Part shown: positions 1-27,620 of the stretch, piece after piece
Layout: the number at the start of each line of letters is the position of its first letter
How positions within the stretch are numbered: position 1 is the first letter of the stretch
From: Cyanobacteria bacterium J06626_18
GTDB lineage: Bacteria > Cyanobacteriota > Cyanobacteriia > Phormidesmidales > Phormidesmidaceae
Direction: 5' to 3'
Length of the DNA: 27,620 nt
Assembly (NCBI GenBank): GCA_038523735.1
Contig: JBCBJE010000001.1
Location: forward strand, 1-27,620
The notes under the pieces: generated by a model
The model's input: the letters and a program-made list of their open reading frames with translations, nothing else
Told to the model about the DNA's origin: nothing
The model's database searches: none
Program-made: the position numbers and the translations under genes

Positions 1-508
1 AATAATCCGTGTTCAAGCGCTGCAGAGATCGTTCCAATTCGCGCCAAGCGCCGTCGCGATCGCGGGCTGCGGTTTTACTGGCAATAAAGAGGCCATCCCG
101 ATAGGGGGGCAAGACGCGCCCCAAATTTTCTTCACTGGGGCCATAGCTGGCGGCTGTGTCAAAGTATCGAATGCCTAGCTGCAAGGCACCTTCAATCAGG
201 GTTTGCGCCGCGTCTTCGTGGCCTGCTTTGGACAACGGGGTACGGCCTGCTCCACCCAGTCCAAAAATTGGAAATTCGAGGCCGGTATTCCCCAGCAGCC
301 GGGTGGGGATTGCATCGGCTGCTGAAGCTAGTTGCGTATCTGGAGCTGACTCCACCTCAGGAACTGGCTGAAGCGCTGGCGCTGTTGGCGTCGGTTCTGT
401 CAAAGCGTCCGGTTGTTGGGTCCGCCCTAATACTTGAGCGCTAACCACTCCCCCGGCAACCGCAGCGCCAGTCAGGAGGAAAGTCCGTCGCGTACTTTTG
501 TTAGTCAT
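1..508 (-). CDS. Aldo/keto reductase with N-terminal twin-arginine (Tat) signal; 3' end lies outside the window
   Basis: Absent from the ORF track; translated by hand from ATG at 508: MTNKSTRRTFLLTGAAVAGGVVSAQ, Pro-rich linker, then IPTRLLGNTGLEFPIFGLGG...LGIRYFDTAASYGPSEENLG...LFIASKT...RELERSLQRLNTDY. Open to base 1; these are typical AKR motifs. Confidence 0.9.
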   Translation of the reverse strand, partial: MTNKSTRRTFLLTGAAVAGGVVSAQVLGRTQQPDALTEPTPTAPALQPVPEVESAPDTQLASAADAIPTRLLGNTGLEFPIFGLGGAGRTPLSKAGHEDAAQTLIEGALQLGIRYFDTAASYGPSEENLGRVLPPYRDGLFIASKTAARDRDGAWRELERSLQRLNTDY

Positions 509-568
509 GGGTTCCTCGGTGGTGCGATCGCTAGAAACATCAACAAAGCGTTAACTTGCCTCCATCGT

Positions 569-598
569 AAAACAAGCACCCAGGCAGCTGGGTGCTTG
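569..598 (-). terminator. Intrinsic terminator of the ferritin-like gene
   Basis: Perfect 11-bp stem CAAGCACCCAG/CTGGGTGCTTG (573-583/588-598) with a 4-nt loop, followed by TTTT on the minus strand, 23 nt past the stop at 622. Confidence 0.75.
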
Positions 599-621
599 AA
601 CGAATGATGCTGGCTAAAGTT

Positions 622-1401
622 TTAAGCGGCAGGTACCATGACGGCTGCTTCAGCACTATCGATAGTGGTTTCGCTCTCAATACCGCTGTCGCCAACGCGA
701 TCTTGGGCCATCGTTCGCATCTGACCGCGACGCTGAATCATGCTGCCCACCATCGCTATCAAGGCGTCGACTTTGCGCGATCGCCATGCGTTGATCAGAG
801 CCTCGGTTGTCAGATAGCCATAGCGCCGTAGCATGGCTTCTTTCAGGTAGCTAGCGTGACCATCTTCGTCGTCAGCCACGCTAAAAATGCCCGCCTGAAT
901 TTTCTCCATGTTAGGCACGCCATCCAGAACCCGTGCCATGCGACGAAAGTCGCCCGCCGCATCGGCTTCCAGAATGTAGGTGCTGGCCAGAAATACCGGC
1001 CATTCAATGACGTCGGCCTTGAGGTCAGCTTGGCTGTAGCCCTTGTAGTAATTGGTAAAAAACGGGCTGTCGTGGTCCTTGGACTCAGACGCTTCAGCCG
1101 CCTCAGCTGCCTTCTTAAAATCGATAACTTCTTTGTTGAGCTGCTTGAGGGCGTTGGCGAAAATTTGACCATGACGGCGCTCGTCGTTGGCATGCTTGGT
1201 CAGCTTGGCCGCTAGCCACAGGTCACCTTCAGCTTCGGCGCGATCGCGCAACTTGGTCAAAAACGGTACGGAACCCGATTCGGCCAAGTAAAAACCTGCC
1301 AACACATTTGGACGAGTCTTGGCATCACGGAGTTGACTGGCTAGCAGATAAGCAGTGGCTCCTGAGCCAATCAGATGCAGGATTGGAGTGAATGGATTCA
1401 T
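622..1401 (-). CDS. Ferritin-like (four-helix diiron carboxylate) domain protein
   Basis: Paired E...ExxH motifs: YLAESG / NDERRH and ILEAD / DDEDGH. Preferred start is MNPFTP at 1401; the ORF track extends to 1443. Confidence 0.75.
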   Translation of the reverse strand: MNPFTPILHLIGSGATAYLLASQLRDAKTRPNVLAGFYLAESGSVPFLTKLRDRAEAEGDLWLAAKLTKHANDERRHGQIFANALKQLNKEVIDFKKAAEAAEASESKDHDSPFFTNYYKGYSQADLKADVIEWPVFLASTYILEADAAGDFRRMARVLDGVPNMEKIQAGIFSVADDEDGHASYLKEAMLRRYGYLTTEALINAWRSRKVDALIAMVGSMIQRRGQMRTMAQDRVGDSGIESETTIDSAEAAVMVPAA

Positions 1402-1643
1402 GAGTACTTGAGGAGCAATCAGTGTGCAATCGTAGCTTTGCATGCAGGAAAAATGAGGAAAAAGCCTGCAGACTTACCTTGTAGTGTAATGAAATTCTCT
1501 CTAGAGAGTTCTTAGATCCAAGGGTTTTCTGAGAAACCGATCTGGTCTTTGAAGACCCCTCGGATCTGACGGCGGATATCCCTACTGGGCGCATTTCGGC
1601 CCCAATCGGCACGATCGCACCTATCCCTCCTCACCTCATACTT

Positions 1644-2669
1644 ATGAAAATCAAGCCCCAACTCATTTCCGAAATTCAGCCGTCACCGAATTCACAGCCT
1701 TCTAAAGAATCAGAAAGTCGTGATGAGTCACTGCTCGATGCCTATTCGCGAGCCGTCACCAGCGTCGTGGACACCGTCAGCCCAGCTGTGGTGAATATCG
1801 AAGTAAGGCGCTTGCGCCTCAGAGCTGACATGCGGCGCCCGCTCGAAGTTGCTGGCAATGGTTCAGGATTCATCTTTACGCCGGATGGCTACATTCTCAC
1901 CAACAGCCATGTCGTCCATAACACCGATGTTATCGAAGTTACGCTGGCGGATGGGCAGCAACACAAAGCCGAATTGATTGGCGATGATCCCGAGACGGAC
2001 TTAGCGATTATCCGCATTCCAGGATCTAACTTCACCGCTGCCGAACTGGGGGATTCCAGTTCATTGCGAGCGGGGCAACTCGTGATTGCGATTGGCAATC
2101 CCCTAGGCTTTCAATGCACGGTGACGGCTGGCGTGGTGAGTGCCTTGGGGCGGGCATTTCGCTCCAAAACAGGGCGGCTAATCGACAATGTGATTCAGAC
2201 CGACGCAGCGTTGAACCCCGGCAATTCGGGTGGACCGCTGGTGAACTCGCACGGGCAGGTGATTGGGGTCAATACGGCTGTCATTCAGGCGGCTCAGGGC
2301 ATCTGCTTCGCGACGCCGATCAACACCGCCAAACACATCATTCGTCCCTTGATGCAGATGGGGCGCGTGCGGCGAGCTCGCATGGGGCTGGCAGGGCAAA
2401 CGGTGCCTTTACCCCAGCGTTTGGTCCGGGAGCATCAGCTAGCCGCCGATAGCGGCGTGTTGGTGACGTGGCTTGATTCGGGGAGTCCGGCGCAGACAGC
2501 GGGTATTCGCGAACGAGATGTGATGGTGGCTTTCGACGGGGAAGCTATCAGCAGCGTAGATGACCTGCATCGGTTGCTGACGGAGGACTGCATTGGGGTG
2601 CGATCGCGCCTAACCATTCTCCGTCGGGGCCAGCACCTCGATCTCACGGTTGTTCCAACGGAATCCTAA
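1644..2669 (+). CDS. Trypsin-like serine protease with one PDZ domain (HtrA/Deg family)
   Basis: GSGFI, TNSHVV (His), ETDLA (Asp), IAIGNPLG, IQTDAALNPGNSGGP (Ser); C-terminal PDZ (SPAQTAGIRERDVMV). Confidence 0.93.
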   Translation: MKIKPQLISEIQPSPNSQPSKESESRDESLLDAYSRAVTSVVDTVSPAVVNIEVRRLRLRADMRRPLEVAGNGSGFIFTPDGYILTNSHVVHNTDVIEVTLADGQQHKAELIGDDPETDLAIIRIPGSNFTAAELGDSSSLRAGQLVIAIGNPLGFQCTVTAGVVSALGRAFRSKTGRLIDNVIQTDAALNPGNSGGPLVNSHGQVIGVNTAVIQAAQGICFATPINTAKHIIRPLMQMGRVRRARMGLAGQTVPLPQRLVREHQLAADSGVLVTWLDSGSPAQTAGIRERDVMVAFDGEAISSVDDLHRLLTEDCIGVRSRLTILRRGQHLDLTVVPTES

Positions 2670-5011
2670 TCCACTTCGCTAACCCGGTGGAGCGATAGCA
2701 CGTCTGTCATCTTGCGAATTTGGTTGAAGGTTTGTTCCAGATGGGCATGGCCACGGACATCTAGGCCCAAATCAATCTCAGCCGTTTGGCCGGGGAAGGT
2801 TTTAACCTGCGCCTTGTGGACATTGATTTGTAAATCGGAAAGATGACTGAGGATATCTTTCAGGACACCGACTCGGTCAATGACTTCGATACGGACCTGA
2901 ACCGGATAAGTTGACGGGCGCTTGGTAGAAGCTTCGCCTGAGTTCCAACTGACGGGAATTAGGCGATCGCCCGGAATCCGTTCCACATTCGGACAGCGTT
3001 GACGATGAATGACAATGCCCCGAGAGCCCATCGATACCGCACCAATGATGGCTTCTCCGGGCAGGGGATGGCAGCAACCTGCCATGTGATGCAAGAGCCC
3101 CTCAACCCCCACAATCGGATCACTGGAAGCAGAAGTCAGAGATCGCGGTGGGCTCGTGACCACCTCCGTCAGCAATGTTTCCGTATCGTCGTCGTGGGTT
3201 GCGGCAGTCGTCTCAATCGGCTGCTGAGCTTTCACAGCATCCCGTAAACGGTTTACCACCAGATTCAAGGTAACTTCGCCATAGCCCAGACCCGCCAGTA
3301 AATCTTCTACGGTGGGGTAGTTACAGCGTTCGGCAGCAATTTTGGCTGGCTCCGACTTGAGCATCGCATCTAAGCCACTTTTGCCCATGGCCTTTTCCAG
3401 CAGATCACGACCCCGGGCCATATTCTCGTCACGGTGCGATCGCTTGTACCATTGGCGAATGCGATTGCGTGCTCCAGCGGTAACCACATAGTTCAGCCAG
3501 TCCAAACTGGGGTGACTGTTCTTTTGCGTAATAATTTCAACGATGTCACCGTTCTGCAATTCCGTATCCAGCGTGACGATACGTTCATTCACCAAGGCAC
3601 CAGCACAGTGATTGCCCACCTCTGTATGAATGCGATAAGCAAAATCAATTGGCGTCGCGCCCCGCGTCAAAGAAATCACATCGCCATCGGGTGTAAAAAC
3701 GTACACATCTTCGTCAAAAAGATTGCCCTTAATGTCATCCATGATTTCGTGGGCATCTTTAAGGTCACTCTGCCACTCCAAAAGCTGACGGAGCCAGGTG
3801 AACTTTTCATCATCAGCGGTAACCAGCGTGTTGCTGGCCCCCCCCGACTCTTTGTATTTCCAGTGGGCTGCGATGCCATACTCCGCAACGTGATGCATTT
3901 CGAGGGTCCGAATTTGCACCTCAATGGGGCGACCGTGACTGCCAATCACGACCGTGTGTAGCGACTGATAGCGGTTGGATTTGGGCAAGCCAATGTAGTC
4001 CTTAAACCTGCCTGGAATAGGGCGATAGGCATCATGGACGATCGCTAATGCTCGGTAGCAGTCTTCGTTAGCGCTAACAATGAGTCGAATCGCCGCCACA
4101 TCATAGATTTCGTGGAAGCGTTTTTGTTGACGCTCCATTTTCTGATAGATGCCATAGAGGTGCTTGGGACGACTGCTGACATCTTCAATCCCAATTCCCG
4201 CCTGCTCTAGGCGTTCTTGCAACATGGTTGCTACCTGCTGTAAACGGGTTTCCCGATCAGCCCGTTTCTCCGTGACATAGGTCTGCATTTGGCGGTAGGC
4301 ATTGGGCTCTAAATACTTGAAGCACAGGTCCTCAAGTTCCCATTTGAAGCGACCGATCCCCAAGCGATTTGCCAAAGGAGCAAAGATTTCGAGGGTCTCT
4401 TGGGCAATACGGCGACGTTTGGCATCATTCAAATGCTCCAGGGTCCGCATGTTGTGCAGGCGATCAGCCAGTTTCACCACAATGACGCGGATGTCCTGCG
4501 CCATGGCAATAAACATGCGACGAAAGTTTTCGGCTTGACGCTCCGTTTTGCTATGGAAATTGAACTTAGAAAGTTTGGTAACCCCTTCCACCAATTGCCG
4601 AACCTCGGCCCCAAAATTGGCTTCGATTTCCTCCGAGGTGACTTCCGTATCTTCTACCACATCATGAAGAAAGCCCGCCGCAATCATGGCGCTGTCGCCT
4701 CCAAGATCGCGCAACAGGCCAGCTACGGCTACCGGATGACAGATGTAAGGTTCGCCAGAGGCACGTTTTTGTCCCTGATGCAGGGTGTAAGCAAACTGAA
4801 ATGCCCGTCGCACCAAGGGACAGTTAGACTTTTCAAATTTGGTCGTGTCGCACTCTGAAGCCATGACCCCATCGGCTCCGCTTTTGACATGCCCGTTCTT
4901 ATTATGTCCGTTGCGTCCGTTGGTCGGTGTCGATACCTCTAGCAGACAGTCCGCTAGCCAGTCAGGTAGAGTTACGTCGGTGGGAAGGGGGGAAGTCATC
5001 AGCATGGGCAT
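2666..5011 (-). CDS. relA: Bifunctional (p)ppGpp synthetase/hydrolase (long RelA/SpoT homolog)
   Basis: HD domain (HQGQKRASGEPYICHP, LHDVVED), KLADRLHNMRTL, synthetase RFKDYI..PK.N.YQSLHT, EVQIRT, TGS domain (TPIDFAYRIHTEVG), CC zinc motif (HMAGCCHPLPGE), ACT domain. Start uncertain (ATG at 5011, 5005 or 4999). Confidence 0.96.
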   Translation of the reverse strand: MPMLMTSPLPTDVTLPDWLADCLLEVSTPTNGRNGHNKNGHVKSGADGVMASECDTTKFEKSNCPLVRRAFQFAYTLHQGQKRASGEPYICHPVAVAGLLRDLGGDSAMIAAGFLHDVVEDTEVTSEEIEANFGAEVRQLVEGVTKLSKFNFHSKTERQAENFRRMFIAMAQDIRVIVVKLADRLHNMRTLEHLNDAKRRRIAQETLEIFAPLANRLGIGRFKWELEDLCFKYLEPNAYRQMQTYVTEKRADRETRLQQVATMLQERLEQAGIGIEDVSSRPKHLYGIYQKMERQQKRFHEIYDVAAIRLIVSANEDCYRALAIVHDAYRPIPGRFKDYIGLPKSNRYQSLHTVVIGSHGRPIEVQIRTLEMHHVAEYGIAAHWKYKESGGASNTLVTADDEKFTWLRQLLEWQSDLKDAHEIMDDIKGNLFDEDVYVFTPDGDVISLTRGATPIDFAYRIHTEVGNHCAGALVNERIVTLDTELQNGDIVEIITQKNSHPSLDWLNYVVTAGARNRIRQWYKRSHRDENMARGRDLLEKAMGKSGLDAMLKSEPAKIAAERCNYPTVEDLLAGLGYGEVTLNLVVNRLRDAVKAQQPIETTAATHDDDTETLLTEVVTSPPRSLTSASSDPIVGVEGLLHHMAGCCHPLPGEAIIGAVSMGSRGIVIHRQRCPNVERIPGDRLIPVSWNSGEASTKRPSTYPVQVRIEVIDRVGVLKDILSHLSDLQINVHKAQVKTFPGQTAEIDLGLDVRGHAHLEQTFNQIRKMTDVLSLHRVSEVD

Positions 5012-5676
5012 CACAGGGGATAGACGATACAACGATTTGGCTGCTAGTGGAAGACCAGCAAGTAACCCAGGAACCTGTCCCACAAAATGGGGACCAAACA
5101 TTGAAGCAGACTACCGCTCCTGCAAAAAACGGCTGCTGACTAGGCTTAGAAGGCTTCAGTATAGGGGTATAGAACCCACCCAATAGTGGAGTAGGCGCTA
5201 ATGGCAGACAGATTAGGTATAAGACCAGGCTTGACTTCCAAGAAACCGCAGGAAGAGAGACCTCCGGGAAATTACCCGTAAGCGTTACGGTTTTATTTAA
5301 TAACTATTCTATAGAATGTTATTCACAAAACAAAACATTGGAGTCATTCCATAGGTAGAGAGCGCACATGAAGGGGGCAAATCGCTGTGGCTTCCTCTTG
5401 TGGGAAACCCTAATCGCAGACCTCAGGCTACTGTACGTTCTGTCGTAGTCGCTTCACCAACTCTTTGCAGAGTGTTTTGGCCACGCAAGCCTCTGCTGGC
5501 AAGTCTGTAGGATCGCTCTTCGCGTCGACATAACTTGTATTACAAGGTGTTTAGGCTCTGGAAGCTTTGTTTCTGTTGGTAGAGACGGCCTATTTTTAGT
5601 TAGATCCACCTTAATGGGAAATTTACGCTACTGGTGATGATTGTACGAGGAGGGAGAGTACTCGTTTACAGGTTGA

Positions 5677-5745
5677 GGGGTGTCGGTAGTCGGTAATCGG
5701 GAGGTGATCGTTGGCGACTTCCCATTGCCCGTTACCCCATCCACT
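5677..5745. repeat. Imperfect inverted heptamer (STRR-like) array downstream of the SulP gene
   Basis: GGTAGTC GGTAATC GGGAG followed by the roughly complementary CTTCCCATTGCCCGTTACCCC. Confidence 0.55.
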
Positions 5746-5761
5746 CTTTGACTCCATTCGA

Positions 5762-7471
5762 TCAAATATCACTCCCGGTAGGCATTGTCGCTACAGCATC
5801 ATCTACCGGAGCATACTCGCGGAGCAGTTTGACGGCTTTTTGCAGCGCTTCTAATCTTTGCGAAACCTTATGGGTGGGTGGGAGATGCCGCATAATATCC
5901 AAGCATAAAAGTCGGCGTTGAACTTGACCAAACGCACCAACGAGAAAGACCTGTCGCTTCTTCGCCAACGCGTCTTTGAGCATCGTCTCGATCGCGAGCA
6001 GAGCCGTTATGCCTAGCCTCGGAACACTCGTCAGGTCCAGAATCAGAATTTCGTAGTTCTCGACGATCGCGAGTTGGCGCGAAATAGCTTTGGCCGCCCC
6101 AAAGCTCATTGGTCCACTCAAACGGAACATCAAAATGCGACCTTTGGCTGCTTTCAAAAGCGATCGCTCTTCAGGGGTGAGCCAGTTTTCATTATCACCT
6201 TGGGTTACAGCCCGCATGTTTTCGACTTGCAGGTCGGTCAAGCTTTTGATCGTTAGAAGGTTGGCGACAAATACGCCTACCGCGACGGCGGTAATCAAAT
6301 CAACAAACACCGTCAGGCCCAGAACCAAGTACATCAGCCCGGCTCCTTTGGTGGAGAGTCGATGCGCTCGTTTTAAGAAACCCCAGTCGATAATATCGAT
6401 CCCAACTTTAATCAAAATACCTGCCAGCACCGCCCGTGGAATAGGCTCAGTCAGCGCGCCGGCCCCTAATACAACAACCGTCAGAACGGTCGCATGAATC
6501 ATGCCAGACAGGGGCGTTCGACCACCGGATTGAACATTAATGACTGTTCGCATAGTGGCTCCAGCACCTGGTAAGCCCCACAACATTCCGGAAATGAGAT
6601 TGCCGATGCCTTGACCAATCAGCTCTCGATCAGAGTTGTGCTGGGTGCGGGTGAGATTGTCAGCTACCAGTGAAGTCAGCAAAGAATCCAGGGCGCCCAA
6701 AACCGCTAGCATGAGGCTGTAACCCAAAACATCTCTAAGGCTGGCCCAATTAAGGTAAGGGAGATGTAAGCTTGGTAGCCCCGAAGGAATGTCGCCAATT
6801 CGAGGAATATTGCTGTCGGGAAACGCCCATATTGATAGTAGTGTCCCGACCACCAGCGCAATGAGCGGAGCCGGCAAGATCCGATTCAAACGCGGAGGGG
6901 CCGCAAAGACAATCACCAGGGTCAATAGTCCTAAGCCGGTTGCCACTGGGTCCATATCCCGCAAGACAGCGGGGATGCCAAGGGCCGCATCCAACACTTT
7001 CGCGGTTTCCTGATGGCCAAAAAAGGGCGCAATCTGAATCAGTAAGATGATGACCCCAATACCTGACATGAAGCCAGAAATCACGGTGTAGGGGATTAGG
7101 GTAATGTACTTGCCCAAACGTAGGAGGCCAATCACGATTTGGAACAGGCCCCCGAGCATCACCACTGTAAATGCCAGGGCTAGCCCTGTATCGGGATATT
7201 TAGCTGCTAACGAGGTGAAGACTGAAGCCATGACCACCGTCATCGGCCCCGTCGGCCCTGATACCTGTGCCGGGGTACCGCCAAACAGGGCAGCAAAAAA
7301 GCCCACGCTCATGGCACCATATAGCCCGGCGATCGGCCCCGCACCCGAAGCCACGCCAAACGCTAGGGCTAAGGGCAAGGCGACAACTGCTGCCGTGATT
7401 CCCCCAAAGAAATCGCCTCGCAGATTGTCTGATCGAAAGCCGTGAACCAAACCCTTTGGAAAAGTGGTCAT
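5762..7471 (-). CDS. SulP/SLC26 family anion transporter with STAS domain (BicA-like)
   Basis: GDFFGGITAAVVALPLALAFGVASG, VSGPTGPMTVV, VISGFMSGIG, SLLTSLVAD, ELIGQGIGN, GATMRT; STAS (GPMSFGAA, ILDLTSVP). Preferred start is ATG 7471; the track begins at TTG 7492. Confidence 0.92.
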   Translation of the reverse strand: MTTFPKGLVHGFRSDNLRGDFFGGITAAVVALPLALAFGVASGAGPIAGLYGAMSVGFFAALFGGTPAQVSGPTGPMTVVMASVFTSLAAKYPDTGLALAFTVVMLGGLFQIVIGLLRLGKYITLIPYTVISGFMSGIGVIILLIQIAPFFGHQETAKVLDAALGIPAVLRDMDPVATGLGLLTLVIVFAAPPRLNRILPAPLIALVVGTLLSIWAFPDSNIPRIGDIPSGLPSLHLPYLNWASLRDVLGYSLMLAVLGALDSLLTSLVADNLTRTQHNSDRELIGQGIGNLISGMLWGLPGAGATMRTVINVQSGGRTPLSGMIHATVLTVVVLGAGALTEPIPRAVLAGILIKVGIDIIDWGFLKRAHRLSTKGAGLMYLVLGLTVFVDLITAVAVGVFVANLLTIKSLTDLQVENMRAVTQGDNENWLTPEERSLLKAAKGRILMFRLSGPMSFGAAKAISRQLAIVENYEILILDLTSVPRLGITALLAIETMLKDALAKKRQVFLVGAFGQVQRRLLCLDIMRHLPPTHKVSQRLEALQKAVKLLREYAPVDDAVATMPTGSDI

Positions 7472-8249
7472 GAGTCTGTTCTTTAACCCCAAAAGCGTTA
7501 AATCAGTTAGCAGCAGTGTCTTACATCTCTAGGCCATATCTAAACGGGCTAGAACATAGTGGACATGGACGTCACAAGCGTTACAGCCATAGCGGAACCA
7601 CTCGTAGTTACGATCGCGCTCACTGTGTCCACATCACCTTTGAGTGGCAGACCAAAATAACTGAATCCAATCGGTGCCATGAAAGTAACTATGGGTGCGA
7701 TTGTACCGGTTGCATTCTGTGAGCTTTTACAAAGTTCAGCGTTTTCTTGGACTGTCAAAGTAAATGTTAAATAAAGCAAACATCGTCTGAACTTAGATTG
7801 GAAGCTTTTAAGAGCAAACCAGTAAAAAATATCTGTTAAACGAACAACACACCCTAAAAAGAAGGGAGTTAAAACATCCGACAGAATCAAGCCAGTATGC
7901 ATGGCGGGACTCTCAATTTCATCCGCTTGAGAAGGCTGTAAAGGAAGCCAGCACAGCTTAAATGCAATGCTGAGGAGATGGCTTCAACTGATACGGTGAA
8001 CTTGATAGTACCTCGTTTATGCCTGAGGACTCTCAGTGGGCCGACTAAAAATATCAAGTTTTTCTAACACAACGGCTGTGCCATCGGAGTCGAAAAAACG
8101 GGGGATCGCCTCTCCCGTCAATACACACCCAGCCTGGGAGCATCGGCGAATTTGCATGAGTGCCAAACCATAAGCGGTGGCATCGAGACATTGGCGAACC
8201 GACAGGCTCACTTGAAAAAACCAACGCTCCCTTTCATTTACAGCTGGGA

Positions 8250-8534
8250 TCAGGCTTCGACCACCACACCCCGCCAGAAAGCAAAGTAGCCAGCAATGTT
8301 GCTGGCGGCTGCCTTAGGTTCTAGGTACGTCCAAGCCGCATCGGGATTCACTTGACCTTCCACCTCGACGGTGTAGTAAGAAGCCGTCCCTTTCCACGGA
8401 CAGGTGGTTTTGGTGTCACTGGGTTTGAAATACTCACGATTGAGCGAATCCGGGGGGAAATATTGGTTGCCCTCTACGACTTCACAGCGATCGCTTTCGG
8501 CCAAAACAGTTCCATTCCATGTAGCCTTGGGCAT
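8250..8534 (-). CDS. DUF427 family protein
   Basis: KATWNGTVLAES...VEGNQYFPPDSL...TCPWKGTASYY...DAAWTY.EP...IAGYFAFW; GGAGG RBS upstream of ATG 8534. Confidence 0.88.
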   Translation of the reverse strand: MPKATWNGTVLAESDRCEVVEGNQYFPPDSLNREYFKPSDTKTTCPWKGTASYYTVEVEGQVNPDAAWTYLEPKAAASNIAGYFAFWRGVVVEA

Positions 8535-8818
8535 GACTTTAACCTCCAAACAACAGACTGCCAACAGTTTCAGACACAACGGACTTTAGCGTCGAAGCTC
8601 TCGCATTAACTGTACTCACTGGCAGAGGCAAAAGCTACGCATTCTGGACCGATATTACCGATCCACAGCTGAAACGCTAGACCCTAAAATTGGGATCGCC
8701 GTGGTCATTCTGTATTGTGTCCTGGCTATGTAGGGTGCATCAACCTGGCATCGCTAGGCTTTATGAATAGTTGTGGTCGGATTGACCGCGAACACCCTTA
8801 GCTGAGAGTCTGCCCACC

Positions 8819-10792
8819 ATGAATCAGTTTGCCCCCTCCGTCTTAAAGACCTTAGAACAACGCGATCGCGCGGGTATCAATGCGATTCGGGACTACAGCC
8901 AGGTGCAGTCACTGCCAGAAATCTGGCCCCTCGCTGCCGATCGATATGGCGACCAGCTGGCGATGGATGATCCCCACAATCATCCCAGTGCTCAGCTCAC
9001 CTACCGCGACCTTTGGGACCGCATTCGCCAATTTGCAGCGGGTTTGCAGAGCCTGGGCCTGTCACCCGAGGGACATGTGGCTTTATTCGCGGACAATAGC
9101 CATCGTTGGTTGATTGTGGACCAAGGCATTATGGCTGCAGGAGGCATTGACGCCGTCCGCAGTGCTCAGGCCGAAACTGAAGAACTTCGCTATATCGCTG
9201 AGCATAGCGAAAGTACAGTGCTCATCTTGCAAGACCTTAAACTCTGGCAGCGCCTAAGGGATCGCATTCAAGGTCTGCCCATTCAGTTTGTGGTGCTCCT
9301 CTCCGACGAAGCGGTGCCAGAAGCGGCTTCGTGGCCTATCCTCAACTACAGTCAAGTACTGGAACGGGGAGAGCAGCAGACCTGGCAACCCGTCCCCGCC
9401 CAACCGGATAGCCTAGCCACCCTGCTCTACACCTCGGGTACGACGGGTAAGCCCAAGGGTGTCATGATTACGCACCGCAATCTGATGCATCAAATCCAGA
9501 CACTGGGGGCCGTGGTGCAGCCTGCCATGGGCGATCGCGTCTTGGGGCTATTACCGACCTGGCATACCTTTGGTCGCACGGCTGAATACTTCCTATACTC
9601 CCAGGGCTGCGTTCAAACCTACACCACCATTCGCAATATCAAGAGCGACTTCAAACAGGTGAAACCGCAGTACATGGTCGGAGTGCCCCGTGTTTGGGAT
9701 TCCATCTATGAAGGGGTGCAAAAGAAGTTTCGCGAGCAGCCTGCCAGCAAGCAGCGATTGGTCAACACGTTGCTGTGGGTGAGTCAGAAATATGTCGAGA
9801 ATCGCCGTACTGCCAATCGCCTCAGCCTTGATCACCCTCATACCAGTGCTCTCAGACGGTTGGGATCGAAGCTCCTAACGTGGGTCTTTCTACCCGGTCA
9901 TCTGTTGGGCGAAAAGATGGTGTATGGCAAGGTTCGCGAAGCAACCGGAGGCGCCGTTAAGCAGCTGATCAGTGGTGGTGGCGCATTGCCACGACACATT
10001 GACCTCTTCTTTGAGATTATCAATGTGCCTATTTTGGTCGGCTACGGCCTCACGGAAACGTCGCCCGTTGTTTCGGCCCGACGCCCTTGGGCCAATCTGC
10101 GTGGTGCCGCCGGCCAACCGATCCCCTACACCGAGTTCAAAATCGTCAATCCCGAGACCGGCGCGCCCTTACCGCTGGGCGAGCGAGGACGAGTCCTCGC
10201 TCGGGGGCCTCAGGTGATGCAGGGCTATTACAAAAATCCCGAAGCGACTCAGAAGGCTATTGACCCTGAGGGTTGGTTTGATACAGGTGATTTGGGCTTG
10301 CTGACCGCTGACAATAATGTTGTTCTGACCGGGCGGGCTAAAGATACTATCGTGCTCTTAAATGGTGAGAATATTGAACCCCAACCGATTGAAGATGCCT
10401 GTATCCGCAGTCCTTACATTGACCAAATCATGCTGGTAGGTCAGGATCAGCGATCGCTGGGTGCCATCATTGTCCCTAACCTAGATGCCTTACAGCTGTG
10501 GGCTCACAACCAGTCTGCTGTACTGGACGTACCGGGCGAAGCCGTTGCCGCAACCGCCAACCAAAAGGTGATGTCCTTAGAGGATGACAGCGTCCGAAAA
10601 CTGTTCCGTGCTGAGCTCAATGAACAAGTACAAGACCGCCCTGGCTATCGCCCGGATGATCGGATCGGACCTTTCCGATTGGTTTTGGAACCCTTTTCCA
10701 TCGAGAACGGCATGATGACGCAAACCTTAAAAATACGCCGTCCCGTCGTACGCGATCGCTATCGCGATATGATCGGTGCGATGTTTGCCTAA
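8819..10792 (+). CDS. aas: Long-chain acyl-ACP/acyl-CoA synthetase (cyanobacterial Aas type)
   Basis: AMP-binding motifs LLYTSGTTGKPKG, GYGLTET, GWFDTGDLG, GRAKDTIVL.NGENIEP; upstream of ylqD and pdhC as recalled for other cyanobacteria. Confidence 0.9.
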   Translation: MNQFAPSVLKTLEQRDRAGINAIRDYSQVQSLPEIWPLAADRYGDQLAMDDPHNHPSAQLTYRDLWDRIRQFAAGLQSLGLSPEGHVALFADNSHRWLIVDQGIMAAGGIDAVRSAQAETEELRYIAEHSESTVLILQDLKLWQRLRDRIQGLPIQFVVLLSDEAVPEAASWPILNYSQVLERGEQQTWQPVPAQPDSLATLLYTSGTTGKPKGVMITHRNLMHQIQTLGAVVQPAMGDRVLGLLPTWHTFGRTAEYFLYSQGCVQTYTTIRNIKSDFKQVKPQYMVGVPRVWDSIYEGVQKKFREQPASKQRLVNTLLWVSQKYVENRRTANRLSLDHPHTSALRRLGSKLLTWVFLPGHLLGEKMVYGKVREATGGAVKQLISGGGALPRHIDLFFEIINVPILVGYGLTETSPVVSARRPWANLRGAAGQPIPYTEFKIVNPETGAPLPLGERGRVLARGPQVMQGYYKNPEATQKAIDPEGWFDTGDLGLLTADNNVVLTGRAKDTIVLLNGENIEPQPIEDACIRSPYIDQIMLVGQDQRSLGAIIVPNLDALQLWAHNQSAVLDVPGEAVAATANQKVMSLEDDSVRKLFRAELNEQVQDRPGYRPDDRIGPFRLVLEPFSIENGMMTQTLKIRRPVVRDRYRDMIGAMFA

Positions 10793-10907
10793 CAGCCACC
10801 ATAATTCTGTAAACTTTCTGACAATTTCAGAATTGGGGCTTGCGAGCGGGTGCATCGGATGACAGTTTATTAGACGTGCACTCAGAAATCCCTACACATT
10901 AAGGTCC

Positions 10908-11351
10908 ATGGAAGGCTCTAAACTCCAGCTCAAACGAAACATTACGATCAAAGCAATTGTGACTCCTCTTTGGAAAGAGGAAGCGCAAAAACAATTGCAG
11001 AATCAGATTAATCAAGCAGACAGTCGCCTTCAACAGCTGGAAGTGCAAGGCCAGCGAGTCATCACAGAAGTTCAACAGAAGGGTGGCAACCCTGAAGACC
11101 CCGCTATCAAGCAGCAGGTCTCCTCAGTTCAAAACAAGCTCAACCAAGACAAGAGCAAACTCCTGCAGCAAAAAAACCAGCTTCTGCAACAACTGCAAAC
11201 CGTTCAAACCCTGGACCTAGATAAAGAAGTAAACCAAGGTCAGATGGAGAGCTTCTTCACCGTCGGTGTCGGCGACAACCTGGTCCAGAAAATGCAGGTG
11301 GAGATCCTGCTGCGGGACGGTGTCGTCGAAGATATCCGAGGCGAACTGTAG
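10908..11351 (+). CDS. YlqD family coiled-coil protein
   Basis: LKRNITIKAIVTPLWKEEAQ, Gln-rich coiled coil, EVNQGQMESFFTV.VGDNL..KMQVEILLRDGVV. Confidence 0.85.
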   Translation: MEGSKLQLKRNITIKAIVTPLWKEEAQKQLQNQINQADSRLQQLEVQGQRVITEVQQKGGNPEDPAIKQQVSSVQNKLNQDKSKLLQQKNQLLQQLQTVQTLDLDKEVNQGQMESFFTVGVGDNLVQKMQVEILLRDGVVEDIRGEL

Positions 11352-11404
11352 AGTCAGCTTTTTAGTCAACACGCTGAAGTATCCCCTAGGTTGCGCATTT
11401 GCGA

Positions 11405-11650
11405 TCTGGGGGATTGGTGTGTTTGGGAAAAGGGAAAAGGGAACCGAGAAAAGTAGTGGGTAAGGAGGAGATGGAGTAGTGGGAACAGGGAAAAGGGAAT
11501 AAGGAGAGCCCGTAAGGACGGGGCATTTGGCCCGTATATTGACCATTCATCAAAACTCTATGCTCCAAATGCCTCGCCCCAGCCCCACCAACCACCGACC
11601 GACGCCATCCAACAACTAAGAACCAAGAACGATGAACCGAGAACCCACCC
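11405..11650. repeat. Heptameric STRR-like arrays between ylqD and pdhC
   Basis: GGGAAAA GGGAAAA GGGAACC GAGAAAA...GGGAACA GGGAAAA GGGAATA; small hairpin CCCGT-AAGG-ACGGG near 11509-11522; then C/A-rich units CCAACAA CTAAGAA CCAAGAA CGATGAA CCGAGAA. Confidence 0.7.
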
Positions 11651-11769
11651 CCTTGCCAAATTTGCAGCAGACAGAACACGAGATAGGCATCGCAACGCGA
11701 TAAAATTATGGACTGTTGCGTGGATTGTTCTGCGCTGTAGTTGACTGTCGTTTTGGAAGCAGACCTTTC

Positions 11770-13083
11770 ATGATTCGCGAAGTTTTCATGCCCGCCCTGA
11801 GTTCAACCATGACGGAAGGCAAGATTGTCTCTTGGGTGAAAGCAGCGGGGGACAAGATAGAAAAAGGCGAAACCGTCGTGATTGTTGAATCGGACAAGGC
11901 AGACATGGATGTGGAATCCTTTTATGAAGGGTATCTGGCAGCCATTGTAGTTGAGGCCGGTGATGTCGCAGCAGTGGGTAACGCGATCGCCCTTTTGGCC
12001 GAAACGGAAGCTGAGATTGAACAGGCCAAGGCCAAAGCTGCTGAGCTGGGGGGCGGGTCAGCAGCTTCTGCCACTCCGGCAGCACCCACTCCGGCAGCAC
12101 CCACCGCGCCCGAACCAGCAGCAGCCAGCGCCGGACCGTCCCAAAATGGCAGCACCGCTCGCAGCGGCAGGACTGTGGTTTCGCCACGGGCACGTAAGCT
12201 CGCCAAAGATCTAAAAGTGGACCTAGCTGGGGTGCAAGGCAGTGGCCCGCATGGGCGTATTGTGGCTCAAGATGTGGAACTCGCTGCTGGTAAAACGCCA
12301 ACGCCAACGGCTCTGCCGGCAATTACTGCACCTGCAGCACCGGCCCCGGTTCCGACTGCAGCTCCCAGCCCTGTTACTGCGCCTGCACCCGCCCCGGCTC
12401 CGGCTGCGCCCGGCCAACTGGTGCCTTTCAACACGCTGCAGCAGGCGGTCGTACGCAATATGGTGGCGAGCTTGACCGTCCCTACGTTTCGAGTCGGCTA
12501 CACCATCACAACAGATGCGCTCGATGCGCTGTATAGACAAATTAAATCCAAGGGCGTAACGATGACGGCGCTCCTTGCCAAAGCTGTGGCTGTTACGCTG
12601 ACGAAACATCCCCTACTCAATGCCAGCTATAGCGAGCAGGGCATTCAGTACAGCAGCAGTATCAACGTCTCGGTAGCCGTTGCGATGGATGGCGGTGGCC
12701 TGATCACGCCTGTACTGCGAGGGGCCGATCAAATGGATATTTATTCGCTTTCGCGGACCTGGAAGGACTTAGTAGCGCGATCGCGCAGCAAGCAACTGCA
12801 GCCTGATGAATACTCTGCCGGCACTTTCACGCTGTCAAACCTGGGCATGTTTGGGGTGGACAAGTTTGACGCCATTCTGCCGCCCGGACAAGGTTCCATT
12901 TTGGCGATTGGTGGGGCGCAGCCCACAGTTGTCGCTACCCCCGATGGCATGATGGGCATCAAGCGTCAGATGCAGGTCAACATCACCTGTGACCACCGCA
13001 TCATTTATGGGGCTGACGCCGCGGCGTTCTTACGCGATTTGGCGCAACTGATTGAAAACGAGCCGCAATCGCTGACGCTTTAA
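11770..13083 (+). CDS. pdhC: Pyruvate dehydrogenase E2, dihydrolipoamide acetyltransferase
   Basis: Lipoyl domain (MPALSSTMTEG...VESDKADMDV), Ala/Pro linkers, E3-binding domain (SPRARKLA...GSGPHGRI), catalytic CDHRIIYGADAA. Start MIREVF at 11770. Confidence 0.97.
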   Translation: MIREVFMPALSSTMTEGKIVSWVKAAGDKIEKGETVVIVESDKADMDVESFYEGYLAAIVVEAGDVAAVGNAIALLAETEAEIEQAKAKAAELGGGSAASATPAAPTPAAPTAPEPAAASAGPSQNGSTARSGRTVVSPRARKLAKDLKVDLAGVQGSGPHGRIVAQDVELAAGKTPTPTALPAITAPAAPAPVPTAAPSPVTAPAPAPAPAAPGQLVPFNTLQQAVVRNMVASLTVPTFRVGYTITTDALDALYRQIKSKGVTMTALLAKAVAVTLTKHPLLNASYSEQGIQYSSSINVSVAVAMDGGGLITPVLRGADQMDIYSLSRTWKDLVARSRSKQLQPDEYSAGTFTLSNLGMFGVDKFDAILPPGQGSILAIGGAQPTVVATPDGMMGIKRQMQVNITCDHRIIYGADAAAFLRDLAQLIENEPQSLTL

Positions 13084-13202
13084 GGGTGAAAGGGAGAAGG
13101 GAAAAAGGGTAATGGGTAGTGGGTAATCGGATTCCTGCTTTTTACTGAACTCTTTACCCCCTACTCTCCCCCTCTTGCTGTTCCCTATTCCCCGTTCCCT
13201 AC
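13084..13202. repeat. G-rich then C-rich heptamer array between convergent pdhC and cupB
   Basis: GGGAGAA GGGAAAA...GGTAATG GGTAGTG GGTAATC, followed by TTTACCCCCTACTCTCCCCC...GTTCCCTATTCCCCGTTCCCTACTC. Confidence 0.65.
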
Positions 13203-14354
13203 TCAGCGATCCGGAAGCTGCACGATCGCTAACCGAGACGTCATAAGCCGATCCATCCAGGAAGCCAGGAACGCCTGGTTGGCGGCCTGCTCCTGTGGGT
13301 CGGTCGTATCACGATCGTGGGGTAGCAGACCTTGGAGGGCTGCCGACGTGACACAGAACATGGACTTCTGGAAACTTTGAGTGATCTGAACATGGAGATC
13401 ATCATCGCCACGAACACCATGGCGGTAGTAGTCAGCCAAGTAATCCGGCAGGAAGTGACGCATATCTTGCATCAACAGGGTTGGGGGAATACCTGCACCC
13501 CCAACCGGTAACGGATCCGCATAAAGCGCTCCGTAGGCAAAGCGTTCTTGCTCGGGGGGAATTTGCTGTGCCTGAGCATTGTAGGAAACCGTACCTGGGA
13601 AAGGTGTTCCCCGAAAAAAGATTGCTTCTACATAAGGTACGGCGGTATCCATCAGAAAAGTGAGCCCAGCCGATTTGGGTAGTAGGTCGTATTGCGTACC
13701 CGCGATCGCTACACTGTAGGTGATGGGATTCCCCGCTGCTGCCACCAAACCAACTTTGATGTGAGCCACGACCTCGGGAATAGACTGAATTTTGCCCTCA
13801 TCGTACAGGTCAGACAGCGTTAGAAAGATTTCGCTCATCACCGTCCAAAACTGTCCTAAGCCGCTGTAGTAGGCTAGCTGGCGTACTTGCTCCTGGAGGA
13901 ACTCAGGAAACAAGCGATGCAGTGCCTGCATGAAAGGGTTGCTCTTGATTTTGGCTCGAATCGCCGCTTCACAGAGTTGCTCAAATTCCGCCGTATCGAG
14001 GTAAGCATCGAGGCCCCCACCGCCATGCCACATCATGCCGCGCATACAGTACTCGGCGTACTCGTAGTTGATGCGATCGTGCCACCAGTGCTGCAGAAGC
14101 TTACTGAAAGTGAGCTCCCCGTTGAAATATTTGAAAAAGGGAAAAAGGACTAGAAACTGATGATCAGCGATGTAAATCAGATTCTTGGCGTAGGCATCCA
14201 ACACAACACCATAGCTCTTCAGAATACCCACCACTTCTAGCAGATTAGTGTCTGTATCTGGCAACAGCGCCTCAGCCCGCAACAAGCGATCAATGTAGAT
14301 CTGCAGGGGGTGCTCCTTGGGGGCAGACGGAGTTTGGGTGAGGGTGTAGGTCAT
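13203..14354 (-). CDS. cupB: CO2 hydration protein CupB (ChpX) of NDH-1_4
   Basis: LLEVVGILKSYGVVLDAY..NL.YIA..QFL, HDRINYEYAEYCMRGM.WHGGGGLD, FFRGTPFPGTVSYNAQA; 383 aa (CupB-sized); ATGA overlap with ndhD4. Confidence 0.93.
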   Translation of the reverse strand: MTYTLTQTPSAPKEHPLQIYIDRLLRAEALLPDTDTNLLEVVGILKSYGVVLDAYAKNLIYIADHQFLVLFPFFKYFNGELTFSKLLQHWWHDRINYEYAEYCMRGMMWHGGGGLDAYLDTAEFEQLCEAAIRAKIKSNPFMQALHRLFPEFLQEQVRQLAYYSGLGQFWTVMSEIFLTLSDLYDEGKIQSIPEVVAHIKVGLVAAAGNPITYSVAIAGTQYDLLPKSAGLTFLMDTAVPYVEAIFFRGTPFPGTVSYNAQAQQIPPEQERFAYGALYADPLPVGGAGIPPTLLMQDMRHFLPDYLADYYRHGVRGDDDLHVQITQSFQKSMFCVTSAALQGLLPHDRDTTDPQEQAANQAFLASWMDRLMTSRLAIVQLPDR

Positions 14355-15898
14355 AGGACAGAATTCGGCTTGACCGAAACAGGAGGGAACTGCAAAGCAG
14401 GAACTTGAGCAACTTCTGTAGTGGACGATCGCATCGCAATCGTGGTGGCCTCACTCAGCCGCGACAGCCAACTTGGCTGCAGCCCGAGCACAACAATGAC
14501 GACAGATAGCACGAGAGCAGGTATGCGATCGCGCCATTCAACTGGAGGCAGCATCACATCGGGCGCTGCCGTGTCACTGGGCAGGGTTACAGCTAGCCGA
14601 CCGAAGAAAGCACGGTTCATCAGCAACAAGAAATACACCGCCGTCAGCCCCGACCCCACCATGCACAGCAGTGTCTGGACGGGAAACACCGCGAAGCCAC
14701 CCCGGAAAACCACAAATTCGGAAATGAAGCCTACCATACCTGGCGTTCCAGCACTCGCCATCACACCTAAAATCATCAGGCTACCGATGATCGGGAACCC
14801 CCGCTCCGGATTCAGCAAGCCCCGTAAAACCTGTAGGTCACGCGTGCCTGTCTTGGCGTAGACCACACCTACTAGCAAAAACAGCAACCCTGAGATGAGA
14901 CCATGGCTGACCATTTGCATGATGGTACCGAGTACGGCCAACGGTGTGGCGGCAGCGGTCGCTAATAAGATGTAGCCCATGTGGCCGATGGAGCTGTAGG
15001 CCACCATTTTCTTCATATCCTGTTGAGCGATCGCCGCTAGCGAACCGTATAAAACGCTCACTACTGCCCAGCAAGCTAGCCACGGTGCCAGTGCCGACCA
15101 GGCATCGGGGAAAAGCTGCAGCCCAAACCTTACCAACCCGTAGGTTCCTAGCTTCAAAAGGACTCCAGCCAGTAAGACCGACACCGGCGTAGAGGCTTCG
15201 ACGTGAGCATCTGGGAGCCAGGTATGAAAGGGAAATAACGGTATCTTGATGCCGAACCCCACCAAAATAGCCCCTAACAGAATGCCCTGCTGGAGCAGCG
15301 TCAAGGATTGCGCCAGGGTTGGGTCGTAGTTGAACGTACTGGCATTCCCCAACCAGGCTAGCCCTAAGAAGCCACCTAAAATGAGCGCTCCTGATAGAGA
15401 GGTGTAAATCAAAAACTTGGTTGCTGCATAGCCACGCCGCGCACCGCCCCAAATCGCAATAAGTAGATAAAGGGGAATCAGCTCCAGCTCGTAAAAAATG
15501 AAGAACAAGAGAAAGTTTTGGGACAAGAACGCCCCAGCGACAGCGGCATTGATGAGCAGCACCAGACTGTAGTAGAGGCGTACACGCTTGATAGCTGCAG
15601 GGCTAGCGTAGACCGCTATCAGTCCCAGAAGGCTGTTGATGATGAGCAGAGGGAGGGCTAAACCATCTAGGCCCAGGCGGTAGGTGAGCCCTAAGGCATC
15701 AATCCAAGGCAGGGATTCGACAAACTGCAGCCCCGGTTGTTGGGTGTCAAATTGAGCCGTCAGAACCAGCGACCACAGCAGCGAAAGTCCCTGAATGACT
15801 AAGGCAAGTTGCCAAACCTGTTGGCCTGACCAGCGTCGAGGCCAGAGACTTGTGAATAAAGCGCCCACTAGGGGGATAAGGATTAAAGCACTCAGCAT
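14351..15898 (-). CDS. ndhD4: NDH-1 subunit NdhD4
   Basis: NuoM/ND4-type membrane protein (FYELELIPLY, KIPLFPFHTWLPDAHVEASTP, LLKLGTYGL, KKMVAYSSIGHMG); lies between ndhF4 and cupB. Confidence 0.92.
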   Translation of the reverse strand: MLSALILIPLVGALFTSLWPRRWSGQQVWQLALVIQGLSLLWSLVLTAQFDTQQPGLQFVESLPWIDALGLTYRLGLDGLALPLLIINSLLGLIAVYASPAAIKRVRLYYSLVLLINAAVAGAFLSQNFLLFFIFYELELIPLYLLIAIWGGARRGYAATKFLIYTSLSGALILGGFLGLAWLGNASTFNYDPTLAQSLTLLQQGILLGAILVGFGIKIPLFPFHTWLPDAHVEASTPVSVLLAGVLLKLGTYGLVRFGLQLFPDAWSALAPWLACWAVVSVLYGSLAAIAQQDMKKMVAYSSIGHMGYILLATAAATPLAVLGTIMQMVSHGLISGLLFLLVGVVYAKTGTRDLQVLRGLLNPERGFPIIGSLMILGVMASAGTPGMVGFISEFVVFRGGFAVFPVQTLLCMVGSGLTAVYFLLLMNRAFFGRLAVTLPSDTAAPDVMLPPVEWRDRIPALVLSVVIVVLGLQPSWLSRLSEATTIAMRSSTTEVAQVPALQFPPVSVKPNSVL

Positions 15899-15910
15899 GA
15901 TGCTACGGCG

Positions 15911-17749
15911 TCACCAGATTGTCCACGTCATCAAAAGTCCCAACAGGCTGACCCCTATCACAATGGTCAGAAGATAGCCCTGCGATCGCCCAGAGATACT
16001 GTATTTCAGGCTTTCCCCGCCCATTAGAGAAGCTAAGCCGACGCTGTTCACCAAGCCATCAACGATGTAGCGGTCGAACCAGCTACTGGCAAGCGACAGC
16101 TTGGCAACGACCCAGACAACGGTGAAGCGATACAACTTTTCGGTGTAGAAGTCGTAGGCTAACAGATCCTGCAAGATCCTGACCGGACGCTGCAGCGAAC
16201 GAGTCAGCGTTTTGCTAAGCGGCATAAAAGCCCCAATGCCGACGCCAACCAAACCCGATGCCACTAGAACCGCTAGCGCCGTTGTGTTGATGTACGTCCA
16301 GGGAGGCAGCAAGTACAGTCGCTGCATCATCGCTGGCACTAAAAGCGTGAAGACGGATAGCATCACCATTGGCACCGCCATGGGCCAAGGTACTTCGGGT
16401 GCTCGGCGCGTCTTTTGCTGGGGCGGGCCCAAAAATATCAAACGAAACACCCGCGTCAGATTAAGGGCTGTCAGCGTGTTGACGAGGAGAAAGATAAAAA
16501 CTAGAGTGGGGCGATCGCTCCAAAGAAAGTCAATGCCCATGCGATAGCCCCAAAAGCAGCCCAGGGGTAATAGACCCACCATGCCCAGCGCCCCCACTGC
16601 ATAGGCAAGGGCTGTAGCCGGCATCTTCTTGCCCAAGCCACCGAGCTCAGTTACATCCTGGCAGTTGGTGGTCAGAATAATGCCGCCCAGGCTCATAAAT
16701 ATCAGGGCCTTAGCTACCGCATGCGTCAACAGAATCATCAACGCCACGCCCGGCCATTCTGTGCCCACAGCAATGAAGACCAATCCCAAATAGGCACTAG
16801 TTGAGTAGGAACAGGTTCGCTTGATGTCAATTTGGGCGAGTGCGACCAAGGAAGCCCCAACTGCCGTAATGGTTCCAATCGCGACCAAGACCGAGAGCGT
16901 AACGGGGGATAAAACGAAGATGGGCTGCAGGCGGATCAAAATGTAAGCGCCGCATGTTACAACGGCAGAATTCCGCAGAATGGAGGCAGGATTGGGGCCC
17001 TCCATCGCTTCATCCAACCACAGGTGCAGGGGGAACTGAGCGCACTTGCCGGTTGGACCCGCAATGAGAGCCAACCCTAGCAAAGTGGCTGCCCAGGGGG
17101 CCAAATCAGCCACCTTGACCCACTCATACAATTCGTTAAATCTGAGGGTTCCAGCCAAAGTTGATAGCGCAATCACGCCCATCAGCAGCAGCAAGTCACC
17201 AATACGCTTGGTCAGAAAAGCATCCCGTGCGGCTGTCACCACCAAGGGCTGAGCATACCAGAAGCCGACAACCAGATAAGTTGAGAGGGTCAGTACCTCC
17301 AGCAGAGAGTAGGCCAAGAATAGAGAACTACTGAGCACTACACCGCTCATCGCTGCCTCAAAAAAGCCCATCAGCCCATAGAATCGGGCCAAGGCCCAAT
17401 CCTTCTCCATATAGCCGAGGGCATAGATTTGAGCCAACAGGCTCAATCCAGTGATCAGATTCACGGCCCCAAGATTCAGCACCGAAAGTTCTAGCGACAC
17501 GTGCAGATCGAGATCCGCCACCTGAAACCATGTGAACCCTAGCTCTTGGGATCCCTGGTTCCAAATTCCTCCGAACGCAAGACTGCCATGCAGAAAGGCA
17601 GCAGCTGTCATGAGGATATTGATGTAGGCTGCGGGCCGAGGGCCTGTCTTCCGGATGAGTCCTACTGACCAGGGCACAGAAGCGATCGCACCAATCAGTC
17701 CGTATACCGGAATCAGCCAACCCGTTTGCACTAAAAACTGTGTCATCAC
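15911..17749 (-). CDS. ndhF4: NDH-1 subunit NdhF4
   Basis: NuoL/ND5-type (GYMEKDWALARF, ARDAFLTKRIGD, GKCAQFPLHLWLDEAMEGPNPASILRNS); first gene of the operon ending in cupB. GTG 17749 or ATG 17746 start. Confidence 0.92.
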   Translation of the reverse strand: MMTQFLVQTGWLIPVYGLIGAIASVPWSVGLIRKTGPRPAAYINILMTAAAFLHGSLAFGGIWNQGSQELGFTWFQVADLDLHVSLELSVLNLGAVNLITGLSLLAQIYALGYMEKDWALARFYGLMGFFEAAMSGVVLSSSLFLAYSLLEVLTLSTYLVVGFWYAQPLVVTAARDAFLTKRIGDLLLLMGVIALSTLAGTLRFNELYEWVKVADLAPWAATLLGLALIAGPTGKCAQFPLHLWLDEAMEGPNPASILRNSAVVTCGAYILIRLQPIFVLSPVTLSVLVAIGTITAVGASLVALAQIDIKRTCSYSTSAYLGLVFIAVGTEWPGVALMILLTHAVAKALIFMSLGGIILTTNCQDVTELGGLGKKMPATALAYAVGALGMVGLLPLGCFWGYRMGIDFLWSDRPTLVFIFLLVNTLTALNLTRVFRLIFLGPPQQKTRRAPEVPWPMAVPMVMLSVFTLLVPAMMQRLYLLPPWTYINTTALAVLVASGLVGVGIGAFMPLSKTLTRSLQRPVRILQDLLAYDFYTEKLYRFTVVWVVAKLSLASSWFDRYIVDGLVNSVGLASLMGGESLKYSISGRSQGYLLTIVIGVSLLGLLMTWTIW

Positions 17750-18074
17750 CTACCAACTTTTTGCGGCACCGTCCTTCAGCCAACCAATGTCAAGGGAAAG
17801 CCCTCCACCTCATCGCCTCCCTAGCAGTCGCCTCTTTAAAGCTTTCTTAAAGCGTCTACATAATCGTAAAACACTTTCCTCATAAGCCAGAACAAGGTTG
17901 GGTAATGGGCCACAAGTACCTTGTAGTCCTGCAAACAAGCACCCGATATCCGTTGAACCAGCTACCCAATTCCTGATTCCTCCTTGCATCTATCACATTA
18001 AATCATTCTTGTCGCTCGTTAATATAGATTTCTATCAATAGTCAATCCTATGTATTGGGGTGAGTGACAGTGTC

Positions 18075-18350
18075 AGGAGGCTTGGTTCTTGGTTCTTGGT
18101 TCTTGGTTGATAGCTGGTAATGGGTAATCGGTAATCGGCAATTAGTTCTTCGTTCTTTGTTCTTAACGATTGCCTGTTTCCCTATCTACGCTTCAAAACG
18201 GTGGGCATTGAAGTTTAGTGAGGTACTACTGATAGGCTCTCCGACACATCCAATTCCCACCCTACGGCTTTCCCCTTTCTAATCACCCTCTACTCTCTAC
18301 CCCATCCCCCGTCACTCCCTATCCCCCATCGCTCCACTCCCTCTTAACTC
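18075..18350. repeat. Heptameric STRR-like arrays in the ndhF4/ccmK2 divergent promoter region
   Basis: (GGTTCTT)x3 at 18084-18104; GGTAATG GGTAATC GGTAATC GGCAATT AGTTCTT CGTTCTT TGTTCTT at 18116-18164; C-rich block at about 18270-18350. Confidence 0.8.
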
Positions 18351-18421
18351 TTTTGGCGAGCTGACTGAGCGATCGCTCTCACATAATTGAAGAAGCGCTA
18401 CACGATACTGCGTTTTATTTC

Positions 18422-18448
18422 ATTAGCCAGCGTAATACTTAACATTAG
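18422..18448 (+). promoter_or_regulatory. Candidate LysR-type (RbcR/CbbR-like) operator upstream of ccmK2
   Basis: ATTAG-N5-GTAAT at 18422-18436, one mismatch to the recalled RbcR consensus ATTA(G/A)-N5-(C/T)TAAT; a second ATTAG starts 22 bp later. Confidence 0.45.
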
Positions 18449-18633
18449 AGACAATCATTGCGGCTTATATTGCCAAGGTCGCACTCGACTCATATGCTTG
18501 GTTTACATGGAGTTTGAGTGGGCTATTGCCGTATTGTTTTTGACAAAACGGGTGACTTTAAAGATTCACTTATCTTTAAAGTCAAATTCCGATTGGGGTA
18601 GCTCACACGGCATTTTAGAGGGAGATTACGACA

Positions 18634-18942
18634 ATGCCTATTGCGGTTGGAATGATTGAAACCAAAGGGTTTCCTGCAGTCGTGGAAGCGGCTGATGCGA
18701 TGGTTAAAGCAGCTCGAGTAACCCTAGTAGGGTACGAAAAAATTGGAAGTGGTCGTGTGACTGTGATTGTGCGGGGTGATGTCTCCGAAGTGCAGGCTTC
18801 TGTATCCGCTGGGATTGAGTCTGCTAAGCGCGTGAACGGTGGTGAAGTGTTGTCTACCCACATCATTGCGCGTCCCCACGAGAATTTGGAGTTTGTGCTG
18901 CCAATTCGCTACACCGAGGCGGTAGAGCAGTTCCGGACCTAG
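18634..18942 (+). CDS. ccmK2: Carboxysome BMC-H shell protein CcmK2
   Basis: [56 protein letters not shown]; 102 aa; GAGGGAG RBS. Confidence 0.95.
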
Positions 18943-19091
18943 TCGGCTAGGTAGTTTAAGTTTATTCACTCATTTGATTGCGCTAAGAAAAGCCCTGACG
19001 TCAGGCTCAGAGCCGTTTAGCGCGTTTGGATAATCAAATTCGTGGATTTTTGCAAGTTCACTTCCAAAATTACTAAGGAGTTGTTTGAGAT

Positions 19092-19430
19092 ATGGCCATT
19101 GCAGTTGGCATGATTGAAACCTTGGGTTTCCCGGCTGTTGTTGAAGCAGCCGATGCGATGGTGAAGGCAGCCCGGGTTACCCTAGTTGGCTACGAGAAGA
19201 TTGGTAGCGGTCGCGTTACCGTCATTGTGCGGGGTGATGTTTCTGAAGTTCAGGCGTCTGTCGCAGCCGGAGTCGAGAATGTGAAGCGGGTGAATGGTGG
19301 GCAGGTTTTATCCACCCACATCATTGCGCGTCCTCATGAGAACTTGGAATTTGTGCTGCCGATTCGCTACACCGAAGCTGTTGAGCAGTTCCGGGAAAGT
19401 GTCAGTGGTATTCGCCCGTATGGCCGCTAG
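19092..19430 (+). CDS. ccmK1: Carboxysome shell protein CcmK1
   Basis: Near-identical to the preceding CcmK plus the CcmK1-type C-terminal extension [11 protein letters not shown]; AAGGAG RBS. Confidence 0.93.
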
Positions 19431-19443
19431 GTAATCGCTTCTT

Positions 19444-19746
19444 ATGTTGTTGGCAAAAGTTCGCGGCACGGTGGTCAGTACTTGTAAGGAACCTAGCTTA
19501 AGCGGTGTCAAGTTTCTGATGGTGCAGTTGCTAAGTGATACGGGCGAACCGCTGCCCGATTATGAAGTAGCGGCAGATGTCGTTGGTGCTGGCGTCGGCG
19601 AATGGGTTTTGATTACGCGGGGGAGTGGTGCTCGGCAGCATGAGGGGTATGTGAATCGTCCAGTTGATGCGACCGTAATTGCGATCGTGGATACGGTCTC
19701 TCTGAGTTCAGGCAAGCTGTATAGCAAGCGTGACGATTTTAGTTAG
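19444..19746 (+). CDS. ccmL: Carboxysome vertex pentamer CcmL
   Basis: AKVRGTVVST.KEPSL.GVKF, VAAD.VGAGVGEWVL.TRGS.AR, PVDA.VIAIVD. Confidence 0.95.
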   Translation: MLLAKVRGTVVSTCKEPSLSGVKFLMVQLLSDTGEPLPDYEVAADVVGAGVGEWVLITRGSGARQHEGYVNRPVDATVIAIVDTVSLSSGKLYSKRDDFS

Positions 19747-19877
19747 TGGCGAAGCTGATATCAAGGCTACAAGAAGCACATTTCTATCGTGCCAAGGTGT
19801 CTCCCTCGGCAGTCGGGCAGCAACTGCGGCCAATTGATTTGGGCGATCGCGGATAATTGAATGGAGGTGTCGGGTTA

Positions 19878-21911
19878 ATGATGACCCGGAGTAAGGCAGC
19901 TCCGCCAACCCCTTGGTCACGGGATTTGGCAGAGCCCACAATTGATGATTCGGCCTATGTGCATCCGTTTTCTCAGCTAATTGGGGATGTGCGGATCGGG
20001 GCAAGCGTATTGGTGGCTCCAGGGGCATCGATTAGAGCTGACGAGGGATTTCCCTTTGCCATTGGTTCAGGATCCTCGATTCAGGATGGAGTTGTCATCC
20101 ATGGCTTAGAGGAAGGCCGAGTCTTGGGCGTTGACCAGCAGCCCTACTCGGTCTGGATTGGTAGCAACGTCTGCATTACCCACAAATCGATCATTCATGG
20201 CCCTGTTTATATCGGGAATGAGTGTTTTGTTGGGTTTCGATCAACCATTTTCAATGCGCGTCTGGGCAAAGGGTGCGTCGTGATGATGCACACGCTGATT
20301 CAAGACGTGGAAATTCCCCCTGGGAAGTTTGTCCCTTCAGGCGCGATTATCACCCATCAAAGCCAGGCCGACCAGCTGTCGGATGTAGCTCCTGAGGATT
20401 TAGCTTTTGCCCAGGAGCTACTCAGCATTAACAAAGATTTGCGCGCTGGCTATGCCTGTGCCGCCGATGCCGCCTGTATGAGCGACGTGCTCTCTGATCG
20501 TACGCGTTCTCCCCTCCCCTCTATTAACCCTGACAACGGACACAGAACCATGCAACCCCAAAGACTGACGACCGATATCGTGCACCAGGTACGACAGTTT
20601 CTGAACCAGGGCTATCGTATTGGTACAGAACATGCCGATACGCGTCGCTTCCGCAGCAACGTGTGGCAAACATGCTCTCCTATCGAGTCTTCACGTGAAG
20701 GCGACGCTCTAGCAGCGCTAGAGGCTTGCCTTGAGGAACACAGCGGTGAATACGTACGGATGTTTGGGATTGATCCGGTTGCCAAGCGTCGGGTTGCGCC
20801 CACCACGATTCAGCGCCCTGATGGTAAGCCTGTGCACGTGCATCCTCAGTCTGTACCAACGGTTGGTGTTTCTAGCAAACAGGCAAACTACAGTGGCGGC
20901 GGTGGCGGTTCCCAGGCGGGATTGTTGCAGCAGGTGCGGCAGTTCCTAAGTCAGGGATATCGCATTGGCATGGAGCATGCCGATAGTCGCCGTTTCCGTA
21001 GCAATGTTTGGCAGAGTTGTTCACCCATCACATCTAACAACGAGGGTGAGGCCATGGCAGCACTGCAAACCTGTTTGGCTGAGCATGCGGGCGAGTACGT
21101 CCGGATCTTTGGGATTGATACCGTTGCTAAGCGGCGCGTTTCACCCATTACTGTACAACGTCCGGATGGCAGAGCTGCGATCGCCAACTCCCCATCCAGT
21201 GGCCTACCCGCGACCACACAGGCTCAAAACGGAACTGCTAGCTCAGGCCATAGCGCACCCGGACAGTTAGCGCCTGAAGTCGTGCAGCAGGTACGCCAAC
21301 TCATCCGTCAGGGCTATCGGATTGGCACTGAGCATGCTGACAACCGTCGTTTTCGGAGTAACGTTTGGCAGACCTGCCCCCCGATTGAGAGCACGCAAGA
21401 GAGTGCTGTTCTCGCAGCTCTGACAACCTGCATCCAGGATCATGCCGGGGAGTATGTTCGCCTGTTCGGAGTCGACCCAGTCGCTAAACGACGCTTGTCG
21501 CCGACGATCATTCATCGCCCAAACGGCAACGGCAACAACGGTCATGCAGCGTCCTCTACTGCAGGTACACCAACATCTGCTGCCTCGGCGTCCCAAAGCA
21601 GGCCCATGCCCCCGCCTGCTGACTATAATGGCTCTGCCAATGCAGGTGTGAAGTTAACGAGCGACATCACACAGCAGGTGCATCAACTTGTGAATCAGGG
21701 GTATCGCATTAGTGTGGAACACGCCGATGTTCGCCGCTACCGTAGTGGTGCCTGGCAAAGTGGTGGCGTCTTAGAAGGGCAGGGCATTCCCGATGTGATT
21801 GCAGCTCTGGAAGCTAGCTTGGCATCGCATGCGGGTCAATATGTCCGTTTGGTGGGCATTGATCCTCGGGCTAAGCGGCGGGTACTAGAGACTACCATTC
21901 AGCGTCCCTAA
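19878..21911 (+). CDS. ccmM: Carboxysome scaffold CcmM: gamma-carbonic anhydrase domain plus four RbcS-like (SSUL) domains
   Basis: [31 protein letters not shown]; four G(Y)RI..EHAD.RR.R...W repeats; GGAGGT RBS at 19863-19868 supports ATG 19878. Confidence 0.96.
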
Positions 21912-21922
21912 TCTTTGATTGA

Positions 21923-22504
21923 ATGCTTCAGCAGAGGGATGTGTCCGAAGCCGCAACCTACTACAGAGGGGCTAATGTGGAGGTTAGTCCCCATGCGGTT
22001 GTGGCTGCAGGCGTTGTTCTGCAGGCAACAGCGGATAGTCAAGTGGTAGTCGAGGCTGGTGTGTGCATCGGTATGGGGGTTGTCATTCAGGCGTATGGTG
22101 GCAAGCTGATGCTGTCTACTGGAGCCAACATTGGTCAAGGCACGCTGCTGCTAGGTGCAGGCACTATTGGCCCGCAAGCTTGCATCGGTGCGGAGAGTAC
22201 ACTCATCAATCCGACGATCGCAGCCAACCAAGTCATCCCCGCGCGATCGCTCTTGGGCGACAACAGCCGCTCCCTAAAACCCGGTGCCGAGGCAGGCGCA
22301 GAAGGTCCCTCTGATAATGGCAAAGCATCCTCTGTCTCTGAAGCAGCTCCTGAGACAGCGCCAGATATAAACGCAGACTCGAATGGCAATGGTGGCGCGA
22401 TCGCTCCCAACAGCACTGTCTATGGACGCGACCAAGTCCTGAAGCTCGTCCACACCCTATTTCCGCACCGTAATGCGACGATGGCAGATCCAGGCGAGGA
22501 TTGA
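21923..22504 (+). CDS. ccmN: Carboxysome assembly protein CcmN
   Basis: Hexapeptide repeats (GVCIGMGVVIQA, GANIGQGTLL, ACIGAESTLIN), linker, C-terminal encapsulation peptide VYGRDQVLKLVHTLFPH. Confidence 0.9.
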   Translation: MLQQRDVSEAATYYRGANVEVSPHAVVAAGVVLQATADSQVVVEAGVCIGMGVVIQAYGGKLMLSTGANIGQGTLLLGAGTIGPQACIGAESTLINPTIAANQVIPARSLLGDNSRSLKPGAEAGAEGPSDNGKASSVSEAAPETAPDINADSNGNGGAIAPNSTVYGRDQVLKLVHTLFPHRNATMADPGED

Positions 22505-22630
22505 GTTTTGGTCATAAGTTCATAGTTCTTTGTTGATGGTTGATCGTCTACAGGGTCCGAATCGCAGCGCTGAAGACTAACCATCAACTATGAAAGATCA
22601 GCTATTAATCATCAACGAATAACAAATAAC
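22505..22630. repeat. Inverted heptamer-based stem-loop between ccmN and ccmO
   Basis: Left arm TTCATAGTT[CTTTGTT]GATGGTTGATCGTCT (22519-22549) matches the reverse complement of the right arm AGACTAACCATCAACTATGAA (22574-22594). Confidence 0.7.
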
Positions 22631-22703
22631 TACTCCTATCCAATCTCCCGACAAACACTTCTTACAATAGAAAATAGCCGATCGTATTCAGTGAGGCTTC
22701 ACT

Positions 22704-23543
22704 ATGGCTGCAAATGCAAACCTATCCGTTTCCAAACCTTCTCCCTACTCGCAGCGATGGGCTAACAAGCTGCGTGGAGCGGCACTGGGGTTAGTGTCTA
22801 CGCAGAGCTTTCCGGCAGTGGTGGGAACTGCGGATGCCATGCTGAAATCGGCGGACGTGATGCTGATTGGCTACGAAAAAACCGGCTCAGGACAGTGTAC
22901 TGCTGTAGTTCGGGGCGGCGTTGCGGATGTTCGGATGGCAGTTGAAGCGGGCACACAGACAGCCAAGCAGTTTGGTCAGTATCTCTCGTCGTCCCTCATT
23001 CCCCGTCCTTTACCCAATTTGGAAGCGGTGCTACCAATTTGTATCCATCTGGATGCACTGGAGCGCGTGGGTCGGGGTCGTATGGGAAATTACGCGATCG
23101 GTTTACTCGAAACCCGAGGCTTTCCGGCGATGGTGGGAGCTGCAGATGCGATGACGAAGGCGGCAGAAGTCAAAGTAGTCGCTCACCAGTCAATTGGGTC
23201 GGGTTTGTGTACCGTCATCATTCGGGGATCACTGTCAAATGTGGCGATCGCAGTTGAAGCTGGGATGCATGAGGCCGAGCGCATTGGTGAGCTCCACGCG
23301 GTCATGGTCATTCCTCGTCCGCTGGACGAACTTGAGCATTCCCTACCGATGGCAGAAGTCCTGGAAACCGAAGAGCCCCTACGCTTACCGCTGAAGCTGG
23401 AAGAGAAAGAGAAGGAACTGGTCGTTCTGCCCGAAGCCGAAGCCGTTCCAGCCGCGCAAGAAATGGTACTACCCGAAGCCGAAGCTGCCCCGGCTCCCAT
23501 CGTACCTTTACCCGAACCGTTGCGAGAGGGTGAGTTGGACTGA
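22704..23543 (+). CDS. ccmO: Tandem-BMC carboxysome shell protein CcmO
   Basis: Two BMC domains (ALGLVST.SFPAVVGTADAMLKSA; AIGLLETRGFPAMVGAADAM.KAA), last gene of the ccm operon. Confidence 0.93.
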   Translation: MAANANLSVSKPSPYSQRWANKLRGAALGLVSTQSFPAVVGTADAMLKSADVMLIGYEKTGSGQCTAVVRGGVADVRMAVEAGTQTAKQFGQYLSSSLIPRPLPNLEAVLPICIHLDALERVGRGRMGNYAIGLLETRGFPAMVGAADAMTKAAEVKVVAHQSIGSGLCTVIIRGSLSNVAIAVEAGMHEAERIGELHAVMVIPRPLDELEHSLPMAEVLETEEPLRLPLKLEEKEKELVVLPEAEAVPAAQEMVLPEAEAAPAPIVPLPEPLREGELD

Positions 23544-23628
23544 AGAATCAGGGCAGTCAGAGCTCATATGCACAGCCATTCTGATAGATAACTTTGGGAT
23601 GCTGAGCTAAGACCTAATCAAGCCAGAT

Positions 23629-23658
23629 GTTGGGTTTCGTTCCTCAACCACAACCTAC
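23629..23658 (-). repeat. GTAG-type REP-like palindromic element (degenerate)
   Basis: Minus strand reads GTAG-GTTG(T)GGTT-GAGGAACGA-AACCCAAC: a GTAG foot plus an 8-bp stem with one bulged base, enclosed by an outer imperfect IR ACCTAATCAA/TTGATTTGGT (23612-23621/23664-23673). Confidence 0.6.
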
Positions 23659-23743
23659 GTACTTTGATTTGGTTAGGCTATGCATAACAGCAACGCGCCT
23701 AAAGATGTCTCTAACTCCTATTTACAGAAAGAAAGCGTGGACG

Positions 23744-24058
23744 ATGAATACAGAATTTGTTATTCCTGATTGGCTCATTGCTGAAATCGACAGCGCTCCA
23801 CATGATGTTCGACAAAATGCCCTCGTCTATCTGTGTGGCATTCTCTATCAGGCTGGACACACATCAGAGAATATCCTTGCCGAGATACTTGGTGTTAAAC
23901 AGTCTGAACTGCATCAGGTGCTTGCAGAACATAGGTTTATAGGTGGTAAGGCTTCAGAAATTGATTGCCCATCTCTCAGTATTACGACAGTAAGACCAGG
24001 TAGCGGATACGCTGACACCTCGCTGAAACACGACGCGATACTAGCAGGATTTGAATGA
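23744..24058 (+). CDS. UPF0175-like small HTH protein (putative antitoxin)
   Basis: MNTEFVIPDW...LYQAGHTSENILAEILGVKQSELHQVLAEH resembles the UPF0175 pattern as recalled. ATG 23744 preferred because the upstream part of the track ORF runs through the REP hairpin. Confidence 0.5.
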   Translation: MNTEFVIPDWLIAEIDSAPHDVRQNALVYLCGILYQAGHTSENILAEILGVKQSELHQVLAEHRFIGGKASEIDCPSLSITTVRPGSGYADTSLKHDAILAGFE

Positions 24059-24066
24059 GGCAAGTT

Positions 24067-24471
24067 TTAGCTGAGTTGTTGTTTGTGCTGCAAAAACTCG
24101 GCAAACGTCTGGACTTCCTCCAGCAGCGCTTCTGGCATCTCATCCAATAACCGAAACAGATCTATCTTGACTGCATTGGAGCGCTTTAGCAAAACCATCT
24201 GATGCGATCGCACAACCTCAACTCCCAAGGTTTCTCTGAAGGCTCCTAGAGCATCTGCGTCTGCGCGTACCAGCCCTATTGGTTCTTGTAAGGTCACCCA
24301 GTCGCCGAATAGCTCTACTAGAAACACTTGCTCCGGTTCTAAGACCTCCACAATACTGCCAATCGTGCCAGCCGTAGCCGATGTCGATGGCTCCAGTGCG
24401 TTGCCCATATCACCTGTCAAGGTAATTGGCTCAATTAACTGCACCTGATCCAGTAAGTTGAATGCGTTCAC
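24067..24471 (-). CDS. DUF4926-like domain fused to a C-terminal DUF2281-like helix pair
   Basis: NLLDQVQL...AGTIGSIVEV...FLVELF...ETLGVEVV, then LLEEVQTFAEFL. GTG start 24471 overlaps the upstream TGA (GTGA) and follows a GGAGGG RBS. Confidence 0.6.
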   Translation of the reverse strand: MNAFNLLDQVQLIEPITLTGDMGNALEPSTSATAGTIGSIVEVLEPEQVFLVELFGDWVTLQEPIGLVRADADALGAFRETLGVEVVRSHQMVLLKRSNAVKIDLFRLLDEMPEALLEEVQTFAEFLQHKQQLS

Positions 24472-24812
24472 GAATTCCCTCCCGATCTTTCTGGAATCGC
24501 TGTGACGAACCGAGCTACTGTTTCGCCTGAACGGACGATCCATCCTGTTCTGACCCACCAACGGATACCCGAGCTACCCTGAATTTGACTGACCGCCTGA
24601 TAGCGGTCACCATACTGATCTTGCCTTTGAAACGTTAGGTCTGCCAACTTCACTGCATCCAAAATAGCGGATCGAACGGTGTCGGGAGACTCAAAACCCA
24701 ATACCTCGCGCCAGAACTTCTGCTTATCACCCCCTTTCCCTGGGATCGTATCGCGTGTCAATAGATAAACTGCTTTCTCAATAGGAAAGACTAAGGCCGT
24801 TGGTTGAACCAT
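24468..24812 (-). CDS. DUF6883-like protein (putative toxin)
   Basis: EKAVYLL...GGDKQKFW..VLGF...QYGDRY....IQGSSG...VRTGWIV......RFVTAIP matches the recalled DUF6883 pattern; translationally coupled to the DUF4926-like gene. Confidence 0.65.
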   Translation of the reverse strand: MVQPTALVFPIEKAVYLLTRDTIPGKGGDKQKFWREVLGFESPDTVRSAILDAVKLADLTFQRQDQYGDRYQAVSQIQGSSGIRWWVRTGWIVRSGETVARFVTAIPERSGGNS

Positions 24813-24904
24813 CCTGAACTAAATCAGATTGTTTTCATTACGGGGAAGGCGATCGCAGCTTCCATCTTCAAGGCTAAGCCGCGACGCCCCCTCTGTACGA
24901 ATCC

Positions 24905-25855
24905 CTAACGCGAGGTTAACGCACGCTGTACCCACAGTCGCACCATCGTACGGGGATTGCCCGGATCATCAATGTACGCCGTGCGATCGTGGGCCAGACA
25001 GCGATTATTCACCCAGAGCTGGTCGCCTTTCGCCATCCGCAAGCGATGAATATGGCTAGGTTGCTCTAGGGCCTCATCCAGAGCGTCCAGCGCAGCAATT
25101 TGGTGAGGACTCAAAGGCATCTCAGCCCGTCGGTGCCCCGTCTCAATCCAGTAGCGCATGTAGCGAAACATGAATGGACCCGCCGGCTCGAAGATGGGAA
25201 AGGCATTCGCCCGGATACGGCTAAGATCGCGATCGGCACCAGGAGTAACCACATCGCGAATCAAGGGCTGATGCAACAGTTCCAAGGCATCCGGTGCCGT
25301 CCGTACTAAATAGTTACGCACTGTAACCGCACTGCAAAGACGATTCTCACCACCAAATTGCCCTGGCTGCAGACAGAGCAGCGCAATATAGTCCGGTTTA
25401 ACAGCACGTGCTGAGCTATCAGTATGGAAGCCGGTGGATTCCCGTGTCATGCTGACAGGGACCGCTTGCGTTCGGTAGCAAACATCGCGATCTTTCACAT
25501 CGTAGAGCCGCCCATAATTTTCTAAAACCTCTCCTAGTGCCGAGCCCACAGCTAAATACGTCAGTCGCTGTAGCCAACGCGCTTGACCGGCGGCCATGCC
25601 CCGCACTAGGCAAAAGCCAGGACCACGGTCTAAGCGATCGCGAATCGCCTCCGCCAAGGCATGAATTGCTGGCAGTCCTAAAGTCTTGGGTTGCCAAGCT
25701 GCAATGGGATCAGCCTGATCATCGCCCCAACATCGCAGCGTATCGATGTCGAGCGCTACGGCATCAGTAGGACTGAGCTGCCATAACTGGGTTGCAAGAC
25801 TTTGAGCTGTCCAAGCCAGAGGGCTGGAAGCCACAGTAGGTAGTGCACTCACCAT
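24905..25855 (-). CDS. Fe(II)/2-oxoglutarate dioxygenase, TauD/TfdA/clavaminate-synthase family
   Basis: RGPGFCLVRG, facial triad H144-T-D146...H289, PDYIALLC, GGENRLCS, GDQLWVNNRCLAHDR, R.MVRLWV. Confidence 0.88.
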   Translation of the reverse strand: MVSALPTVASSPLAWTAQSLATQLWQLSPTDAVALDIDTLRCWGDDQADPIAAWQPKTLGLPAIHALAEAIRDRLDRGPGFCLVRGMAAGQARWLQRLTYLAVGSALGEVLENYGRLYDVKDRDVCYRTQAVPVSMTRESTGFHTDSSARAVKPDYIALLCLQPGQFGGENRLCSAVTVRNYLVRTAPDALELLHQPLIRDVVTPGADRDLSRIRANAFPIFEPAGPFMFRYMRYWIETGHRRAEMPLSPHQIAALDALDEALEQPSHIHRLRMAKGDQLWVNNRCLAHDRTAYIDDPGNPRTMVRLWVQRALTSR

Positions 25856-25962
25856 ATGAAATTGTTCCGATTACAAAAATGAACAGAAAATCCAACCCGG
25901 GTAGCTCAGGCAAAAAGCAGTCCCGCAGGTTGGCCGATAATCAGGGTTGTTATTGCTGAGCC

Positions 25963-26718
25963 TTAACGCTGCAGCACGAAGAGGATGTGTAGAGGCGTTC
26001 CCGCCAAGGGACCAAAAAAATCAGCATCCAGCTCAATATGTTCTGGCTGCACGGCAAGCTCCTTAATCATGGGGAGCGTTTTCCAGCCCGCAGCGAGCAG
26101 CGCTACAAAGTAGTCTTCTAAGGTTTTGTGGACGCAGCGCACCGGTACATCAATGCCGTCACGCCGCCAAATGCGCCCCTCCAAGGTGCGATCGCGATCA
26201 TCCATATAGACTGCGTCTTCTGGCCGGAAGAAGAACGGCGGCTCTTGCGGGCGGAGCCAGGGCAAGGAGGGATGCGGCACCGTGAACACGAGCTTGCCAC
26301 CCGGCTTGAGGAGACGGTGAGCCTGGGTCAGCACCGTCATCATCTCAGTACGAGTCAGGTAGTTGAACAGAAAAACGGCGACGACCCGGTCATAACTCGC
26401 GTCGGGTAAATCGTCTAGATCCGTTGCGCTGCCCTGTCGCCAGTGCAGTTGGGGATCGGGTGAACCAGCTTTGGCCTTGGCCACCATTGCTTCCGAAAGC
26501 TCGATACCTAATAAGGATGCAGCACCGCGATCGCGAATTTGCCGGGCAACATACCCTTCACCACAGCCTAAATCCAGCACAGTTGTCCCAGCTAGCGGCT
26601 CTAGGGCCTCTAAAGCAAAGGGGCGTGCAGTGAAATCGGACAGTAGGATTTTTTCGGTTCGAACCCATTGGGCTGCGGCGCGATCGTAAATAGCCTGAGT
26701 TGAGACGGAAGCACTCAT
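25963..26718 (-). CDS. Class I SAM-dependent methyltransferase
   Basis: Motif I VLDLGCGEGY, acidic end of beta2 GIELSEAMV, SYDRVVAVFLFNY, LLKPGGKLVF; ATG overlaps the upstream stop (ATGA). Confidence 0.92.
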   Translation of the reverse strand: MSASVSTQAIYDRAAAQWVRTEKILLSDFTARPFALEALEPLAGTTVLDLGCGEGYVARQIRDRGAASLLGIELSEAMVAKAKAGSPDPQLHWRQGSATDLDDLPDASYDRVVAVFLFNYLTRTEMMTVLTQAHRLLKPGGKLVFTVPHPSLPWLRPQEPPFFFRPEDAVYMDDRDRTLEGRIWRRDGIDVPVRCVHKTLEDYFVALLAAGWKTLPMIKELAVQPEHIELDADFFGPLAGTPLHILFVLQR

Positions 26719-27530
26719 GCGGCCATCTCCTCGGGCGCTAGCGCCCGAGTGTACAGCCAGTCCCAGAACGCCACACGCAGCGCCAGTGCTTTGCGCATCC
26801 CTTTCTGCAGATCGCGTAGCCCCTCCGGAGTTTGCGCAAATGTGGCGGCAATTGCCAGCAGTGTTTCCTGATGGGCATCATCGACCAAGGTATGGAGCGA
26901 GAAAAATACCGTATCGCGGGCAGACAAATCTTCTAAATGAGCAAGTGCCTGGACAATCGCCCGATAGCATTCGCTCACAATACTTTCGGTGCCGAGTCCC
27001 AGCGCTCCGATCGCTTCAGCAGCCGAACCATGCGTCAACGTTGCCAAGAACAGTTCGCGCCAGCACACGACCTCCAAGTCGGCCTGTTCCCAATCGCGAT
27101 CAACAACCCCAAGCGCTGTCCGAAAGCGCTGAAACAGCTGGGGATGCGGTATACCCACAATCCAATCCGCTTCGATCCCAAGCCGCGCCAAGGCAGCCAG
27201 GTCATCCTCAGAATAGTTACCCGACTCCTCCATCAGATTCTGAATCAACGCCTCTCGATGCATAGGTGAATCTAGCCGACTAATGGCAGTTGTCAAAAAC
27301 CGAGGGAAATAGGCTGAATAGCCATAGTAATGACGCGCAAAATCAGTTATCGCCCAGCGGAGGTTAGGCAAAGTCCCGGCGGCCAGGGCCGCGAGATAAG
27401 GATGTCGAATCGCCCGATGACAACAAGCCTCGTTAACAAGATCAACCAGGTGCGATCGCACATTCGATAGTTCCGATGTAACGCCTGACCTTCGTCGATG
27501 GAAGTGGGTAGACGTAAACGTAGTCATCAT
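26715..27530 (-). CDS. Heme-oxygenase-like diiron oxidase (TenA/PqqC/CADD superfamily)
   Basis: HPYL, all-helical character, CADD-like ligand set E101/E102, H129, E182, H213-x3-D217-x2-H220 (NLMEES, PHPQLF, GTESIV, LHTLVDDAH). Confidence 0.85.
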   Translation of the reverse strand: MMTTFTSTHFHRRRSGVTSELSNVRSHLVDLVNEACCHRAIRHPYLAALAAGTLPNLRWAITDFARHYYGYSAYFPRFLTTAISRLDSPMHREALIQNLMEESGNYSEDDLAALARLGIEADWIVGIPHPQLFQRFRTALGVVDRDWEQADLEVVCWRELFLATLTHGSAAEAIGALGLGTESIVSECYRAIVQALAHLEDLSARDTVFFSLHTLVDDAHQETLLAIAATFAQTPEGLRDLQKGMRKALALRVAFWDWLYTRALAPEEMAA

Positions 27531-27620
27531 AGTAGAAGCCCCTTGCAGTGACGGTTAGAAGCGAGTTTTTGAGTGCGGCGAGGTCTTTCTTCAGAAGAGC
27601 CTAGTTCCCTAAAAACACTA

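Follow-up and report, generated by a model that had tools for sequence, protein, structure and literature searches.

A three-gene set encoding a diiron oxygenase, a methyltransferase and a TauD-type dioxygenase as a candidate undescribed small-molecule pathway

[quoted passage not shown] We think it probable that they form a self-contained, undescribed module acting on one free small molecule and requiring only SAM, 2-oxoglutarate, O2 and iron. Gene structure, intact cofactor sites, co-occurrence across phyla and natural fusions of the three enzymes are all seen directly in the data.

The window, that is, the whole 27,620-nt stretch of DNA analysed (positions 1-27620), is an entire contig, so the assembly holds only 90 nt 5' of the HDO gene, as the initial annotation had pointed out. 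It had also described three co-oriented genes, and these lie adjacent on the minus strand exactly where it placed them (Table 1); the ATGA at 26718-26715, in which the HDO stop overlaps the MT start, and the 107-nt gap between MT and TauD were both confirmed from the sequence. An AAGGGG stretch stands just 5' of the HDO ATG. The MT-TauD spacer is kept in a sister genome (121 of 141 aligned columns invariant) and holds a single weak hairpin with a T-run, not above shuffle expectation; a promoter and terminator scan likewise returned nothing exceeding that expectation. Rfam gave no match to the window at E<=1, the spacer and the 90 nt upstream of HDO included, nor, at the gathering score, to 10 related loci, where a riboswitch or leader RNA was sought as a clue to the ligand. 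The locus was found only in marine metagenome DNA runs, and no RNA runs are listed among the sequencing runs that contain it.

Table 1. Features of the three-gene locus in window coordinates
Feature	Position	Strand	Length	Remarks
HDO (heme-oxygenase-like diiron oxidase/oxygenase)	26715..27530	-	271 aa	First gene, conserved core; PF14518
MT (class I SAM-dependent methyltransferase)	25963..26718	-	251 aa	Methyltransf_25/11
MT-TauD intergenic spacer	25856..25962	-	107 nt	
TauD/clavaminate-synthase-like Fe(II)/2-oxoglutarate dioxygenase	24905..25855	-	316 aa	PF02668
Upstream of HDO start to contig end	27531..27620	-	90 nt	Promoter region incomplete

Is the set complete? The initial annotation saw no NRPS/PKS, ligase or transporter, and none was found next to the trio, either in the window or among the relatives inspected. 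Its suggestion that more genes might lie beyond the contig edge was not borne out: close relatives have no conserved gene upstream of the trio, and the three-gene set therefore looks complete despite the edge. The gene upstream of the trio in the sister genome was not found in the window's own genome, whose assembly is 68.65% complete, a figure that bears on every absence from that genome given here.

The HDO, the conserved core of the module, has an intact dimetal site and a fold nearest to those of the C-C-cleaving or radical enzymes BesC and CADD. It matches PF14518 (E=1.3e-20, 74.4 bits against a cut-off of 28.9), its AF2 model (pLDDT 88.9) is all-helical, and Foldseek assigns it the seven-helix heme-oxygenase fold alongside CADD, BesC, UndA, PqqC and HrmI (probability 1.00), with CADD (1rcw/8vag) and BesC (7twa) as best matches. 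The three-His/three-carboxylate set E102/H129/E182/H213/D217/H220 is invariant among 20 relatives and corresponds, in a profile alignment, to E81/H88/E142/H174/D178/H181 of CtCADD; D63, which is likewise invariant, is a candidate for a fourth carboxylate. The cofactor ligands expected from the initial annotation, namely the diiron six, SAM motif I and HxD...H, are thus all present in the trio. HDO relatives at 55-65% identity span phyla, and the 20 are very strongly conserved in sequence, several Tyr and Trp positions being invariant. The nearest solved relatives of each of the three enzymes are only 18-24% identical and give no substrate.

Could the HDO be its own substrate? CADD/PabS, the dimetal p-aminobenzoate synthase of Chlamydia and Nitrosomonas, is the best fold match (TM 0.86 by target) and has the six ligand positions in common with the window HDO. 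Together with the weak match to TIGR04305 and the many conserved positions, the invariant Tyr and Trp among them, this would fit a self-sacrificing enzyme that converts its own residues into p-aminobenzoate or some other cofactor fragment, the MT and TauD being unrelated or tailoring enzymes. However, the two residues on which that chemistry depends in CADD are not conserved: in the profile alignment the sacrificial Tyr27 of CtCADD falls on an invariant Leu46, and the donor Lys152 on Ile192, a position held by Ile or Phe in the family. The TIGR04305 score is 48.3 against a cut-off of 200, and the fusion proteins that unite HDO, MT and TauD favour a small-molecule pathway common to all three. 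We therefore rejected the identification as a p-aminobenzoate synthase and regard self-sacrifice as highly improbable.

BesC offers a parallel to the preferred reading of a module acting on a free small molecule. In the terminal-alkyne amino acid pathway of Streptomyces cattleya it works with BesD and BesE, an HDO and Fe/2OG oxygenases jointly transforming a free amino acid, and it is both a top fold match and the best profile match to the window HDO among solved structures (E=8.9e-11). The two are, however, only 18-19% identical, and the trio lacks a halogenase, a PLP enzyme and a ligase and has a methyltransferase instead. BesC identity itself (4-chloro-allylglycine synthase, NF042919) was rejected at 30.6 bits against an equivalog cut-off of 500. 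HamA of the fragin pathway was also set aside as a model: the DUF3050 match is weak (E=0.0026), and HamA, a mono-iron, 2OG-dependent enzyme, takes carrier-bound valine as its substrate.

The MT, which the ATGA overlap suggests is translationally coupled to the HDO, belongs to the class I SAM-dependent methyltransferases, with motif I (VLDLGCGEG) and matches to Methyltransf_25 (77.5 bits) and Methyltransf_11 (75.5 bits), both at E~1e-21. It reached the cut-off of no NCBIfam equivalog (best CpaM, 76.3 against 180), and among solved structures it comes closest to 3bkw, ToxA and MitM. The third enzyme is a TauD/TfdA family member (PF02668, E=2.7e-28, 100 bits against a cut-off of 27) with a jelly-roll fold (AF2 model pLDDT 89.9), a facial triad H144-x-D146...H289 and a 2OG-binding R302, all invariant among 22 relatives. 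Its closest structures are TtnM (7n7v) and FrbJ (5eqn), followed by CAS, TmpA, BBOX and VioC. Its distribution is patchy, with matches at E<=1e-30 in 5 of 400 other sampled cyanobacterial genomes. Both oxygenases carry many invariant Arg and His residues, weak hints at an anionic group on the substrate.

These structural neighbours raise the possibility of onium metabolism, in which the MT would make a quaternary ammonium or sulfonium compound (betaine-, TMAEP- or DMSP-type), TauD would hydroxylate it, and the HDO would cleave a C-C or C-X bond or decarboxylate the product, by analogy with TmpA/TmpB or with the unidentified DMSHB decarboxylase. BBOX, TMLH and TmpA hydroxylate onium compounds, and UndA provides the precedent for an HDO capable of oxidative decarboxylation. 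All three hydroxylases are among the top structural neighbours of TauD, and the TauD model finds its best Swiss-Prot match in the phosphonate hydroxylase FrbJ (TM 0.84 by query). The host is marine, fused versions of the enzymes occur in eukaryotes, and the DMSHB decarboxylase step of DMSP synthesis is largely unassigned in the literature (PMC11306096). Yet the best NCBIfam matches of TauD, TmpA (39.5 bits against 400) and gamma-butyrobetaine dioxygenase (BBOX; 33.4 against 414.75), fall far below their cut-offs, so that both identities were rejected and the similarity holds at the superfamily level only; moreover, many carriers are freshwater picocyanobacteria, Planctomycetota and Sphingomonadales. 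DsyD, the only known DMSHB decarboxylase, belongs to PF04115 and is neither an HDO nor a Cupin_2 protein, which told against the DsyGD lead; for the MTHB S-methyltransferases DsyG, DSYE and TpMMT, only PF08241 is given as a common domain (PMC11306096). The TmpA/TmpB and PhnY*/PhnZ pathways do follow a similar logic, an Fe/2OG hydroxylase preceding diiron C-P cleavage, and TmpA is near TauD, but TmpB and PhnZ are HD-domain enzymes rather than HDOs, and neither pathway has a methyltransferase. On balance we consider onium metabolism, including its analogy to TmpA/TmpB or the DMSHB decarboxylase, quite unlikely.

Recurrence supports the trio as a unit. Relatives of the HDO were examined at 80 genome loci. 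In 24 of these, which belong to Cyanobacteriota, Planctomycetota, Pseudomonadota and UBP10, the very next gene is the MT, and TauD comes after it wherever the contig reaches far enough (22 of 22). The initial annotation had made its proposal hinge on homologs co-occurring across genomes, and they do so, in the same order and with unrelated flanks, in at least four bacterial phyla. Starting from the other two enzymes gave the same picture: TauD homologs (45-48% identity) and MT homologs picked regardless of HDO lay in HDO-MT-TauD trios in 3/3 and 2/2 cases, respectively, each time with differing flanks. Permuted orders also occur (cupin-HDO-MT-TauD, HDO-cupin-MT-TauD, HDO-MT-TauD-cupin, and MT-TauD with a distant HDO). 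When all ORFs of the 80 loci were clustered, nothing recurrent emerged beyond MT, TauD and cupin, except synteny among close relatives. The association is not obligate: 56 of the 80 loci lack MT and TauD, and in Microbulbifer the MT-TauD pair stands with no HDO beside it, which indicates that the three enzymes are not strictly interdependent. Among other cultivable carriers, Sphingopyxis terrae NBRC 15098 and Novosphingobium aquiterrae have the HDO with a cupin, and Cyanobium strains have all four genes.

Nature has also joined the three enzymes covalently. Single polypeptides of the form (EF-hand)-HDO-MT-TauD, 805-1254 aa long, exist, and at least one fused HDO-MT-TauD protein comes from a eukaryote transcriptome (EukProt), where it is colinear with the window's HDO (36% identity), MT (~29%, with an inserted stretch) and TauD (32%). 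Two fusions are each encoded by one unbroken ORF, on contigs where the neighbouring genes look eukaryotic. Conserved order across phyla and single-protein fusions uphold the earlier proposal that the genes make up one unit, and the conclusion that HDO, MT and TauD form a real functional unit is supported. Our searches matched no characterised cluster, in keeping with the first impression that the combination is not a described pathway: a 2026 review of characterised HDO pathways contains no match to the trio, and no paper on it was found in the literature on the HDO, MT and TauD combination, the H-NOX link, 7N7V, Npun_F6505 or PF14518.

The commonest partner of the HDO family is a small Cupin_2 protein, encoded by an adjacent gene in 65 of the 80 loci and also fused to the HDO, N-terminally in one protein (P0111) and C-terminally in a paralog family (L003). 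This pairing echoes the domains of SznF, which with the methyltransferase SznE makes the N-nitrosourea of streptozotocin, and so bears on the streptozotocin analogy drawn in the initial annotation. Carried over to the trio, the MT would N-methylate arginine or a similar amine, the HDO would N-hydroxylate it and a cupin, if present, would rearrange it; the outcome would be an NO-releasing N-hydroxy, N-nitroso or diazeniumdiolate compound. The cupin pairing and fusions mirror the two catalytic domains of SznF, the MT parallels SznE, and many structural neighbours of TauD (CAS, VioC, OrfP, NapI, CmnC) act on arginine-derived substrates. Against this, sequence and profile searches of solved structures with the window HDO returned no SznF chain at E<=1, the closest structures being the C-C-cleaving BesC and CADD, and a cyanobacterial HDO-cupin fusion likewise returned no SznF. 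The window HDO is a single-domain protein, the trio is without a cupin, and its TauD has no SznE/SznF counterpart. The window's clade has no cupin at the locus, and one cupin query found none elsewhere in the genomes searched, the window's own, incomplete genome included. The analogy thus stands only as pathway logic, a methyltransferase working with an HDO.

Sensor genes bear on the same question. H-NOX and HNOBA kinase genes lie divergent from the trios in L008 and L098, and an H-NOX gene adjoins a related cyanobacterial MT-HDO cassette (L094), neighbours that an NO-releasing product would explain. H-NOX linkage is, however, a minority pattern, seen beside only 2 independent trios of ~29 examined, and no H-NOX was found in the window's own 68.65% complete genome. 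We consider a streptozotocin-like route unlikely. H-NOX (PF07700) and HNOBA (PF07701) are among the families kept by symbiosis-competent Nostoc, for which NO sensing was proposed in an account without description of HDO, MT or TauD enzymes (Warshan 2017, PMC5702739). In the L094 cassette, of a type to which the CADD-like protein Npun_F6505 (PDB 3b5o) belongs, an MT is coupled to an HDO and a third, unassigned gene; its MT is 51% identical to the window MT, but its HDO is only 25-27% identical to the window HDO, the gene order differs, and the 335-aa third protein matches nothing in Pfam and does not resemble TauD. Another locus, L099, combines an L094-type HDO with MT and TauD.

How might the module work? 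From genomic context we infer that the module most likely starts from a common polar compound of primary metabolism, either amino-acid-like or some other acid, which TauD would hydroxylate, the MT would methylate on a heteroatom, and the HDO would oxidise by C-C scission or N-oxygenation. TauD and MT travel together, probably as an accessory pair, elsewhere added to, or replacing, the Cupin_2 partner. The HrmI/HrmJ and BelK/BelL pairs resemble HDO and TauD in joining an HDO N-oxygenase to an Fe/2OG enzyme, in their case acting on the free amino acid lysine, but HrmI is a weaker fold match to the window HDO (E~7e-5, 16% identity), these pairs work without a methyltransferase and, unlike the trio, their genes are embedded in NRPS clusters. 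Small and diffusible, the product of the trio would require no exporter of its own. Since relatives elsewhere carry EF-hand or cNMP-binding domains, the latter often fused to the HDO, or adjoin H-NOX sensor kinases, it is more likely an on-demand signal or stress metabolite than a bulk osmolyte. It is possible, though doubtful as a whole, that the trio and its cupin-containing and fused variants constitute an undescribed on-demand pathway of bacteria and eukaryotic microbes, switched by Ca2+ (EF-hand), cyclic nucleotides or NO (H-NOX), that turns a primary metabolite into a new diffusible signal or stress metabolite, such as an NO-releasing N-oxygenated or a new onium compound, through an HDO reaction type new to the superfamily.

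To our knowledge, almost every characterised HDO has brought new chemistry. Reactions have been assigned to only about a dozen HDOs (PMC13108848), and a subfamily that is 55-65% identical across phyla, with fixed MT and Fe/2OG partners and a natural triple fusion, makes a compact target for deorphanisation that can be cloned as ~2.6 kb or as a single ORF. The EF-hand and cNMP-binding domains and the H-NOX neighbours suggest a role for the product in signalling or stress responses of aquatic microbes, bloom-forming picocyanobacteria and eukaryotic microbes among them. Were the product related to NO, the trio would bear on sources of NO other than NOS; were it an onium compound, it would bear on missing steps in DMSP and betaine metabolism.

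[quoted passage not shown] Exactly as the initial annotation described, the stop codon of the HDO and the start codon of the MT overlap in ATGA, 107 nt separate MT from TauD, and the cofactor sites are intact. The HDO ligands E102, H129, E182, H213, D217 and H220 are invariant in 20 relatives and match the six of CtCADD one-to-one in a profile alignment, H144-x-D146, H289 and R302 of TauD are invariant in 22 relatives, and the MT retains motif I. The HDO family also has about 25 extra residues inserted between E102 and H129, which may be an internal helix duplication, because in a profile alignment a single BesC helix pairs with the insertion as well as with the helix after it. The operon lies on a contig of 27,620 bp, covered here in full, from a metagenome-assembled genome (MAG) of 68.65% completeness; marine metagenome runs contain this DNA, the same contig bears ccm carboxysome genes, and the nearest relatives of the trio proteins are named Leptolyngbyaceae.

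Features of the trio and the adjoining part of the contig
Feature	Position	Strand	Description
HDO	26715-27530	minus	271 aa; PF14518 Haem_oxygenas_2, E=1.3e-20
HDO insertion	27144-27224		residues about 103-128
MT	25963-26718	minus	251 aa; class I SAM methyltransferase
TauD	24905-25855	minus	316 aa; PF02668 TauD, E=2.7e-28
DUF6883 gene overlapping DUF2281/DUF4926-like gene, with nearby UPF0175-like ORF	24067-24812 and 23627-24058	minus and plus	the two overlapping genes form a toxin-antitoxin-like pair
Carboxysome genes	21923-23543	plus	convergent with trio
CcmO-like protein	22704-23543	plus	two BMC domains; preceded by CcmN-like ORF

Do the three genes belong together? Co-occurrence of their homologs holds in four kinds of comparison: a locus survey, picks blind to the HDO, permuted gene orders and protein fusions. 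Among 80 loci with HDO relatives (53-83% identity, one genome per species), an MT homolog directly follows the HDO in 24, and a TauD homolog follows the MT in all 22 HDO-MT loci where the contig continues. Carriers belong to Cyanobacteriota, Planctomycetota, UBP10 and Pseudomonadota (Lysobacteraceae, Arenicellales and one Roseobacteraceae-labelled MAG), with Myxococcota added by the names on MT and TauD homologs. Three TauD homologs (P0209, P0237, P0149; 45-48% identity) and two MT homologs (P0297, P0305), chosen solely for long contigs, all lie within HDO-MT-TauD trios, each time with different flanks. Gene order is permuted elsewhere, as cupin-HDO-MT-TauD, HDO-cupin-MT-TauD, HDO-MT-TauD-cupin, or MT-TauD and then a distant HDO paralog. 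The operon is inherited and transferred as a block. Its distribution is rare and patchy: a close HDO homolog occurs in only one same-genus genome among 40 relatives, and of 400 other cyanobacterial genomes, sampled evenly, only 5 have TauD at E<=1e-30.

Rosetta-stone fusions are the strongest evidence for placing all three activities in one pathway. An exhaustive search over 1.8 billion protein cluster representatives returned HDO-MT di-fusions and also single polypeptides, 805-1254 aa long, whose domains run (EF-hand)-HDO-MT-TauD (P0411, P0430, P0435, P0470, P0501, P0508). One such fusion, from a EukProt transcriptome, aligns colinearly with each of the three window proteins and retains the E102-H129 insertion in its HDO part. 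Two others (L103:17-3124 and L104:1742-4735) are each encoded by one unbroken ORF of about 3 kb, and the neighbours on their contigs are eukaryote-like (a copia-type reverse transcriptase and ephrin-receptor-like repeats). The trio is fused into one protein in eukaryotes, with at least one case from a eukaryote transcriptome.

The initial annotation allowed for more genes beyond the contig edge, but close relatives have no conserved gene upstream of the HDO, and the trio is therefore probably complete even though the contig stops there. On its other side, the DUF6883 pair and a nearby UPF0175-like ORF lie between TauD and ccmO. The pair is outside the conserved module and is decaying in the sister genome, where the DUF6883 homolog is in pieces and the second gene is reduced to its first 50 residues. 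Trio-ccm synteny is retained there, with ccmK/L/M upstream.

The HDO subfamily comprises 90 clusters (50% identity level) at E<=1e-30 and is unusually well conserved, members from different phyla sharing 55-65% identity. Its commonest partner is a Cupin_2 protein of 165-200 aa, whose gene is immediately adjacent and co-oriented in 65 of 80 loci. Cupin and MT occur together in 11 loci, ten of which also have TauD, the eleventh being cut short by the end of its contig. Cupin-only, trio and trio-plus-cupin contexts interleave in the HDO tree, with at least 3-5 switches, and the window falls in a well-supported four-member cyanobacterial clade with the trio and no cupin. Searched with one Leptolyngbyaceae cupin, the window's own genome (68.65% complete) and two of four other trio-only genomes gave no match, and in the remaining two the only matches were weak, partial and located elsewhere in the genome (E 3e-5, 2e-4). 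The HDO may be able to act without the MT-TauD pair when a cupin is in place. A Microbulbifer sp. (complete genome) has an MT-TauD pair (L097:7001-8699; 51% and 36% identical to the window's), and the 0.8-kb gap upstream holds no HDO, so the pair can exist without an adjacent HDO.

Sensory partners recur as well. Many HDO relatives have an N-terminal cNMP-binding domain, and one has a cupin. Two independent trios, a minority pattern among about 29, are divergent from an H-NOX gene and an HNOBA histidine kinase (L008/L013 and L098; HDO 65% and 48% identical to the window's). Another cyanobacterium has a cassette (L094:6407-14417) of a 335-aa protein with no Pfam match, an MT (51%) and an HDO (25-27%), followed by genes for HNOBA-GAF-PAS-GGDEF-EAL, H-NOX and an HNOBA histidine kinase; locus L099, in which MT-TauD precedes an HDO of this distant type, bridges that cassette and the trio.

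No structural relative of the three proteins fixes a substrate. The HDO model (AF2, pLDDT 88.9) is nearest to CADD and BesC (TM about 0.85 by target, 18-20% identity), then UndA, PqqC, the Nostoc CADD-like protein 3b5o, HrmI and FlcD, and sequence and profile searches of solved structures likewise return BesC and CADD/PabS. It is neither a BesC equivalog (30.6 against a cut-off of 500 bits) nor a self-sacrificing CADD-type enzyme (Tyr27 of CADD aligns to Leu46 and its Lys152 to Ile192; TIGR04305 48 against 200). Among solved structures, the MT comes closest to an uncharacterised Mesorhizobium MT (3bkw) and to two N-methyltransferases, ToxA and MitM. A route to a NO donor by SznE/SznF-like N-oxygenation seems unlikely: a 438-aa HDO-Cupin_2 fusion paralog in a same-genus genome (L003:997-2313; HDO part 35% identical to the window's) shares SznF's domain order, but the analogy is at superfamily level, and searches of solved structures returned no SznF chain for this fusion, nor any at E<=1 for the window's HDO by sequence or profile.

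The TauD model (pLDDT 89.9) is nearest to TtnM (7n7v) and the phosphonate hydroxylase FrbJ (TM 0.84 by query, Swiss-Prot), then clavaminate synthase, TmpA, BBOX/TMLH and arginine hydroxylases; it misses all equivalog cut-offs by a wide margin. Slightly less probable still is an onium-compound route, in which BBOX/TmpA-like hydroxylation would be combined with oxidative cleavage or decarboxylation, again a superfamily-level analogy. In DMSP synthesis, the DMSHB decarboxylase step is for the most part unassigned; DsyD, the one enzyme known for it, belongs to PF04115 (PMC11306096).

We favour instead a signal or stress metabolite synthesised on demand, starting from a primary metabolite that is acidic or resembles an amino acid. 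Precursor genes, ligases and carriers are absent from all flanks, so the module would need nothing beyond common cofactors and one common metabolite, and with no exporter alongside, the product would be free and diffusible. The MT-TauD pair may be a sub-module tailoring the HDO's substrate or product, the steps being hydroxylation, heteroatom methylation and HDO oxidation (C-C scission or N-oxygenation). Recurrent EF-hand or cNMP-binding domains and H-NOX neighbours suggest that production is switched by signals.

A 2026 review counts about a dozen characterised HDOs (UndA, BesC, SznF, CADD/PabS, FlcD/E, AetD, SktA, HrmI/BelK, RohS, PolF, MboA), and none of them has an MT and TauD partner set (PMC13108848). 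Full-text literature searches also returned no description of the trio. The trio is a real, widespread and uncharacterised HDO-centred small-molecule tailoring cassette, and offers a compact route to experimental deorphanisation.
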